Shown: positions 1 to 64,000 of the stretch, piece by piece
How the letters are laid out: every line of letters starts with the position of its first letter
Position numbering within the stretch: position 1 is the first letter of the stretch
Assembly: GCA_964425255.1 (NCBI GenBank)
Contig: CAYRMV010000002.1
Span: 765-64,764 of the forward strand
DNA from: an uncultured Flavobacteriales bacterium
Lineage (GTDB): Bacteria > Bacteroidota > Bacteroidia > Flavobacteriales_D > Crocinitomicaceae
Length of the DNA stretch: 64,000 nucleotides
Reading direction: 5' to 3'
The notes under the pieces: model-generated
The model's input: the letters and a program-made list of their open reading frames with translations, nothing else
The model's database searches: none
What the model was told of the DNA's origin: nothing
Made by a program: the position numbers and the translations under genes

Positions 1-2070
1 AGTCCAAAAACGGGGGTTAATGCCTAAAGCTGATAAAACAGGCACAAAAACTTGGTTTTCTTTATATACATTCGCTCCAAAACCCAACAGTGAATTCCAA
101 TTCAACGCAGTATTTACGTTGTCTTTAATCGCATTCAAATAAGAACCAAAACCATTATCGAATTGATACCAATCATACATTTCGTATTTGTCATTCACTA
201 ATACATTCGTTCCAAAAAATCCGGTGCGTGTAATTTTTCGTCTAAATACCTCAACAGGATCATTAAAAGCAGCTGTGGTAGAAGAAACATGGTACGCTCT
301 TCGGAGTTTAATATCCCAATGTTTTATGCCAAATAGGGTGGGAAACGAGCTGTTTTGGTCATACGTGTAAATCGGGACATTGTTTGGAGAGACACTATAA
401 TAATCGTCTGAATTACTACCAACGGAGATTGCTACATTGCGTGTTCCACTCGGGTATCCTCTGTATTTTGTTAATTCTGCACCCAAATAGAATGTATTGC
501 TCATTTCGTTCAAGTAATTTGTTCGGTAAGGATGAAAGCGGTGAGAAGCTCCGTCGTTGCCATTCACCCCATTTACATCATAGCGTTGTTGTTCCTGAGA
601 ACCGGAAGATGTCATATTAATATACGCAATGTTAAAAACAGGGAAACCAGCATTTTTCAAGGCGATACTTTTAGCAGCAAACTGGTGTGCTAATGGATTA
701 TTTGCACCTTCTAACGGTGAATCAACAGGAATCCACATACGTGTATGATGGTGTCGGTTTTTGCCCAGATTGAGGTGTTCGTGTTCATCATACATCAACA
801 TATTCCGCCAATAATGTCCACCCATGCTAAAACCTAAAACAACATTTTCAAATTTAGAACCATTATCTAGTTTTTGAGGTTCAACAACTGTTTCAAAAAA
901 TTCAGATAGCATTCGAGCACCAATTCGAATTGACATATAACCTGGGTCAATTCTACAAATTACAACATCATACCCATTTTTAACTAATAAGTCCACTATA
1001 CCGTCATCTAAGTATTGACTTCCCTTAAAATTAAACTTAGATTCGTATAATTTTTCAAGAGAAGGAAAAATAGGTTGAACATTTGGTCTAAAACCATGAA
1101 GCATAAATACGGGTTTATATAACTTTCCTGAATTATTACATGCTCCCCATATAATTCCGTATCGGAGCTTGTACTTAAGATTTACACCTGATGGATCCGT
1201 TAAAATTGTTTGAAAAATACTCCAATCTAAATCCAATGAAGTTGGCTCAAAAGTATGAGTTCCACCTGTGAAAGGAGAACTTTTTTCAATTGATTCAAAA
1301 TAAGACGTGTCGGTTGAAAAAAATTGTGTGTTCTCCAAATAACTCGAATCTGTAAAATAAACTCCTATATTAATATAATTTGTGTTATTCAATAGCTGAA
1401 TTTTTACTGAATCATTCGGATACAATACATACTGTTGGTTTTGAATATCAAGCCTTAAATGATCAATTGCTTTAGTTGAAAATACCGTGTAATTCGTGTC
1501 AAAAGTTAAATAGATTTCTTGGTCAAAAAGTATTTCATCAAAAAGAATTGAACTAATAAAATACATATTCGTTTCCGACAATGATTCTAGGCTTTCTTCC
1601 ATCGAAGTATTCCAACCATAGTCAGCTTCACTATGAGAGAAAAACAAAGATGGAGTGTTGTATTTTTCATCTTTTAAGAATACTCCTTCCTGAAAAATTA
1701 CACCAATAGGCAAAGTCAGTACTTCATTATCTAAAGATCTTGACATCCAATCACCATAAAGTTTTTTTGTAAAACTAAACGTACTGTCTTCTAGGTTTAT
1801 TAGCCGATTTTTTGTCTGAAAAGCATTGTACACAGTGATCCAGTCTCTAGCTTGAATGGTGTCTTTTCCTAAAGAATCCACCCGGAATTTCTTTATATAA
1901 TCACGATCAACACTGGATGAATAATCAAGAAGATCAATCGTGGGAAACCGCAAAATAACTTCGTTATAAATTTTATTATTTAATTTCCAGTCAGAAAGAT
2001 AAGTAGTGTCTTCCTGTGCACAAACTTGAATTCCGACAAGTAAAAAAATAGATATGAGAATTTTTTTCAT
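1..2070 (-). CDS. secreted alpha/beta-hydrolase (lipase/esterase-like); 3' end lies outside the window
   Basis: Absent from the ORF track because it runs off the left edge. ATG at 2070 (cat 2068-2070). Signal-peptide-like start MKKILISIFLLVGIQVCAQ. The frame stays open wherever I hand-translated (541-660, 811-840). Nucleophile elbow VLGFSMGGHY (GxSxG) is encoded at 811-840. Confidence 0.6.
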   Translation of the reverse strand, partial: MKKILISIFLLVGIQVCAQEDTTYLSDWKLNNKIYNEVILRFPTIDLLDYSSSVDRDYIKKFRVDSLGKDTIQARDWITVYNAFQTKNRLINLEDSTFSFTKKLYGDWMSRSLDNEVLTLPIGVIFQEGVFLKDEKYNTPSLFFSHSEADYGWNTSMEESLESLSETNMYFISSILFDEILFDQEIYLTFDTNYTVFSTKAIDHLRLDIQNQQYVLYPNDSVKIQLLNNTNYINIGVYFTDSSYLENTQFFSTDTSYFESIEKSSPFTGGTHTFEPTSLDLDWSIFQTILTDPSGVNLKYKLRYGIIWGACNNSGKLYKPVFMLHGFRPNVQPIFPSLEKLYESKFNFKGSQYLDDGIVDLLVKNGYDVVICRIDPGYMSIRIGARMLSEFFETVVEPQKLDNGSKFENVVLGFSMGGHYWRNMLMYDEHEHLNLGKNRHHHTRMWIPVDSPLEGANNPLAHQFAAKSIALKNAGFPVFNIAYINMTSSGSQEQQRYDVNGVNGNDGASHRFHPYRTNYLNEMSNTFYLGAELTKYRGYPSGTRNVAISVGSNSDDYYSVSPNNVPIYTYDQNSSFPTLFGIKHWDIKLRRAYHVSSTTAAFNDPVEVFRRKITRTGFFGTNVLVNDKYEMYDWYQFDNGFGSYLNAIKDNVNTALNWNSLLGFGANVYKENQVFVPVLSALGINPRFWT

Positions 2071-2075
2071 GGCTT

Positions 2076-3158
2076 CTACTTTTTAGAATTCAAGTTCATT
2101 TCCATCTCGGCAATACGCTTTTCTTGCTCTTCTAATTTCTTATTTTGTTCCAAAAGATACAAAGTCAATTCTTCGACTTTCTCCATCAAAATTTTATTCA
2201 TTTCACCTAGTGCTAAACCTTCACTTTCAATAATTTCGGCTTTTGGCACATTTGGGAGATGACCATTTTGTTTTATAAAATCGTCTACTTCTGACAATGG
2301 CATTAGAATATATTCTTTTTCAAATACATAATCAGGCCAGTTTACTTGATCAACAATTATTTCTCTTGTTCTAAGTATCCCGTCATTTGTTAATTGTAAA
2401 AGTTTTCTATTTGTATTTTTAATGAGAAAAATCTTTTCAAGATTATCAGTAGAGGTTGAAGAAAGTTCAGTAGATCCATTTCCTTTAACGATAAATGTGT
2501 TTGTTGTTGGTCCTTGAATTTGTAAGGCATTATCTGTATTCGAAGCAACTTTTAAAAATAATCCATATTTACCTGAAGAAATGTTTCTAATATACAGGCC
2601 ATTATCTCCTTGTGAAATAATATTAAATCTTGCTTCAATCGCATTTGTTGAGTTTGGATTATTATGAAGGCTTGAATTATTTATCCAAAATCGTTTACTA
2701 GAACTGGCTATTGTCAAACCAATTCCAGGAACATTTAAATTTAATAGTCCACTTTCCTGATTTATGATGCTCAAATCATTTCCACTCATTCTGAATACAC
2801 CCCCATCTGTGCTATTCATTCCAGTTGTTGTGTTAGTTAAACCAAGTCTGACGGTTTTGCCAAAATTAATCGTACTTTTTGTAGTGAAGGTTTCGGAATT
2901 TTGTTCTTTATCATATAAAACTAAACCGCTTGGTCCAGTTGGATTTAAAGGTTCTGTATAATCAACAGTTCCATGTAGATGTAAATTGAAGTTAGGTAAA
3001 GGTGTATTTGTATTTGTGGTAGTAGATTTTGTGCCGATCCCAACATACCCTGATTGTATAGAATTTGGTGTACTGACAAGTGGCCAAGGTGTTGTTTGTT
3101 GGCTGAATACAATTTTTGTAGAGAACAACACTAACATGATAGAAATTTCTTTTTTCAT
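2076..3158 (-). CDS. secreted protein with a Bacteroidota tail-fibre-like C-terminal module and coiled coil
   Basis: N-terminal signal peptide MKKEISIMLVLFSTKIVFSQ. The C-terminus NWPDYVFEKEYILMPLSEVDDFIKQNGHLPNVP...EELTLYLLEQNKKLEEQEKRIAEME is a module I recognise from many Bacteroidota 'tail fiber domain' hypothetical proteins. The stop is 5 nt before the next gene's start, so an operon is likely. Confidence 0.5.
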   Translation of the reverse strand: MKKEISIMLVLFSTKIVFSQQTTPWPLVSTPNSIQSGYVGIGTKSTTTNTNTPLPNFNLHLHGTVDYTEPLNPTGPSGLVLYDKEQNSETFTTKSTINFGKTVRLGLTNTTTGMNSTDGGVFRMSGNDLSIINQESGLLNLNVPGIGLTIASSSKRFWINNSSLHNNPNSTNAIEARFNIISQGDNGLYIRNISSGKYGLFLKVASNTDNALQIQGPTTNTFIVKGNGSTELSSTSTDNLEKIFLIKNTNRKLLQLTNDGILRTREIIVDQVNWPDYVFEKEYILMPLSEVDDFIKQNGHLPNVPKAEIIESEGLALGEMNKILMEKVEELTLYLLEQNKKLEEQEKRIAEMEMNLNSKK

Positions 3159-3353
3159 TTTTTAGATTAATTTTAGTTGAATAATTTTATTTGTTTTGAT
3201 AATAAGATATTCTATAGGACTACATTGCCAGTACAATATTTAGTTATCAAAGCAATAATACAAAAAACCATTTAAATGTGAAAATATTGTTAATTTTTTT
3301 AATTGTGTGTTTAGTTTGAAAAAAATAATAAACATTCCGCAATAGAATTTTAT

Positions 3354-3362
3354 GAAATTTTA
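3354..3362. repeat. target-site duplication (left copy) GAAATTTTA of the IS982-family element
   Basis: An identical 9-mer sits at 4348-4356, and each copy directly abuts a terminal inverted repeat. Confidence 0.75.
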
Positions 3363-4347
3363 ACCCGTTGTGCATTTAGGCCAAATTTACTTTTAATTGA
3401 TTAATTGGTCGATTAAAAACGAATTTATTGAGATGTTGAATCACTGTAATAGCATTTATTTTTGATAGAATTCGGGTGCTATATCCTACGAATGTTTTTG
3501 CATAGTTACTTCTAATTCTAAACTGGTCACACATTTGAGAAAATAGTGTTTCAATTCTTTTTCTTCCCTTTTTAAACACATATGGTTGCTCCACGTAATT
3601 CGTTTGGTTTTTACGCATTGGTGTTTCAAGTTTAATCTGAACAGATTCAAACAAATTAAGTTGAATATCAGCTGATAAGTACCCCATATCACCGAGTAAA
3701 GTACATCTAGAATAGGTTGTTTTCACATCTTTCAACATATGTATATCATGAACTGACGCAGGCGTAATATCCACACTTTGAATCACTCCAGATAAGGAGC
3801 AGATTCCATGAAGTTTATAACCAAAGTAGTATGCTTTTTGTGAAGCGCAATAGCCTTTTGAAGGAAGGGCGTAATCTACATCACGACATATTTTACTTCT
3901 TGATGCACGAGCATTTTTACAAATCTCTAATGGCATCGAATCAATCACGTAAACATCTTCGAATTCATTAAAATCCTTAGCCAAAGTTTTTCTGACCTGT
4001 TCAATTTGAGCAAAAAGAGTTCGCTTTCTTCTATTATACACAGAACGTTCGATAAGACCTTCCAGAGGAGTACTCTTTATATCTCTAAATAATTGTAATT
4101 CAGAATGTATACCCATGTATTCAGCTGTAATGTTCAGCGCGATTAATTCTAAGTTTCCTAACTTAGGCTTACGGATTTGATGAAACGAATCAAGAGAAAT
4201 ATTCAATGATTGCAGATGTTTCAAAATAATTTCATAGTTTTGAATGAAGTTGCTCATAATATTTAATGACTTGGTAATCACTTAAATATACGAATTATTT
4301 ATGATTCAGTGAGTAACTTTTTCGTTTTTTCTAAATGCACAACGGGT
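3363..4347 (-). mobile_element. IS982-family insertion sequence, 985 bp, apparently intact
   Basis: Perfect 16-bp terminal inverted repeats: ACCCGTTGTGCATTTA at 3363-3378 and its reverse complement at 4332-4347. The ends begin with AC, as I recall for IS982. A single DDE transposase ORF fills the element, flanked by a 9-bp direct repeat. Confidence 0.85.
3376..4281 (-). CDS. IS982-family DDE transposase
   Basis: Motifs VIDSMPLEICK, GYCASQKAYYFGYKLHGICSLSGVIQSVDITPASVHD, LLGDMGYLS and RKRIETLFSQMCDQF match the IS982 transposase pattern. The track start at 4281 is GTG; the first ATG is at 4257. The stop codon lies inside the left IR. Confidence 0.85.
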   Translation of the reverse strand: MITKSLNIMSNFIQNYEIILKHLQSLNISLDSFHQIRKPKLGNLELIALNITAEYMGIHSELQLFRDIKSTPLEGLIERSVYNRRKRTLFAQIEQVRKTLAKDFNEFEDVYVIDSMPLEICKNARASRSKICRDVDYALPSKGYCASQKAYYFGYKLHGICSLSGVIQSVDITPASVHDIHMLKDVKTTYSRCTLLGDMGYLSADIQLNLFESVQIKLETPMRKNQTNYVEQPYVFKKGRKRIETLFSQMCDQFRIRSNYAKTFVGYSTRILSKINAITVIQHLNKFVFNRPINQLKVNLA

Positions 4348-4356
4348 GAAATTTTA
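4348..4356. repeat. target-site duplication (right copy) GAAATTTTA
   Basis: Identical to 3354-3362 and directly abuts the right IR. Confidence 0.75.
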
Positions 4357-4416
4357 AGAAAAAAATGGCATTTTCGTTCCAATTGTTTATTTTTACAGAA
4401 ACAAAACTCAAATGAT

Positions 4417-6171
4417 ATGAAAAAAACATTACTTACGCTATCGTTGGCCTTTATTGGTTTTACGTCTTTTGGTCAAGTAGTTTTTTCGGTAGAAGAGCCG
4501 ATTCAAACAAACTACAATTTGACTTATTCAAACGAGTCTGGAGCTCAAGATTGGGGATCTCCTGACATGATGGATCCGGCAAATGTAGTATTAGACACAG
4601 TTGTTTTGGCTAGTGATCTTACTGCTGCTGATTCATTGATGTGTACTGCTGGTTCTCCTGCTGGTGCATACGCGGGTAAAATTGCCTTGTTGTACCGTGG
4701 AAGCTGTGAATTTGGTGCGAAGGCATTCAACGCTCAAACTGCAGGTGCTGTTGCTGTAATCATCATTAACAATACAGGTGGTGATCCAATTCCAATGGGG
4801 GCTGGTGCTGATGGTGCAAACGTTACGATTCCCGTTGTGATGATTTCTCAACAAGATGGTGCTGCACTTAGAGCAATGGTTGAAGCGGGTGTTGTTCGCG
4901 TGTTTATCGGTAACAAATCAGGTTACTATGAAAACGATTTAGGTTCAAACAAATCAAAGATTTTAATCCCTCGTCAGTTAGCTCTTCCTGCTACTTTGGC
5001 TCAAACAGGTGCTGAGTTTAACTTCAATTTAGGAATTTGGGTTCACAACTACGGTCAAAATGATTTGACTGGAATTACAGTAAACGCGAAAGTAGGAAAT
5101 GAAGGAGCAAACTTATACGACGAAACAAGTGCTGAATTTGATTTAACAGCTGGTGATAGTACGTTCATTGCTTTCGCTGATCCATTCCAAGAGGCAACTT
5201 ATGCTGCGGGTGATTATGTTTTAACATACACTATTACTCCATCTGATGTGCAAGATGATTACAACAACGATAACATCATCGTAACTAACTTCACGTTGAC
5301 GGATAACTTATTTTCGATTGCTCGCTTGGATGCAAACGGATTGCCAGAAATTGATGGTGGTACAAGAACTGCAACTGCTGGGGTACCATTTTTCTCTTCG
5401 TGTGTAGTTTTCCGTAACGAAAATGCAAACCGTTTAGGTGCAAGAGGTATGTGGTTTAGTGCTTCTAAAAATGCTGCTGATGGTACAATGGAAGGAGAAG
5501 AAATCATCGTTTCTGCTGATAGATGGAGCAATCAATTCAATACTTTGAGCGATTTGTTCCCTGGTGGAACAGTTGACCAAGCTAGTTTGAATGCTGCTTT
5601 TTCTGATTTAACTGAAATTACTTCTGGTTCATACGTGTATGACGAAGCATTGACAGATACAATGATTTATGTTGAGTTTGCTCAACCATTTGCTTTGGAA
5701 AATAACCAACGTTATTTATTTTGTGTAACAACTTTAACGGATAATGTATTCTTAGGGTATGATCGTCAAACAAAATATGATTTAGTAGAAGGGGAAGACG
5801 ATCAACCTACACAAGCAATCAAAGTGGGTTCTGACTTCTCATTTGGATTCCAAGGTGGAGATGTTCCAGCATTAGGTGTTAAAACATTCCCAATTGCTGA
5901 ATTAGGTTTGGTTGACGAAGAATTAGCTTCTTCTTCTTTCCCGAACCCAGCAAAAAATAACATTACAGTTAAAGTGGCTGGTTTCACTGGAAATGCGAAC
6001 TTGACTGTAACAGACATGGCTGGTCGCGTAGTTTTGACTGACGAAGTAACTGTTGCAAACGACGGAACATTTGGTGTAAACACAACATCATTGAACAACG
6101 GAATGTATATCTTCAAAATGATTACAGCTGAAGGTGGTAAATCTACTTTCAACGTAGTGATTTCGAAATAA
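4417..6171 (+). CDS. secreted PA (protease-associated) domain protein with T9SS C-terminal sorting domain
   Basis: The true start is the ATG at 4417 (MKKTLLTLSLAFIGFTSFGQ signal peptide). The track ORF starts at a GTG at 4309, inside the IS flank. PA-domain pattern GKIALLYRGSCEFGAKAFNAQTAGAVAVIIINN...IPVVMISQQDG. C-terminal FPNPAKNNITVKV...GMYIFKMITAEGGKSTFNVVISK is T9SS CTD-like. Confidence 0.75.
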   Translation: MKKTLLTLSLAFIGFTSFGQVVFSVEEPIQTNYNLTYSNESGAQDWGSPDMMDPANVVLDTVVLASDLTAADSLMCTAGSPAGAYAGKIALLYRGSCEFGAKAFNAQTAGAVAVIIINNTGGDPIPMGAGADGANVTIPVVMISQQDGAALRAMVEAGVVRVFIGNKSGYYENDLGSNKSKILIPRQLALPATLAQTGAEFNFNLGIWVHNYGQNDLTGITVNAKVGNEGANLYDETSAEFDLTAGDSTFIAFADPFQEATYAAGDYVLTYTITPSDVQDDYNNDNIIVTNFTLTDNLFSIARLDANGLPEIDGGTRTATAGVPFFSSCVVFRNENANRLGARGMWFSASKNAADGTMEGEEIIVSADRWSNQFNTLSDLFPGGTVDQASLNAAFSDLTEITSGSYVYDEALTDTMIYVEFAQPFALENNQRYLFCVTTLTDNVFLGYDRQTKYDLVEGEDDQPTQAIKVGSDFSFGFQGGDVPALGVKTFPIAELGLVDEELASSSFPNPAKNNITVKVAGFTGNANLTVTDMAGRVVLTDEVTVANDGTFGVNTTSLNNGMYIFKMITAEGGKSTFNVVISK

Positions 6172-6193
6172 GATTTTCTTCTATTTGATTTTT

Positions 6194-6217
6194 AAAGCCT
6201 CGGGAAACCGGGGCTTT
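6194..6217. terminator. bidirectional intrinsic terminator hairpin between convergent genes
   Basis: A 10-bp stem pairs AAAGCCTCGG with CCGGGGCTTT (one G-T wobble) around a GAAA tetraloop. Followed by TTTTC on the + strand and preceded by an A/T run. Confidence 0.7.
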
Positions 6218-6231
6218 TTCGTTTTCATTGA

Positions 6232-7146
6232 TTAGGAAAATCGCAGCAAGTGGATCTTTGGTCCAACGGTGAACGTTGCAGCACCCGTTAATGGATAAAC
6301 CTCTCCATCCACTTCCAAATACGCTTTTTGATCAATTGCTTTTACTGTAACCGTTTTTCCTGAAAAATAATGAACTTCCGGATGTTGGATGTGAATTCCT
6401 TTTTTCAATTTCCCCAATTGTTTCACATAATCCAACAGAGAAACATTTCCGATAAAAGTAAATCCCAATTGCTCGTCTTGGCAATTCGCTTCGGGATGAA
6501 TCACGATTCCATCGCCAAAGGTACTGCTGTTGCAAACAGCCAAAAGCAAGCTGGCTTGTTTTCGATCAAATTGTTCAGATTGAATATGTAAAATAGGCTT
6601 TTGAAACGAGACAAATGCCCGAAGAATCGATAGAGGATAAGCCAATTTCGTTGATTGAAAAAGACGTCGTTGCTGATTGACTAAATGCATCACGTAGCCA
6701 CCAAAACCAATGTCGGCAATGTTTAATCCATAAAACAACTGCGTTTCCGTTTGAATGGAAATGGTGTCGACCTGTTCGGTTTTTTTGGTCAGGATTGCTT
6801 TTTGAAAGCTTTCTAATTGGAATTTAGGTTGCCAAACGCGAAGAAAGTCATTGCCTGTTCCGGATGCGATAAAACCCAAAATCGGCTGGTGAGAATCGGA
6901 GAAATCCAATCCATTGATAATCTCGTGAAACGTTCCATCTCCTCCGCCAACTAGGATACAGTCCACTTGTTGAATTTGAGCATTACGCGCTAACTGTTTG
7001 GCATGACCAGCAAATTCGGTAGGCAAAATGATCAAGTTGAATTCATTTTGCTCCAAAAAGAGAAGCGCAGCCTCCAACGACCGCGACTTTCTTCTTTTTC
7101 CATGGTATATGACCGCAACAGTTTGGATTTTATCTTCCGTCGCCAT
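6232..7146 (-). CDS. lipid kinase, diacylglycerol kinase catalytic-domain family (YegS/BmrU-like)
   Basis: Motifs [30 protein letters not shown] and ASGTGNDF. Start chosen at MATEDKIQ (ATG 7146). The upstream part of the track ORF (to 7389) overlaps the AIM24-like gene in another frame. Confidence 0.75.
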
Positions 7147-7942
7147 CGAGTAGATTTCCAAGTCCTCCAAGGATACTTCCTTCTTCTTTTCGTGTTCCTG
7201 TTCCATAGGCCAAAATACGTGATGCCAAGCGAGAAATGGGTAAGGTTTGCAGCCAAACATCTCCCGGTCCACGAAGCGTAGCAAAAAACATTCCTTCACC
7301 ACCAAATAAGGTATTTTTGATTCCACCCACAAATTGAATATCGTAATCGATTTCTTGGGTGTAAGCAACAATACAACCAGTATCAACACGCAATACTTCG
7401 CCCGGTTTTAAGGTGCGTTTCATGACATGACCGCCTGCATGACAAAAAGCCAAACCATCGCCTTCTAATTTTTGCATGATGAAACCTTCACCACCAAACA
7501 AGCCCGTTCCTAATTTTCGCTGAAATTCAATTCCGACAGAAACACCTTTCGCAGCACATAAAAATGCATCTTTTTGACAAATGATTTTTCCACCCAATTC
7601 AGCCAAATCGAGAGGGATAATTTTTCCCGGATAGGGTGCAGCAAAAGCAACGCGCGCTTTCCCCGTTCCTTGATGCGTATATGCAGTCATAAACAAACTT
7701 TCGCCCGTCAACAAACGTTTTCCAGCACCCAAAATTTTATTGAAAAAGCCGCCGTTACGCTGTTCCGATCCATCACCAAAAATGGTTTCCATCTGAATTC
7801 CGTCATCCATAAACATGAATGAACCAGCCTCAGCAATCGCCGTTTCCTGTGGATCAAGCTCAATTTCCACTAATTGCATCTCTTCCCCACGGATTTCGTA
7901 ATCTATTTCATGATTTGTTCTCATCGTTGTTTCTTTTTTCAA
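7130..7942 (-). CDS. TIGR00266/AIM24 (DUF124) family protein
   Basis: [39 protein letters not shown] and [24 protein letters not shown] are the pattern I recognise for this family. An alternative start is at 7924 (MRTNHEIDY). Confidence 0.7.
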
Positions 7943-7996
7943 ACGTACAATTTTTTTTCATGCGAAGCAGACAAAACGAAGTTTTCGTCAAACTCA

Positions 7997-8026
7997 GGTT
8001 GAGGCGCGATTAATCGCGCCTCAACC
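7997..8026. repeat. REP-like perfect 30-bp palindrome GGTTGAGGCGCGATTAATCGCGCCTCAACC
   Basis: All 15 base pairs checked by hand. The right arm AATCGCGCCTCAACC is repeated again at 8051-8065. Related palindromes occur at 62981-63010 and 63032-63059. Confidence 0.85.
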
Positions 8027-8082
8027 CTGGCAACTCGTCTCAACCCTGTCAATCGCGCCTCAACCGCCGTTTTCATCATTGA

Positions 8083-8150
8083 CCTACTAACTAACCTTCT
8101 AACCCACTAACCTACTAATTTACTAACCTACTAAATCACTAACCCACTAA
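8083..8150. repeat. 8-bp tandem repeat, consensus CCYACTAA, about 8.5 units, G-free on the + strand
   Basis: Units read: cctactaa, ctaa, ccttctaa, cccactaa, cctactaa, tttactaa, cctactaa, atcactaa, cccactaa. There is no G on the + strand from 8082 to 8162. Confidence 0.85.
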
Positions 8151-8155
8151 TTCCC

Positions 8156-8163
8156 TACCTTTG
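8156..8163 (+). promoter_or_regulatory. Bacteroidota -7 promoter box TACCTTTG (TAnnTTTG) for mnmE
   Basis: Exact match to the TAnnTTTG consensus, ending 4 nt before the mnmE ATG at 8168. Confidence 0.5.
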
Positions 8164-8167
8164 CACC

Positions 8168-9544
8168 ATGCAATTCATCGGTCAAACAACAGACACCATT
8201 TGTGCACTTTCCACCGCCAATGGAATGGGGGCAATCGCAGTCATACGCGTATCAGGAAAAGACGCACTTCGCATCGTTTCACAGGTTTTCACCAAAAATT
8301 TGGAAGATGTCATAAGCCATACTGCTCATTTTGGTCGAATCAAAGAACCAAACGGTGGGATTATCGATGAGGTTTTGGTAACTGTTTTAAAAGATCAACG
8401 CAGTTTTACAGGTGAAAATACCGTAGAAATCGCCTGTCACGGATCGACATTTATTCAACAACAAATTTTACAATTGCTTACTGCACAAGGTTGTCGTTTG
8501 GCGCAGCCGGGAGAATTTACGATGCGTGCCTTTTTGCACGGGAAACTGGATTTATCCCAAGCAGAAGCTGTTGCAGATTTAATTGCATCTGAGAACAAAC
8601 GAGCACATCACGTCGCGATGAATCAAATGCGTGGTGGATTTTCAACTGAATTACAGCAATTGAGAGAAAAATTGATTCATTTTGCCAGTTTGGTCGAATT
8701 GGAACTCGATTTTGCGGAGGAAGACGTAGAATTTGCAGACCGAACCGAGTTGAAAGCCTTAGTTTCGGAGGTAATTACGTATAAGAAGCGTTTGATACAA
8801 TCGTTCCAGCTTGGAAACGCCATCAAAAAAGGGGTACCCGTTGCCATTGTTGGTGCGCCAAATACAGGGAAAAGTACCTTACTGAATCAATTGTTGGGCG
8901 ACGACCGAGCGATTGTTAGTAACATTGCAGGTACCACACGTGATGTCATTGAAGAAACCTTGACCATCGATGGCATTTTGTTTCGTTTGATTGATACCGC
9001 TGGAATTCGTGATAATGCAGAAGAAATTGAAGCCATGGGGATTGAGCGTTCCAAACAAAAAATTGAACAAGCAACGATTATTTTATGCATGGCGGACACA
9101 ACCATTGAAACCAGTTTGAACGAGGTTTTAAACTGGGCAGAGCAACTTCAACGTGATCACAGCGATAAAAAAGTACTCGTTCTTGCTAACAAAACCGATG
9201 TTTCACAAGTCACAGTTGGAGATTATCCGGTTCCTGTTTTGTTTGTGAGCGCCAAAGAGGGCATCGGAATGGAAATTCTACGAAACGAATTGGTTTCCCT
9301 TGTCACAGGCGATTTTGATTTGGCACAAGAAACCATCGTCACCAATGCTCGTCATGTCGATGCCTTACAACAAGCCGTTACCGCGCTCGAACAAGCCCAA
9401 CTCGGACTCGAAACCAACATCACCGGCGACTTTGTAGCGATGGACATCCGCCAAGCCATGTTCTACCTCGGCCAAATCACCGGCGACATCTCCACCGACG
9501 ATTTGTTAGGAAATATTTTTGCGAAGTTTTGTATTGGGAAGTGA
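8168..9544 (+). CDS. mnmE: tRNA uridine-5-carboxymethylaminomethyl(34) synthesis GTPase MnmE
   Basis: N-terminal DTICALSTANGMGAIAVIRVSG, G-domain GAPNTGKSTLLN / DTAGIR / NKTD, and the C-terminal FCIGK motif typical of MnmE/TrmE. Confidence 0.95.
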   Translation: MQFIGQTTDTICALSTANGMGAIAVIRVSGKDALRIVSQVFTKNLEDVISHTAHFGRIKEPNGGIIDEVLVTVLKDQRSFTGENTVEIACHGSTFIQQQILQLLTAQGCRLAQPGEFTMRAFLHGKLDLSQAEAVADLIASENKRAHHVAMNQMRGGFSTELQQLREKLIHFASLVELELDFAEEDVEFADRTELKALVSEVITYKKRLIQSFQLGNAIKKGVPVAIVGAPNTGKSTLLNQLLGDDRAIVSNIAGTTRDVIEETLTIDGILFRLIDTAGIRDNAEEIEAMGIERSKQKIEQATIILCMADTTIETSLNEVLNWAEQLQRDHSDKKVLVLANKTDVSQVTVGDYPVPVLFVSAKEGIGMEILRNELVSLVTGDFDLAQETIVTNARHVDALQQAVTALEQAQLGLETNITGDFVAMDIRQAMFYLGQITGDISTDDLLGNIFAKFCIGK

Positions 9545-9576
9545 TTTGTTTCAGTTATAACATTGCAAAAACAAAA

Positions 9577-9603
9577 AAGCGAATCCGAGAGGCATTCGCT
9601 TTG
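9577..9603 (+). terminator. intrinsic terminator of mnmE
   Basis: Stem AAGCGAATCC / GG(C)ATTCGCTT with one bulge and a GAGA loop, followed by TTTG. Confidence 0.6.
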
Positions 9604-9678
9604 TCATGCTGGTATTTTAACGTGCAGGTGCTACAGCAATGAACTTGAGTAGTTGTGCACGGTGCTTAACACACATTT

Positions 9679-10035
9679 TTATAATGCCAAGAGATAATTT
9701 TCTAAATTTTTCTCACTGAATTTGAAAACAGGAAGCTCTGTATAAAATCTATTTCGCTTGTTTTGAGTGGATTCAACAGTTATCAGCATTGTACGTATAG
9801 CTTCTGACGCATCTTTTAAATGTATTGTTAAGCCATTTTGTTCTTTAAGTTTCATGCGTTCTTTGTGAAACTGATCTGCAAATGAACGCGACATGAAAAC
9901 TACTTCTGTAAAATCAAAAACAACATTTCTAGCCTGATTTTCGTTGACAAAATCAAACAATAAAACAGCCGCTTCGCGAGAGTTTAAAGTTTCTCCGAGG
10001 TGATTAAATACGATTATATCTAGTGTATTTTCCAT
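9679..10035 (-). CDS. small STAS-like (DUF4325-like) protein, putative anti-anti-sigma-type partner
   Basis: 118 aa. The pattern NVVFDFTEVVFMSRSFADQF resembles the STAS/SpoIIAA core (xDFxxVxFxxSxxxxxL). It is the last gene of the co-directional cassette. Low GC. Confidence 0.55.
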   Translation of the reverse strand: MENTLDIIVFNHLGETLNSREAAVLLFDFVNENQARNVVFDFTEVVFMSRSFADQFHKERMKLKEQNGLTIHLKDASEAIRTMLITVESTQNKRNRFYTELPVFKFSEKNLENYLLAL

Positions 10036-10093
10036 TTTTTAGAAGTGCAAAGTTAGTACTTTACTTTTACTAATTTACAAAAAAAAATTAAAA

Positions 10094-11011
10094 CTACAAA
10101 TCTGTATATGAATGAATTGTAAAATTATCATTTCTATATAGTGGAATTCTTAAATTTAGCATACAACCTTTAAATTCAATTTGTTCATTGATAGAAATTA
10201 TTTCTTCTTTTTCATGATTTTGCATAAAAAAACCATTTCCTGTCATCATAAAAAATTGACCTTTCAAGCCTTTTGTTAACATATTTCTAGTTGTGTTAAG
10301 TCCAAACCCTCTGCTTTCGGGGATGTTTTTTGTCGATTTTCCGTATACACCAAAATTAATTGCTTCGGCATTGGATTTTGGGTTGTGCTTTCCACTATCC
10401 AAATAGGATTGAAGCAATCCTTTGCCCATATCACAAATGCTTAAATCAAGGTATTTTTTTTCGGGATAAAACTGTAAAAATACTGTACCAAATGAAATCG
10501 CTGAGTGGTCAACAATATTTTGAGTCAACTCATCCAACATGTAATAAATACCAGACAATAAATTAATCGGTAAATTTAGTTGCTTTTTTAGAATTGAGTT
10601 GACAGCAGTTAAAACATTTTCTCGAAATTCTGCTTGTTGTTTTAAACTTGAGGTTGGAAAATGAATAATTGGTATATATGATTTGCTTTCATAATATTCG
10701 AATGAAAGAGAGTGATTTACTTCTGAATTTGTTAAATCTAAAAAGTCTTCATGAAAGTGAATCGTCTTTAAATAACTGCTTTCATTTATGACAGATATTT
10801 TTGTACCTTGATTTTTTTTATGCCTTAATAGGCAACTTAAAGGACCAATATAATGTGGTACAATAAATTTATTTCCTTCAAAATCAACAATTATTTCATC
10901 CAAATCTACATTTAAATCTGGCAATATTTTTAAAAATTTATTGATGGCATCTCCAAAACTGTCATCAAATCGTTCAGGAACTTTTATTGTTAGTGTTGTT
11001 TGCATAATCAA
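10094..11011 (-). CDS. GHKL (Bergerat-fold) ATPase / SpoIIAB-RsbW-like putative serine kinase with extra N-terminal domain
   Basis: The C-terminal half carries an N-box ELTQNIVDHS, a G1 box CDMGKGL and a G2 box SRGFGLNTTRNM. The N-terminal ~120 aa (IIVDFEGNKFIVPHYIGPLSCLL) is possibly STAS-like. Confidence 0.65.
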   Translation of the reverse strand: MIMQTTLTIKVPERFDDSFGDAINKFLKILPDLNVDLDEIIVDFEGNKFIVPHYIGPLSCLLRHKKNQGTKISVINESSYLKTIHFHEDFLDLTNSEVNHSLSFEYYESKSYIPIIHFPTSSLKQQAEFRENVLTAVNSILKKQLNLPINLLSGIYYMLDELTQNIVDHSAISFGTVFLQFYPEKKYLDLSICDMGKGLLQSYLDSGKHNPKSNAEAINFGVYGKSTKNIPESRGFGLNTTRNMLTKGLKGQFFMMTGNGFFMQNHEKEEIISINEQIEFKGCMLNLRIPLYRNDNFTIHSYTDL

Positions 11012-11050
11012 TCCTTCAAAAACCCATACATATAAACCCTCGACTTGTTC

Positions 11051-12394
11051 TTATCTCTTTAAATTAATTTCCAAAAAATTATTAAAAGTAAGCGTGTAAA
11101 CCTCAACGTATCCTTCCAAATAGGTATATAAATTGGGAGACACTTTTTTCGGAGATAAATTTAACAGTGAGTTTGAAAATAGTTCTATACTTAATTTTTC
11201 ATCAAATTTATTTTCAATGAAAGCAGGATCAATTATTGTTATTTTTATTTCAGGATTATGAATCAAAGCAGTTTTTATACTTTCGTTTATATGTTCATCA
11301 CCAAATCCGTAGCCTATAATAAATAATCTATTAGCAAATAAACAATCTCTATCAAAAGCAGATATCATTTGTTTAAAAGGTGTTACTGCTGTTTTTGCTG
11401 TTTTTTGATAACCTGTAATTATATTCGTCAACATAATAGTTTTTCCCTTATCCATTTGCCTTGTTGCTTGTTCCCATAGATTAGATGAAAAACTAGGTAC
11501 TCCTTTTAAATAAAATTCAGAAGCAGGTAGTTGCTGATTATTTCTTGATCTAACATCCCAATATGCAGATCCATGTAAATTGTAAAGTACTGTTGAGTCA
11601 AAATCAGAAAGTATTCTTCTTACATTCGCTTGAATCATATCACCGGAATTAACAGATGCTCCACACTCAAATCCTTCAAATACTTTTATTCCTCTGTTTT
11701 CTAGTATTACTTTAAAAAGACGATCGTAGTTTAATGTATACATTCTTGTAATACCACTATCTCCAGAAATATTTTTTATCCAACTATAAAAACGATCATT
11801 CAAAACTTTATTAGTTTCATTCTCGATAACATTTGTTTTTCCATTCGTGTAGTAAGAATATTTTGAAATATGTCCAATAATTCCACTCAATAAGTTCGAC
11901 AATAGTAGCTGAAAATAAAACTGTTCAGGATTCTCATTGTTGAAAGAACACTTATCTGCTTCAGGAAAATCAGGAATTATCAATTGATATCCATGCACAG
12001 AAACACCTCCTACAATTTCAAAATTTAAAATATCATCCATTATTTCTGAAGCGTTAATGAAGCATTTCATAAGTGAGGTCTTTGTGTTGTTTCCAAAATT
12101 TGAATAGTAAGTAATTAACTCATCGATAATATTTATAATCGTTTCAAAATTTATATCATGCTCACTAAAACCATTGTGTTTCAAGGTTTCATATATTTTA
12201 TTACTAATGCGCTCACCACTCTTAGTTTTAAAGCCTCTTTCTCTAATTAAATGAGTTAAACAACATACTCTATTCTTAATTTCACCCGTTTCTCGTTCAG
12301 GCAAAAAAGTTAATTTATCGCCATTACATAGTGTTTTAGGTGCACCCCAATCAATAACAGCACCAGCACCGAATAGAAATACATTCCTTTTCAT
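11051..12394 (-). CDS. SIR2-family (SIR2_2-type) protein, putative NAD+-consuming defence effector
   Basis: Gly-rich NAD loop FLFGAGAVIDWGAP at the N-terminus, YTLNYDRL, catalytic-His motif YNLHGSAYW, and IIGYGFGDEHIN. The ATG lies 2 nt after the stop of the MmeI-like gene. Very low GC: 20-27% on the two 60-nt lines I counted. Confidence 0.7.
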   Translation of the reverse strand: MKRNVFLFGAGAVIDWGAPKTLCNGDKLTFLPERETGEIKNRVCCLTHLIRERGFKTKSGERISNKIYETLKHNGFSEHDINFETIINIIDELITYYSNFGNNTKTSLMKCFINASEIMDDILNFEIVGGVSVHGYQLIIPDFPEADKCSFNNENPEQFYFQLLLSNLLSGIIGHISKYSYYTNGKTNVIENETNKVLNDRFYSWIKNISGDSGITRMYTLNYDRLFKVILENRGIKVFEGFECGASVNSGDMIQANVRRILSDFDSTVLYNLHGSAYWDVRSRNNQQLPASEFYLKGVPSFSSNLWEQATRQMDKGKTIMLTNIITGYQKTAKTAVTPFKQMISAFDRDCLFANRLFIIGYGFGDEHINESIKTALIHNPEIKITIIDPAFIENKFDEKLSIELFSNSLLNLSPKKVSPNLYTYLEGYVEVYTLTFNNFLEINLKR

Positions 12395-12396
12395 TT

Positions 12397-15150
12397 TTAG
12401 CTTTTTCTTTTCTTCTTCACTTTCTCCACCGCAAACAACCCACTCGTATATTTCTCATACAATTCAAACAAAAACTCCATGCGTTTGGCGTCTGTGGAAA
12501 AATCTTGTTTGCTGTAGGCTAAGTCTACGGCTTTGTCTAACTCGTTGTGTGCTTTTACCAAAGTGGGCGGCATGGTTAAAGGATCATACAAATCTGCCAA
12601 GGAACTATTTGGAAACGTTGCACGCGCATCCAATACTTTTTGTGCCGCTCTTTCGATCTGTTCTTTTTGTTTGTCTGTGGGGTTTTCAGGCCAAGGGAAG
12701 TTGTTGTAGACGACAGAATTAGAGTATCTGTAATCACTTTTTAATCTGCCACAAAGACTTTTAACCCAAGTCATATGCATTTCAGAAGTTAAAATTCCAA
12801 AATGAAACAACTTGGCATTCGGGATAATTAAACAAAGGTTGCTTGCTATAACGTCTGCAGACATAAAGCCAATCGGAATAAATTTTCTTCGTTCTGATGA
12901 AACACTTGGGATAATTACATATTCTGTCTCATTATGTGAAACGAAAGCAAATAGTGAAGGACTACTAGCTAATTCTCTAGTGTCTTTTCGTGTGCTATTT
13001 TCTCTAAATTCTTTGACCTTTTTAAGTCTATCAGTTATGAACGATGAATTTCTTAATTGAATGGGTTCCGCGTCTTTTAGCCAAAGACAATAACGAGGTA
13101 TATTATAGATAAACTCAACGCTTCCAACATATCTTCTAATGTGTTTTTCTATGAAAGGTTCGGCATAAACAGCTTCATTTTTTTCTTCTTGATTCATTAG
13201 TAGAAAACCACCATCAATAGGTTGGTTCCCAAACTTTATCTTAGGAACATTACAAATTGCATTCGATGATTTATTGATAATAATATCCTTTGCATCCACC
13301 AAATACGGATTGATGTTTTTTGCAACAATTTCTATGGGTTCTCCCTTAATATCGGGATATTCAAACAGCAATTTTTTAGCAGTATCAAAATTTGCAAAGC
13401 CAACAATGACACAATAAACGGCAGCATTTCCTTTTGCTTCGTTGCTCCATTTAAACGTACGATGGGCAAAGTGAATTTTAATGTGATATTTGTTGAGTAA
13501 AGTTCCCCAGAGAATACTTGTTTGTTCGCCTTGTACAATGGAATTAGTAGACACAAAAGCCGTTTTAATGGTTGTTCCTTGCATGTACTTGGCTGCTTTT
13601 ACATACCAGCCTGTTACATAATCCAAAACACCACAACCAGCGATATTATCAAATTCTCTAACAATTTGGTCTCTTTGTGTTTGCGTCATTATTTTTGAAC
13701 CAATAAACGGCGGATTTCCAATGATATGAGTTAGTTCTTTTTTCGAAACAACCGTTTCCCAATCAGTTTCCAAAGCATCTGCATATACAATATTCGCACT
13801 TTTTGTCAAAGGCAAGCGCGCAAAATACTGCCCAAACTCCATGCTCATTTTGAGGTTCATTTGGTGGTCCATTAGCCACATGGCTACTTCGGCAATTCGC
13901 GCAGGAAATTCTTCGTATTCAATACCCGCCATTATGTCCACATCCAAGAGCGCCACGTCTTTCAACTCCACAACAACACGGTCGTTTCCGTAAATGTGGC
14001 TCAACACAGCCAATTCCAATAAGCGCAATTCGCGGTAGGTAATCACCAAGAAATTTCCACATCCACACGCAGGGTCTAAAAACTTCAGTTTACTCAATCG
14101 CTCATGAAAGGCGTTCAATTTTGCTTTGTTGGTTTTGATGCTTTCAAATTCTGCCCACAATTCATCCAAAAACAAAGGCTTAATGAGTTTGAGAATGTTT
14201 TTTTCGCTCGTGTAATGCGCCCCCAAGTTTCTGCGTTCTTTCGGGTCCATCACACTTTGGAACATCGAACCAAAAATCGCAGGAGAAATTTTACTCCAAT
14301 CCAAGTAACAACATTCCAACAAGGTTTGGCGCATCTTGGAATCAAAATGAGCAACGGGCAAAATCTCTAGAAACAATTTTCCGCCCACAAACGGGAAAGC
14401 GTTCAGTTGTTCGTCCAAATTCTTGAAACGTTTTTCCATAGGCGTGTTCAACACTTGGAAAATTTCTTGAATTTTTGCGGCTAAATCACTTCCGTCTTCA
14501 CTCGTTCGTTCTTCAATAAAATCTTGAAATTGTTGTTTCTCAAAAATACTCGTGTCTTCGGCAAACAAACAAAACAGCAAGCGCACCAAATACACTTCCA
14601 ACGGATGACCTTCATAACCAATTTCTTGCAAACGATCGTGGAGTTTTCCCATCAATTCGGCTGCTTTCACGTTTACAGGGTCTTCTTCGCGGTACACTTT
14701 TTTCTGATAGCCCGCAATGAAACCAAAGAGTTCCACGTGATGTACAAATTCATGTAATTTGAATTCGATGTATTCGTCTTCACCCGTTTCTTCTAAATCG
14801 TACAAACGAAAGGTTTCAAAATCACACACCAACACATATTTCGGAATATCCAATTTATGCAATCCGTGAATGTATCCTTTAGCTTGTCCGTATGCTTTCG
14901 TAAGGTCTTTTCCCTTGCTTTTCATTTCCACCAACAGCCAACCTTTCCACAGCATGTCGATGTAGCCATCGCTGTTGCCCAATTTTTTTACTTTGTGTTC
15001 AAAAGCAGCCACTTTTCGTTGGTTTAGTCCAAACACGTTGAAAAAGTCAACCAAAAAAGGTTTAGCATCTGCGTCTTCGCTAAATGTTCCTTCCCATTCT
15101 ATTGAAAAAGCGAGCGCTCTTTCCTTAATTTCATTCCAGCTAAGTGCCAT
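12397..15150 (-). CDS. MmeI-family type IIL (IIG) bifunctional restriction endonuclease / N6-adenine DNA methyltransferase
   Basis: The N-terminus MALSWNEIKERALAFSIEWEG...AKPFLVDFFNVFG...YIDMLWKGWLLVEMKSKGKDL follows the MmeI nuclease (D...EXK) pattern as I recall it. SAM motif I FLDPACGCGNFLV; catalytic motif IV IIGNPPF. Length is 917 aa, against about 919 aa for MmeI. Confidence 0.85.
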   Translation of the reverse strand: MALSWNEIKERALAFSIEWEGTFSEDADAKPFLVDFFNVFGLNQRKVAAFEHKVKKLGNSDGYIDMLWKGWLLVEMKSKGKDLTKAYGQAKGYIHGLHKLDIPKYVLVCDFETFRLYDLEETGEDEYIEFKLHEFVHHVELFGFIAGYQKKVYREEDPVNVKAAELMGKLHDRLQEIGYEGHPLEVYLVRLLFCLFAEDTSIFEKQQFQDFIEERTSEDGSDLAAKIQEIFQVLNTPMEKRFKNLDEQLNAFPFVGGKLFLEILPVAHFDSKMRQTLLECCYLDWSKISPAIFGSMFQSVMDPKERRNLGAHYTSEKNILKLIKPLFLDELWAEFESIKTNKAKLNAFHERLSKLKFLDPACGCGNFLVITYRELRLLELAVLSHIYGNDRVVVELKDVALLDVDIMAGIEYEEFPARIAEVAMWLMDHQMNLKMSMEFGQYFARLPLTKSANIVYADALETDWETVVSKKELTHIIGNPPFIGSKIMTQTQRDQIVREFDNIAGCGVLDYVTGWYVKAAKYMQGTTIKTAFVSTNSIVQGEQTSILWGTLLNKYHIKIHFAHRTFKWSNEAKGNAAVYCVIVGFANFDTAKKLLFEYPDIKGEPIEIVAKNINPYLVDAKDIIINKSSNAICNVPKIKFGNQPIDGGFLLMNQEEKNEAVYAEPFIEKHIRRYVGSVEFIYNIPRYCLWLKDAEPIQLRNSSFITDRLKKVKEFRENSTRKDTRELASSPSLFAFVSHNETEYVIIPSVSSERRKFIPIGFMSADVIASNLCLIIPNAKLFHFGILTSEMHMTWVKSLCGRLKSDYRYSNSVVYNNFPWPENPTDKQKEQIERAAQKVLDARATFPNSSLADLYDPLTMPPTLVKAHNELDKAVDLAYSKQDFSTDAKRMEFLFELYEKYTSGLFAVEKVKKKRKS

Positions 15151-15331
15151 AAATTAGATTTGATTGGCTAAGATACGAAATAAGTTTTTTTTGAGGAGTT
15201 TACTTGAAAGTAACGATGGAAAAAGGATGTGTTTTTTCGCATGCAACCTGCGTTTTGAAGTTGTTTGTTTTTTAGTCAAAAGTTGAAAGTAAAATCGATT
15301 AAGCCTCAAATGGATGCTTTTCGGATGATCC

Positions 15332-15976
15332 TCAACTCACCAAATGCGACCGTATCGCCGTACTGATCAATTTTCCGATGGTGTTTACGCCCACTTTTTG
15401 CATGATGTTGTTTTTGTGGGTTTCCACTGTTCGGGGGCTGAGGAATAATTTGTCGGCAATTTCGCGGGGAGAAAATCCTTCACACAAAAGTTGCAAAATT
15501 TCCAATTCGCGGGAAGATAACACGACTTTGACTTCGTTGGATGATTCCGAATTTTTGGATTTTCCTTCCAGCTTTTCTTTGATTTCGGGAGAATAGAAGA
15601 TTGTTTTGTTTTGAAATGCTTCCAAAGCGTCTTGCAATTCGAACGAAGTCGAGTTTTTACTCACAAATCCTTTTGCACCAATTTGAATGCACTTTTGCAC
15701 CGTGTATTTGTCGTTTACCATCGACAACATCATACAGGTGATTTTAGGAAAATTTTGATTGATTTTTTCCAACGTTTGGATTCCGTCCCAATGGGGCATC
15801 TCAATATCCAAAAAAACCAAATGGGGTTGTTTGTTCATGCAAGAACGGTATAACTCTTCGCCATCATGAAAAATGCGCACTTCGGCAATTTGTGGTAAAT
15901 TTCGTAAAATTTCAGCGATACCTTGCGCCACAATTGGGTGATCATCCGCAATTGCAATCGAAATTTTGTTTTCCAT
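15332..15976 (-). CDS. NarL/FixJ-family response regulator (REC + LuxR-type HTH)
   Basis: IAIADDHPIV, LVFLDIEMPHWDG, and the C-terminal LSSRELEILQLLCEGFSPREIADKLFLSPRTVETHKNNIMQKVGV. The track start at 15991 gives five extra residues. Confidence 0.85.
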   Translation of the reverse strand: MENKISIAIADDHPIVAQGIAEILRNLPQIAEVRIFHDGEELYRSCMNKQPHLVFLDIEMPHWDGIQTLEKINQNFPKITCMMLSMVNDKYTVQKCIQIGAKGFVSKNSTSFELQDALEAFQNKTIFYSPEIKEKLEGKSKNSESSNEVKVVLSSRELEILQLLCEGFSPREIADKLFLSPRTVETHKNNIMQKVGVNTIGKLISTAIRSHLVS

Positions 15977-16244
15977 GGTTTCCCCTTCCATTTCAGTGAA
16001 TCAGAATCTTGCAACAAATGTATGATTTTTTCTTTTGGTATGAGAACGTTTTTTAATTTGTGGTTTTTCTCAAACAATCTTGCTCTTTGGATTCAAAAAA
16101 ATAAACAGATCTTTCTCAAAAACACATCAAAATCTTCTTTTTTTGCTTTTGTAGTTATGCAAAATTTTGATAAAACTTCTGTCATTTTATGATTTTTGTT
16201 TGCTTTTTAAAACGCCTATTTCCGTATTTTTGCCAAAAAAAAAG

Positions 16245-16916
16245 ATGCGTGTAATTCTCTTATCCATCATCATTTTTATTTCGGTTCTGGTTGGGTATTT
16301 TATGCTGAAACCAAGTCCCGCAGAAGAAGTGTTACCGATTTTAAATCCCGTGGATTTGGAACCTGAAATGGTCGATTCACTCATGACGCGCAAAGGTTTT
16401 GGTCACCGAATTGGCGATTTTTCGTTCCAAAATCAAGAGAACAAAACCATCACCTTAAACGATCTGAAAGGGAAAGTTTTCGTTGCGGAGTATTTTTTCA
16501 CTACGTGTGGCACCATCTGTCCCGTGATGAATAAGCAAATGCAACGTGTTCATGGCATGTTTAAACATGAAAAGAATTTTCGCATTTTGAGCTTCACAGT
16601 AGATCCGAAAATAGACACGGTCGAACAAATGAAAATGTATGCTGATGGTCATGGGGCAGATCCAAAATCCTGGTTTTTTCTGACAGGTGAAAAAGAGAAA
16701 TTGTACCACTTGGCTCGAACATCGTTTTTCGTGTTGAAACCTGCGGAAGCGCAAAATTTAGGCGATGCGGGGAGTGATTTTATTCACACAAACAATTTTG
16801 TTTTGGTTGATAAATTACAGCGAATTAGAGGCTATTACGATGGGACAAATCCTAAATCGGTCGATAAATTAATCCACGATATTCCTATTTTACTGCAAGA
16901 ATTTACGAAAGAGTGA
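16245..16916 (+). CDS. SCO1/SenC-family copper chaperone / thiol-disulfide protein
   Basis: One TM anchor, then FVAEYFFTTCGTICPVM (CxxxC) and the downstream FTVDP and DFIHT motifs typical of SCO proteins. ATG at 16245; the track start at 16167 is a non-ATG codon. Confidence 0.8.
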   Translation: MRVILLSIIIFISVLVGYFMLKPSPAEEVLPILNPVDLEPEMVDSLMTRKGFGHRIGDFSFQNQENKTITLNDLKGKVFVAEYFFTTCGTICPVMNKQMQRVHGMFKHEKNFRILSFTVDPKIDTVEQMKMYADGHGADPKSWFFLTGEKEKLYHLARTSFFVLKPAEAQNLGDAGSDFIHTNNFVLVDKLQRIRGYYDGTNPKSVDKLIHDIPILLQEFTKE

Positions 16917-16921
16917 TTGTC

Positions 16922-17809
16922 TTAAAAAGTCAATGTTACAGACGTTTCATGGACGTTAAGACTTACTTCTTTCCCTAAAATCAAACTGCGATTATCGGGA
17001 ATATGTCCTGCCGGAAAATCAAATACAATCGGTATGGAACGATATTGGAAATGCTGAAGTATTAGTTCCTCCAAAGAAAATCCGATTGGAGTTGCAGTGT
17101 CTTTCAAATCAGTCATTCCACCAACAATCAATCCTTTGATTTGATTCAAAATACCTGCATGTTGGAAAGCATAAAACATGCGGTCGATGTGATACAATTG
17201 TTCCGCCAAATCCTCAATAAACAAGATTGAATTGGTGTAGTCGGGTTGTAAATCTGTTCCCAACAAACTATACAGAATTGATAAATTTCCACCGAGTAGT
17301 TTGCCTTTAGCTTCGCCTAACTGATTGTTTTTGTTTGCTGAAATGGTATAACTCAACGTTTTTCCAAGAAGAGCATCGATCAAGGATTGCCAAGCTTCTT
17401 CAGTGATTTCACCAAAATTCAATGGCATAGTTGCATGAATAGAAGGAAGTTCGAATTTTTGCAAATACTGATGAAAAACAGTTACATCCGAAAAGCCAAT
17501 CAACCATTTGGGCTCCCGCAATTGACTTGCCCATTGAATTCGATCTAAAATCCGGATACAGCCATATCCGCCACGTGCACAAAGGATTGCTTTTGCTTCC
17601 GGATGGTCAATCGCCCATTGAAAATCCGCTGCACGTTCTTCGTCTGTTCCAGAAAAATAATGCTTTTGACCAACCACATGTTGACCTAATTCTACACGAA
17701 AACCAGCTCCTTCGAGTTTGCTTTTAGCAGCCAAAACAAGTGTTTCATCTATCGCTTTTGCAGGCGAAACAAGCACAATCAAATCATTGGGTTGAAGGGG
17801 AGCAAGCAT
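16922..17809 (-). CDS. LD-carboxypeptidase (peptidase S66, LdcA/MccF-like)
   Basis: HYFSGTDEERAADFQWAIDHPEAKAILCARGGYG, the nucleophile context LIGFSDVT, and C-terminal FPAGH. Start chosen at MLAPLQPNDLI (17809). Confidence 0.8.
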   Translation of the reverse strand: MLAPLQPNDLIVLVSPAKAIDETLVLAAKSKLEGAGFRVELGQHVVGQKHYFSGTDEERAADFQWAIDHPEAKAILCARGGYGCIRILDRIQWASQLREPKWLIGFSDVTVFHQYLQKFELPSIHATMPLNFGEITEEAWQSLIDALLGKTLSYTISANKNNQLGEAKGKLLGGNLSILYSLLGTDLQPDYTNSILFIEDLAEQLYHIDRMFYAFQHAGILNQIKGLIVGGMTDLKDTATPIGFSLEELILQHFQYRSIPIVFDFPAGHIPDNRSLILGKEVSLNVHETSVTLTF

Positions 17810-17855
17810 CAAATTTTTTTGTGTAAATATACAGAAACAAGTGTTCATTTTTCGG

Positions 17856-17863
17856 TATCTTTG
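17856..17863 (+). promoter_or_regulatory. -7 promoter box TATCTTTG for tadA
   Basis: TAnnTTTG match ending 4 nt before the tadA ATG (17868). The same 13-mer TTCGGTATCTTTG recurs upstream of ileS. Confidence 0.5.
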
Positions 17864-17867
17864 AAGA

Positions 17868-18317
17868 ATGGAATTGATTTCGCCGTATAACGATACATAC
17901 TTCATGAAACAAGCATTTCAAGAAGCATGTAAAGCTTTTGAATTGGGAGAAGTGCCTGTTGGTGCTGTGGTTGTATCTAACAATCAGATTATTGCTCGAG
18001 CGCACAACCTGACCGAACAACTTCATGATGTGACTGCTCATGCAGAAATTCAAGCGATAACGGCAGCAGCTAATTTCCTCGGCGGAAAATACCTTACGGG
18101 ATGCACTTTGTATGTCACGCTTGAACCATGTGTCATGTGTGGTGGAGCGTTGTATTGGTCTCAGATTGATAAAGTGGTGTTTGCTGCACGCGACGAAAAA
18201 CGAGGAGCAAGCCATTTGAGTGAATCGATTTACCATCCAAAAACACTTGTCACAAACGGGATCATGGCGGATGAATGCGCTCAATTAATGAAAGATTTTT
18301 TTGCCAAAAGAAGGTAA
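17868..18317 (+). CDS. tadA: tRNA adenosine(34) deaminase TadA
   Basis: FMKQAFQEA...EVPVGAVVV, the zinc motifs HAEIQAI and PCVMCGGA, and a size of 149 aa. Confidence 0.9.
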   Translation: MELISPYNDTYFMKQAFQEACKAFELGEVPVGAVVVSNNQIIARAHNLTEQLHDVTAHAEIQAITAAANFLGGKYLTGCTLYVTLEPCVMCGGALYWSQIDKVVFAARDEKRGASHLSESIYHPKTLVTNGIMADECAQLMKDFFAKRR

Positions 18318-18364
18318 TTTTGAAGAAATAGTAGGTTAAGGTTTCATTTCACCGCGCATTTCGG

Positions 18365-18372
18365 TATCTTTG
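18365..18372 (+). promoter_or_regulatory. -7 promoter box TATCTTTG for ileS
   Basis: TAnnTTTG match 25 nt upstream of the ileS ATG (18398). Confidence 0.5.
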
Positions 18373-18397
18373 TTCCCTTTTCAGAAATTTCATACAC

Positions 18398-21300
18398 ATG
18401 AGTGCCAAATACCAAGAATACAAAGGATTAAATTTACCTGAAGTAGCTCAACGAATCCAAGAAAAATGGGATCGTGAAAATACATTTGCTCTTTCGGTGG
18501 ATAGCCGCGATGAAAACAAACCTTTTGTCTTTTTCGAAGGACCACCCTCAGCGAATGGTCTTCCAGGTATTCACCACGTAATGGCGCGCTCTCTCAAAGA
18601 TATTTTTTGTCGTTACAAAACCCTGCAAGGTTTCCAAGTGAAACGCAAAGCAGGTTGGGATACACACGGACTTCCCGTAGAACTAGGCGTTGAAAAAGAA
18701 TTGGGAATTACCAAAGAAGACATCGGAACGAAAATTTCGGTCGAAGAATACAACCAAGCGTGTAAGGCGGCTGTGATGCGCTACACCGATATTTGGAACA
18801 ATTTAACCAAACAAATGGGCTATTGGGTCGATATGGAACATCCATACATTACCTACGATGCCAAATACATGGAATCCGTTTGGTGGTTGCTCGGTCAAAT
18901 TTACGACAAAGGTTTGCTATACAAAGGATATACGATTCAACCGTATTCACCTGCAGCAGGAACAGGTCTTTCGTCACACGAATTGAACCAACCCGGATGC
19001 TACCGTGATGTCAAAGACACAACCGTCGTAGCTCAATTTAAAATTGTTGATGGTTCATCTTCCCCTTTTGGATGGAATGGTCAATCTTCTTCCCCTTTTG
19101 GAGGGGGTGCACAAGATCCAACTTCCCCCTTTGGAGGGGGTGCAGGGGGAGGAAAATTCCCAACCAACACCTTCTTCCTAGCTTGGACCACCACTCCGTG
19201 GACCTTGCCTTCGAATACAGCATTGTGCGTGGGACCGAAAATTGAATACGTTTTGGTTCGTTCGTTCAATGCATATACGCACGAAGAAATATATGTTGTT
19301 CTAGCAAAAGATTTGGTCAACAAACATTTTGGAAAAGGATTTGTCGCAACAGAAGATGAATCTGCTTTTGCAAATTATGATCAATCAGGAAAAAACATTC
19401 CTTTTGCTATTTTAGGCGAATGCAAAGGCGAAGACCTAAAAGGCATCCGATACGAACAATTGTTGCCGTATGCTATGCCGCATGAAAACCCTGAAAAAGC
19501 GTTTCAAGTTATCACAGGAGATTTTGTCACTACGTCAGACGGTACAGGAATTGTTCACATCGCACCTACTTTTGGAGCAGACGATGCACGAGTAGCAGCA
19601 GAAGCTGGAGTTCCTGCTATGTTGGTTTTGGATGAAAAAGAAAATCCTGTCCCATTGGTGGATTTACAAGGACGTTTTCGTCCTGAGTTGAAAGATGAGG
19701 TTTTCGGTTTTGCCAAAGAATATGTGAAAACAGATTATCTCTCTGAGAGCGAGAAAGAAGCAGAATTCCAACTGCAAAAAGAGCGTTTGAAGCACATTAT
19801 CGCAGACTTAAAAGCATATATGTCGGTGGATGAGCGCATTGCTTTGAAGTTAAAACAAGAGAACAAAGCCTTCAAAATCGAGAAATACGAGCATAGTTAT
19901 CCGCATTGTTGGCGTACCGACAAACCCGTTTTGTACTATCCACTTGATTCTTGGTTTATCCGAATGACAGCGGTGAAAGAACGCATGATGGAATTAAACA
20001 CAACTATCAATTGGAAACCAGAATCTACGGGTTCAGGTCGTTTTGGGAAATGGTTGGAAAATGTCAACGATTGGAACTTGTCTCGCTCACGTTATTGGGG
20101 AATTCCGATTCCGATTTGGTCAACCGATGAAGGCGATGAGCGCATTTGTATTTCTTCTGCCGAACAACTGAAAAAAGAATGTGACAAAGCGGTGGAAGCT
20201 GGTTTCATGGAAAAGAACCCGATGGCTGATTTTGCCGTTGGCGATATGTCGGAAGCCAATTATGCGAAAATCGATTTCCATAAAAATTACGTAGATCAAA
20301 TTACATTGGTTTCTCCTTCTGGAAAACCCATGAAGCGCGAAGCCGATTTGATTGATGTGTGGTTCGATTCAGGTTCGATGCCCTATGCACAATGGCATTA
20401 TCCGTTTGAAAACAAAGAGCTAATCGATAATCGCAAAGGATATCCGGGTGATTTTATTGCCGAAGGCGTGGATCAAACGAGAGGATGGTTTTATACGCTT
20501 CACGCCATTTCTACGTTGGTTTTTGATTCCGTTGCTTACAAAAATGTGATTTCGAACGGTTTGGTCTTGGATAAAAACGGACAAAAAATGTCGAAACGCT
20601 TAGGTAATGCGATTGATCCGTTTACCACTTTGGATCAATATGGTCCAGATGCAACTCGTTGGTATATGATCACCAATGCGCAACCTTGGGACAATTTGAA
20701 GTTTGATTTAGATGGTATTACGGAAGTGCAACGCAAATTCTTTGGTACACTTTACAATACCTATTCATTCTTTGCTTTGTATGCCAATATTGATGGTTTT
20801 GCATTCAAAGAAGCTAACATTGCTTTGTCTGATCGACCTGAAATTGATCGTTGGATTTTATCTAAACTCAACAGTTTAATACAGCAAGTAGAAGATGCGT
20901 ATGAAAATTACGAGCCAACCAAAGCAGGAAGATTGATTCAGGATTTTGTAACCGATCAATTATCGAATTGGTATGTGCGCTTGTGTCGCCGTCGTTTCTG
21001 GAAAGGAGACTATTCAACGGATAAAGTTTCAGCTTACCAAACTTTGTATACTTGTTTGGAACAAGTTGCTGTTTTAAGTGCGCCCATTGCACCGTTTTTC
21101 ATGGATCAGTTGTTCTGTGATTTGAATGCAGTTGCTGGAAAAAACAACGTTTCATCTGTTCATTTAGCTGATTTCCCGAAAGTGAATGAATCGTGGATTG
21201 ATGCTGATTTGGAAGCACAAATGGACATTGCACAGCGCGTTTCTTCGTTGGTACTTGGTTTACGTAAGAAAGAAAAACTGCGTGTTCGACAGCCTTTGCA

Positions 21301-21955
21301 GAAAATTATGGTTCCAGCTTTGAACGAGGTGTTTGCTAAAAATATCGAACACGTAAAAGACTTGATTTTGTCTGAAGTTAACGTAAAAGAGTTAGAAATT
21401 CTGTTGGAAGACAACGGCGTATTCGTAAAAAGCATCAAGCCAAATTTCAAAACCATCGGACCAAAATATGGGAAACAAATGAAAGCGATTGCCGAATTGG
21501 TGAAGGAATTTGATCAAACAACGATTTCATCGATCGAGCAAACGGGTCGTTGGAATACACAAATAGATGGTGTAGAAATTGTACTCGAAAGCGAAGACTT
21601 AGAAATTGTTGCACAAGATATTATTGGTTGGACAGTGAGTTCAGAGGGTGGAATTACCGTAGCCCTGGATATCACTTTAAACGAAGAATTGCGACAAGAA
21701 GGGATTGCCAGAGAATTGGTAAACCGAGTTCAAAATCTCCGCAAGGACAGTGGTTTGGAAGTGACGGATCGCATCTCGCTGCGCATTGCATCTACACCTG
21801 CGATTCAAGCAGCCGTCGAAGCAAACCAAACCTATGTTTGTGAAGAGGTCTTGGCGCGTTCGATTCAATTCGTGGCTTCGTTGCCCGAAGGTACACGCAC
21901 CGATATTGAAGCAGAAGGCGATACCTCGTTGGTGCTTGAGCGCTCGCAGGAGTAA
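18398..21955 (+). CDS. ileS: isoleucine--tRNA ligase (long, type-2-like form)
   Basis: PPSANGLPGIHHVMAR (HIGH), KMSKRLGN (KMSKS), WTTTPWTLPSN in the editing domain, and GWFYTLH. Length is 1185 aa. Confidence 0.95.
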   Translation: MSAKYQEYKGLNLPEVAQRIQEKWDRENTFALSVDSRDENKPFVFFEGPPSANGLPGIHHVMARSLKDIFCRYKTLQGFQVKRKAGWDTHGLPVELGVEKELGITKEDIGTKISVEEYNQACKAAVMRYTDIWNNLTKQMGYWVDMEHPYITYDAKYMESVWWLLGQIYDKGLLYKGYTIQPYSPAAGTGLSSHELNQPGCYRDVKDTTVVAQFKIVDGSSSPFGWNGQSSSPFGGGAQDPTSPFGGGAGGGKFPTNTFFLAWTTTPWTLPSNTALCVGPKIEYVLVRSFNAYTHEEIYVVLAKDLVNKHFGKGFVATEDESAFANYDQSGKNIPFAILGECKGEDLKGIRYEQLLPYAMPHENPEKAFQVITGDFVTTSDGTGIVHIAPTFGADDARVAAEAGVPAMLVLDEKENPVPLVDLQGRFRPELKDEVFGFAKEYVKTDYLSESEKEAEFQLQKERLKHIIADLKAYMSVDERIALKLKQENKAFKIEKYEHSYPHCWRTDKPVLYYPLDSWFIRMTAVKERMMELNTTINWKPESTGSGRFGKWLENVNDWNLSRSRYWGIPIPIWSTDEGDERICISSAEQLKKECDKAVEAGFMEKNPMADFAVGDMSEANYAKIDFHKNYVDQITLVSPSGKPMKREADLIDVWFDSGSMPYAQWHYPFENKELIDNRKGYPGDFIAEGVDQTRGWFYTLHAISTLVFDSVAYKNVISNGLVLDKNGQKMSKRLGNAIDPFTTLDQYGPDATRWYMITNAQPWDNLKFDLDGITEVQRKFFGTLYNTYSFFALYANIDGFAFKEANIALSDRPEIDRWILSKLNSLIQQVEDAYENYEPTKAGRLIQDFVTDQLSNWYVRLCRRRFWKGDYSTDKVSAYQTLYTCLEQVAVLSAPIAPFFMDQLFCDLNAVAGKNNVSSVHLADFPKVNESWIDADLEAQMDIAQRVSSLVLGLRKKEKLRVRQPLQKIMVPALNEVFAKNIEHVKDLILSEVNVKELEILLEDNGVFVKSIKPNFKTIGPKYGKQMKAIAELVKEFDQTTISSIEQTGRWNTQIDGVEIVLESEDLEIVAQDIIGWTVSSEGGITVALDITLNEELRQEGIARELVNRVQNLRKDSGLEVTDRISLRIASTPAIQAAVEANQTYVCEEVLARSIQFVASLPEGTRTDIEAEGDTSLVLERSQE
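19058..19144 (+). repeat. in-frame GC-rich triplicated repeat inside ileS (units start at about 19058, 19088 and 19121)
   Basis: The DNA unit TCTTCCCCTTTTGGAKGG(GGTGCA) occurs three times at 30- and 33-nt spacing. It encodes SSPFGW / SSPFGGGA / TSPFGGGAGGG. Confidence 0.85.
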
Positions 21956-21989
21956 TTCAGGAGGTATTTGCAGGTAACACGATAAGTTG

Positions 21990-22019
21990 AAGGGCGTTCC
22001 AAGATGGTGCGCCCTTTTT
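21990..22019 (+). terminator. intrinsic terminator of ileS
   Basis: 7-bp stem AAGGGCG / CGCCCTT with a 13-nt loop, followed by TTTTT. Confidence 0.65.
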
Positions 22020-22053
22020 CGTGTTCGCCTGGAACAGTAAGTTGGTTAATTTA

Positions 22054-22077
22054 ATTTAAGATATTTTTGTCTTAAAT
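22054..22077. promoter_or_regulatory. inverted repeat ATTTAAGA-N8-TCTTAAAT, candidate Rrf2 operator
   Basis: Perfect 8-bp arms directly upstream of the -7 box of the Rrf2 gene. The 11-mer TTAATTTAAGA (22051-22061) recurs at 22561-22571, upstream of the next gene. Confidence 0.4.
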
Positions 22078-22089
22078 AGAAGAATGTTG

Positions 22090-22097
22090 TATCTTTG
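22090..22097 (+). promoter_or_regulatory. -7 promoter box TATCTTTG for the Rrf2 gene
   Basis: TAnnTTTG match 17 nt upstream of the ATG at 22115. Confidence 0.45.
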
Positions 22098-22114
22098 TCC
22101 AAAAAAGGGGCAAA

Positions 22115-22549
22115 ATGTTTTCAAAAGCATGTGAATACGGAATTCGGGCAATCATCTTTATTGCGACCCAGTCGATGCAAGGCAAGCGCGTAAAAATTGG
22201 GGAGGTTGCTGTGGAATCCAATTCGCCAGAAGCATTCACTGCTAAGGTGCTGGGGGCGCTCACCAAGCATAACATTGTTCAGTCGCACACGGGGCCCAAC
22301 GGCGGGTTTAGTGTCTCGGACGAACAGTTGCGAAAAACGAAATTGAGCGATATCGTGTTCGCCATTGATGGCGATGCGATCTACAACGGGTGTGCGCTCG
22401 GGTTGGATCAGTGCAACAGCGAGCGTCCGTGTCCGCTGCACCATAAGTTTGTCCAAGTGCGGGCAGACTTGAAAAAGATGCTTGAGAACAACACCATTTT
22501 TGATTTAGCGACAGATCTGAATTCTGGAAATTTTACGCTGAAGCGCTAA
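22115..22549 (+). CDS. Rrf2-family transcriptional regulator (NsrR/IscR-like, three-Cys cluster)
   Basis: MFSKACEYGIRAIIFIA winged-helix N-terminus and CALGLDQCNSERPCPLH (C-x6-C-x5-C), as in Fe-S-binding Rrf2 regulators. Confidence 0.85.
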   Translation: MFSKACEYGIRAIIFIATQSMQGKRVKIGEVAVESNSPEAFTAKVLGALTKHNIVQSHTGPNGGFSVSDEQLRKTKLSDIVFAIDGDAIYNGCALGLDQCNSERPCPLHHKFVQVRADLKKMLENNTIFDLATDLNSGNFTLKR

Positions 22550-22596
22550 AAAAATTTGAATTAATTTAAGACAAAAACATCGTAAATTAGAGAAAG

Positions 22597-22884
22597 ATGG
22601 AAATGCAACAAAAAACATGGTTTGATCGCCAAGCAGATCAGTTTGAACGCGGAAGATTTGGTTGGATGACGGTATACCTAACGGCTCAGAGCTGCTGGGG
22701 TTCGATTGCAGCGATGCTCAGTCTGCGCGCGGATGATTACATCTCGCTTGGTATTTGCGCTAGTGTGACCATGGCCTCCAACGCAGCATTCATTGCCCAA
22801 GGACCGGCAAAATGGTGTTTGGGCTTACTGTATGTAAGCGCTGTCACCAATCTGTTGCTGATTATGTACCACTTGATTTTTTGA
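22597..22884 (+). CDS. small hypothetical membrane protein
   Basis: 95 aa with two to three hydrophobic segments. Sits in the GC-rich NO-stress cluster. No family recognised. Confidence 0.4.
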   Translation: MEMQQKTWFDRQADQFERGRFGWMTVYLTAQSCWGSIAAMLSLRADDYISLGICASVTMASNAAFIAQGPAKWCLGLLYVSAVTNLLLIMYHLIF

Positions 22885-22886
22885 CA

Positions 22887-23276
22887 ATGAAAAAAGACAT
22901 TACAGAACTAGCTGACATCGAACGCTTGGTGCATTCGTTTTATGCTGAGGTTAGACAGGATCTGACACTTGGACCCATTTTTGAAGCCAAGATTCAAGAT
23001 CGCTGGGACGAGCACCTGGAGAAGATGGTGCGTTTTTGGCAAACGGTTTTACTCGATCAACACACCTATTCTGGTAGTCCATTCGCACCTCACGCGAACC
23101 TTCCAGTGGCCCATGTACACTTTGAGCATTGGATGGCGGTGTTCAACCACACGGTTGACGCACTGTTTGAGGGCGAAAAGGCAGAACGGGCGAAGTGGCA
23201 AGGCGCTCGCATGGCAGAAATGTTTTCGTACAAGATTGCCTATATCCGTGAGCATCATCAAACTCCAGTCCTATGA
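22887..23276 (+). CDS. group III truncated haemoglobin-like globin
   Basis: Start at MKKDITELADIERLVHSFYAEV (ATG 22887, 2 nt after the preceding stop). The LGPIF...W..HL.KM..FW......Y.G.PF..H pattern is typical of truncated haemoglobins. Confidence 0.7.
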   Translation: MKKDITELADIERLVHSFYAEVRQDLTLGPIFEAKIQDRWDEHLEKMVRFWQTVLLDQHTYSGSPFAPHANLPVAHVHFEHWMAVFNHTVDALFEGEKAERAKWQGARMAEMFSYKIAYIREHHQTPVL

Positions 23277-23713
23277 AAATCAATCCTGCGAGCGCTGTAG
23301 CGATCACCTTCTTGTGGCTCGGTTTTGTCGGCGCGATTAGTTTCATGGAAGCTTGGCTGAAGTTTCGGGCGCCCGGTATTACGCTTCCGCTCGGTTTAGG
23401 CATCGGTCGACTGGTTTTTGGCGCGCTGAACAAGGTAGAATGGGTCTTGGCCATAGCGCTACTCGTTCCCTTGCTTCGCCAGGGATTCCCCTTGGGCAGT
23501 TCCGACCGCTTGTTGCTCATTCCGTTGGTAATTTTGCTGTTGCAAACGGTTTGGCTACTGCCGGTGCTAGATCACCGCGCTGCCTTGCACATCGAGGGGC
23601 AGATGGTGGAAAAATCGCTCCACCACGTGTATTATGTGGGGTGCGAGCTGGTGAAAGTGGTGTTCCTCGTCTGGTTCGGGGTAGCCTACCTGCGCGGACT
23701 TTCGTCGGTGTAA
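23273..23713 (+). CDS. hypothetical integral membrane protein
   Basis: 146 aa with four hydrophobic segments. Its ATGA start overlaps the globin stop. Confidence 0.45.
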   Translation: MKINPASAVAITFLWLGFVGAISFMEAWLKFRAPGITLPLGLGIGRLVFGALNKVEWVLAIALLVPLLRQGFPLGSSDRLLLIPLVILLLQTVWLLPVLDHRAALHIEGQMVEKSLHHVYYVGCELVKVVFLVWFGVAYLRGLSSV

Positions 23714-23758
23714 TCGCCAATGAATCAAAGGGAGTATCACATCTATAAACACACGAAT

Positions 23759-24457
23759 ATGAACGAATTAAAAACGAGCATCATCGGTCAACTCGTTGCC
23801 GAGCATCCGGACGTCGCGAAGGTTTTTTCCAACTACCAAATCGATTTCTGCTGCCAAGGAAATAGACCGTTGTCGGAGGTGCTAACGCCGGAAAACGAAC
23901 GTCAACTGCTGGCAGAGCTCCAAGTGGCGATGAAATCCGAGCAGCAAACGACGATGGACTTTCGCGACTGGCCCTTGGATCTATTGGTGGACTACATTGT
24001 AAAGAAACATCACCGGTATGTCGAGGAACGCTCGCAGGAAATCAAGGCATCTCTGGCCAAAATCGTTGCTGTGCACGGAGCTAAACACCCCGAATTGATT
24101 GAGCTTGAGCGCTTGTTTTTGCAGTCGGCGGGTGACTTAGCGGTACACATGAAAAAGGAGGAATTGGTCTTGTTCCCGTACATCCAGCGAATGCTTGGAA
24201 AGAAGGAAGCAACCCATGGTTTTGTGGAACATCCCATCGCCGCGATGCACGATGACCACAACCAGGAGGGCGAGCGTTTCCGGGCAATGTCTGTGCTCAC
24301 CAATGGGTATCGAGCACCAGCGGATGCTTGTACGACGTACCTGCTTACCTTCCAGCGCTTGGCAGAGTTTGAACGCGATTTACACATGCATATTCACTTG
24401 GAAAACAATATCCTCTTTCCGCGTGCGCTTGCTCTCGAAACGTCGCTTCGAAGCTAA
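23759..24457 (+). CDS. ytfE: iron-sulfur cluster repair di-iron protein (RIC / YtfE / ScdA family)
   Basis: N-terminal ScdA_N pattern VFSNYQIDFCCQGNRPL, and hemerythrin-like H/E motifs (KKHHRYVEE, HMKKEELVLFP, HDDHNQEGE, HIHLENNILFP). An alternative upstream start is at 23720. Confidence 0.8.
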   Translation: MNELKTSIIGQLVAEHPDVAKVFSNYQIDFCCQGNRPLSEVLTPENERQLLAELQVAMKSEQQTTMDFRDWPLDLLVDYIVKKHHRYVEERSQEIKASLAKIVAVHGAKHPELIELERLFLQSAGDLAVHMKKEELVLFPYIQRMLGKKEATHGFVEHPIAAMHDDHNQEGERFRAMSVLTNGYRAPADACTTYLLTFQRLAEFERDLHMHIHLENNILFPRALALETSLRS

Positions 24458-24600
24458 GAGACATTTCCGATAGGCGGGTGCAGGGAGTTTTGGTGAGGGA
24501 GGACGTTCAGTGCGTCCGCTCATCCCACTCCAATTACCATTCATACTTTTTTGAGTAGGATGAAAACGATACATTTTCAATATTTGGAAAAAACTACGAA

Positions 24601-25917
24601 ATGAAAACTGTACTCTCTGCACTTGTTTTTACTTCTTCAATCTTTGCTTTTGGTCAGCAAGTTCACCGCTGTTTATCCAAAGAGGCGATTGAATATCAAA
24701 ATCAATTAACACCTGGTTTCTCCGATCAGGTGAATCAACAATTTCAATTAGCAAAACAATGGGCTTCCGGTCAAATTATGAAATCGGATGCTGAATATGT
24801 GATTCCTGTTGTTGTTCATGTTGTTTACAATACAGCCAATCAAAACCTAGCGGATTCGGTTATTTTAGATCAACTTAAAGTCTTGAATGAAGATTTTGGA
24901 CGATTGAATGCGGATACCGTAAATTTACGCACCGATTTTCATCCCATTGCTGGAAATCCAAAAATCCATTTTCGCTTAGCAACCATTGACCCAAGTGGAA
25001 ATCCAACTACTGGAATTACCCGCACACAAACAGCGACAGCTAGTTTTGGAAGTTTTGCCATTTTCGGTGGAAGTTTCACCGATTTAGAAAAAGTGAAATC
25101 AACAGCGAATGGTGGACATGATCCATGGGATCAAACACGTTATTTGAATATTTGGGTGTGTAACATGTCAATCAATATTTTGGGTCAAGAATCAACGTCT
25201 CTGTTGGGATATGCAACGCCACCAGCTGGTTTGCCGAATTGGCCAGCGGGTTCAACGCCGAATTTGAGTGATGGAGTGGTGATCCAATATCAATGTTTTG
25301 GTAGAAATAATCCAAATCCACTAGATGTCGGAACAGGTCAGCCCATGGTTGTTCGTGGAAGAACAGTTACCCATGAAGTGGGGCATTACCTCGGTTTGCG
25401 TCACATTTGGGGAGATGGAGATTGCACGCAAGAAGATGGAATTGATGACACTCCGAATGCGGATGATCAATCCGATTTTGATTGTAATATCACGAAAAAT
25501 ACCTGTGTAGACAACATTTTGACTTACGGTGATTTGCCTGATATGGTTGAAAATTACATGGATTATTCATCAGAAGAATGCCAAAATAGTTTTACCAAAG
25601 GACAAGTGGATTTGATACACGGTGTACTGGAAAATCAACGTTATGATTTGGTACACAACAATCCGGCAAGTGTCTCTGAACTGACTTTTTCAGCATCAGT
25701 TTTTCCAAATCCAGTTACCAATCAGTTACTTGTGAAAACAGATCAACCGTTAAATAAAGTGATTTTAATGGATGCTCAAGGAAGAAAATTAAACGAATTT
25801 AATCATGTTCACCATCAACTACAGATTGATTTTGCTGTGTTTGATTCAGGTTTGTACTTGCTTTTATTGGAAGCAGACAATGGGTCATCTCAATTAAAAC
25901 GCATTAACAAGATGTAA
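24601..25917 (+). CDS. secreted M43 (pappalysin/cytophagalysin-like) zinc metalloprotease with T9SS C-terminal domain
   Basis: Signal peptide, zinc motif THEVGHYLGLRHIWGDGDC, and C-terminal VFPNPVTNQLLVKT...GLYLLLLEADNGSSQLKRINKM. Confidence 0.85.
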   Translation: MKTVLSALVFTSSIFAFGQQVHRCLSKEAIEYQNQLTPGFSDQVNQQFQLAKQWASGQIMKSDAEYVIPVVVHVVYNTANQNLADSVILDQLKVLNEDFGRLNADTVNLRTDFHPIAGNPKIHFRLATIDPSGNPTTGITRTQTATASFGSFAIFGGSFTDLEKVKSTANGGHDPWDQTRYLNIWVCNMSINILGQESTSLLGYATPPAGLPNWPAGSTPNLSDGVVIQYQCFGRNNPNPLDVGTGQPMVVRGRTVTHEVGHYLGLRHIWGDGDCTQEDGIDDTPNADDQSDFDCNITKNTCVDNILTYGDLPDMVENYMDYSSEECQNSFTKGQVDLIHGVLENQRYDLVHNNPASVSELTFSASVFPNPVTNQLLVKTDQPLNKVILMDAQGRKLNEFNHVHHQLQIDFAVFDSGLYLLLLEADNGSSQLKRINKM

Positions 25918-25942
25918 ACTACTACTACACATTTAAGATGGA

Positions 25943-25973
25943 AAAACGTCTCTCATTATCGGGAGGCGTTTTT
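25943..25973 (+). terminator. intrinsic terminator after the M43 protease gene
   Basis: 10-bp stem AAAACGTCTC / GAGGCGTTTT (one G-T wobble), followed by TTTAT. Confidence 0.6.
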
Positions 25974-25993
25974 ATTTGTCCTATTTTTACTTT

Positions 25994-26023
25994 TTTGCAA
26001 AATTGATATATATTTGCAAAATT
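25994..26023. promoter_or_regulatory. twin TTTGCAAAATT boxes (palindromic core TTTGCAAA) overlapping a TATATTTG -7 box
   Basis: Copies at 25994-26004 and 26013-26023, 19 bp apart. TATATTTG at 26009-26016, directly upstream of the InsA-like gene. Confidence 0.4.
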
Positions 26024-26035
26024 AATGTCTTTTTT

Positions 26036-26458
26036 ATGCGATTCAACAAAAAATGTCCAAAATGCGGCTCTGAAAGTGTTGTCAAAAGTGGGGTTGTTGC
26101 CGACAGACAACGCTATCGTTGTAAACAATGTTCGTACCATTTTTCCGTTGATAAATTAGGGAAAGAGATTGATAATTATTTTGTTGTGAAAGCATTACAA
26201 CTTTATTTAGAAGGGGTTAGTTTTAGAGAAATCGAACGGATCCTTGGAGTTAGTCATGTTACGGTTTCCAATTGGGTTAAAAAACACGGAATTCAACGTC
26301 CTATAAACACAACCTATCACCCAAGTTACCGAATTTTGACGCAATCCGAGTTACTTGAATACTTCTCAAACAAAGAGAATACAATTGGTAAAGGAATGAT
26401 TTTGACAGAAGTAGGGGATAAATTTATGCTTATTAAGTGGGATCGTTTTAAAGAATAA
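26036..26458 (+). CDS. IS1 InsA-like zinc-ribbon + HTH protein, solitary (no transposase partner)
   Basis: CPKCGSESVVKSG...YRCKQCSYHF zinc ribbon followed by the HTH LEGVSFREIERILGVSHVTVSNWVKKHG. ATG at 26036. Confidence 0.65.
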   Translation: MRFNKKCPKCGSESVVKSGVVADRQRYRCKQCSYHFSVDKLGKEIDNYFVVKALQLYLEGVSFREIERILGVSHVTVSNWVKKHGIQRPINTTYHPSYRILTQSELLEYFSNKENTIGKGMILTEVGDKFMLIKWDRFKE

Positions 26459-26556
26459 CGATATACTTAACAAAAATATACATAGCTTTTTGTTGTTTTA
26501 GGGTTTTTTCATCACTTAGCCCAAACGAAAACACCAAAAACGAAAAACAAAACGCT

Positions 26557-27882
26557 ATGAAAACGAGATTAATACATCTTCTTGTTTGTATGACTGGATT
26601 AAGTTTCCATCAGTACAGTCAAGCGCAAGGTTATCCCAACTACGACATTGGATTAAAAGTGAAATTGAGCGAAGATGGTTCCCGCTATTTTCGTATGATT
26701 AATTGGCATCAGGTCTGGCTTCGCGCCAATGAAAACAATACAGGAAGTACGATGTCCGGTGAAAGTCAATCTACTTCGTATGATATCAGTCTTCGCAGAT
26801 CTCGCTTTTTGACGTATGCCCAACTTTCTGATAAATTTCTAATCTTAACCCACTTTGGAATCAACAATCAAAGTGCTGTGAGTGGAGGTTTGAATGCAGC
26901 AAACGGAAAAAAACCTCAACTTTTTATGCACGATGTCTATTTGGATTATAAAATTTATAAATCTTACTTAAATATCGGTGCTGGTTTGCACTATTGGAAT
27001 GGTATTTCGCGAATTACTAGTGCTTCAACACTCAACTTTATGACCATCGATGCCCCGATTTTTAACTGGGCAAACATTGATAAATCCGATCAGTTTGCTC
27101 GCTATTTAGGTGTTTTCGCTAAAGGTCAGATTGGAAAAATCGATTACCGTCTTTCGATGAATGATCCTTTTCAAGCCAATGAAACCATGGCTATTGCAAC
27201 CAATATTTCTGATTACAATCCAAAAGCGACCAACTTTAATTATGCGGGTTATGCATTTTATCAGTTTTTTGATAAAGAAAGTAACTTATTGCCTTTCTTA
27301 GTTGGAACCTATTTGGGATCTAAAAAAGTATTAAATGTTGGATTTGGTTTTCAACACCAAAAAGATGCCATGTGGTATCGTTCTCAATCTGGAGACACCT
27401 TGAATCACAACCAAACACTTCTTTCTGCGGATGTTTTTTTGGATTTGCCTCTTAGCAAAGAACGGAAAGATGCTGTTACGTTTTATGGAGTATATTATAG
27501 TTACGATTTCGGGCCGAATTATTTGCGGACAATCGGAATCTTGAATCCAGTTACCGGTGGAGGTACTCATCGTGGAAATGCGGTGCCAACCATCGGTACA
27601 GGTTCAATTACCTATGGGCAATTAGGATATTTACTTCCCGATTTTACAAAGAAAATGCGTATTCAACCCTATATAGCTCATTCCTATTCTCGCTTTAGTG
27701 GATACCGAAATGCGGCTGACGAAATCGTACCAATTCATGTTACGGATGCTGGAATTAATTTTTATCTAGCAGGACATCATTCTAAATGGACAATCAACTA
27801 CCGAAATAGACCAGATGCAACAAATCCAAATGAGTTGAAAAACCGAAGTGAATTGACACTTCAATGGATGATTTATTTATAA
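26557..27882 (+). CDS. putative outer-membrane beta-barrel porin
   Basis: Signal peptide, alternating amphipathic beta-strand-like sequence rich in Y/G/N, and a hydrophobic C-terminal strand LTLQWMIYL. First gene of the acetate cluster. Confidence 0.5.
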   Translation: MKTRLIHLLVCMTGLSFHQYSQAQGYPNYDIGLKVKLSEDGSRYFRMINWHQVWLRANENNTGSTMSGESQSTSYDISLRRSRFLTYAQLSDKFLILTHFGINNQSAVSGGLNAANGKKPQLFMHDVYLDYKIYKSYLNIGAGLHYWNGISRITSASTLNFMTIDAPIFNWANIDKSDQFARYLGVFAKGQIGKIDYRLSMNDPFQANETMAIATNISDYNPKATNFNYAGYAFYQFFDKESNLLPFLVGTYLGSKKVLNVGFGFQHQKDAMWYRSQSGDTLNHNQTLLSADVFLDLPLSKERKDAVTFYGVYYSYDFGPNYLRTIGILNPVTGGGTHRGNAVPTIGTGSITYGQLGYLLPDFTKKMRIQPYIAHSYSRFSGYRNAADEIVPIHVTDAGINFYLAGHHSKWTINYRNRPDATNPNELKNRSELTLQWMIYL

Positions 27883-27912
27883 ACAAGCTAAAATCAAAAA
27901 TAAAACAACACT

Positions 27913-29427
27913 ATGAGTACAGAAGCTAAAAACAATGTTGTAAAAGTAATCGGTGCTTCCTCCTTGGGAACGTTGATCGAATGGTATGACTTTTACATTT
28001 TCGGAAGTTTAGCAACCATTATTGGTTCTAAGTTATTCCCATCGGATGCAGGTGCTTCCGCATTAATTAACACCCTGGCGATTTTCGCTGCAGGATTTAT
28101 TGTCCGTCCTTTCGGAGCCTTGGTATTTGGCCGTTTAGGAGATTTAATTGGTCGTAAGTATACTTTCTTACTTACTCTTGTATTAATGGGTGGATCAACC
28201 TTTTTAATCGGATTGATTCCTTCGTATGAAACCATTGGTTATGCTGCTCCCATTTTAGTTTTAATTCTTCGTTTGGTACAAGGTTTAGCTTTAGGGGGAG
28301 AATATGGTGGTGCGGCTACGTATGTAGCAGAACATGCTCCTCATGGTAAACGCGGTTTTTTCACCAGTTGGATTCAAACTACTGCTACACTTGGTCTTTT
28401 TATTTCTTTAGGTGTCATTGTAATGACCAAAAACTTGCTTGGTAATGAAACTTTCTCAGATTGGGGCTGGAGAATTCCATTTTTGGTTTCGATCTTACTC
28501 GTGGTTGTTTCCATCTACATTCGAATGAAAATGCATGAATCACCTGAGTTTACCAAATTGAAATCAGAAGGAAAAGTGTCTAAAAATCCGTTGCGTGATA
28601 GCTTTAGCAAAAAAGCAAATTTCAAAATGGTGTTATTGGCATTATTTGGTGCTGCAATGGGTCAGGGAGTGATTTGGTATACAGGACAATTTTATGCGCA
28701 ATCATTTATAGAAAATACCTGTAAAGTCGATTTCAATGATTCGCGTTATATTTTACTTTGGGCAATTGCATTTGGGACACCATTCTTTGTTGTTTTCGGC
28801 GCTTTGAGTGATAAAATTGGACGTAAATGGATCATGATGACGGGAATGCTGTTAGGGGTTTTACTTTACAGACCGATTTATCAAAACTTTTTGGATAGTA
28901 CAGATTTTGCTAAGTTTGAAAAAACGGAGTTAAAATCGACTGGAGAAACAGAAATAGTGAAAGGATTAGCTGCAAATGGTAAAGACTCTGTGATTACGGA
29001 AACTACCTTAAAAACCTTAAACAGTGGTGCAACTTACAAAGAAGTGAAAACAACTACATTTTCTGCTGATAATTCCGTTGCTCCTATCGAAACCATTGTG
29101 TTGAAAGATAAAACCTTGGATCAAGGAACTTTTTGGAAATTTGTGTTTTTAGTCTTTTTCCAAATCATTTTGGTAACGATGGTCTATGGTCCAATCGCTG
29201 CTTTCTTAGTGGAATTATTCCCAACCAAAATCCGTTATACTTCCATGTCTTTACCATATCACATCGGGAATGGTGTTTTTGGAGGCTTAGTACCTTTTAT
29301 TTCTACATTAATTATTAGTTATCCAGGCACGACACCATTGTCAGGACTTTGGTATCCAATTGGTATTGCTGCCATTTGTTTCATCATTGGTTCGGTTTAT
29401 TTGAGTGCAAATACTCACAAAAGATAA
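27913..29427 (+). CDS. MFS transporter, metabolite:H+ symporter (MHS)-like
   Basis: N-terminal LGTLIEWYDFYIFGSLA and GRLGDLIGRKYT motifs typical of MHS-family MFS transporters. About 12 TM segments with a long central soluble insert. Confidence 0.8.
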   Translation: MSTEAKNNVVKVIGASSLGTLIEWYDFYIFGSLATIIGSKLFPSDAGASALINTLAIFAAGFIVRPFGALVFGRLGDLIGRKYTFLLTLVLMGGSTFLIGLIPSYETIGYAAPILVLILRLVQGLALGGEYGGAATYVAEHAPHGKRGFFTSWIQTTATLGLFISLGVIVMTKNLLGNETFSDWGWRIPFLVSILLVVVSIYIRMKMHESPEFTKLKSEGKVSKNPLRDSFSKKANFKMVLLALFGAAMGQGVIWYTGQFYAQSFIENTCKVDFNDSRYILLWAIAFGTPFFVVFGALSDKIGRKWIMMTGMLLGVLLYRPIYQNFLDSTDFAKFEKTELKSTGETEIVKGLAANGKDSVITETTLKTLNSGATYKEVKTTTFSADNSVAPIETIVLKDKTLDQGTFWKFVFLVFFQIILVTMVYGPIAAFLVELFPTKIRYTSMSLPYHIGNGVFGGLVPFISTLIISYPGTTPLSGLWYPIGIAAICFIIGSVYLSANTHKR

Positions 29428-29456
29428 GATTGATTTTAGTTAAAAAAAATTGAAAT

Positions 29457-29708
29457 ATGAAAGCAATTAGAATGATATTAGGAATTATTTGGATCGTGGT
29501 TGCACCAACTTCAGTGGTATTACTAACCATGCAAATGATTGAAAAAATAGCGCAAGCTCCAGCAGGAACAGAACGCTTAAATACGTCCTTACAATGGGGA
29601 ATTATCCTCTTTATTTTTATTCCCGTAGCACTCGGTCTACTCCGTTTTGGTATGTATTCGGTGAAAGGGGAGTATGAAAATATTGAAGATTTGGAAGAAG
29701 AGGATTAA
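29457..29708 (+). CDS. small hypothetical membrane protein
   Basis: 83 aa with two hydrophobic segments and an acidic tail EDLEEED. Confidence 0.4.
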   Translation: MKAIRMILGIIWIVVAPTSVVLLTMQMIEKIAQAPAGTERLNTSLQWGIILFIFIPVALGLLRFGMYSVKGEYENIEDLEEED

Positions 29709-29801
29709 GGAAAAATTAATTGTATATTTGAATGAGGCTGTTTGCTAAAAAAAGAAATAGCCTCATTCTCGTTTCTTTCGTTGTCAGATAAAGAATTAAA
29801 A

Positions 29802-29993
29802 ATGAATAAGAAAAAACATACGACTTTATATCTTTTTTTGGGAATTTTGTCTCTTGTGATGATCAACTATCCAATGTTGGCTTATTTCAAAGATATTCAA
29901 GTTGCAGGTTTTCCTTTTGTTTTGATTTATTTGTGTCTAATCGCTTTACTAATTTCACTTTCTGGGTACTTCCTTTACAAGAAAGATAAATAA
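29802..29993 (+). CDS. small hypothetical two-TM membrane protein directly upstream of the sensor kinase
   Basis: ATG at 29802 (MNKKKHTTLYLFLGILSLVMINYP...). The stop is 7 nt before the kinase start. Confidence 0.4.
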   Translation: MNKKKHTTLYLFLGILSLVMINYPMLAYFKDIQVAGFPFVLIYLCLIALLISLSGYFLYKKDK

Positions 29994-30000
29994 GAAACGT

Positions 30001-32682
30001 ATGTTTGGTGGATCGATTTTTATAGCATTAATCTTGTATTTAGCATTGCTTTTTGGAATTGCTTATAAGATCGATTTATCCAAAAAATGGCGAAAACGAA
30101 TTGGAAGCAGTGCTCCGATTTATGCACTCACATTAGCTGTTTATTGTTCTGCTTGGACTTTTTTTGGAAGTGTTGGCGCTGCCTCTACGTATAGTATCGA
30201 GTTTTTAACCATTTATCTAGGTCCGATCGTTGCTACTCCTTTTCTGTGGATTGTTTACCGAAAAATTATTCGTATTTCTCGTGCACAAGGGATTTCATCC
30301 ATGGCTGATTTTATTTCAACACGCTACAACAAAAGTATCTTTCTAAATCGCTTGGTTACCGTTTTACTCCTTGTTGGTATTATTCCCTATATTGCTTTGC
30401 AAATTACGGGTATTGAACGGGGTGTGGAAACATGCATTTCGTGGGACAGCAAAACAGTTACACGAACTTTGTTTGGTGGTTATGTTGATATTGCACTTGT
30501 TATTTCAGTCGGTTTAGGCTTGTTTTTAGTCTTATTCACAACACGACATTTACAAGAACATTCACGAGATAAAGGCTTGATAGGTGCAATTGCATTTGAG
30601 TCGATTGTGAAACTCGTCGTTTTCATTGTTTTTGGAATTTACATTTGTTATTATATCTTTTCTGATCAAAGTGAAGTTTATCAATTATTACCAGAAAAGG
30701 GACTAAAAATAAACGAAGCGGATAGTTATTCACAGTGGTTTGGAATGATGATTCTCTCCGGATTAGCTTTCTTTTTCCTGCCAAGACAATTTGAAGTGGG
30801 CGTTTTTTCCATCCAAAATGAAGACCAACTGAAAAAAGCCATTTGGATGTTTCCTTTGTATTTGGTCTTGATTAATTTGTTTGTTATTCCGATTGCTATT
30901 GCAGGAAATCATTTTTTTGCTGGTACAAACATCAACAAAGATACCTATATGTTGGCTTTGCCATTGATGCATAATCATGGTTGGATGGCCTTGTTGGTTT
31001 TACTCGGTGGTTTTTCCGCTGCAAGTGGAATGATTATCGTTTCAACGCACGCCATCAGTAAAATGGTTGCTAATTCGATTCTAATTCCATCTTTTATCGA
31101 TCGTCCATTTGTTTTAAAACGGTTTAAAGGGAAAGACCATAAAATTCCCGTTTTTTTCCGTCGAATCAGTATTTTATTGGTTTTGTTGGCAGCTTATTTT
31201 TACTACAAATTTGTCGCAATCGAATATTCATTGATTTCCATCGGGTTGGTTTCTTTCATTGCTGTTGCACAGTTTTCGCCAGCCATTTTAGGCGGAATTT
31301 TTTGGCGACATGGAAACGAACGGGGGGTCATTGCAGGAATTTTTGGTGGGTTTTTAATTTGGTTTTTCTTTTTAGTCCTTCCAACTTTGTTCGGAAACCA
31401 ATTGTCCAATGATTACATGTATTTTGTCTCTCAATCCATTGATTCCAATCCGGGATCGGTGATAACTTCCGTGTTTTTCTGGTCCATGTTTGTCAATTTA
31501 TCGCTTTATATTTCGGTGTCTCTGTTCACGAAACAAAGTCACTTGGAGCGAAATCAAGCAGAAATTTTTGTCCATATTTATAATTATTCTGAAACTATTG
31601 ACTCACGTGTAGTTTGGAAAGGACGTGTGATGCTTATGGATATTCAATCACTTTTAGGTCGTTTTTTAGGAGAACAAAGAGCCAAATACGAATTGATCAC
31701 CTTTGCAGAAAAAAATAAAATTAATCTGAATGAAGAAGGGGAATTGAATGATCCTAGATTGGTTCACCACGTGGAAAAATTATTAAGCAACATGATTGGT
31801 TCGTCCTCAGCACGGATTTTGGTTTCATCTGTTTCAAAAGAAGATCAACTTTCGATGGAGGATGTAGTAGATATTTTGGAAGAATCTCAAAAGTTAATCC
31901 TACTAAACCATGAATTAAACAAAACGTCGCAAGAATTAAAGCGGATATCGGAAGCATTGCGATTGGCGAACAAAAAATTGAAAGAAACGGATATGCTCAA
32001 AGATGAATTTTTGTATACCGTAACACACGAATTAAGAACTCCACTCACAAGCATCAAGGCACTTACTGAAATTTTAGCTGAAGACGACGAGGTACCAGAT
32101 GAAACGCGTAAAGAATTTTTAAATACAATCGAAAAAGAATCGAATCGGATGACGAGACTGATTTCTCAAGTGTTGGATTTGGAGAATTTTGAATCAGGCA
32201 AACATCAGCTTGTGATAGAACAAATCGATTTTCAGGATTTACTTCGTGATTGTACAAATGCTATGGAGGAAGTGTTTCGAAAAAATGGAATTCAATTTCA
32301 TTTGAATATTCAAAACACGATTCCGCCGATTCAGTTAGATGTCGATCGAATTACACAAGTTGTTCTTAATTTATTAGCAAATGCAGTTAAATATTGTGAT
32401 CGTGAAAATGGTGAAATTTGGCTGAATGTATATCAATTGGATTTTTCAATACAAGTGGATGTATTAGACAATGGTTTGGGTGTTAAACAGGAAATGAATC
32501 AAATTATCTTTGAAAAGTTCTTTCAAGCTAAAAATCAAACCATTCGAAAACCCAAAGGAAGCGGCCTAGGATTGGCGATTTCTAAAAAAATTATACAACT
32601 TCATGACGGAAAAATTTGGGTGGAAGAAAACACCCCCCATGGAGCTAAATTCTCATTTACATTACCTATAAATCAAGGATAA
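30001..32682 (+). CDS. sensor histidine kinase with N-terminal sodium:solute-symporter-like (SLC5) membrane domain (CbrA/CrbS-like)
   Basis: About 500 aa of polytopic membrane domain, then a coiled coil. H-box FLYTVTHELRTPLTSI, N-box LLANAVKY, G1 DNGLGV and G2 GSGLGLAI. Confidence 0.8.
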   Translation: MFGGSIFIALILYLALLFGIAYKIDLSKKWRKRIGSSAPIYALTLAVYCSAWTFFGSVGAASTYSIEFLTIYLGPIVATPFLWIVYRKIIRISRAQGISSMADFISTRYNKSIFLNRLVTVLLLVGIIPYIALQITGIERGVETCISWDSKTVTRTLFGGYVDIALVISVGLGLFLVLFTTRHLQEHSRDKGLIGAIAFESIVKLVVFIVFGIYICYYIFSDQSEVYQLLPEKGLKINEADSYSQWFGMMILSGLAFFFLPRQFEVGVFSIQNEDQLKKAIWMFPLYLVLINLFVIPIAIAGNHFFAGTNINKDTYMLALPLMHNHGWMALLVLLGGFSAASGMIIVSTHAISKMVANSILIPSFIDRPFVLKRFKGKDHKIPVFFRRISILLVLLAAYFYYKFVAIEYSLISIGLVSFIAVAQFSPAILGGIFWRHGNERGVIAGIFGGFLIWFFFLVLPTLFGNQLSNDYMYFVSQSIDSNPGSVITSVFFWSMFVNLSLYISVSLFTKQSHLERNQAEIFVHIYNYSETIDSRVVWKGRVMLMDIQSLLGRFLGEQRAKYELITFAEKNKINLNEEGELNDPRLVHHVEKLLSNMIGSSSARILVSSVSKEDQLSMEDVVDILEESQKLILLNHELNKTSQELKRISEALRLANKKLKETDMLKDEFLYTVTHELRTPLTSIKALTEILAEDDEVPDETRKEFLNTIEKESNRMTRLISQVLDLENFESGKHQLVIEQIDFQDLLRDCTNAMEEVFRKNGIQFHLNIQNTIPPIQLDVDRITQVVLNLLANAVKYCDRENGEIWLNVYQLDFSIQVDVLDNGLGVKQEMNQIIFEKFFQAKNQTIRKPKGSGLGLAISKKIIQLHDGKIWVEENTPHGAKFSFTLPINQG

Positions 32683-32683
32683 A

Positions 32684-33058
32684 ATGCAGCAGAAAAGTAA
32701 AAAAATACTCATTGTAGACGATGAACCAAACATTGTCCTTTCCCTCGATTATTTGGTTAGAAAAAATGGCTATATTCCTTTCATTGCTCGAAATGGAACA
32801 GAAGCATTAATCCTAGCAATGAACGAAAAACCGGATTTGGTGCTCTTGGATATTATGATGCCCGATGTGGATGGTTTTGAGGTTTGTCGTCAAATTCGAT
32901 CCAACTCAGATTTAGCAGATACAAAAATTATTTTCCTTTCAGCCAAATCACGAAGGGAGGATATTGAACGTGGTTTAGCGGAAGGAGCAAACAGTTATAT
33001 CACGAAGCCTTTTAGTACGAAACAAATTATGCTCGAAATAAAAAAATTAATTGAATAA
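32684..33058 (+). CDS. stand-alone receiver-domain response regulator (CheY-like, no output domain)
   Basis: ILIVDDEPNIV, DLVLLDIMMPDVDG and FLSAKS. Only 124 aa. Starts 1 nt after the kinase stop. Confidence 0.85.
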   Translation: MQQKSKKILIVDDEPNIVLSLDYLVRKNGYIPFIARNGTEALILAMNEKPDLVLLDIMMPDVDGFEVCRQIRSNSDLADTKIIFLSAKSRREDIERGLAEGANSYITKPFSTKQIMLEIKKLIE

Positions 33059-33075
33059 AACCAAAAACAAAGAAT

Positions 33076-34974
33076 ATGAATAAGTTACAAATTAAAAGTT
33101 TTGATGAATATCAAGAGAAATACAAGCAAAGTGTTGAGGATCCTGCAGGATTTTGGGGCGAAATAGCCGAAGAATTTCAATGGATGAAAAAATGGGACTC
33201 TGTCCTTGAATGGAATTTTGACGAACCGAAAATCGAATGGTTCAAAGGGGCTAAATTGAATATTACCGAAAATGTGTTGGATCGTCACTTAGCAAAAAGA
33301 GGAAATAAATTGGCACTAATCTGGGAACCCAATGACCCGAAACAACGCTTTATTCGCTATACTTACCGCGAATTACATGATTTGGTATGTCAGTTCGCTA
33401 ATTCATTAAAATCACAAGGGGTTCAAAAAGGAGATCGTGTTTGTATCTACATGCCGATGATTCCTGAACTAACGGTTGCTGTTCTAGCTTGCGCGCGCAT
33501 TGGTGCAGTTCATTCTGTAATCTTTGCTGGATTCTCTGCAAATGCTGTAGCTGACCGTGTTAATGATGCGGAAGCTAAAATGATTATAACAGCAGATGGT
33601 TTGAATCGGGGTGCAAAACAAATTCCACTCAAACGAGTAGTGGATGAAGCTCTTGAAATGTGTGCGTCAGTTGAGAAAGTAATCGTTTTTGATTGCTTAG
33701 GTTGGTTGCCTCACATGAAAGAAGGTAGAGATTTGTGGTGGCACGATGTCATCCAAGGTGAATCCAAAGTTTGCCCTGCTGAACCAATGGATGCGGAAGA
33801 TATGTTATTTATTTTATACACTTCGGGTTCTACAGGAAAACCAAAAGGGGTGGTGCATACTTGCGGAGGTTATATGGTTTATACGGCATACACTTTTCAA
33901 AATGTATATCAATATGATGAATCTGATATTTATTGGTGTACTGCAGATGTTGGCTGGATTACTGGTCACTCGTACATCATTTATGGACCGCTTTTATCGG
34001 GTGCAACAACTGTGATGTTTGAAGGAATTCCTACTTATCCAGATGCAGGTCGTTTTTGGCAAGTAATAGATAAGCATGGTGTGAATCAATTCTTGACCGC
34101 TCCAACTGCTATCCGTTCTTTGATGGCGTATGGGGAAGATCATGTTTTATCTTATAGCTTAGATTCGTTGAAAGTAATCGGTTCTGTAGGTGAACCAATT
34201 AATGAAGAAGCTTGGAAATGGTATTATTTGCATGTTGGAAAAGAGAAATGCCCAGTTGTTGACAATTGGTGGCAAACGGAAACGGGAGGAATCATGATTT
34301 CTGGAATAGGTTCGATTTCTCCTATGAAACCAACCTATGCAGGGTATCCTTTACCTGGTGTTCAACCGGTGTTATTGGATCAAGAAGGAAATGAAATCCA
34401 AGAAGCAAATATTGAAGGTTATTTGTGTATCAAACATCCATGGCCTTCCATGTTACGCACTACTTTCGGGGATCATGAGCGTTGCCGTGTAACTTATTTT
34501 TCTCATTACAATGGTTATTATTTTACTGGAGACGGTGCTAAACGGGACGAATCGGGCATGTATCGTATCATCGGAAGAATTGATGATGTAATCAATGTAT
34601 CTGGTCATCGTTTTGGTACAGCAGAAATCGAAAATGCGATCAACACAAATAAAATGGTGATTGAATCTGCTGTTGTTGGTTATCCTCACCCAGTGAAAGG
34701 TCAATCGATTTATGCTTTTGTGGTATGTGATAGTGCACCAGAAGACCTAGCAATGGCGCGTGGTGAAGTGGTCGAATCGGTGGTTGCAGAAATAGGAAAA
34801 ATTGCTGTTCCAGAAAAAATTCAATTTGTCTCTGGTTTGCCAAAAACACGATCAGGAAAAATTATGAGACGAATTTTACGCAAAGTGGCGGAAGGCGATG
34901 TTTCTAGCTTAGGGGATACTTCTACATTATTAGATCCTCAAATTGTGGATGAAATTGTTTCAAATGCTTTATAA
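33076..34974 (+). CDS. acs: acetate--CoA ligase (acetyl-CoA synthetase)
   Basis: FWGEIAEEFQW, YTSGSTGKPKGV, WWQTETGG, and LPKTRSGKIMRRILRK with the acetylated-lysine context. Length is 632 aa. Confidence 0.95.
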   Translation: MNKLQIKSFDEYQEKYKQSVEDPAGFWGEIAEEFQWMKKWDSVLEWNFDEPKIEWFKGAKLNITENVLDRHLAKRGNKLALIWEPNDPKQRFIRYTYRELHDLVCQFANSLKSQGVQKGDRVCIYMPMIPELTVAVLACARIGAVHSVIFAGFSANAVADRVNDAEAKMIITADGLNRGAKQIPLKRVVDEALEMCASVEKVIVFDCLGWLPHMKEGRDLWWHDVIQGESKVCPAEPMDAEDMLFILYTSGSTGKPKGVVHTCGGYMVYTAYTFQNVYQYDESDIYWCTADVGWITGHSYIIYGPLLSGATTVMFEGIPTYPDAGRFWQVIDKHGVNQFLTAPTAIRSLMAYGEDHVLSYSLDSLKVIGSVGEPINEEAWKWYYLHVGKEKCPVVDNWWQTETGGIMISGIGSISPMKPTYAGYPLPGVQPVLLDQEGNEIQEANIEGYLCIKHPWPSMLRTTFGDHERCRVTYFSHYNGYYFTGDGAKRDESGMYRIIGRIDDVINVSGHRFGTAEIENAINTNKMVIESAVVGYPHPVKGQSIYAFVVCDSAPEDLAMARGEVVESVVAEIGKIAVPEKIQFVSGLPKTRSGKIMRRILRKVAEGDVSSLGDTSTLLDPQIVDEIVSNAL

Positions 34975-34992
34975 AAAGGATCAAAAACAGGT

Positions 34993-35026
34993 AAAAAGTG
35001 CATTTTCGGGTGCACTTTTTTTGTTT
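34993..35026 (+). terminator. intrinsic terminator of acs
   Basis: Stem AAAAAGTGCA / TGCACTTTTT with loop TTTTCGGG, followed by a T-run. Confidence 0.7.
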
Positions 35027-35220
35027 TTCGTCCAAATTGAGGGGCTAGCCCCCTATTTATCCCTATGTGTTCATAGTATATTTGTATACACCATCATTGG
35101 AACTACTACTACAAATGTTTCAGTAATGTGAGCATAGTTGAAAAGCAGTTTTTGAAGTTTACTGTTAGGTTAGGTATTAGAGAGACTATGTGAAGTTTTT
35201 AGGAGTTATTGATTTACAGA

Positions 35221-35245
35221 AGCCCGGATTTTTTCGGGCTTTTGT
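35221..35245. terminator. hairpin AGCCCGG-ATTTTTT-CGGGCT followed by TTTTG on the + strand
   Basis: 6-7-bp GC-rich stem with the T-run only on the + strand. Lies about 80 nt downstream of the stop of the minus-strand regulator gene. Confidence 0.45.
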
Positions 35246-35322
35246 AGTTTATTTCATTTTTATATTTACCTAAATTGGTAATCCGTTAATTTTCAAGAAA
35301 TTATTTTCGTAATAGAATAAAT

Positions 35323-36807
35323 TCATTCTTTGCCGAATTTCGACATCAGTTCATCCACAACACGGTCTGTTTCTTGAAATCGTTGCTCACGTTCTAATAT
35401 ACTCGGAGGAGCTACGCGATCCGTACAGTCTAAAATCGAACAAGTTTCACAAGTAACACCTACAGTACTTTTTGGAATCGCTTCATCTTGTAGAAATTGA
35501 ATTTTGTTTTGAGCTGCTGCATTCACATGAATTCCCAACGCGATACTGCGATAATATCCACCTCGGATGGGGTCTTTTGTTGCCGAACATAAAACCAAAT
35601 AGTTGTTTTCAGATCGATTGAAATGAGAAATTTGTACATCTATCAAATGATCCAAGTTTGTTTTTGGTAATTGAGCAACATTTTTAATAGCAATCCAACG
35701 TCGGCAATGCTGCTGATGGTTTTCATTACCATGAGGTTCATGCGTTGTTGTGATATGCAATTCTTTTGTTAGTTGAAATGAATTTCGCTCTGGTTTGTGA
35801 CGCATTCGGAGAAAAAACAAACTTTTCAAGCCAAAATCTTTGGGTAAAATGTTAGTCAACCGTTGGTAAAATGTTTCTGGTGAATCGGTAAACTGGTAAA
35901 TTATTTTTTCTAATTCCTGTGAATCAAATTCTTTTTTCTCAAAGAATTGCTTCATTTCTGCAACAAGTCTTTTACGTGGAATCATCAATGCTCCAGCAAA
36001 ATAACTGGCATAGAAATTATTCAAAACTTGGTCAAACGTTTCAAATTTAATCCATGAAAAAGTATACAATCGGTCAGTAATCTGTAAGTAATTGTATGCG
36101 ATTTCTTTTGCGTAAATAAATGCTCTTTGCGATTCATCTGTTTCTTTCGATATGAGCAATGTTTTGGTCGATGGTACAAATACAGAACGCAAATTGGATA
36201 ATTCTTTGTGTTGTTCCAATTCATCGTTGTTAATCGTGTATCCATATTCTTCAATCAAAATATCTTCCAGTTCTTGTGCTGTCAATTTGTGATTTGTAGA
36301 GATAGAATACGCTTTTGAGAAATTAACAGCTTCTTGTTCTACCCAGTCAAAATAATTGTTATTCGCCTCTTGGTATGATCGCAAAGCCGCCAAATAGAAG
36401 TTTTCTCTTCGTACATTGTATTGTTTTGATATTTCAATTAATGTCGATATGAATGCATTTACTTTTAAAGGTGCTTCTGCGATGATATCAATTAAATCTG
36501 CTTCGCGAATTCCAAATAATTCTAATGGAATTTCCTTCAAAATTCGAGACTGTAAAATTTCCCCTATGGGAGCTAGATTTTTATCCAATTTCAGTGAAAC
36601 CAAATGATCATACGTTGTTTCTAATGCTTCTGAAAGGAGAAGAATCTTGTCTCTTTTAGGATATTTTTTTCCTTTTTCAATTTCATTCAGGTATGATTTT
36701 GAAAGTCCCGTAATTTTTGACAAGCCAAACAAAGATAGATTTCGATCTGTCCTTATTTGTTTCAATTTTAATCCAAAAATTAATCGAATATACTCTTCTT
36801 CAATCAT
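35323..36807 (-). CDS. XRE-HTH / degenerate ImmA-IrrE peptidase-like / DUF2083-type regulator (RamB/PrpR-like short-chain fatty acyl-CoA regulator)
   Basis: HTH LKQIRTDRNLSLFGLSKITGLSKSYLNEIEKGKKYP. The central peptidase-like region lacks HExxH (FIYAKEIAYNYL). C-terminal Cys cluster CETCSILDC. ATG at 36807. Confidence 0.65.
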   Translation of the reverse strand: MIEEEYIRLIFGLKLKQIRTDRNLSLFGLSKITGLSKSYLNEIEKGKKYPKRDKILLLSEALETTYDHLVSLKLDKNLAPIGEILQSRILKEIPLELFGIREADLIDIIAEAPLKVNAFISTLIEISKQYNVRRENFYLAALRSYQEANNNYFDWVEQEAVNFSKAYSISTNHKLTAQELEDILIEEYGYTINNDELEQHKELSNLRSVFVPSTKTLLISKETDESQRAFIYAKEIAYNYLQITDRLYTFSWIKFETFDQVLNNFYASYFAGALMIPRKRLVAEMKQFFEKKEFDSQELEKIIYQFTDSPETFYQRLTNILPKDFGLKSLFFLRMRHKPERNSFQLTKELHITTTHEPHGNENHQQHCRRWIAIKNVAQLPKTNLDHLIDVQISHFNRSENNYLVLCSATKDPIRGGYYRSIALGIHVNAAAQNKIQFLQDEAIPKSTVGVTCETCSILDCTDRVAPPSILEREQRFQETDRVVDELMSKFGKE

Positions 36808-36911
36808 GCGAAATATTATTTGCCTTTGACAAACAAAGGTGCGATTTTTTCTTAGACAAAAAAAGCTGTTCTTCAACGAGGAACAGCTTTACAAATTATT
36901 TATTTGATTTC

Positions 36912-37883
36912 TTAATGCGAACTTCGTTCATTAAAAACACAATTCAAAAACAAATGATTGCCTCTTTTTTGTTCTGCTTCCAAGCGTTTCATCAACTGAG
37001 AAACTGTATGCATTCCTATTTCATGAATTGGCTGACGTAGCGCCGAAATACTCGGATTTGTATATGCAAAAGCTAAGTCATCTTCAAATGACAAAACTTT
37101 CAACTCATTCGGAACTTGAATTTTATACGATTGAATTAAATCCAAACATTGCAATGTTGCAGTTGAATCGATGCTCAATACGGCATCATATCCAGCTTGA
37201 ATCGGATTGGATTTTACTAGTTCACGACTTGTTAATAGCTCAAATGAGATTCCAGCTTCTTGTGCTGCCTTACTTACACCATTAATTCTTGCCTGCACCG
37301 AGTGTGCATTTGTTTCATGGTGAACAACTGCAAGTTTTTTTGGTTTCGAAGAAAATTTACTCACCAATTCATGCGCTTCTTTGTAGTAATCAATTCCTAC
37401 AAAATCACCAAATTCATCCGCAATGCGATCCATGAAAACCACTGGAATTGGCGTGTTATCAAGCAAAGGTTGTAATGGAGCCACTTCGTTACAGTGAACA
37501 ATAATCATTCCGTCAATCGAGCGATTAATCAATTCTTCCACCAATTCAATCTCCAAACTAGGATCGTCATTCGTGTTGACAATGAATACATTATATCCTT
37601 TTGTAAACAATTCTTGTTGAATCATTTTACTCAAACCCGCATAAAGTGGTTTGGTGATATCTGGAACAACTAATCCAACTGTTTTTGTTTTCCCTTCACG
37701 CAAACTTTTAGCAAAAAAATTAGGAACATAGTTGAGTTCTTTGGCTTTTTCGCGAATGGCTTTTTGTGTTTCGGGACTAATATTATATTGATCTCCTTTG
37801 TCATTTAATACAAATGAAACGGTTGACTTCGATATTCCGAGACTCGAAGCTATATCGGCTAATGAGACTTTTTTACTGGACAC
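36912..37883 (-). CDS. LacI-family transcriptional regulator
   Basis: N-terminal HTH VSLADIASSLGISKSTVSFVLND, followed by a periplasmic-binding-protein-like fold (VGLVVPDI...). Confidence 0.85.
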   Translation of the reverse strand: MSSKKVSLADIASSLGISKSTVSFVLNDKGDQYNISPETQKAIREKAKELNYVPNFFAKSLREGKTKTVGLVVPDITKPLYAGLSKMIQQELFTKGYNVFIVNTNDDPSLEIELVEELINRSIDGMIIVHCNEVAPLQPLLDNTPIPVVFMDRIADEFGDFVGIDYYKEAHELVSKFSSKPKKLAVVHHETNAHSVQARINGVSKAAQEAGISFELLTSRELVKSNPIQAGYDAVLSIDSTATLQCLDLIQSYKIQVPNELKVLSFEDDLAFAYTNPSISALRQPIHEIGMHTVSQLMKRLEAEQKRGNHLFLNCVFNERSSH

Positions 37884-37904
37884 TTTAATTCGATTTTTGG
37901 ATGA

Positions 37905-38903
37905 TTAACTCAATTTGTCTGTCAAGATACGCATTTCTATTACAGGTGAAATACGTTCATACAGAATATTATATACCGCTTCAACGATCGGCATTTCGAC
38001 TTGGAATTTTTTGTTGATTTCAACGACACTTTTTACAGCAAAATATCCTTCTGCTATCATATCCATCTCCAATTGTGCTGTTTTTACCGAATATCCTTTT
38101 CCAATCATAAAACCAAAGGTGCGATTGCGAGAAAATTTGGAATAAGCAGTAACCAACAAATCACCTAAGTAAGCACTTGATTTCACATCTCGGTGAATCG
38201 GGCTAACTTCGTCAATAAAATTTTCTATTTCTTGTATTGCATTGGATATCAATACGGCTTGAAAATTATCGCCATATCCCAATCCCGCACAAATTCCCGA
38301 AGCGATGGAATACACATTTTTTAGAATAGCAGAAAGTTCTGTTCCAAATAAATCATCTGAAACGGTTGTTTTGATGTACCTACATGCTAACAAATCAGCC
38401 ATTGTGTCTGCAATTCCTTCGTCTTGACAAGCAATAGTGAGGTACGATAAACGTTCCAATGCAACTTCTTCCGCGTGACAAGGACCACAAATAATCCCAA
38501 TTTTAGAATAAGGAGTTTGAAATGTTTTGTGAATGTATCTTGCTGGAATGGCGTTGTATTCAGGAACGATTCCTTTTACAGCTGAAAAAACTGCTTTCCC
38601 TTCAAATAATTTGGGTGAAATGTGCTCGAACAATTTGTATAAAAAAGCAGATGGTGTGGCTATGATGACTATATCTGCGGGTTCGATAATTTCTTCTAAA
38701 TTGGTGGAAACATTGATTTTATTCAAATCAAATTCCACAGATTGCAGGTATCGTGGATTGTGACGATATTTCAGAATGTGAGCAACTTGTCCGTCACTTC
38801 GCATCCACCAGTTTACCGATGTAAGGTTGTTACATAGGATTTTCACCAATGCTGTTGCCCAACTTCCTCCTCCAATTACTGCTATTTTTTTTGGTTTATC
38901 CAT
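37905..38903 (-). CDS. gpsA: NAD(P)H-dependent glycerol-3-phosphate dehydrogenase
   Basis: KIAVIGGGSWATALVKIL Rossmann motif, GPCHAEEVA and NRTFG motifs. ATG at 38903. Confidence 0.9.
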   Translation of the reverse strand: MDKPKKIAVIGGGSWATALVKILCNNLTSVNWWMRSDGQVAHILKYRHNPRYLQSVEFDLNKINVSTNLEEIIEPADIVIIATPSAFLYKLFEHISPKLFEGKAVFSAVKGIVPEYNAIPARYIHKTFQTPYSKIGIICGPCHAEEVALERLSYLTIACQDEGIADTMADLLACRYIKTTVSDDLFGTELSAILKNVYSIASGICAGLGYGDNFQAVLISNAIQEIENFIDEVSPIHRDVKSSAYLGDLLVTAYSKFSRNRTFGFMIGKGYSVKTAQLEMDMIAEGYFAVKSVVEINKKFQVEMPIVEAVYNILYERISPVIEMRILTDKLS

Positions 38904-39007
38904 TTTCAAATCTGCCCTGCAAAGGTACGCTAACTTTTTCAACTGTTAGATAATCACGCCTTTTTTTCTCATAGACGTCAACTTTTGGAATCTAATTAAT
39001 TTTGATT

Positions 39008-42000
39008 TTAAGAAAAATTCATTTTCCAACCTCGATTTTTTAAAGTTGAAATAAATGTAAATAGAGCCTGTGCATTTGGTATTTGGTTTTCAATTTGATG
39101 TATTGTGATTTGATTTCCATTGATTTCAGGGTCAATGTTGTATGGGAATTTTATTAAACTATTTTCAGTTGAATTTTCAAGATTCATCACATAACGTTTC
39201 AACAGTTCGATAGATTCATTGTTTGTCGGTGGGAAATCTTCCGCTTTGACCGATGAGAAAAAATGGATTTCTTGTTGCGCTCTACTGAAAAGGACGTTCA
39301 ATCTTTTCGCTCCTTGACTCGAATTGATTGGGCCCATTCTTAATTCAAATTTTCCACTTGGATTTTTTCCATAACCCAAACTAATTAGTAAAATTCCGCA
39401 TTCGTCTCCTTGTATTTGTTCCAACGGACGAAAGAAAAAGTCATTTTCTTCTATTTTTTGCTCAAAAAGAAATTGTGTTTTTGGGGAAAGTTTACTCCAA
39501 ATTAGCTTGCTCTGTTTTTCAGAAAATGCAACCACACCCAATGATTTAACTCGATTGATATGTGTTTCGATCCATGTTGCAATCGCTTGAGCTTCTGGGT
39601 GATTAGTCCCTGCTTCGTAAATGCCATTTTCGATAAAATGCCAATTGAGTGGTTTTTGAGCATGTTTCGCAGATGGAAAAACAAGCAGTTTTTTATCGTA
39701 AAAATAGGTGTTCGAAAACGCGATTAGTGCAGAATGTTCACTGCGATAATGATGGTGTAAAAAGCAAGAATTTAAGTGAAATTTTGCTTGATGTAGAACG
39801 TCGTGTCCGAGTTGAATGTGATTAAAATAAGAACTTGGAGGCATTTGTTGTTCATCTCCTGCGATCACAATTCGTTTACTTCGTTGTAAGGATCCGAGAA
39901 TGTGGGGAACCGGAATTTGACTTGCTTCATCCACCAAACACCAGTCAAAATAATTTGTTTCAAATGGAATTTGTTTGGAAACTTCTGCGGGCGTTGCTAA
40001 CCATATTGGACAGATTGTTTCTATCCATAAACGGGCATCCGATTGGATTAATTCGCGAAAATGCAAGTGGTTGCGCGATTTTGAAAATTGCTTGATCAAA
40101 ATTGCTTTTCCTTTTTTAAGTTGAATTCTTTTTTCTCGTTGTTCTGCATTTAGTTTCGCAGGGTTGGCACGAAGCAATTCATGGTATGCGTGGAATTGTC
40201 TACATTTCAACGCATGAATTTCTTCGATTGTTGCTTTTTGTTCCCGTTCAATGGCTTGTTCAATTGCTTCTATTTGTTCCAAGAGTTTTGCTCCAGACCA
40301 ATGAACTAAATCTGGGAATTGACCTTCCAGTTTTATCCAGTTTGATTTGATTACATAGTTCTCTGCATCTTCCAAGTCATTCGCATAAGCCAGTATTTGA
40401 AGACCATTCGAGCCGATTTTTTCCCATAAAGATTGCTTTGAAACAAGTTGTTTAAACGATTCCGAACATAATTGTTGACAAAATTCGACTAGATTTAACT
40501 TTTGATCGTAATTGATTACGTTCTTTAATGTGTTTAGACAGGTTTTTAAATCTTTGTTATTGTTCAGTTCGTCTTTAATCTCTTCTGAAAGATGTGATAT
40601 TTCATGTAATCTAGAAGCATGATTGGACCAATTTGAAATAAAATGCTGAATCGGGGCGTTTTCAATTTCAGGCTGTTGAATCTGAAACGCTGCATAATCA
40701 GTCAATAATTTTTTTCGCTGATTTTCAAGGATTAAGTATTTTTTCCAATCTTCTAAATGTGAAATAGAAAAAGGAATGGTTGGATGTAAATACGCTTGAA
40801 TTTGTTTCTTTTGCTTAATTCTTGTCCAGAAATTTGTTGGTGGGTTGTTGAGCCAATTTTCGATTTGAAGCAAACTAGGTTCTATTTTCCAAACGGATTT
40901 ATAACGTTGAACGGTTTCCCATTCCAACATAAATTGATTCCAACGTTGTGTGATTTTTTTCCATTTAAGCTGTTTTTTTTCTTGTTGAATCCATGGATAT
41001 TGAATAAAAAAGCTGTGTTCATAAAGAGACAAAAACACCTGTTGCGCTAATCGATTTTCAAAATCCTGCAAGGTGTTGATATGTAGCCTTGTTAAGATTT
41101 TTTCTAATTCTTTTGCGAGATAACGAAGGTCATCGGAAAATACGTTGTAATTGCTCCAAATACTTGGTTTTATTGCTGTTAATAAAAATCGTTCCGTTTC
41201 ATTTGGAAAATATTCGAGCCAGTATTTTTTCTGATTTTTCCACTCTTTTAGTGTGATCGGTAAATCAACCCAAGGAGTTTTATGCCAAGAACCTTTGGAC
41301 GTAATTTCTTTGAATTCCCAAAATGAAACACCTGAAAGAAGTTCTTTCTGCTTCAACCGTTCCAACCGTTGTTGCAATACATTCAGTCTCATTTCAGCTT
41401 CAGGAAGAACGGTTTTTTTCCTTTCAGTTGATGTCAAGGCTAGATTTTCCCAAACACGATGAAGCTGTTGGTACCATTCGCTTCTTTTTTGTTTTCCAGA
41501 CAAAACCAAAAGGTAATCACTTAACCCGAGTTGTTCCAGTTTTTTTTGTACCACATGCAAAGCTGATTTTTTTTCAGAAACAACCAAGGCATTTTGGGAA
41601 GTTTGAAGTATTTTACCGAGTATTAACGTTAAAATTTGCGATTTACCAGTGCCTGGAGGACCTTGGATCACCAAATCTTCTTTTTCAATTTGAGTCAATA
41701 TGTGTTTTTGATCAGAATCGACAGCAAGAATGTTTCCTATTGGAAAAATTATGGGTTCTCGAATAATTGGTGTTGGTTCACCTAAAAATAACTGTACTTG
41801 ATTTTGCCATTCATCACACAGATCTAGACTACGTAAGTCACGCAAAATCGCAAAACGATCTGGATGAAATAAGTCAATTCCGCTCAAGTGAACAAGCTCA
41901 CAAGGAAAAGAGAATTCCGCTAAAATTTGTTCAATCTGAACAATCATTTCCGTGAGCGATCCTGGTTGTACCTCCAAAGATATATTGGCTTCTTGTAAAA

Positions 42001-42361
42001 ATAAATAATCCAAATAAGGATTTATTTCCCAGTTCTCTTCCGAAAAGTGGAGTGTGATTTCACTAGAAAAGGGTGTTTTTTTTGATTCTAAAGGAGTTAA
42101 AAACAAAGGACTTGTGTAGCTTTTTTCGTCTTTTTTCCAAACCAAAAAGCCTCCAGCAAGCGCGAGCGGATTCACACCAGTTTCGCGAATGGAATCTTGC
42201 ACTGTTTTTAGTTTTTTATTCCATGTAGCATTGTTTGAAAAGCGGATCTCTGATGTGGGTGGGATTTCTATTTTCTCGCCAAGAAAATGTACCAAACAGT
42301 CACTATCTGGAAATGCAGTTAGCGCTTGAATATAGGGTTTGAGTACATCTTTGTTTTTCAT
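39008..42361 (-). CDS. superfamily-1 (Upf1/DNA2-like, AAA_11/AAA_12) helicase with DUF4011-like N-terminus
   Basis: NPLALAGGFLVWKK N-terminal pattern, Walker A QGPPGTGKSQ, Walker B CLVDEASQ, IAGDEQQMPP, HYRSEHSALIAFSN, and RLNVLFSRAQ. Confidence 0.8.
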   Translation of the reverse strand: MKNKDVLKPYIQALTAFPDSDCLVHFLGEKIEIPPTSEIRFSNNATWNKKLKTVQDSIRETGVNPLALAGGFLVWKKDEKSYTSPLFLTPLESKKTPFSSEITLHFSEENWEINPYLDYLFLQEANISLEVQPGSLTEMIVQIEQILAEFSFPCELVHLSGIDLFHPDRFAILRDLRSLDLCDEWQNQVQLFLGEPTPIIREPIIFPIGNILAVDSDQKHILTQIEKEDLVIQGPPGTGKSQILTLILGKILQTSQNALVVSEKKSALHVVQKKLEQLGLSDYLLVLSGKQKRSEWYQQLHRVWENLALTSTERKKTVLPEAEMRLNVLQQRLERLKQKELLSGVSFWEFKEITSKGSWHKTPWVDLPITLKEWKNQKKYWLEYFPNETERFLLTAIKPSIWSNYNVFSDDLRYLAKELEKILTRLHINTLQDFENRLAQQVFLSLYEHSFFIQYPWIQQEKKQLKWKKITQRWNQFMLEWETVQRYKSVWKIEPSLLQIENWLNNPPTNFWTRIKQKKQIQAYLHPTIPFSISHLEDWKKYLILENQRKKLLTDYAAFQIQQPEIENAPIQHFISNWSNHASRLHEISHLSEEIKDELNNNKDLKTCLNTLKNVINYDQKLNLVEFCQQLCSESFKQLVSKQSLWEKIGSNGLQILAYANDLEDAENYVIKSNWIKLEGQFPDLVHWSGAKLLEQIEAIEQAIEREQKATIEEIHALKCRQFHAYHELLRANPAKLNAEQREKRIQLKKGKAILIKQFSKSRNHLHFRELIQSDARLWIETICPIWLATPAEVSKQIPFETNYFDWCLVDEASQIPVPHILGSLQRSKRIVIAGDEQQMPPSSYFNHIQLGHDVLHQAKFHLNSCFLHHHYRSEHSALIAFSNTYFYDKKLLVFPSAKHAQKPLNWHFIENGIYEAGTNHPEAQAIATWIETHINRVKSLGVVAFSEKQSKLIWSKLSPKTQFLFEQKIEENDFFFRPLEQIQGDECGILLISLGYGKNPSGKFELRMGPINSSQGAKRLNVLFSRAQQEIHFFSSVKAEDFPPTNNESIELLKRYVMNLENSTENSLIKFPYNIDPEINGNQITIHQIENQIPNAQALFTFISTLKNRGWKMNFS

Positions 42362-42364
42362 TTA

Positions 42365-43399
42365 CTACCAAAAAATGACAATTTTACCTGTTGATTTTCC
42401 CGATTCTAACAATTCATGGGCTTCTGCCAAGGATTCATACGAAAAACTTGCTCCTACTTCAACTTGTATTTCTTGTTCGAGTCGCATTCGAACCACTTCA
42501 CGTAAACAATGGGTTAGAATTTCAGGACGATGATCTGCTATTTTTAACATATTTACTCCAAGTACATTTTTGGAGCGCATCATCAATCCAATCGGAACAA
42601 CAATTCCCATTTTTCGGACAAAATTTAAGGTGGAGAAAAGGCCCCATTTTTTACCCGATCGTTCTGAACCACCAAATAAAATTAATCTACCTCCAGAGCC
42701 CAACATCCGCCAATCTTTTTTGAACGTTGAACCTGCAACAGGATTAAAACTTATATCTAATCTGTTTGCACCTAGTTTTGTTTTTAATTGTTCTTCGTAA
42801 TCTTTTACGTTGTAGTTTATAACTTCATCTGCACCTAACTTTCGAACGATTTCAGTTTTAGCATCCGAACCAATTTTAGCATATACAATAGCACCTTTTG
42901 CTTTTGCCATTTGAATCAATGCTGTGCCCACTCCTCCAGCTGCCGCATGAATTAAAACGCGATCACCAGGGAAAATATTGGTTAAATAGGACGACATGTA
43001 ATAAGCTGTTACAAACTGTGTGGAAAGTGCCATTGCTTCTGCTGCCGAAAGGGATCCAATTTCTGCTACAGCATAATCGAATGTAATCACCTCTTGTGCA
43101 TATCCTCCAAAACGGGTGAAAGCAACAACTCGTTTACCCATCCAATTTGCATCTACTTTTTCACCGATAGCTGAAATTTTTCCGACCACTTCATATCCAA
43201 TAACGGCTGGAAGTGGTGGCGCTTCACGGTATAATTTCAAACGAGCCATTACGTCGGCGTAGTTCAAACCAAAAGCTTCAACAGAAATTTGCACTTCATT
43301 TTCTGCTAATTTTTTTAATGAAATTGGTTTGAGTTCAAAAGCCTCTTGTGCTTTTCCATAAGATTTTAGAACCCAAGCTTTAGTCTCGTTTTTTTGCAT
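42365..43399 (-). CDS. medium-chain dehydrogenase/reductase, NADPH:quinone oxidoreductase-like
   Basis: GLNYADVMARLKLY, VLIHAAAGGVGTALIQMAKAKGA nucleotide-binding motif, and C-terminal GKSTGKIVIFW. Confidence 0.8.
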   Translation of the reverse strand: MQKNETKAWVLKSYGKAQEAFELKPISLKKLAENEVQISVEAFGLNYADVMARLKLYREAPPLPAVIGYEVVGKISAIGEKVDANWMGKRVVAFTRFGGYAQEVITFDYAVAEIGSLSAAEAMALSTQFVTAYYMSSYLTNIFPGDRVLIHAAAGGVGTALIQMAKAKGAIVYAKIGSDAKTEIVRKLGADEVINYNVKDYEEQLKTKLGANRLDISFNPVAGSTFKKDWRMLGSGGRLILFGGSERSGKKWGLFSTLNFVRKMGIVVPIGLMMRSKNVLGVNMLKIADHRPEILTHCLREVVRMRLEQEIQVEVGASFSYESLAEAHELLESGKSTGKIVIFW

Positions 43400-44060
43400 T
43401 TTTTCCTTCGATTATTACAACAATTTCTCCTTTAGGCGGATTTTTTTCGTAATGTAACCGAACTTCTTCCGCTGTTCCTCGTTGATATTCTTCGTAAATT
43501 TTTGAAATCTCACGTACGACACACACACGTCTGTCTCCTCCCATGAATTCTTCAATTTGCTGAAGACATTTCACCAAACGATGGGGAGATTCATACAAAA
43601 CAACAGTGCGTTCTTCTTCCGCGATTTCTAAAAATTTGGTTTGACGTCCTTTTTTATGGGGTAAAAATCCTTCAAAGCAAAAACGATCCGATGGGAATCC
43701 ACTTCCAACCAATGCAGGAATTAAAGCAGTTGGTCCAGGAAGACAAGAAACAGGAATTTGTGCTTCAATGCATGCACGGACTAATAAAAACCCTGGGTCT
43801 GAAATAGCAGGTGTTCCAGCATCTGATACCAGAACAGTGAGTTGATTCATTTTAATTTTTGAAACAACATGCTCTAAGGTCTTATGTTCATTGTGTGCAT
43901 GAAATGGAATAACGGTCTTTTGAATTTCAAAATGATTCAATAATTTTTTCGTTACGCGTGTATCTTCCGCATAAATGCAATCTGCTTCTTTCAACATGCG
44001 TAATGCGCGAAGCGTAATGTCTTCTAAATTACCTACCGGTGTTGGAACGAGTATTAACAT
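43380..44060 (-). CDS. rsmI: 16S rRNA (cytidine1402-2'-O)-methyltransferase
   Basis: LILVPTPVGNLEDITLRALRMLKEADCIYAEDTR, LVSDAGTPAISDPG, and VLYESPHRL. Confidence 0.9.
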   Translation of the reverse strand: MLILVPTPVGNLEDITLRALRMLKEADCIYAEDTRVTKKLLNHFEIQKTVIPFHAHNEHKTLEHVVSKIKMNQLTVLVSDAGTPAISDPGFLLVRACIEAQIPVSCLPGPTALIPALVGSGFPSDRFCFEGFLPHKKGRQTKFLEIAEEERTVVLYESPHRLVKCLQQIEEFMGGDRRVCVVREISKIYEEYQRGTAEEVRLHYEKNPPKGEIVVIIEGKNAKKRD

Positions 44061-44069
44061 GCTGCGAAG

Positions 44070-44810
44070 TTAACGTGTTAAAACGATGTAATCGAGTAAA
44101 ATGGTTTTTAAGAATGGAACTGCTCGATTTTTTTCAAATGGAATATGGAGTGTTTCGGCTGTTTTCTTGGCCAAATCTTCAATTAGTTTTCTTGTTTCAA
44201 AATTCGGGTATTGCTCAACTCTTCGAAGTGAACGCTTAATTAACATCATGTCTTCATCCGTAAATCGAATCACTTGTGGATAAGTAGGCACATGTGAATC
44301 GGCATTGCGAATCGCTAAAACATGCGATAAATTATAAGCAGTTGATGGTCTTTTTCGGATAACAACCGTGTTAGCCATCGTGTCGCCTAAGCGTTGACCT
44401 TGTTTGGAAGTTGAAGCAAACAACATCGCCAAAGAGCCAAAACCAAACCAAATGTCAACCAAACGAAAAATCCAACGGGTCATGTATGCTCGCGCCCCTG
44501 CGTTTTCACCAGTCACACTTACCACTCTGATACCCATCGTGTATTTTCCTAAACTTTGTCCACGGGTAAAAAATTCAATGATGGGACTGTAAAAAATCCA
44601 AGGAATACGCACTAAAAATAAATACCAAAATTCTATTGTACCAACATTATTTGTTCCCCACATAGAAATACCTATTATTAGCGACATGAAGAAAAGGTAA
44701 ATCAACAAAGCAAAAAGATCGATTAAACTAGCAGCCAAACGATAACTTACGGGTGCAATTTCGTATTCAATTTTTACATGTTGTGCCGTTGTAAACTCAA
44801 TCGTTTTCAT
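44070..44810 (-). CDS. RDD-family membrane protein
   Basis: TM segments and GQSLGKYTMGIRVV, the RDD-domain pattern. Confidence 0.7.
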   Translation of the reverse strand: MKTIEFTTAQHVKIEYEIAPVSYRLAASLIDLFALLIYLFFMSLIIGISMWGTNNVGTIEFWYLFLVRIPWIFYSPIIEFFTRGQSLGKYTMGIRVVSVTGENAGARAYMTRWIFRLVDIWFGFGSLAMLFASTSKQGQRLGDTMANTVVIRKRPSTAYNLSHVLAIRNADSHVPTYPQVIRFTDEDMMLIKRSLRRVEQYPNFETRKLIEDLAKKTAETLHIPFEKNRAVPFLKTILLDYIVLTR

Positions 44811-44981
44811 GCTTTTTTAAGTAATGGATTCATCCTTAGTGGATCAATCTTTAAGTGATAATCCAATTTAATAAGCTAAAGTACATTTTTTTCTTCAAAC
44901 TTTAGTGTGCGATAAGACTCGAAACACCTCTTGCTTTTCTGAACTGGTCTGAAATTTGTATTTTAGTGGAAAAATGATGGT

Positions 44982-46079
44982 ATGAAACGTTTGTTATTTT
45001 CTTTTTTGATTCTTTTTTCTTTGGTTTCTTATGCGCAAACAACGATGCGTATTGAAGTTAGGGAAATGCCGACCAATTGTCAAGCGATGGTTCCTAAAAC
45101 CTGTTTGCAATATCGCATTCCAGGTGAAAAAACCTGGTCGGTTTTTTCGGATCGGATAAGTGGTTTTGTTTATCAAGCAGGATTCGTTTACACCTTGGAT
45201 ATCATTCAAACAGAACGGCCAAAACCTGTTCCAGCGGATTTATCCAATTATATTTACAAGTTAGATAAAATTGTTTCCATGAAAGTGGTTCCAACTTCGA
45301 GTGATTTTGTTCGTTGGGATGTCGTTCGGTTGAATGGAAAAGAGGTAAGTGTAGATCAATTATATCTTCAGTTTGACTCTACATTTGTTCGTATTTCAGG
45401 GCAAAGCGGGTGTAACCGTTTTTCGGGAGCTATACAATTCAACAAGAAAAACACGAAAGTGAAAACGAATTTGTTTATGAGCACCAAAATGGCTTGCGAA
45501 AACGATCGTATGCAAGTGGAAAATGAATTCATAAAAGCAATTTCAAATAGAAAATTCAAATTAAAGGTAGAAGATGGTTTGTGGATTTGGTCATCCAAAG
45601 GAAAAGAAATACTTGCATTAAAGTCAGTGCCAGTTCATTTTATTCACCCGATTCATCCGTATGGCACTTCGGTAATGCCTTCTCCCATTGAAAAACCAAG
45701 TAATTTGGAAGATCGCAGTGCGGTTGATTATTTCCAAGGAAAGGAATTACGCGTAATTCAATTAAAAGGAATCTCGATTGAAAATTCAAATCTATTCATG
45801 ACTTTTGATTTTCAGAATGGTCGTTTTACAGGAAAAACAGGATGTAATTCTGTTGGTGGATCGTTACAATACGATGGAGATAAAATGATATTTAGTCAAG
45901 TTTTTTCTACCAAAATGGCTTGCTTGGATCCGGCAAAGATGGATCGTGAAAAAGAAATGATTTCGATTTTAAATGCAGGTGATGTTCGATATGATGGGGC
46001 TGAGGTCACACTCAATTTATATCTTCAAGGTGAATTGGTCATGATGCTTGTCCCTTCCAAAGTGAAAGCAACCGAATAA
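44982..46079 (+). CDS. secreted protein with two META (HslJ-like) domains and a DUF4377-like N-terminal domain
   Basis: Signal peptide. Repeated META pattern SGCNRFSGAIQF...STKMACEN and TGCNSVGGSLQY...STKMACLD. Confidence 0.7.
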   Translation: MKRLLFSFLILFSLVSYAQTTMRIEVREMPTNCQAMVPKTCLQYRIPGEKTWSVFSDRISGFVYQAGFVYTLDIIQTERPKPVPADLSNYIYKLDKIVSMKVVPTSSDFVRWDVVRLNGKEVSVDQLYLQFDSTFVRISGQSGCNRFSGAIQFNKKNTKVKTNLFMSTKMACENDRMQVENEFIKAISNRKFKLKVEDGLWIWSSKGKEILALKSVPVHFIHPIHPYGTSVMPSPIEKPSNLEDRSAVDYFQGKELRVIQLKGISIENSNLFMTFDFQNGRFTGKTGCNSVGGSLQYDGDKMIFSQVFSTKMACLDPAKMDREKEMISILNAGDVRYDGAEVTLNLYLQGELVMMLVPSKVKATE

Positions 46080-46081
46080 GT

Positions 46082-47428
46082 CTATTTCATGATTTTTTTC
46101 CAGTAGGGAGAATTGCGTAACAATCCCAATGCAGGAAGATGAATACTAGCAAAAATTTCCTTTTGATTCAATGAGTCGAGGGTGAAACGGGTTTGATTTC
46201 CTTCCCAATTCCAAGTCCCATAATTCCCTTTCGAATAGATTAATTTGGGCACGTTTGTCGAAGCATTGAAATAGAGGTATTCAGGCTTAACGATTAATTT
46301 CAAAGGGGGAGAAGTTAGAAAATAATATTTGCTTCCTTCTTTGCGCATGATTCCTTTTGAAAAGAGCTTTGAAATCAATTCTTTTTGTTTTGCATTGGTG
46401 GTCATGAGAAATGAAAAACCAGGCAATTTTACTTCTTTGGTGCGTTTCACTTCAGTTGCATTAAAATCTTCATCAAAAACGGATTCGATATAGGTTTCCT
46501 GAACCGTGACTGTTCCTCCTTGATTGAATGAAATATCTCCGTTCCATGCTTCCATAAATTCGTCAACAGGAAAAGCAATGCGTTTTCCTAATTTATTCAA
46601 CCAAAAATAAATAGGATGGTCTTTTTTTGTTCGTAAGCGATCTACATCCAGGTGAATGTTTAGCATTTTACTTGAAGCTGTTACGGGTTTAAATGCCAAT
46701 CCAGAATCTTTTGCACTAATGTGTAATGAATCTTCCGTTCGAATATAAGATTTGATGTGTAATTGTACCGAATCTGCATCATGAGCAAACAAAGCCGATG
46801 CAATTCCTTTTACTTTCCAACGTTTTGTATTGGCACAAACCACTAATTTTTCATCAGCAAAAACAGGATCTTTCAAAAAATTTTGCCAACGCGGATTGAT
46901 ATCCCCTTTTTTGGAATACACTACGTGATACATTCGTTTGGAAAAATTGGAGCCATGATATACAAACAACCAATTTTTACCATAGGTGAAATACACATTG
47001 TCATCTTTGAGGCGATACACTTTTTGCTCTGCAACAACGGTATCTTTTATTTCAAAATTACTTTTCAAGCGAACAATTCCAGAACGTATTTTTGAACTAT
47101 CTGAAAGTGAGATTAATGAGCCCCATTCTTTGTTTTCATTCGCAAAGAAATAGCTAGGCTTTTGTAAATCAATCCCGTAGTTTTTGGCTTGTGCGAGTAA
47201 AAAATCAGGTGTTAACATGTCGCGCATGGGCAACTGATTGTAAAACAACAAGTCGGTAGTTTCTTTTGCTAAGTCGAATAAATACACTTTGCCCAAATAA
47301 TCTCCCTCTGGAATTCGGTCTTCCAACAAGGGGTCTTCGGGTTCTTTAAAAAACAACGGACGTAAGTAAAAGTAACTGCTCAGAATAGCAATTAACAAAA
47401 CAATAAAAAGACCTTTTCTAGCTAGCAT
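46082..47428 (-). CDS. hypothetical N-terminally membrane-anchored protein
   Basis: 448 aa with a single N-terminal TM segment. The start codon overlaps the upstream gene's stop (TAATG). No family recognised. Confidence 0.5.
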   Translation of the reverse strand: MLARKGLFIVLLIAILSSYFYLRPLFFKEPEDPLLEDRIPEGDYLGKVYLFDLAKETTDLLFYNQLPMRDMLTPDFLLAQAKNYGIDLQKPSYFFANENKEWGSLISLSDSSKIRSGIVRLKSNFEIKDTVVAEQKVYRLKDDNVYFTYGKNWLFVYHGSNFSKRMYHVVYSKKGDINPRWQNFLKDPVFADEKLVVCANTKRWKVKGIASALFAHDADSVQLHIKSYIRTEDSLHISAKDSGLAFKPVTASSKMLNIHLDVDRLRTKKDHPIYFWLNKLGKRIAFPVDEFMEAWNGDISFNQGGTVTVQETYIESVFDEDFNATEVKRTKEVKLPGFSFLMTTNAKQKELISKLFSKGIMRKEGSKYYFLTSPPLKLIVKPEYLYFNASTNVPKLIYSKGNYGTWNWEGNQTRFTLDSLNQKEIFASIHLPALGLLRNSPYWKKIMK

Positions 47429-49314
47429 TATTTAGACAAAACGTAGAACGAATTAACTAAATCTAATAAATATTTTCCAGAATTATCGTATTGACCCTCA
47501 AATTGATAAGTTAGTTTGAATTGAGTTTGTGAACGAGTCGTTTTGGATGATGTCAATTCCAAAATTCCGGTTTTTCCACGCATGGAATCCAACATTTCAT
47601 TTTGTTTCGAGTTGAACATTTCTCTTGGTAAATTATTCAAAGCGATGCCTAAATCAAAATGACCGTACATGAATTTACTTTTTTTCGCTGTTTTTGCAAC
47701 AGAACCGCCCAACGCGTTTGAACCATACCCATCCGGATGATTCAAAGCCAAATCTTCGTCATTGGTGAAAATGAACAAATTATTTCGGTTAATGATATAC
47801 AAAGGCAATGAATTTAATACAGCATCCTCCACAATCCAGTATTTTCCCATGTTTTTGAATCGAGAAGTCATGCGGGAAAAATGTTTCAATACTTTTTCAG
47901 GAATGTCTCCGTGAAGCGTTGAAAATCCGACTGTGAAAACAGGCATTTCTTCATCTGAAACGATTTCTCTTTCACCGTATTCAAATGTTTCTTCATCGTA
48001 GAAAAATTCGATTCGAGTGGATTTTACTTTTTTGATTCCATTAAAAGTTCCAAACATACTTCCTTTGTATGTGTCGAATAACTTGTCTGTATCTACAAAA
48101 TCATTGATCAATTCAGCGACCAAAACATTGCTTGAAATGCGGGGATCTTTTTCTTCTCTCAGAATAGGAATAATGACATCAAACGCTTTGTTATAGCCCT
48201 CTTTTAAGTTGATGTTATAGGTGAAAAATCCTGTATTGTTTTTGTGGATGTATTTCAACACGTTAGCATCAAATTTTGTATCATTTAATTTTTCGTAGAT
48301 ACTTCCTAACTTTTCCCCGTAATTTGCTTCAAAATCAATATCGATTGAATTTTCGCGTAGAAAAATATCTCCGAGCATGACGTTTCCAGTATACAAGTCT
48401 TTCACATCATTAAAAAGTTCGGGAAATAATGCCTGAAAGCCCCATAAACTGCGTGCATTTTGAAAATTTCGAGAATTATCTAGGTAGAAAATTCCATCGG
48501 AAGCATGTAGCAATTGTGCAGCAAATTTGCTGTCTTTTTGTTTTAAGTTGAAGCCTTTAACAAAAAGGTCATTTTCAATTTCTTGCATAAAGGCTAATTG
48601 CAAGGTTGTTGTGATGCTATCGCGCATCTCCCAATAGGTTTTGTTGAGTACATCATCTTCAATTACGACACCTTCAATGGATTCTTCTTCCATTCCAAGT
48701 TCTTCTTCTTCGGTGAGTTCTCCTGAATCTTCGGTGTACTCCTCTTCAATTTCATCTAGATTTTCCTCTTCGTATCCGTCCATGAAATACCCGTAACCAC
48801 GAGCAGCCCAAATGGAGTCAGCTACTTCGTTTACTTTTTCCGTACTTGGATCAACGCGCAAAACAAGACCTGCATTCCCTTTGATAAGGAGTTTGTTGAA
48901 ATAACTACTGTACATTTCTACACCAGGAATAGAACTTTCTACTTGGTCAAAATCATCGAAAACCTGAAAAAGTTGTTTTTTGTCTTTGATTCCGAACGTG
49001 AATCCCGCAATTTCGAATTGTTGGTTCTGTCCATAAAACACATTCAATTTTTGATCAAAATCGATACCTGCATCTTTTAATGTCTTGCCATTTGTGGAGC
49101 CATCAAATAACTCGGATTGAACCTCTGACATGAATTCGTATTGAACCAACTCATCCATCGATACTTTTTTGAAAAGTGATATGTTGTTGAATGTGAAGAC
49201 AGTAACAGCATCTTTCGGAATCAATTCATCCGATTGTTGAGCTTGTACCAACGAAATCATCACCGAGTTCAGAACAAGAACGGACCAAAATGGTGAAAAA
49301 AAAGATCTAATCAT
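47428..49314 (-). CDS. hypothetical secreted protein with an acidic central linker
   Basis: Signal peptide from MIRSFFSPFWSVLVLNSVMISLVQAQ (ATG 49314). Acidic stretch EEENLDEIEEEYTEDSGELTEEEELGMEEE. No family recognised. Confidence 0.5.
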   Translation of the reverse strand: MIRSFFSPFWSVLVLNSVMISLVQAQQSDELIPKDAVTVFTFNNISLFKKVSMDELVQYEFMSEVQSELFDGSTNGKTLKDAGIDFDQKLNVFYGQNQQFEIAGFTFGIKDKKQLFQVFDDFDQVESSIPGVEMYSSYFNKLLIKGNAGLVLRVDPSTEKVNEVADSIWAARGYGYFMDGYEEENLDEIEEEYTEDSGELTEEEELGMEEESIEGVVIEDDVLNKTYWEMRDSITTTLQLAFMQEIENDLFVKGFNLKQKDSKFAAQLLHASDGIFYLDNSRNFQNARSLWGFQALFPELFNDVKDLYTGNVMLGDIFLRENSIDIDFEANYGEKLGSIYEKLNDTKFDANVLKYIHKNNTGFFTYNINLKEGYNKAFDVIIPILREEKDPRISSNVLVAELINDFVDTDKLFDTYKGSMFGTFNGIKKVKSTRIEFFYDEETFEYGEREIVSDEEMPVFTVGFSTLHGDIPEKVLKHFSRMTSRFKNMGKYWIVEDAVLNSLPLYIINRNNLFIFTNDEDLALNHPDGYGSNALGGSVAKTAKKSKFMYGHFDLGIALNNLPREMFNSKQNEMLDSMRGKTGILELTSSKTTRSQTQFKLTYQFEGQYDNSGKYLLDLVNSFYVLSK

Positions 49315-49376
49315 AGTGTTTACTTTCGATGTAAAGTATGGGCGCAAGTTACTAATTTTTACGATGCTAATTGCGC

Positions 49377-50054
49377 TTATGGTTTTTTCATCGTTTGTAA
49401 ATAAATGGTATTATCGAGTAATTGATGGTTTTGCATCAAGGCATATGGATTTGTTTTTACCATGACAGCCATTTTGTTACTTGAAAGTACGCCTGATTCA
49501 TTTTCAAATTTTTCGATCGGTCTATCAAAACGGGTGATTGAGATATATTTACCATTTTTTAACGCTTCCGAATCTTCTTTTTTAAGTCGATCGGATGAAA
49601 AAGTAGAAAGAGGAGGAACGGATCGAGTCATTTTATTGCCGTCCCAAACGAGCCAATTATGATCTAGTTCTTTCCATTCTTTGTTTTTGGATTCTTCTTC
49701 TACAATTTCTTTGATGGCATCTTGTAGGTTTTCAATTCGTTTAAAATCACACGAGAATTTTAGAATGAACTCCGTATAATTGGCATCTACTTTCACATTC
49801 GTGATGCCTTCTTTGTTTGCTAATTTGTCCTTGTAATATTCTATTTTTTCTTTGATATCATTCAAAGATGGAACTTTGTGACCGTCTAAACTATCTAAAG
49901 CCAAAATCGAATTGATTTTTAATTTACTTGGACTGAGATTGACAACATATTTAAACGTACCACTTCCATCGCTTTTCAAGGAAATGTCGTCTGTGATCTC
50001 AACACAAGAAGCTAGAATAAAAATTAAGCTTACTACACCAAGTATCTTTTTCAT
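49377..50054 (-). CDS. hypothetical lipoprotein
   Basis: MKKILGVVSLIFILASC lipobox (ATG 50054). 225 aa. Confidence 0.55.
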   Translation of the reverse strand: MKKILGVVSLIFILASCVEITDDISLKSDGSGTFKYVVNLSPSKLKINSILALDSLDGHKVPSLNDIKEKIEYYKDKLANKEGITNVKVDANYTEFILKFSCDFKRIENLQDAIKEIVEEESKNKEWKELDHNWLVWDGNKMTRSVPPLSTFSSDRLKKEDSEALKNGKYISITRFDRPIEKFENESGVLSSNKMAVMVKTNPYALMQNHQLLDNTIYLQTMKKP

Positions 50055-50153
50055 GAATGATTCATTTTGAATGACAAAGTTATGTGTTTGAAAGGTATAA
50101 ATAACAAATTTTCCATTCAACACATTGTTTTGTTTGCAAAGATAAAGCCAAAT

Positions 50154-52907
50154 TTATTCCAAAGGAGATTGTTTACCTTTTTGGATGGCAGGAACTCCCG
50201 TTGACAGCCAAGTTGGTGCTGGTTTATCCTGAAGATAGAAATCAAAAAATTGACGCATACGGATACTCAAATCCATGCGGTTGGCATTTTTCATTAAGTT
50301 GTGATCATCTTCGTTGTAATTGAGCATCCAAACAGGTTTTTGTAAGCGTTTCAACCCTGTAAACAATTCAATTCCTTGATACCAAGGTACGGCACCATCT
50401 GCATCGTTGTGCATGATTAACAAAGGAGTTTGCACATTGGGTAAATGGAATAATGGTGAATTTTCTACATACAATTCAGGAGCTTCCCAAATGGTTTTTC
50501 CAATGCGACTTTGTGTGTGTTCGTATTGAAATTGACGGTTCAATCCTGATCCCCAACGAATTCCTCCATAAGCAGAGAACATATTCGAAACGGGTGCTCC
50601 AGCCATTGCTGCTCGATATCGGGTCGTCATGGTGATTAATTGTGCTGTTTGATATCCTCCCCAACTTTGACCTTGCAAGCCCATACGAGTCGAATCGATG
50701 TTTTTGTGTTTCTTAAGTACGTAATCGGTTCCGCTCATGATACAATCGTACGCACTTTTGGCAGGGTGTCCCACTTTGTAACGAATATCTGGAATAAGAA
50801 CAACATATCCTGCAGAGGCATATTCAGTAGGATAAATAATGGAGGCAGTTGGTCTTGGTGCATAGTGATTGTGTAATTCATCGCTGTACATTTCATAAAA
50901 ATACACCAACAACGGATATGATTTGGTTGAATCAAAATTTTCCGGTTTGTATAGCAAGCCTTCGAGTGGGATGCCTTGGTAGCTTTTCCATTTGATTAAT
51001 TCAACGGTAGCCCAATTGTAATCCTTTTGTTGCGGGTTGGTATGTGAAATTTGGGTCAATTGCGTATCGTTTTTCCATTCACCCGTGAACACATCTGGAT
51101 AATCTTGCAAAGAATTTTTTTGAAGAATGAACTGAGATCCTTTTTTCGCTTTTTGGATTCCGTTGAGTTGATGTGGTGAAACCAAAACAGGTTTATATTT
51201 TCCGTTTCCATCAGAAGCATACAACGACATGCTTTTGTCTTTTTCATCAAAACCAGTAAGATACGTGTTTGATGGATGGAAATAAACACTATCCGAATTC
51301 CATTCGTTTAATCGGAATCGAATTTTTTGTTTTGAACCTTGTTCAGCTGTCATTGAAATCAATGTTTCATTGCTTGGATTAAATTTCCAAACATCATAAT
51401 GCGACTGAAGAATTACATCATTTTCTTCTGTCCATCCTAAAACTCCATACGGCTCAGGAATGACAGGCATTCCGTTTACATCTTCTGCCCATTGAATGTG
51501 TTTTTTTGAACAAGTGATGCAGGAAGTTTTACCTGTATTAAGTTGTTTTACATAAAGTTGTGAATCCGCTTGTTGGAAATAAACAAAATGGCTTGCGTCT
51601 GGAGAAAGAGAAAAAGTGTGAACAAGCCCTTTACCAAGTAATTCCGTTTTTCCGGAAGCTAGGTCGACTAAGTAAAAATCACGTTTGTTTGGATAATCCC
51701 AATTGTAAGCATATTGGTATGGTTTGACCGAAATTCCTAAAGCTTTGTTGCTTTTTGAACGCTTGGATACATAGACAGACAAGGTATCTGAAGAAAGGAT
51801 TTGTATTTTCTCAGATGAAAGATCAAAATTGACAAGTTGGGTCTTCTTTTCATCTCTTTTTTGTTCCACAAGTTGCTGTGGTTGAAGACGATCATCTTTC
51901 CAATTCCAAACATCAACTTTGGCTTTTTCATTGGATAACAAGGTATCTTTGGGTTCAGGTTTTTGCCAAGGAGCAATTCCAAAATAGATTTTCGATTTGT
52001 CTTCTGTGAAAAAAGGAGCAAAGTTTTTACTAACACTTTTTGCATCAGGGAACGAATCAGCTATGGTTTTCCATCCGAGTGTTTGATTCCAACGGATCAG
52101 TTGATAGTTCTTGGCTTCCGAAGTATCTTTACTCACTAAAAATAACCAATCTGAGGTTTTCTTGTGCGCATGTATTTTTTCTATGGAGGTGTAATTTTTT
52201 TCGATTATTTGAACTTGATTTTCCTTCCAATAAGTAAGAGAAACGGAGTCTGATTTTTCTTTTTGATGTGTGCTAAACAATAGTTCGGGTAAGGTTTGGT
52301 GCCAAATAACATCTGTTACATTGATAAATTCCTTTTTTTGATCGTTTGATAGATGAAGAATCGTTAATCTCTTCCCATCAGATTCCACCTTTTTTTCTTC
52401 TTTCTTTTTGAATTGAAACCATTTTTTTTTCTTTTTTGGTTGATTCGAAAGTTTGTTTTCCTCAGACAAGTATGAAATCCAATTTTGAGATTCGTGAACT
52501 TGAAACGATTTGATTTTTGGGTGTTTGATTAATTTTTGTGTTTCTAAATTCCAAATTCCCAAGGAGTCTTTTGGCCATTTATCTTTTTTTATTTTGTTTA
52601 ATTCACAGGTTCTGAGTGTATCAAATCCTGGTGAAATTGTAAAAATAAGATGTGTTTCTTCGCCCGAAAATTGAGGATTCGTTCCGCGAAAAACCGAATC
52701 TTTTTTGCCTGTTAGGTTATTGACAACATACAAGTAACCGTCTCCCCGATGAGGTTTAATTGTATAAGCGGTGTATGTACCAGAAGAGGAAAGTTGAATT
52801 TCGCTGATTCGGTTCCAGGAATTATAAACTGTATGATCAATTTCTTTTTTTTGAGCTATAGATGTGTAACTTACTAGTATGGAACAAAAGAGGAAAATGT
52901 TTTTCAT
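50154..52907 (-). CDS. S9-family serine peptidase (prolyl oligopeptidase / dipeptidyl-peptidase-like) with N-terminal beta-propeller region
   Basis: Signal peptide from MKNIFLFCSILVSYTSIAQ (ATG 52907). Nucleophile motif GLQGQSWGGYQTA, then downstream NDADGAV and EDDHNL (catalytic Asp and His contexts). Confidence 0.8.
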   Translation of the reverse strand: MKNIFLFCSILVSYTSIAQKKEIDHTVYNSWNRISEIQLSSSGTYTAYTIKPHRGDGYLYVVNNLTGKKDSVFRGTNPQFSGEETHLIFTISPGFDTLRTCELNKIKKDKWPKDSLGIWNLETQKLIKHPKIKSFQVHESQNWISYLSEENKLSNQPKKKKKWFQFKKKEEKKVESDGKRLTILHLSNDQKKEFINVTDVIWHQTLPELLFSTHQKEKSDSVSLTYWKENQVQIIEKNYTSIEKIHAHKKTSDWLFLVSKDTSEAKNYQLIRWNQTLGWKTIADSFPDAKSVSKNFAPFFTEDKSKIYFGIAPWQKPEPKDTLLSNEKAKVDVWNWKDDRLQPQQLVEQKRDEKKTQLVNFDLSSEKIQILSSDTLSVYVSKRSKSNKALGISVKPYQYAYNWDYPNKRDFYLVDLASGKTELLGKGLVHTFSLSPDASHFVYFQQADSQLYVKQLNTGKTSCITCSKKHIQWAEDVNGMPVIPEPYGVLGWTEENDVILQSHYDVWKFNPSNETLISMTAEQGSKQKIRFRLNEWNSDSVYFHPSNTYLTGFDEKDKSMSLYASDGNGKYKPVLVSPHQLNGIQKAKKGSQFILQKNSLQDYPDVFTGEWKNDTQLTQISHTNPQQKDYNWATVELIKWKSYQGIPLEGLLYKPENFDSTKSYPLLVYFYEMYSDELHNHYAPRPTASIIYPTEYASAGYVVLIPDIRYKVGHPAKSAYDCIMSGTDYVLKKHKNIDSTRMGLQGQSWGGYQTAQLITMTTRYRAAMAGAPVSNMFSAYGGIRWGSGLNRQFQYEHTQSRIGKTIWEAPELYVENSPLFHLPNVQTPLLIMHNDADGAVPWYQGIELFTGLKRLQKPVWMLNYNEDDHNLMKNANRMDLSIRMRQFFDFYLQDKPAPTWLSTGVPAIQKGKQSPLE

Positions 52908-53109
52908 AATTATTGGCATTTTGAATCGGGACGAAAATACGAAATAGATCATGATCCGTGTGGAAATAAATTACATTATTCAATTAATTAAAGTGATTTA
53001 TTCATTCAAAAGCGTGAAACTTTCAATCGAAAATGTTAAAATGATATTTTTCGTTTGAAGTATATTTTTTCTTGTCTATTTTCGCCATTCACTTATTACT
53101 ACAAAAATA

Positions 53110-55830
53110 ATGAAGAAAAGTTTAGTACTGCTGTCTTTCCTAGTAGGAGGAATTACGGCTTGGGGACAAAAATCACCCCTGAAAACAGCACCAACCTTAA
53201 GCGGACAATTCAGTCAAACGCTTGCATCGGCTGGTTTAGATGTTTCATCGAGGACTATTACCTGTCAAGACACTTTGCGATATCCCTTAGTGAAACAACT
53301 TGCAATGGGAACATCCAATGGATTCAATTTATTTGATATCTGGCAATCAGACAATGAAGCCATTTCACAGGCATACACATTGAGTGGTACAAGCATTACA
53401 ATAAGTGGTGTAGAGTTTTACGGGATGAATGCATACGATGTGACGACAACTCCAGTTACAGGTACAGCGTCTGTTACCGTTCGTGCTGCGATTCATTCTG
53501 TGGATGCAAACAACAATCCAACCACTTTGTTGGCAAGTGCTACTAAAGTGATTACAAGTACAACAGCAGCATTCCATTATGTAACTTTTGCAACTCCAAT
53601 CACTGTGTCAGGAAATTATGCTGTTGTTTTGGATGTAGAAAGCGCGGGAGGAGTTTACACAACATACATTAACAGTGCAACTCCCAACCAAACTTACGAT
53701 GAAGATTTTGCACGCATGAAATCCACGTATTATGCAACTTCTGGCGGAACTTTTGTTCCAGTACCAACTTTCACAACTGGATTTACAGGCGGACCTTATA
53801 ATTTTGAGCCAATAGTTGCTCCAATTGTTTCCTATTCAATTACAGGAACTGCAACAGCAACACCAAGTCCCGCGTGTTTAGGAACTCCTGTTGTTTTTTC
53901 TGGAAGTGCTACACCAACTGGAGCAGTAAACAATCGCATGTACAACTATAACACATTTGCTGATTATTTTAATTTAGCTCAACATGATTCTACGTATGCA
54001 TGGGTAATGGGAGCTGGAATTCCTGTTGTTTGGAATGCCAACCACACCTATACATATCCAACTACGGGAGCAAAAACTCCTCAATTTTATACATTAGGTG
54101 GATTTGTAAGTTCATGTATTGAAGTAGCTAGTTTGCCACTAACAATTAACGCTTTACCAACAATCGGTGCTGGAACAGATGTTAGTATTTGTCCAGGTGC
54201 GTCTACAACGTTGGATGCGAGCGGTGGAGTAAGTTATTCTTGGGATAACAGTGCTGGGAATACGGAAATTGTAACCGTTTCTCCAAGTGCAACTACAACT
54301 TACACAGTTACAGGTACAGATGCAAATGGTTGTTCAAATACAGATCAAGTAGTTGTGACTATTTCACCTCTGGATGATGCTTCTTTTACCTATGCTTCAA
54401 ACACGGTTTGTGCTGGAAGTGCTTCCATTACACCTACAGCTGCTCTTGCAGGAACTTATTCATCTAGTGCTGGTTTAGTAATCAATGGAACAACCGGCGA
54501 AATTGATGTGAATGCGAGTACAGTTGGGACATACGTTATCACTCATTCTGTGAATACAACGTGTGCAAATAGTTCAACACAATCATTTACGATTACCACT
54601 TCTCCAGACGCTTCATTTAGTTATGCAAGTCCAACTTACTGTACTTCAGCAGTAGATCCATCTCCCGTGTTTACTGGTAGTGCGAGTGCAGGAACATTTA
54701 CTTCTTCTCCTGCAGGTTTGTCCATCAACGAAGTTAGTGGATTGATTGATCTATCTCAAAGTTTACCAGGAACTTATACGGTTACAAATTCAATTGCTGC
54801 AAGTGGAGCATGTGCAGCTGCAAGCGAAACTGAAACGGTTCAAATTTTAGCAGTTCCTTCTGCAACAATTACAGGAAATGGTACGATTTGTAATGCTGTT
54901 GGTGAAACCAATTCAACCACTTTGACCATCGCTCTTTCTGGAAATGGTCCTTGGGATGTAACTTACTCGGACGGTACAACTCCAACAACTGTATCAGGTC
55001 ATACAACAAATACATTAACGTTGAATGTATCAACAGCAGGAACATATACGGTTACTTCTGTTACCGATGCACAATGTACTACAACAGGGTCAGGGAGTGT
55101 TATTGTAAATACGTTTTCGAATCCAACTGTAACATTGTCTAATTTACCAGCAGTTTGTGAAAATGCTAGTGCAATTACCTTAAATCAAGGTTTGCCAGCA
55201 GGAGGAACATACAGCGGAAATGGTGTAACTGGATCTTCATTTAACCCGAATGGTGTTGCAACAGGTTCAACAATTACTTATTCGTATACAGATGCAAATG
55301 GATGTTCTGCAACAGCAAATGCACCCATCACGATTCATTCAATCACTCCCGTTTCGATTACACCTGTATCATCTCCATGCGTGAATCATCCAGCAGTAAC
55401 TTTAGCGGCTACACCAGCAGGAGGATCTTTCTCCGGAACAGGAGTACTTGGAACATTATTTAATCCAGCAACAGCAGGAACAGGTTCTCATGTTGTTACG
55501 TATACATTTACAAATGCAAATGGATGTGTTTCTACTGGAACAACGACAATTGTTGTTGATGGATGTTTGTCTTTGGATGAAACAAACTTAACGTCATTGG
55601 TTGTGTATCCAAATCCATTCCAAGGAAATATCCAAGTGAGTGGAAATTTTGGTGAAAACGCGATTCAAGATGTTCGTTTGTACAGCTTGGAAGGAAAACT
55701 TCAAGCAATCAACTACGATGTGCAAAATGGATTGATCGAAGTAGTCGTTGGTTCTGTCGCTTCAGGTGTTTATTTCTTGGAAGTTGTGAGCGACTTTGGT
55801 CAAGCTACTTTCCGTATTGAAAAGCAATAA
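53110..55830 (+). CDS. large T/S-rich repeat-containing secreted protein (adhesin-like) with T9SS C-terminal sorting domain
   Basis: Signal peptide. Tandem ~65-aa Ig-like repeats (DASFTYASNTVC.../DASFSYASPTYC...; TTTYTVTGTDANGCSNTDQVVVTI). C-terminal VVYPNPFQGNIQVSG...GVYFLEVVSDFGQATFRIEKQ. Confidence 0.8.
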   Translation: MKKSLVLLSFLVGGITAWGQKSPLKTAPTLSGQFSQTLASAGLDVSSRTITCQDTLRYPLVKQLAMGTSNGFNLFDIWQSDNEAISQAYTLSGTSITISGVEFYGMNAYDVTTTPVTGTASVTVRAAIHSVDANNNPTTLLASATKVITSTTAAFHYVTFATPITVSGNYAVVLDVESAGGVYTTYINSATPNQTYDEDFARMKSTYYATSGGTFVPVPTFTTGFTGGPYNFEPIVAPIVSYSITGTATATPSPACLGTPVVFSGSATPTGAVNNRMYNYNTFADYFNLAQHDSTYAWVMGAGIPVVWNANHTYTYPTTGAKTPQFYTLGGFVSSCIEVASLPLTINALPTIGAGTDVSICPGASTTLDASGGVSYSWDNSAGNTEIVTVSPSATTTYTVTGTDANGCSNTDQVVVTISPLDDASFTYASNTVCAGSASITPTAALAGTYSSSAGLVINGTTGEIDVNASTVGTYVITHSVNTTCANSSTQSFTITTSPDASFSYASPTYCTSAVDPSPVFTGSASAGTFTSSPAGLSINEVSGLIDLSQSLPGTYTVTNSIAASGACAAASETETVQILAVPSATITGNGTICNAVGETNSTTLTIALSGNGPWDVTYSDGTTPTTVSGHTTNTLTLNVSTAGTYTVTSVTDAQCTTTGSGSVIVNTFSNPTVTLSNLPAVCENASAITLNQGLPAGGTYSGNGVTGSSFNPNGVATGSTITYSYTDANGCSATANAPITIHSITPVSITPVSSPCVNHPAVTLAATPAGGSFSGTGVLGTLFNPATAGTGSHVVTYTFTNANGCVSTGTTTIVVDGCLSLDETNLTSLVVYPNPFQGNIQVSGNFGENAIQDVRLYSLEGKLQAINYDVQNGLIEVVVGSVASGVYFLEVVSDFGQATFRIEKQ

Positions 55831-55856
55831 TTAAAAACAGCTAACATAAATTCATG

Positions 55857-55887
55857 AAGTCGGAGGAGAGATCTTCCGACTTTTTGG
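55857..55887 (+). terminator. intrinsic terminator after the adhesin gene
   Basis: 11-bp stem AAGTCGGAGGA / TCTTCCGACTT (one wobble) with a GAGA tetraloop, followed by TTT. Confidence 0.7.
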
Positions 55888-55982
55888 TTTTTATCCAAAA
55901 AGGAAACAATAAAACTCAAAAAAACGAGTTAAGAACCTGAATTCAGGATTTACTGTTAAATTCGCACATCAAAATTGAACAC

Positions 55983-56972
55983 ATGCAACAAGGAAATGAA
56001 ATTGAACAACGCCAAAATTTGATTCTTTTTATTTGGAAAAAAAGACGAATTATTGGGATTGTAACTGGAATCGCTGCACTAGCTTCTTTGGTGATTTCCT
56101 TTTTCTTAACCCCGCTTTTTTTATCTTCAGCCATTGTTTTTCCCTCTGCGACAAGTACGGTTTCGTTCTCTGAACAGCGAAATGCAAAAGCTTCTTCCAT
56201 GGACTTTGGTGAAGAAGAGCAAGCGGAACAATTGGTGCAAATTTTGCAATCTTCTCGTATACGCGATATCGTTGTGCAACGTTTTGATTTGTTTAATCAT
56301 TATGAAATCAAACAAGACGATCCAAACAAATATTACAAATTAGGTAAGGCGTATGGTGAGCATATTCAATTTACACGTACTCGTTATGGATCCATTCAAA
56401 TTGATGTCTTAGATCGAGACCCAAAATTGGCAGCCGAAATGGCTAACAAAATTGTCGATTTGATTGATACCGTGAAAAATGACATGGTAAAAGAGCGAAC
56501 AATTCCTGCTTTTGAAATCAATAAACGAAAAAAAGACTTGCTAATCAGTCAGTTAAAGGAAATAAACATTCATTTGGATTCGCTTTCAGCACTTGGTGTG
56601 GTAACTTCCGAAGCGCGAGCAACCTTGTTTGCAGCTTACAACGAAGCAAAAAGTCCTGCCGATCGTGCGTATTTCAAGAATCAATTGGATGTAAACAACC
56701 GTTACGGTGCTGAATACGATGGATTGGTCATGCTTCGCGACGAAAAGACGGTGAAATTAGCGGAATTTGAAGATAGCTATGAACAAGCTGAATCAGATGC
56801 TTACACCAATTTTAACCACAAATTCATTGTCGAAAGAGCAGTTGTTGCAGACAAAAAAGACCGTCCTAAAAAAGCGATTGTGATTATCGTTGCAACTTTT
56901 GCGACCTTTATTTTCATGGTTTTTGCTTTGTTGATTGCAGAACGTATCAAAGAACTTCGTAAAGTAGCTTAA
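55983..56972 (+). CDS. polysaccharide chain-length determinant (Wzz-like) protein
   Basis: N-terminal TM segment, a coiled-coil periplasmic region, a C-terminal TM segment, and 329 aa. Context is next to an O-antigen-ligase-like gene. Confidence 0.6.
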   Translation: MQQGNEIEQRQNLILFIWKKRRIIGIVTGIAALASLVISFFLTPLFLSSAIVFPSATSTVSFSEQRNAKASSMDFGEEEQAEQLVQILQSSRIRDIVVQRFDLFNHYEIKQDDPNKYYKLGKAYGEHIQFTRTRYGSIQIDVLDRDPKLAAEMANKIVDLIDTVKNDMVKERTIPAFEINKRKKDLLISQLKEINIHLDSLSALGVVTSEARATLFAAYNEAKSPADRAYFKNQLDVNNRYGAEYDGLVMLRDEKTVKLAEFEDSYEQAESDAYTNFNHKFIVERAVVADKKDRPKKAIVIIVATFATFIFMVFALLIAERIKELRKVA

Positions 56973-58409
56973 GTGGGTTGGATCAGGTCACAAGTTGGTT
57001 TCCTCGTTGCAGGATTGGTCTTCGTTGCACTCAGTTTGTTGGCATTGTGGTATGAACAGTGGTTCTTTTTTGGTATACCTGTTGCTTTGTTAGGAATTTA
57101 TTTTGCGGTTTTCCATTCAGAACATACATTTTTAGCGCTTTTCTTTTTTGTCCCTATTTCAGTCAACATAGAAGAATTTACGGAAAGCTTTGGTTTGTTT
57201 ATTCCAACGGAACCCATTTTAGCGGGATTTCTGTTGCTTTTTCTTTGGCAACAATTGCGAACCCCCTTTTTTCCAAACTACCTGCACCAGTCACCCATCG
57301 TTTGGGCTTTGGCAGCCTATCTTTCTTGGATCGGTATCACATCTATAACAAGCTCACATCCTCTCGTTTCAGTTAAGTTTTTGATAGCAAAGTTATGGTT
57401 TGTTGTTCCTGTTTTGTTTTATGGGACACGAATTTTCGAAAAACGGGAAAACATCATTCGATTCTTTTGGCTTTTTGCGATTGGAATGACGATTGCGATG
57501 ACTTACACTGTTTTGATGCATGCAAGCTACAGTTTTGGTGAAAAAGAAAGTCATTGGGTGATGTGGCCTTTTTTCAAAGATCACACGATTTATGGTTCCA
57601 TTGTGGCTTTTCTTATACCGATGCTTACTGCTTTGTATTTCTCCAAAAAACATACACCTCTTTTGCAAGCAATCCTTTTATCCATGATGACAATCAATTG
57701 GATTGCCTTGTATTTTTCTTACACGCGTGCAGCTTGGTTAAGCATTGTTGCCGCGTTATTCGTATGGCTTATCATCCGATTGCGAATCAAATTTACATGG
57801 TTATTTGGTACAACTTTGGGCATTGTTTTGTTAGTCATTGCTTCTTGGACACAAATAGAACAAAGTTTGGCTAAAAACAAATCAGAGCACACCACGGAAG
57901 ATTTTGGGAAACGATTAGAAAGTGCTGCGAATGTGACAACAGATGCTTCTAATCTGGAACGTTTGAATCGCTGGTCTTGTGCTATTGCCATGTTTCAAGA
58001 ACGACCTGTTTTTGGATTTGGTCCAGGAACCTATTCTTTTGAATATGCACGTTTTCAAGAGCCAGAAAATTTGACTATTATTTCCACCAATTTTGGTGAC
58101 GCGGGGAATGCACACAGCGAATATTTGGGTCCGCTTTCTGAAATGGGCGTGTTGGGTTTGTTGACATTTTTAGCCTTGGTGGCATCTATTTTTTATTCGG
58201 GAATTACACTTTATTTGGCTTGGCCTGCAGGAGATCGGGAAATCAAATACTTGATTTTAGGCTTAGTACTTTCTTTGGTTACTTATTTTGTTCACGGTGT
58301 TCTGAATAATTACTTGGATACGGACAAAGCAGCTGTTCCCATTTTTGCCACATGTGCAGTGTTTATTGCTTTGCAACATCAGTTAACAAAGAGTAAAAAA
58401 ACTTCTTAA
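56973..58409 (+). CDS. O-antigen ligase/polymerase-family (Wzy_C) membrane protein
   Basis: About 11 TM segments with a periplasmic loop. NRWSCAIAMFQERPVFGFGPGTY and GNAHSEYL are typical Wzy_C/O-antigen-ligase motifs. A GTG start immediately follows the preceding stop (TAAGTG), and there is no in-frame ATG for about 170 codons. Confidence 0.7.
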   Translation: MGWIRSQVGFLVAGLVFVALSLLALWYEQWFFFGIPVALLGIYFAVFHSEHTFLALFFFVPISVNIEEFTESFGLFIPTEPILAGFLLLFLWQQLRTPFFPNYLHQSPIVWALAAYLSWIGITSITSSHPLVSVKFLIAKLWFVVPVLFYGTRIFEKRENIIRFFWLFAIGMTIAMTYTVLMHASYSFGEKESHWVMWPFFKDHTIYGSIVAFLIPMLTALYFSKKHTPLLQAILLSMMTINWIALYFSYTRAAWLSIVAALFVWLIIRLRIKFTWLFGTTLGIVLLVIASWTQIEQSLAKNKSEHTTEDFGKRLESAANVTTDASNLERLNRWSCAIAMFQERPVFGFGPGTYSFEYARFQEPENLTIISTNFGDAGNAHSEYLGPLSEMGVLGLLTFLALVASIFYSGITLYLAWPAGDREIKYLILGLVLSLVTYFVHGVLNNYLDTDKAAVPIFATCAVFIALQHQLTKSKKTS

Positions 58410-58514
58410 TTGATGTATCCAACTTGGATTTCGAGGAAACACATTTGAATATGGTTTGTCTCGTCAATTCAGGAAAAAAACGTATTTTTGAATTCGCTTG
58501 CTAAAAAGAGTAAA

Positions 58515-59171
58515 ATGGCATTAGATAAAAACGGAATTGCAAAACGAATTGCACAAGAGTTGCGAGATGGATGGTATGTAAACTTAGGAATCGGAATCCC
58601 GACCTTGGTAGCGAATTACATTCCAGAAGGAATCGAAGTCGAGTTTCAATCCGAAAATGGAATTCTTGGAATGGGACCGTTTCCTTTCGAAGGAGAAGAA
58701 GACCCTGATTTAATCAATGCAGGAAAGCAAACAATTACCGCTCGAAAAGGGGCCGTTTATTTCGACTCAGCTACCTCTTTCGCGATGATTCGTGGTCAAC
58801 ACGTTCAATTAACCGTTCTTGGAGCAATGGAAGTTTCTCAAAATGGAGATATCGCCAACTGGAAAATCCCAGGAAAAATGGTCAAAGGAATGGGGGGTGC
58901 GATGGATTTAGTTGCTTCTGCTGATAACATTATCGTTGCGATGATGCACTCAAACAAAGCGGGCGAATCCAAAATTTTAAAAGAATGTACCCTTCCTCTT
59001 ACAGGCGTTGGTTGCGTGAAAAAAGTCGTAACTGAATTGGCTGTTTTGGAAATCAAAGACGGTAAATTTCACTTAATCGAACGTGCACCAGGTGTTTCTG
59101 TCGAAGAAATCGTCTCTAAAACGGAAGGTGAATTAGTGGTGCCAGATGTTGTCCCAGAAATGAATATTTAA
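58515..59171 (+). CDS. 3-oxoacid CoA-transferase subunit B
   Basis: IAKRIAQELRDGWYVNLGIGIPT, the catalytic-Glu context QSENGILGMGP, and GMGGAMDLV. ATG at 58515. Confidence 0.85.
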   Translation: MALDKNGIAKRIAQELRDGWYVNLGIGIPTLVANYIPEGIEVEFQSENGILGMGPFPFEGEEDPDLINAGKQTITARKGAVYFDSATSFAMIRGQHVQLTVLGAMEVSQNGDIANWKIPGKMVKGMGGAMDLVASADNIIVAMMHSNKAGESKILKECTLPLTGVGCVKKVVTELAVLEIKDGKFHLIERAPGVSVEEIVSKTEGELVVPDVVPEMNI

Positions 59172-59186
59172 TCTAAAATTGTTGGT

Positions 59187-59903
59187 TTGTTGTTAAGTGT
59201 TGTAATTCCTGCTTACCGCGGTTTTGAAGCCATGCGCGACAACATCCCGACCTTGATTGCATTTTTGTCTGAACAACAAATCGAACACGAAATTATTTTG
59301 GTGGATGATGGATCAGATGACTGGCAACTCGCCGAACAATTTGCACGTGAAAATCAACTTCGGTTTTACCGAAATCCCGTAAATAGGGGGAAAGGTGCTG
59401 CTGTCCGATTAGGGATGCAACACGCAACGGGCGATTTTCGCATTTTTACAGATGTAGATGTTCCTTTTCAGCTAACTGCTTTTCCGCAATTTTTAGATAC
59501 GTTTCAACAAAAAAAAGCCGACTTGGTGGTGGGCGATCGTACTTTGCCCGAGTCAGACTATTTTGATAAAATCAAGACCAGTCGTAAAATAAGTAGTCGC
59601 ATTTTCTCGTTTATCGTTGGTAAAGTCATGGCAGGAGGAAATTTTGATACACAATGCGGGATGAAAGGGTTTTCAGCCAATGCTGCAAATCATATTTTTT
59701 CCGTTGCGGAAGTGGATAGTTTTGCATTCGATGTTGAATTGTTGAGCATAGCCGTTCGAAAAAAATACCGTATCGAACCTTGCGCTGTTCGCCTTCGTAC
59801 TGATCAAGATGGCTCTTCCGTCAGTTTACTGAAACATGCTTTTGGTATGCTGAAAGATTTAGCCAAAATCAAACGTAACCAATGGTCAGGAAAATACACA
59901 TAA
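59187..59903 (+). CDS. family-2 glycosyltransferase (polyprenyl-phosphate glycosyltransferase-like)
   Basis: LSVVIPAYRG, ILVDDGSDD, NRGKGAAV, and DVD. Non-ATG start: TTG at 59187, with no in-frame ATG between the preceding stop and the GT2 motif. Confidence 0.75.
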   Translation: MLLSVVIPAYRGFEAMRDNIPTLIAFLSEQQIEHEIILVDDGSDDWQLAEQFARENQLRFYRNPVNRGKGAAVRLGMQHATGDFRIFTDVDVPFQLTAFPQFLDTFQQKKADLVVGDRTLPESDYFDKIKTSRKISSRIFSFIVGKVMAGGNFDTQCGMKGFSANAANHIFSVAEVDSFAFDVELLSIAVRKKYRIEPCAVRLRTDQDGSSVSLLKHAFGMLKDLAKIKRNQWSGKYT

Positions 59904-59906
59904 TAC

Positions 59907-62240
59907 ATGAGCGAGCTTTTTAGAAAACGTATTTTCCCTTTGTCTTGGTATAATCGTGGTTTTTGGTTAACGGGTTTGCTTGCTTCACTGGTTTTACTTT
60001 TGTTTTTTGGCCCCATTCTTTTTCATGCCAATTCGGTTTATTTTGGGGCAAGCGGTGATGGAATGCAATCCTACTTCACCATTTTATACCATGTGAAACA
60101 CGATGTTTCGATGTGGCAGTTCAATGGAATGAATTATCCTTTTGGTGAACAAGTTTTCTTTACAGGTTGCATGCCTTTGATTACCAATCTACTGATTTTC
60201 ATACGTCCCTTGATTGATTTGACTGACTACACGGTTGGAATTGTCAACCTAAGCATGCTTTTTTCAATTGTTCTTTCTGCTCAATTTTTGTATTTGATAT
60301 TAAACCATTTCGGGGTTTCTAGATTCATCTCGATATTTAGTGCTGTGGCAATTGCCTTTCTTTCGCCACAGATTGAACGTTTGGGAGGACATTATTCCTT
60401 GACATTTCAATTTATCATTCCGCTTGCTCTATGGAAAGCAATTGGGTTCTACGAAAATCCTACTTGGAAAAAAGCGCTGATTATGGGGTTTTTGGCGTGG
60501 ATAGCCGCGACTTTACACTTTTATTTGTTCGCATTTGTCTCCTTGATTTTTGGCGGAGTTGGACTTTATCGGATGATTGAAAATCGCTTTCAACTGCGAA
60601 TCGTTGCTTGGCAGCTTTTATTTTGGTTATTCCAAATTGGGATTCCGCTTTTCGCTATCCAAATTTTGCAACAAGTAAACAATCCCGTGACAGATCGAAC
60701 ATCGCATCCGTGGGGATTTTTCGAATATTTGTCTTCTCCATCTGGAATCTTGTTGAGTGAAAACCGATTTTACAGTAGTTGGTTGAATACTCTTTTTTCA
60801 CCGAAATTTCCTGCATGGGAAGGTAGATCTTTTGTAGGTTTACTCGCTTTTATTGGTGTGGGAATGATTTTGTTTGCTTGGATTCGATCGGGAATTCGTT
60901 CACCAAAGAAAATTCTTTATTTGAGCAAAGACCCCATTTGGAATGCTTTTTTATGGACGGCGTTTGTTTCATTCGCTTTGGCAATCGGCATTCCCTTCGT
61001 TTTTTCTTGGGGCAAACCTTTGATGGAACACATCGGTATTTTCCGACAACTACGTGGCTCGGGCCGTTTTGCTTGGATTTTTTATTACGTTGTTTCGCTT
61101 TATACTGTTATTCGTCTGTTTCAATGGAAATCGGAGTCAGGTAGTTTCTTATCAAGATTGATTTTCGCAATTTTGCTTCTTGTCTTGGGTTACGATGCTT
61201 GGAAAAATGCAAATGGAAAAGATCAATGGTTAAACAATCGCTTCGAAATTTTAGAAGATCATTCCAATCAACTAGCGCAAAATAAATGGATTTCTTCCTT
61301 GAAAAAGTCAGATTTTGCAGCCATTATTCCCCTGCCGTACGTTCATATTGGTTCGGAAAACATTTGGATTCACAACGAAACAGACATTCAAAATCAAGCG
61401 TATTTTCTCAGTCTGAAAACGGGAATTCCCTTGTATTCGGTGAGTTTGAGTCGCACTTCCTTAAGTCAGACCTATGCCAATTATGCCTTGTTACAAGAAC
61501 CCTATCGACCGCTGGAAATACTCAAACACCTTCCAAAAAACAAAGACTTTTTGGTCTTGGTAAAACCGAATGACTTAAAGAAATCGGAACAGAATTGGTT
61601 GAAAAAAGCGCAAAAAATAGTTGAAACTGCTGCGTATCATGTCTACCGTGTACCGATTTCTGCTTTTCAAAAAGAAGTTTCCTTTTCGGAAAAAGAACAA
61701 CTGTTTCAATCGTTGAAATCCATTCCGAAAACCAATTACTTCTCTTCGGATTCTACTTGCTCGTATCGAATCAATCATTTTGATCAACCCTCGACGGCAA
61801 AAAAATACCGCGGAAAAGGGTCGAAATCGATTGCGTTGAACCAAGCGACACGTTTGATGGATGAAACAGTTCATTTTAATACCGACTCGCTGACACTTTC
61901 GTTTTGGGTTTCTGATTTTCCATCCGATTTAACGCCGCGTACAACTATGGAAATTGCGGTGTTTAGTGCCAATGAAAAAGATGCACCCACTGTTTATTAT
62001 TACCAATGGAAAGATGGTTTTCAGGTGATTGATGGTGAATGGGCCTTGATTGAATATCCTTTTGCTTTGCCTAAAAATCATGCGCGACTTCAAATTACGG
62101 TTTGGAATGATAACTTTGTACAGAAAGAAAAAACCATTTTTATGGATGAATGGATGCTTTATCCCTCCGCTTGTCAATTCGGTTGGAAAGAAAAAGATTC
62201 ATCCATTGTGATAAATAACAGAACATATAAACAACCATGA
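59907..62240 (+). CDS. large polytopic membrane protein with C-terminal soluble domain (GT-C/YfhO-like candidate)
   Basis: About 13 hydrophobic segments in the first ~430 aa, then a ~340-aa non-membrane domain. Flanked by two GT2 genes, with an ATGA overlap to the downstream one. Confidence 0.45.
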   Translation: MSELFRKRIFPLSWYNRGFWLTGLLASLVLLLFFGPILFHANSVYFGASGDGMQSYFTILYHVKHDVSMWQFNGMNYPFGEQVFFTGCMPLITNLLIFIRPLIDLTDYTVGIVNLSMLFSIVLSAQFLYLILNHFGVSRFISIFSAVAIAFLSPQIERLGGHYSLTFQFIIPLALWKAIGFYENPTWKKALIMGFLAWIAATLHFYLFAFVSLIFGGVGLYRMIENRFQLRIVAWQLLFWLFQIGIPLFAIQILQQVNNPVTDRTSHPWGFFEYLSSPSGILLSENRFYSSWLNTLFSPKFPAWEGRSFVGLLAFIGVGMILFAWIRSGIRSPKKILYLSKDPIWNAFLWTAFVSFALAIGIPFVFSWGKPLMEHIGIFRQLRGSGRFAWIFYYVVSLYTVIRLFQWKSESGSFLSRLIFAILLLVLGYDAWKNANGKDQWLNNRFEILEDHSNQLAQNKWISSLKKSDFAAIIPLPYVHIGSENIWIHNETDIQNQAYFLSLKTGIPLYSVSLSRTSLSQTYANYALLQEPYRPLEILKHLPKNKDFLVLVKPNDLKKSEQNWLKKAQKIVETAAYHVYRVPISAFQKEVSFSEKEQLFQSLKSIPKTNYFSSDSTCSYRINHFDQPSTAKKYRGKGSKSIALNQATRLMDETVHFNTDSLTLSFWVSDFPSDLTPRTTMEIAVFSANEKDAPTVYYYQWKDGFQVIDGEWALIEYPFALPKNHARLQITVWNDNFVQKEKTIFMDEWMLYPSACQFGWKEKDSSIVINNRTYKQP

Positions 62241-62956
62241 GTATACAAAAGCTTTCTATTTTAATTCCAGCTTACAACGAAGGAAAGACGATTCATTTAA
62301 TCTTGGACCGCGTACGTGATGTGGAGTTGGATCACGGAATTCAAAAGGAAATAATTATCGTGAATGATTGTTCCAAAGATGATACGGTGGAGAAAGTGGA
62401 AGCGTACATGGCAGCGAATCCAGACATGGATATGTGTTTGTATTCGCAACCTCATAACCAGGGAAAAGGTGCTGCGATCAATCGGGCAATCAAAGAATGT
62501 ACAGGCGATTATTTAATCATCCAAGATGCGGATTTGGAATACGATCCAACCGAATATAATTTGTTGATTAAACCGGTTTTCATGGACAATGCGGATGTTG
62601 TTTATGGCTCTCGTTTTATGGGACATCACCCACATCGGATTTTGTTTTTTTGGCATTCGATTGGCAATAAATTCTTGACTTTTTTGTCCAACATGATGAC
62701 CAATCTGAATTTGACCGACATGGAAACCTGCTACAAATTGATGCGTTCATCGATAGCAAAAAGCATTACGATCAAAGAAAACCGATTCGGAATTGAACCA
62801 GAGATTACCGCCAAACTATCAAAAGTACCCCGCATTCGCATTTACGAAGTTGGAATTTCGTATTATGGTAGAACCTACGAAGAGGGTAAAAAAATTGGTT
62901 GGAAAGACGGAGTCCGTGCGATTTGGTGTATTTTTAAGTATCGCTTTGTGAAGTAA
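62237..62956 (+). CDS. family-2 glycosyltransferase (DPM1/GtrB-like)
   Basis: LSILIPAYNEGKTI, IIVNDCSKDDT, NQGKGAAI, and IQDADLEYDP. Confidence 0.8.
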   Translation: MSIQKLSILIPAYNEGKTIHLILDRVRDVELDHGIQKEIIIVNDCSKDDTVEKVEAYMAANPDMDMCLYSQPHNQGKGAAINRAIKECTGDYLIIQDADLEYDPTEYNLLIKPVFMDNADVVYGSRFMGHHPHRILFFWHSIGNKFLTFLSNMMTNLNLTDMETCYKLMRSSIAKSITIKENRFGIEPEITAKLSKVPRIRIYEVGISYYGRTYEEGKKIGWKDGVRAIWCIFKYRFVK

Positions 62957-62980
62957 TTATTATTCAATCCGTATTAAATT

Positions 62981-63010
62981 AGTTGAGGTGCGATTTATCG
63001 CACCTCAACT
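62981..63010. repeat. REP-like palindrome AGTTGAGGTGCGAT-TT-ATCGCACCTCAACT
   Basis: 14-bp perfect arms. Same family as 7997-8026 but with a compensated T...A in place of C...G. Confidence 0.85.
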
Positions 63011-63031
63011 CAGATTGTTTTGATCGGTTCC

Positions 63032-63059
63032 GTTGAGGCGCGATTAATCGCACCTCAAC
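63032..63059. repeat. REP-like palindrome GTTGAGGCGCGATTAATCGCACCTCAAC (one C/A mismatch)
   Basis: The left arm matches the 7997 copy and the right arm matches the 62981 copy, giving 13 of 14 pairs. Confidence 0.85.
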
Positions 63060-63142
63060 CGAAAATAACTTTCGTCATCTGCGAAGCACCCATGAAAAAG
63101 CAAAGCTTTCGTCACTGGGACTAATAGACTAACCGCTTGCCA

Positions 63143-63234
63143 AGCATCGTGACAAAACAATGCTTTCGTCATTGACTTCATTTGCTGACGTGAAAGTCAG
63201 CATCGTGACAAAACAAAGCTTTCGTCATCGACTT
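63143..63234. repeat. two 36-bp direct repeats (34/36 identical, 56-bp period) containing GACAAAACAAWGCTTTCGTCA, separated by a GCTGAC-GTGAAA-GTCAGC hairpin
   Basis: DR1 at 63143-63178 and DR2 at 63199-63234. Further CTTTCGTCA units at about 63069 and 63106. A related unit GACAAAACGAAGTTTTCGTCA sits at 7970-7990. Confidence 0.8.
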
Positions 63235-63256
63235 TATTCTACATTCTTCATTAATT

Positions 63257-64000
63257 TCAAAACGACATCACTTTCCCCATTTTCTGAGTGCCGGACTGGG
63301 TTTCGAAGAAGTAATGATACATCCCTTGTGCGAGGTTTGGGAGGACAAACGGAGGCGAATCACTCTCGAAAGTATGCGAAGCTACCCAGCGACCAGCCGA
63401 GTCATACAAACGTAAACTTCCTGTTGAACCCGCCAAAACAAACGGAACGAGCTGCACACCATTTTCGGTATAGTTGACCGTCACATATTCCTCTATTTCA
63501 AACTGCCCCGCACAACACGTTGGGCAAGCGCGTAGGGAGAAATCGTCGAAGTAATAGAGTCCTAATTTTGCTCGATTGGTAGAAAAGCCGGAAAATTCCA
63601 ATTTAATTGTACTTGTGTCCCGAAAAGAACCAATGGTAAAAAAACGCTCACCGCCTTTGGCGAGAAAACATGTTTTCAACTCAATCCAATTGATTGTGTC
63701 ATTTATGATTGCTTCTCCATTTAAAGGAATAACTTCAAATTGATCGATGAAGGGAGAAGTAGGTCGCCATACTTTAATAGAGTCTTCTAATAAAATTAAA
63801 TCAAAGGCATTGGTCGCAACTCTAGCGTCAAGTCCTTCAGGAGGTGCTTTGCCATAATCAGCAAAGTTCACATACATGGAAAACTCATATATCCCAGGTT
63901 CTAATTTTTTGATAAAAGAACCCCCAAAAGATTCAGTTCGGTATGTGTAAGGATATAAGCTGTCAACAGAAACGTAGCCAGGGGGTGTACCTTTAGCGAT
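63257..64000 (-). CDS. secreted protein with T9SS-like C-terminal sorting domain; 5' end lies outside the window
   Basis: The reading frame upstream of the track Met (63877) stays open to position 64000 when hand-translated (IAKGTPPGYVSVDSLYPYTYRTES...). C-terminal LRLYDSAGRWV...GMYHYFFETQSGTQKMGKVMSF resembles a T9SS CTD. Confidence 0.6.
   Translation of the reverse strand: MAKGTPPGYVSVDSLYPYTYRTESFGGSFIKKLEPGIYEFSMYVNFADYGKAPPEGLDARVATNAFDLILLEDSIKVWRPTSPFIDQFEVIPLNGEAIINDTINWIELKTCFLAKGGERFFTIGSFRDTSTIKLEFSGFSTNRAKLGLYYFDDFSLRACPTCCAGQFEIEEYVTVNYTENGVQLVPFVLAGSTGSLRLYDSAGRWVASHTFESDSPPFVLPNLAQGMYHYFFETQSGTQKMGKVMSF

Follow-up and report, generated by a model that had tools for sequence, protein, structure and literature searches.

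VapKSC systems consist of a kinase (VapK), a STAS antitoxin (VapS), and a PIN toxin (VapC), and work on CapKS and VapKSC has shown that such a kinase phosphorylates the STAS protein, freeing the toxin upon exposure to single-stranded DNA (ssDNA) or DNA damage (Chambers et al., EMBO J 2026, PMC13373217). CapKS is sandwiched next to restriction-modification (R-M) systems in ∼20% of cases (88 of 443 lie directly downstream of an R-M system), and the published VapKSC list includes Bacteroidota members, all of them with VapC (PMC13373217).

The window analyzed here (the whole stretch of 64 000 nucleotides) carries a minus-strand array of four tightly packed genes within a low-GC island (28–29% GC vs a background of ∼39%). 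In transcription order, these encode an MmeI-family enzyme (15150 to 12397), a SIR2_2 protein (12394 to 11051), a kinase-type protein, K (11011 to 10094), and a STAS-like protein, S (10035 to 9679), with intergenic gaps of 2, 39, and 58 nt. The features of the locus are as follows.

12397–15150, minus strand: MmeI-family type IIG restriction-modification enzyme, 917 aa; first gene of cassette 1.
11051–12394, minus strand: SIR2_2 protein, 447 aa, of NADase type by its motifs; second gene of cassette 1.
11008–11055, minus strand: relic of the 3′ end of a gene X, forming the SIR2–K spacer and marking the cassette junction by DNA alignment.
10094–11005, minus strand: K, a VapK-like STAS + GHKL serine-kinase-type protein, 303 aa, assigned by profile homology.
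10048–10055, minus strand: candidate promoter box for S, TAACTTTG, a match to the Bacteroidota-type −7 element.
9679–10035, minus strand: S, a single STAS-like (DUF4325-type) protein, 118 aa, assigned by family Pfam scans and fold.
9566–9601, minus strand: hairpin and T-run terminator, read from the sequence, ending both the K–S cassette and the four-gene array.

The terminator consists of AAGCGAAT, a 9-nt loop, and ATTCGCTT, followed by TTTTGTTTTT; its hairpin is 96% conserved in locus L016. It is convergent with mnmE (8168–9544, plus strand), only 134 nt separating that gene from S. With their short gaps and one common terminator, all four genes are probably transcribed together, and they may be functionally linked at this locus. 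That they are real genes and not chance reading frames follows from the dN/dS of 0.06–0.16 among homologues and from the island's GC content. The layout given in an earlier note on this DNA, with co-directional SIR2, K, and S frames at these coordinates and a SIR2 gene beginning 2 nt past the MmeI stop, is accurate, and every motif it quoted is present in the translations.

Adjacent K and S genes recur in 26 further distinct loci (28–95% identity), and S lies directly downstream of K in 26 of 26 where the contig continues. None of these 26 loci carries the SIR2 gene, and none of the 40 other distinct loci with a SIR2 orthologue has the K–S pair. DNA comparison places the meeting point of two cassettes at ∼11056–11058: similarity between the window and L011 covers MmeI and SIR2 only and ends at 11058, similarity to L116, L007, and L010 begins at 11055–11056, and the 91% nucleotide identity to L115 is confined to 10994–9567. 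At the far end of the K–S cassette, similarity to L115, L116, L007, and L016 ends at 9564–9569. Across three loci with three different upstream partners, both K (dN/dS 0.14–0.16) and S (0.06–0.10) are under purifying selection. We conclude that the locus is probably a small island gained by horizontal transfer, in which two independent cassettes share one orientation: MmeI–SIR2 (15150–11051) and a VapK/VapS-like switch (∼11056–9566). The earlier note had cast the SIR2 protein as a third component gated by the kinase/STAS pair and had named a neighborhood census as a test capable of refuting this; with the three genes lacking conserved co-occurrence elsewhere, that proposal does not stand. The kinase/STAS pair, for its part, now has precedents in the published CapKS and VapKSC.

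The junction between the cassettes also bears a trace of its history. On alignment, the 39-nt SIR2–K spacer preserves what is left of the 3′ end of gene X: the stretch at 11008–11055 reads DKNKSRVYMYGFLKD and a stop, where X in L116 ends in DKIKPKVYAYEFLKE and a stop, and the spacer DNA aligns with the 3′ ends of X in L116, L117, L010, and L007. X encodes ∼810 aa and stands intact upstream of K–S in L116, L117, and L010, while L007 and the window keep only remnants of it; its homologues also occur alone, without K–S, on small plasmids of several phyla. In the lineage of the window, the K–S cassette probably once followed X, which MmeI–SIR2 later replaced. Preceding K–S in its closest relatives, X is a candidate new effector.

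The likeliest start of K is the ATG at 11005, which matches its homologues and gives 303 aa, while the ORF finder took a TTG at 11011 (305 aa). In the 305-aa numbering, it comprises a STAS-like domain (residues ∼1–120) and a GHKL domain (∼125–305). HATPase_c scores 18.7 bits for the window protein alone, under the Pfam cut-off, but is detected in 24/29 family members (HATPase_c_2 in 16/29), and the AF2 model (pLDDT 88.6) displays an alpha/beta N-domain and a Bergerat fold. Its top Foldseek matches are SpoIIAB/UsfX (probability 1.0), the SpoIIAB entries 1til, 1tid, and 1th8 being matched at a target TM of 0.64–0.69, also with probability 1.0. The previous assignment of this protein as a GHKL ATPase is supported by family and fold but leaves out the N-terminal domain, which makes K a STAS + GHKL protein.

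With VapK, K shares this architecture, its length (303 vs 302 aa), and homology over the full length. Alignment of the K family profile with VapK by hhalign gives 95.4% probability (E 1.7e-8) over 265 columns across both domains, and BLASTP of K against VapK gives 22% identity over the full length (E 6e-8). The BLASTP alignment pairs F49 of K with F54 of VapK and N165 with N160. F49 is kept in 28/29 sequences and the kinase Asn, N165, in 29/29 (VapK included), and E161, D194, G196, R234, G235, and G237 are likewise conserved in 28–29 of these sequences, the G1 and G2 boxes being retained. By this alignment, F49 would be equivalent to F54 at the predicted ssDNA site of VapK.

The relationship to CapK is narrower: similarity between the K profile and the first 253 residues of CapK is confined to the N-box region (69% probability), where SELIGNVRDHS in CapK corresponds to DELTQNIVDHS in K. 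Both CapK–CapS and K–S pair a GHKL kinase with a STAS substrate, and the window pair lies downstream of R-M, as CapKS frequently does. Unlike CapK, however, K has no N-terminal HTH and starts directly with the STAS-like domain, and S (118 aa) is without the C-terminal wHTH DNA-binding domain of CapS. CapKS also sits upstream of the immune operon that it regulates, whereas K–S is the last unit before the terminator and has nothing downstream to regulate because mnmE is convergent. SpoIIAB/SpoIIAA and RsbW/RsbV resemble K–S in combining a Bergerat-fold serine-kinase-type domain with a STAS antagonist fold, and are the best Foldseek matches of K and S among small proteins, but K is twice the size and carries an extra N-terminal STAS-like domain, and K–S, which has no adjacent sigma factor or PP2C phosphatase gene, behaves as a mobile cassette.

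S taken alone scores 16.9 bits for STAS and 14.0 bits for DUF4325, both under the Pfam cut-offs; across the family, DUF4325 is found in 23/26 members and STAS in 21/26. Its model (pLDDT 80.9) has a confident STAS core (residues 1–91) and a low-confidence tail (92–118) with a terminal helix, and Foldseek matches it to RsbS, SpoIIAA, and RsbV (TM 0.54–0.58), which bears out the earlier identification of a 118-aa STAS-like protein. The motif F-M-S49-R-S51-F-A-D is near-invariant, position 49 being Ser or Thr in 27/27 family members and position 51 Ser in 26/27, and the C-terminal tail, LPVFKFS...YLL, is conserved. In position and architecture (a STAS core and a tail, directly downstream of K), S matches VapS, but its tail carries a different conserved motif, and comparison of the profiles shows no significant similarity between the two (4% probability). 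A TAnnTTTG box, TAACTTTG, lies 12 nt ahead of the S start, inside the K–S spacer; the same −7 box recurs in this spacer in 20/26 other loci and is missing where K and S overlap. Judged by its sequence, it is possibly a separate promoter for S.

S is 93–95% identical whether the upstream gene encodes SIR2, a Schlafen-type helicase, or X, which argues against specific binding between S and SIR2. Because its tail is conserved whatever the neighbors, S should have as its partner either K or some conserved protein of the host, not SIR2. The modularity, the homology to VapK, and the residue conservation come directly from the sequence comparisons; ssDNA sensing, phosphorylation, and any output of the switch we infer. 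Judging from the homology of K to VapK and CapK, ssDNA bound between its two domains would probably activate the kinase via F49 and the nearby K185; K would then phosphorylate S on residue S49 (or S51), with a resulting change in the binding partner of S. On the same basis, it is plausible that this GHKL kinase/STAS pair serves as a phospho-switch in anti-phage defense. On this reading, K–S is a large VapC-less branch of the VapK/VapS family, which would extend the range of the ssDNA-sensing kinase module beyond CapKS and VapKSC.

The neighborhoods of K–S are varied. Like VapKSC, the pair is often found near R-M or other defense genes: it is preceded by R-M or DISARM-type genes in the window, L016, L026, L005, and L034. 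In ∼10 of 27 loci, a gene for a large defense-like or uncharacterized protein lies just upstream on the same strand at a distance of 2–113 nt, the upstream genes being SIR2 (window), DrmD (L034), a Schlafen-type helicase (L115), X (L116, L117, L010, and as a remnant in L007 and the window), and small uncharacterized genes that follow R-M systems (L016, L026). Upstream of K–S, roughly half of the loci carry nothing but housekeeping genes (RuvB, TrmB, aldose epimerase, ABC transporter, infB). Toxin–antitoxin (TA) or Abi genes are found nearby in L007, L116, and L003, and a temperate Bacteroides phage carries K–S in its accessory region. The K family comprises 272 clusters at E ≤ 1e-30, mostly from Bacteroidota and including phage-borne members. 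Clustering of neighbors across 26 K–S loci, the window among them (with L117 and the phage copy examined on their own), recovered no conserved neighbor besides S. The annotations of the K–S loci, precomputed or run here, contain no PIN match, and the window has no VapC toxin gene; neither VapC nor any other conserved third gene accompanies K–S in 27 loci. Since the Bacteroidota members of VapKSC all have VapC, K–S forms a separate branch. Adjacent genes for a sigma factor or PP2C phosphatase were found in 0/27 loci. A SpoIIE-domain gene was seen only once, in L003, at a distance of ∼6.5 kb downstream.

Several other accounts of K–S were weighed. It is unlikely, in our view, that K–S is a self-contained, two-gene TA-like or abortive module in which K or the K–S complex is itself the effector and might, for instance, phosphorylate targets in the host or, after phosphorylation or depletion of S, sequester a host factor. 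Such a module would accord with an autonomous mobile unit of ∼1.5 kb that has its own terminator and a promoter-like box before S in 20/26 loci, with the copy in a temperate phage's accessory region and the TA/Abi neighbors in three loci, and with the S tail, whose conservation implies a conserved partner. In the homologous VapKSC, however, the toxin is a separate protein, and we know of no GHKL-type kinase toxin, which also counts against this account.

A slightly more doubtful proposal is that K–S is a portable ssDNA-sensing switch that regulates whichever effector is encoded directly upstream. The ∼10/27 loci with a large defense-like or uncharacterized gene in that position, the existence of K modules fused to SF2 helicases, the match of K to the N-terminus of a DrmA model, and the placement of CapKS next to R-M systems in ∼20% of cases (PMC13373217) all lend it some weight. 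Applied to the window, it would have ssDNA from MmeI cleavage of invading DNA cause K to phosphorylate S, perhaps unleashing the SIR2 NADase; this version, to which we give equally little credence, would, if true, couple restriction to abortive infection. Yet the tail and core of S are conserved regardless of neighbor, which fits poorly with a protein that binds unrelated effectors directly. Moreover, around half of the loci offer only housekeeping genes upstream, the plasmid homologues of X manage without K–S, S has no DNA-binding domain, and K–S lies downstream, not upstream, of its putative targets.

Still less credible is a housekeeping partner switch, that is, an anti-sigma factor and its antagonist acting on a sigma factor or stress regulon and not in defense. 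Family members are indeed annotated in IMG as anti-sigma regulatory factor and anti-anti-sigma factor, the best small-protein Foldseek matches are SpoIIAB and SpoIIAA, and many K–S loci have housekeeping surroundings. Against these stand the 0/27 loci with an adjacent sigma factor or PP2C phosphatase gene, a patchy, cassette-like distribution with 91% nucleotide identity across different flanks, a GC content low relative to the host, the phage-borne copy, and the full-length relationship of K, with its extra STAS domain and ssDNA-site Phe, to VapK and not to the 140-aa SpoIIAB class. Finally, a dedicated three-gene abortive-infection system, in which K/S would hold the SIR2 NADase inactive until infection, draws on the tight, co-directional packing of the genes (gaps of 39 and 58 nt) and on the toxin gating by the homologous pair in VapKSC (PMC13373217), but is rendered highly improbable by its absence from all 26 K–S and 40 SIR2 loci outside the window, by the cassette boundary at ∼11056–11058, by the origin of the spacer from X, by the 93–95% identity of S beside entirely different upstream genes, and by close SIR2 homologues (67–78% identity) that stand alone or with MmeI only. 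Reading the locus as two cassettes avoids mistaking neighbors brought together by chance for a new three-gene SIR2 defense system.

In the first of these two cassettes, all five Pfam MmeI domains are recognized in the product of the MmeI gene (E 1e-87 to 4e-23), so that N-terminal nuclease, helical spacer, MTase, TRD, and C-terminal domains are all present in one polypeptide. The PADLOC REase_MTase_IIG model covers residues 2–903 with 1212 bits, and the DPACGCGNF and NPPF motifs are found in the translation. For the 447-aa protein that follows, Pfam SIR2_2 (PF13289) scores 35.2 bits against a cut-off of 24.5, in agreement with the SIR2 domain reported before, and the best PDB sequence matches are 8w9l and 8j4u, both deposited as "SIR2-like domain-containing protein" and probably belonging to SIR2-HerA-type systems. 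Among 34 homologues, G9, H274, D366, and H368 are invariant and N222 is near-invariant (at least 90%). The protein thus resembles the SIR2 NADase effectors of SIR2-HerA, ThsA, DSR1/2, and SIR2-pAgo in its SIR2_2 domain, in its GAG, N222, and H274 motifs, and in the defense-island neighbors of its family. It differs from them in being a stand-alone protein without HerA, SLOG, pAgo, or the large (>1000-aa) DSR sensor; no such partner is present in the window or among the annotated or clustered neighbors of the SIR2 loci. PADLOC SIR2 models give only partial matches (at most 66 bits), and the NCBIfam SIR2_antiphage model scores 38 bits against a cut-off of 500.

The recurrent partner of this SIR2 family is instead a type IIG R-M enzyme, a pairing of which we found no description in the literature. 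With its intact Asn/His active site, the SIR2 protein may be an NAD+-consuming, second-line effector that travels with the restriction enzyme and perhaps backs it up, and the recurrent combination of type IIG R-M with a stand-alone SIR2 could serve as a simple model for first-line restriction coupled to NAD+ depletion. A type IIG gene adjoins SIR2 in 9 of 41 distinct loci, a raw count without a background rate and with many short contigs among the loci. Among loci with an informative upstream gene, the type IIG gene is at position −1 in 8/30, with one further case at +1, and the stop of the type IIG gene and the start of SIR2 frequently overlap.

The array comprises two independent cassettes, MmeI–SIR2 and K–S. 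By ORF reading, it consists of four co-directional genes spaced by 2, 39 and 58 nt, with the convergent mnmE (8168–9544) following S at its end:

12397–15150 (−): MmeI-type gene, type IIG restriction-modification (R-M) enzyme, 917 aa
11051–12394 (−): SIR2 gene, SIR2_2 protein, 447 aa
10094–11011 (−): K gene, kinase-type protein, 305-aa ORF
9679–10035 (−): S gene, STAS-like protein, 118 aa

The earlier note had read the last three genes as one candidate partner-switch-gated abortive-infection system, and the four ORFs, their layout and all quoted motifs are indeed present in the window. All five domains of the MmeI-type enzyme are found by Pfam, and the SIR2 identity holds (SIR2_2, 35.2 bits vs a cut-off of 24.5). 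HATPase_c, STAS and DUF4325 are all sub-threshold in Pfam on the window proteins taken singly; at family level, HATPase_c is detected in 24/29 K members and HATPase_c_2 in 16/29, and DUF4325 and STAS in 23/26 and 21/26 S members, respectively. Family-level Pfam and AF2/Foldseek models therefore confirm the domain observation, with one amendment: K has the Bergerat fold expected of a GHKL protein and carries an additional STAS domain, making it a STAS+GHKL protein.

The reading of these genes as a three-part system is not supported. We compiled 26 other distinct K–S loci from the neighbourhoods of K homologues and a GTDB genome scan (including locus L117 and a phage copy), and 41 distinct SIR2 orthologue loci, window included. 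SIR2 homologues occur in 0/26 of the former and K or S in 0/40 of the other SIR2 loci; conserved co-occurrence of SIR2, HATPase and DUF4325/STAS was thus not seen outside the window.

DNA comparisons locate the junction. In the closest K–S relative, L115, where a MazG-like gene and a Schlafen-type helicase lie upstream of the pair, 91% nucleotide identity with the window is confined to 10994–9567 (K, S and terminator), and in L116, L007 and L010 similarity reaches further left, to 11055–11056. The alignment of the SIR2-side locus L011 (MmeI 69%, SIR2 78% identity) runs from 14727 to 11058 and ends there. From these limits, the two cassettes therefore meet at about 11056–11058. The K–S cassette ends in a hairpin terminator, recognized by eye and by DNA comparison with relatives; owing to its 9-nt loop, this hairpin 3′ of S escaped the terminator scan. 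GC content is 28–29% in the 10–12 kb segment vs a background of ∼39%.

In the window's closest relatives (L116, L117 and L010), a protein of ∼810–820 aa, X, ends 2–12 nt 5′ of K:

L116, 6588–9017: X
L117, 6536–8998: X
L010, 3–1112: X, fragment
Window, 11008–11055 (−): in-frame remnant of the X C-terminus, between SIR2 and K

The 39-nt SIR2–K spacer can be aligned to the 3′ end of X, whose reading frame it preserves as DKNKSRVYMYGFLKD*. Judging by this alignment, the MmeI–SIR2–K–S order evidently arose when MmeI–SIR2 took the place of X in an X–K–S arrangement. Purifying selection acts on K and S (dN/dS 0.14–0.16 and 0.06–0.10, respectively) in three loci, each with a different gene upstream, and S is 93–95% identical across them.

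X has no match in Pfam, PADLOC or PDB, and the L010 fragment gives a weak Ras-like match below the cut-off (E 5e-4). X homologues without K–S are found on small plasmids (NZ_CP090070.1, NZ_KM583817.1, NZ_LC523991.1) from several phyla, in the genera Acinetobacter, Helicobacter, Fluviibacter, Lactobacillus and Bacillus, and X is a candidate accessory or defence gene. In L007, X is split: a C-terminal 128-aa remnant (7614–7991) lies directly 5′ of K, and the N-terminal 42 aa (11109–11234) are found ∼2 kb 3′ of S, past an MqsR-like/SocA_Panacea pair and adjoining DUF6088/AbiEii, which suggests rearrangement or insertion into X. Two short genes considered as degraded SIR2 were rejected: the 195-aa gene of L016 has no SIR2 similarity, and the 146-aa gene of L007 is an X remnant.

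The notion of a kinase/STAS switch is vindicated by a published relative, VapKSC (Chambers et al., EMBO J 2026, PMC13373217). In that work, ssDNA activates CapK (HTH-STAS-GHKL), whose phosphorylation of the STAS-wHTH repressor CapS lifts repression of neighbouring immune operons; of 443 capKS pairs, 88 have an R-M system directly upstream. VapKSC has three proteins: VapK of 302 aa (STAS-GHKL), VapS of 116 aa (a STAS domain with a short tail) and VapC, a PIN toxin that is released when VapS is phosphorylated. Mutation of VapK F54 abolished protection (PMC13373217). Using VapK, VapS and partial CapK sequences taken from the AF3 files of that paper, we found that the K family profile matches both VapK domains along 265 columns (95.4% probability, E 1.7e-8). 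Pairwise BLASTP (E 6e-8) aligns K F49 with F54 and N165 with N160, and places DMGKG opposite DFGVG and RGFGL opposite RGLGL; F49, N165 and the DMGKG/RGFGL residues are conserved in 28–29 of 29 K sequences. The match to CapK, compared over its residues 1–253, is limited to the surroundings of the N-box. These comparisons show K to be a VapK homologue whose predicted kinase and ssDNA-site residues are intact.

S shares the architecture of VapS, but its tail differs and the two sequences have no significant similarity. Its motif F-[MIV]-S49-R-S51-F-A-D has Ser or Thr at S49 in 27/27 family members, and its tail, LPVFKFS...YLL, is kept in all gene contexts, showing that this STAS protein conserves both a Ser and its tail. 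Every Bacteroidota member in the published VapKSC list carries VapC (PMC13373217), whereas the K–S pairs lack it: clustering of neighbours across loci revealed neither VapC nor any other conserved third gene beside K–S. Literature searches on DUF4325 and on STAS-like plus HATPase pairs returned nothing specific.

Fold assignments for K and S come from AF2 and Foldseek, the latter with a library extending to April 2026 and without the CapS or VapS–VapC structures 9Z71-73 and 9Z7O. The K model (pLDDT 88.6, pTM 0.89) combines an N-terminal alpha/beta domain with a Bergerat fold, its top small-protein matches being SpoIIAB and UsfX. The S model (pLDDT 80.9) has a STAS core resembling RsbS, SpoIIAA and RsbV, in line with the STAS-like reading of the earlier note, and a low-confidence tail terminating in a helix. 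PDB sequence searches with K, the K profile and the S profile gave no significant match. A full-library profile search yielded 272 K clusters at E ≤ 1e-30 and 1309 at E ≤ 1e-10, with members nearly all ∼300 aa and helicase fusions rare.

Every cellular K–S locus that has an organism title is from Bacteroidota. Wherever the contig continues, S lies 3′ of K at a spacing of −4 to ∼118 nt, and it is the sole universal neighbour of K. The Bacteroides phage BF1-TP2 (L121, PQ571263.1) carries the pair at 5013–6256 in an accessory region after the lysis genes, annotated as 'ATP-binding protein' (gp43) and 'DUF4325 domain-containing protein' (gp42); the two genes share 4 nt, and neither VapC nor SIR2 is present. 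About a third to a half of the loci have recognizable defence or mobile genes near K–S:

Window and L016: MmeI
L026 and L005: type I R-M
L034, 600–3524: DrmD-type DISARM helicase, 22 nt upstream of K–S (E 6.5e-201)
L115: Schlafen-type helicase and MazG
L003: AbiV and integrases
L007: AbiE and Panacea toxin–antitoxin genes
L116: HicA

The remaining loci have housekeeping surroundings (e.g. RuvB, TrmB, aldose epimerase, infB and ABC transporters). One K homologue, P0318 (1266 aa), combines an SF2 helicase and the STAS+GHKL module in a single protein, and the module matches the N-terminus of the PADLOC DrmA model PDLC02567; together with the DrmD neighbour in L034, these suggest a recurrent tie to DNA-tracking defence helicases. 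On the Nostoc plasmid pANSO36B (L122, 1914–3158), a 415-aa 'DUF4325 domain-containing protein' matches K residues 36–258 and may be a fused K–S protein.

A Bacteroidota-type −7 box, TAnnTTTG, was recognized by eye just 5′ of the S start (10048–10055, −) and recurs in the K–S spacer of 20/26 other loci, being absent where K and S overlap; this putative promoter suggests separate expression of S. A sigma-70 scan, whose model does not cover Bacteroidota promoters, gave fewer sites than in shuffles. Rfam at the gathering threshold found no RNA families, tRNA included, in the whole 64 kb (1–64000).

SIR2 is a full-length SIR2_2 protein with conserved GAG, N222 and H274 motifs, belonging to a family with >463 matches. 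Its closest PDB entries by sequence are 8w9l and 8j4u ('SIR2-like domain-containing protein'), which we take to be SIR2-HerA-type SIR2s; the window protein lacks HerA, SLOG, pAgo and DSR-type regions, and no PADLOC or NCBIfam model reached a full-length score. In 8 of 30 loci with an informative upstream gene, SIR2 directly follows a type IIG R-M fusion of the MmeI or Eco57I/TaqI_C type, at −4 to +3 nt in 7/8 and often with the stop codon overlapping the start; in one further locus the type IIG gene is directly downstream:

L037, L047, L048, L057, L060, L061, L062, L011 and window 11051–15150: type IIG gene beside SIR2

Clustering plus Pfam identified these nine neighbours, and single-sequence phmmer three. 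By its motifs SIR2 has an intact active site, and its neighbourhoods repeatedly include a type IIG enzyme, a pairing (type IIG or MmeI with SIR2) on which our literature search found no paper. Other SIR2 neighbours include Shedu, PDC-S15/FRG, TOTE primase, Hypoth_Ymh and RhuM. The L060 type IIG gene also has an IS200-like Y1 transposase segment.

To known kinds of system the window adds two variants, a VapC-less VapK/VapS-like pair and a stand-alone SIR2 associated with type IIG enzymes. In the mechanism we propose, ssDNA would activate K, K would phosphorylate S at S49 or S51, and S would then switch partner; because the S tail is invariant across contexts, the new partner would be K or a conserved host protein, not SIR2. 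SIR2 would deplete NAD+ as a back-up to restriction. Local coupling, in which MmeI cleavage generates ssDNA and the K–S response releases SIR2, appears improbable, and the comparative data give it no support.

Elsewhere in the window, a 301-aa ORF at 3376–4281 (−), ∼5 kb from the island, resembles by eye an IS982-type DDE transposase. A possible nitrosative-stress cluster of small ORFs lies at 22100–24500, where GC content rises to 52%; judged by eye, its products look like an Rrf2-type regulator, a globin-like protein, a membrane protein and a di-iron protein of the hemerythrin/RIC type.
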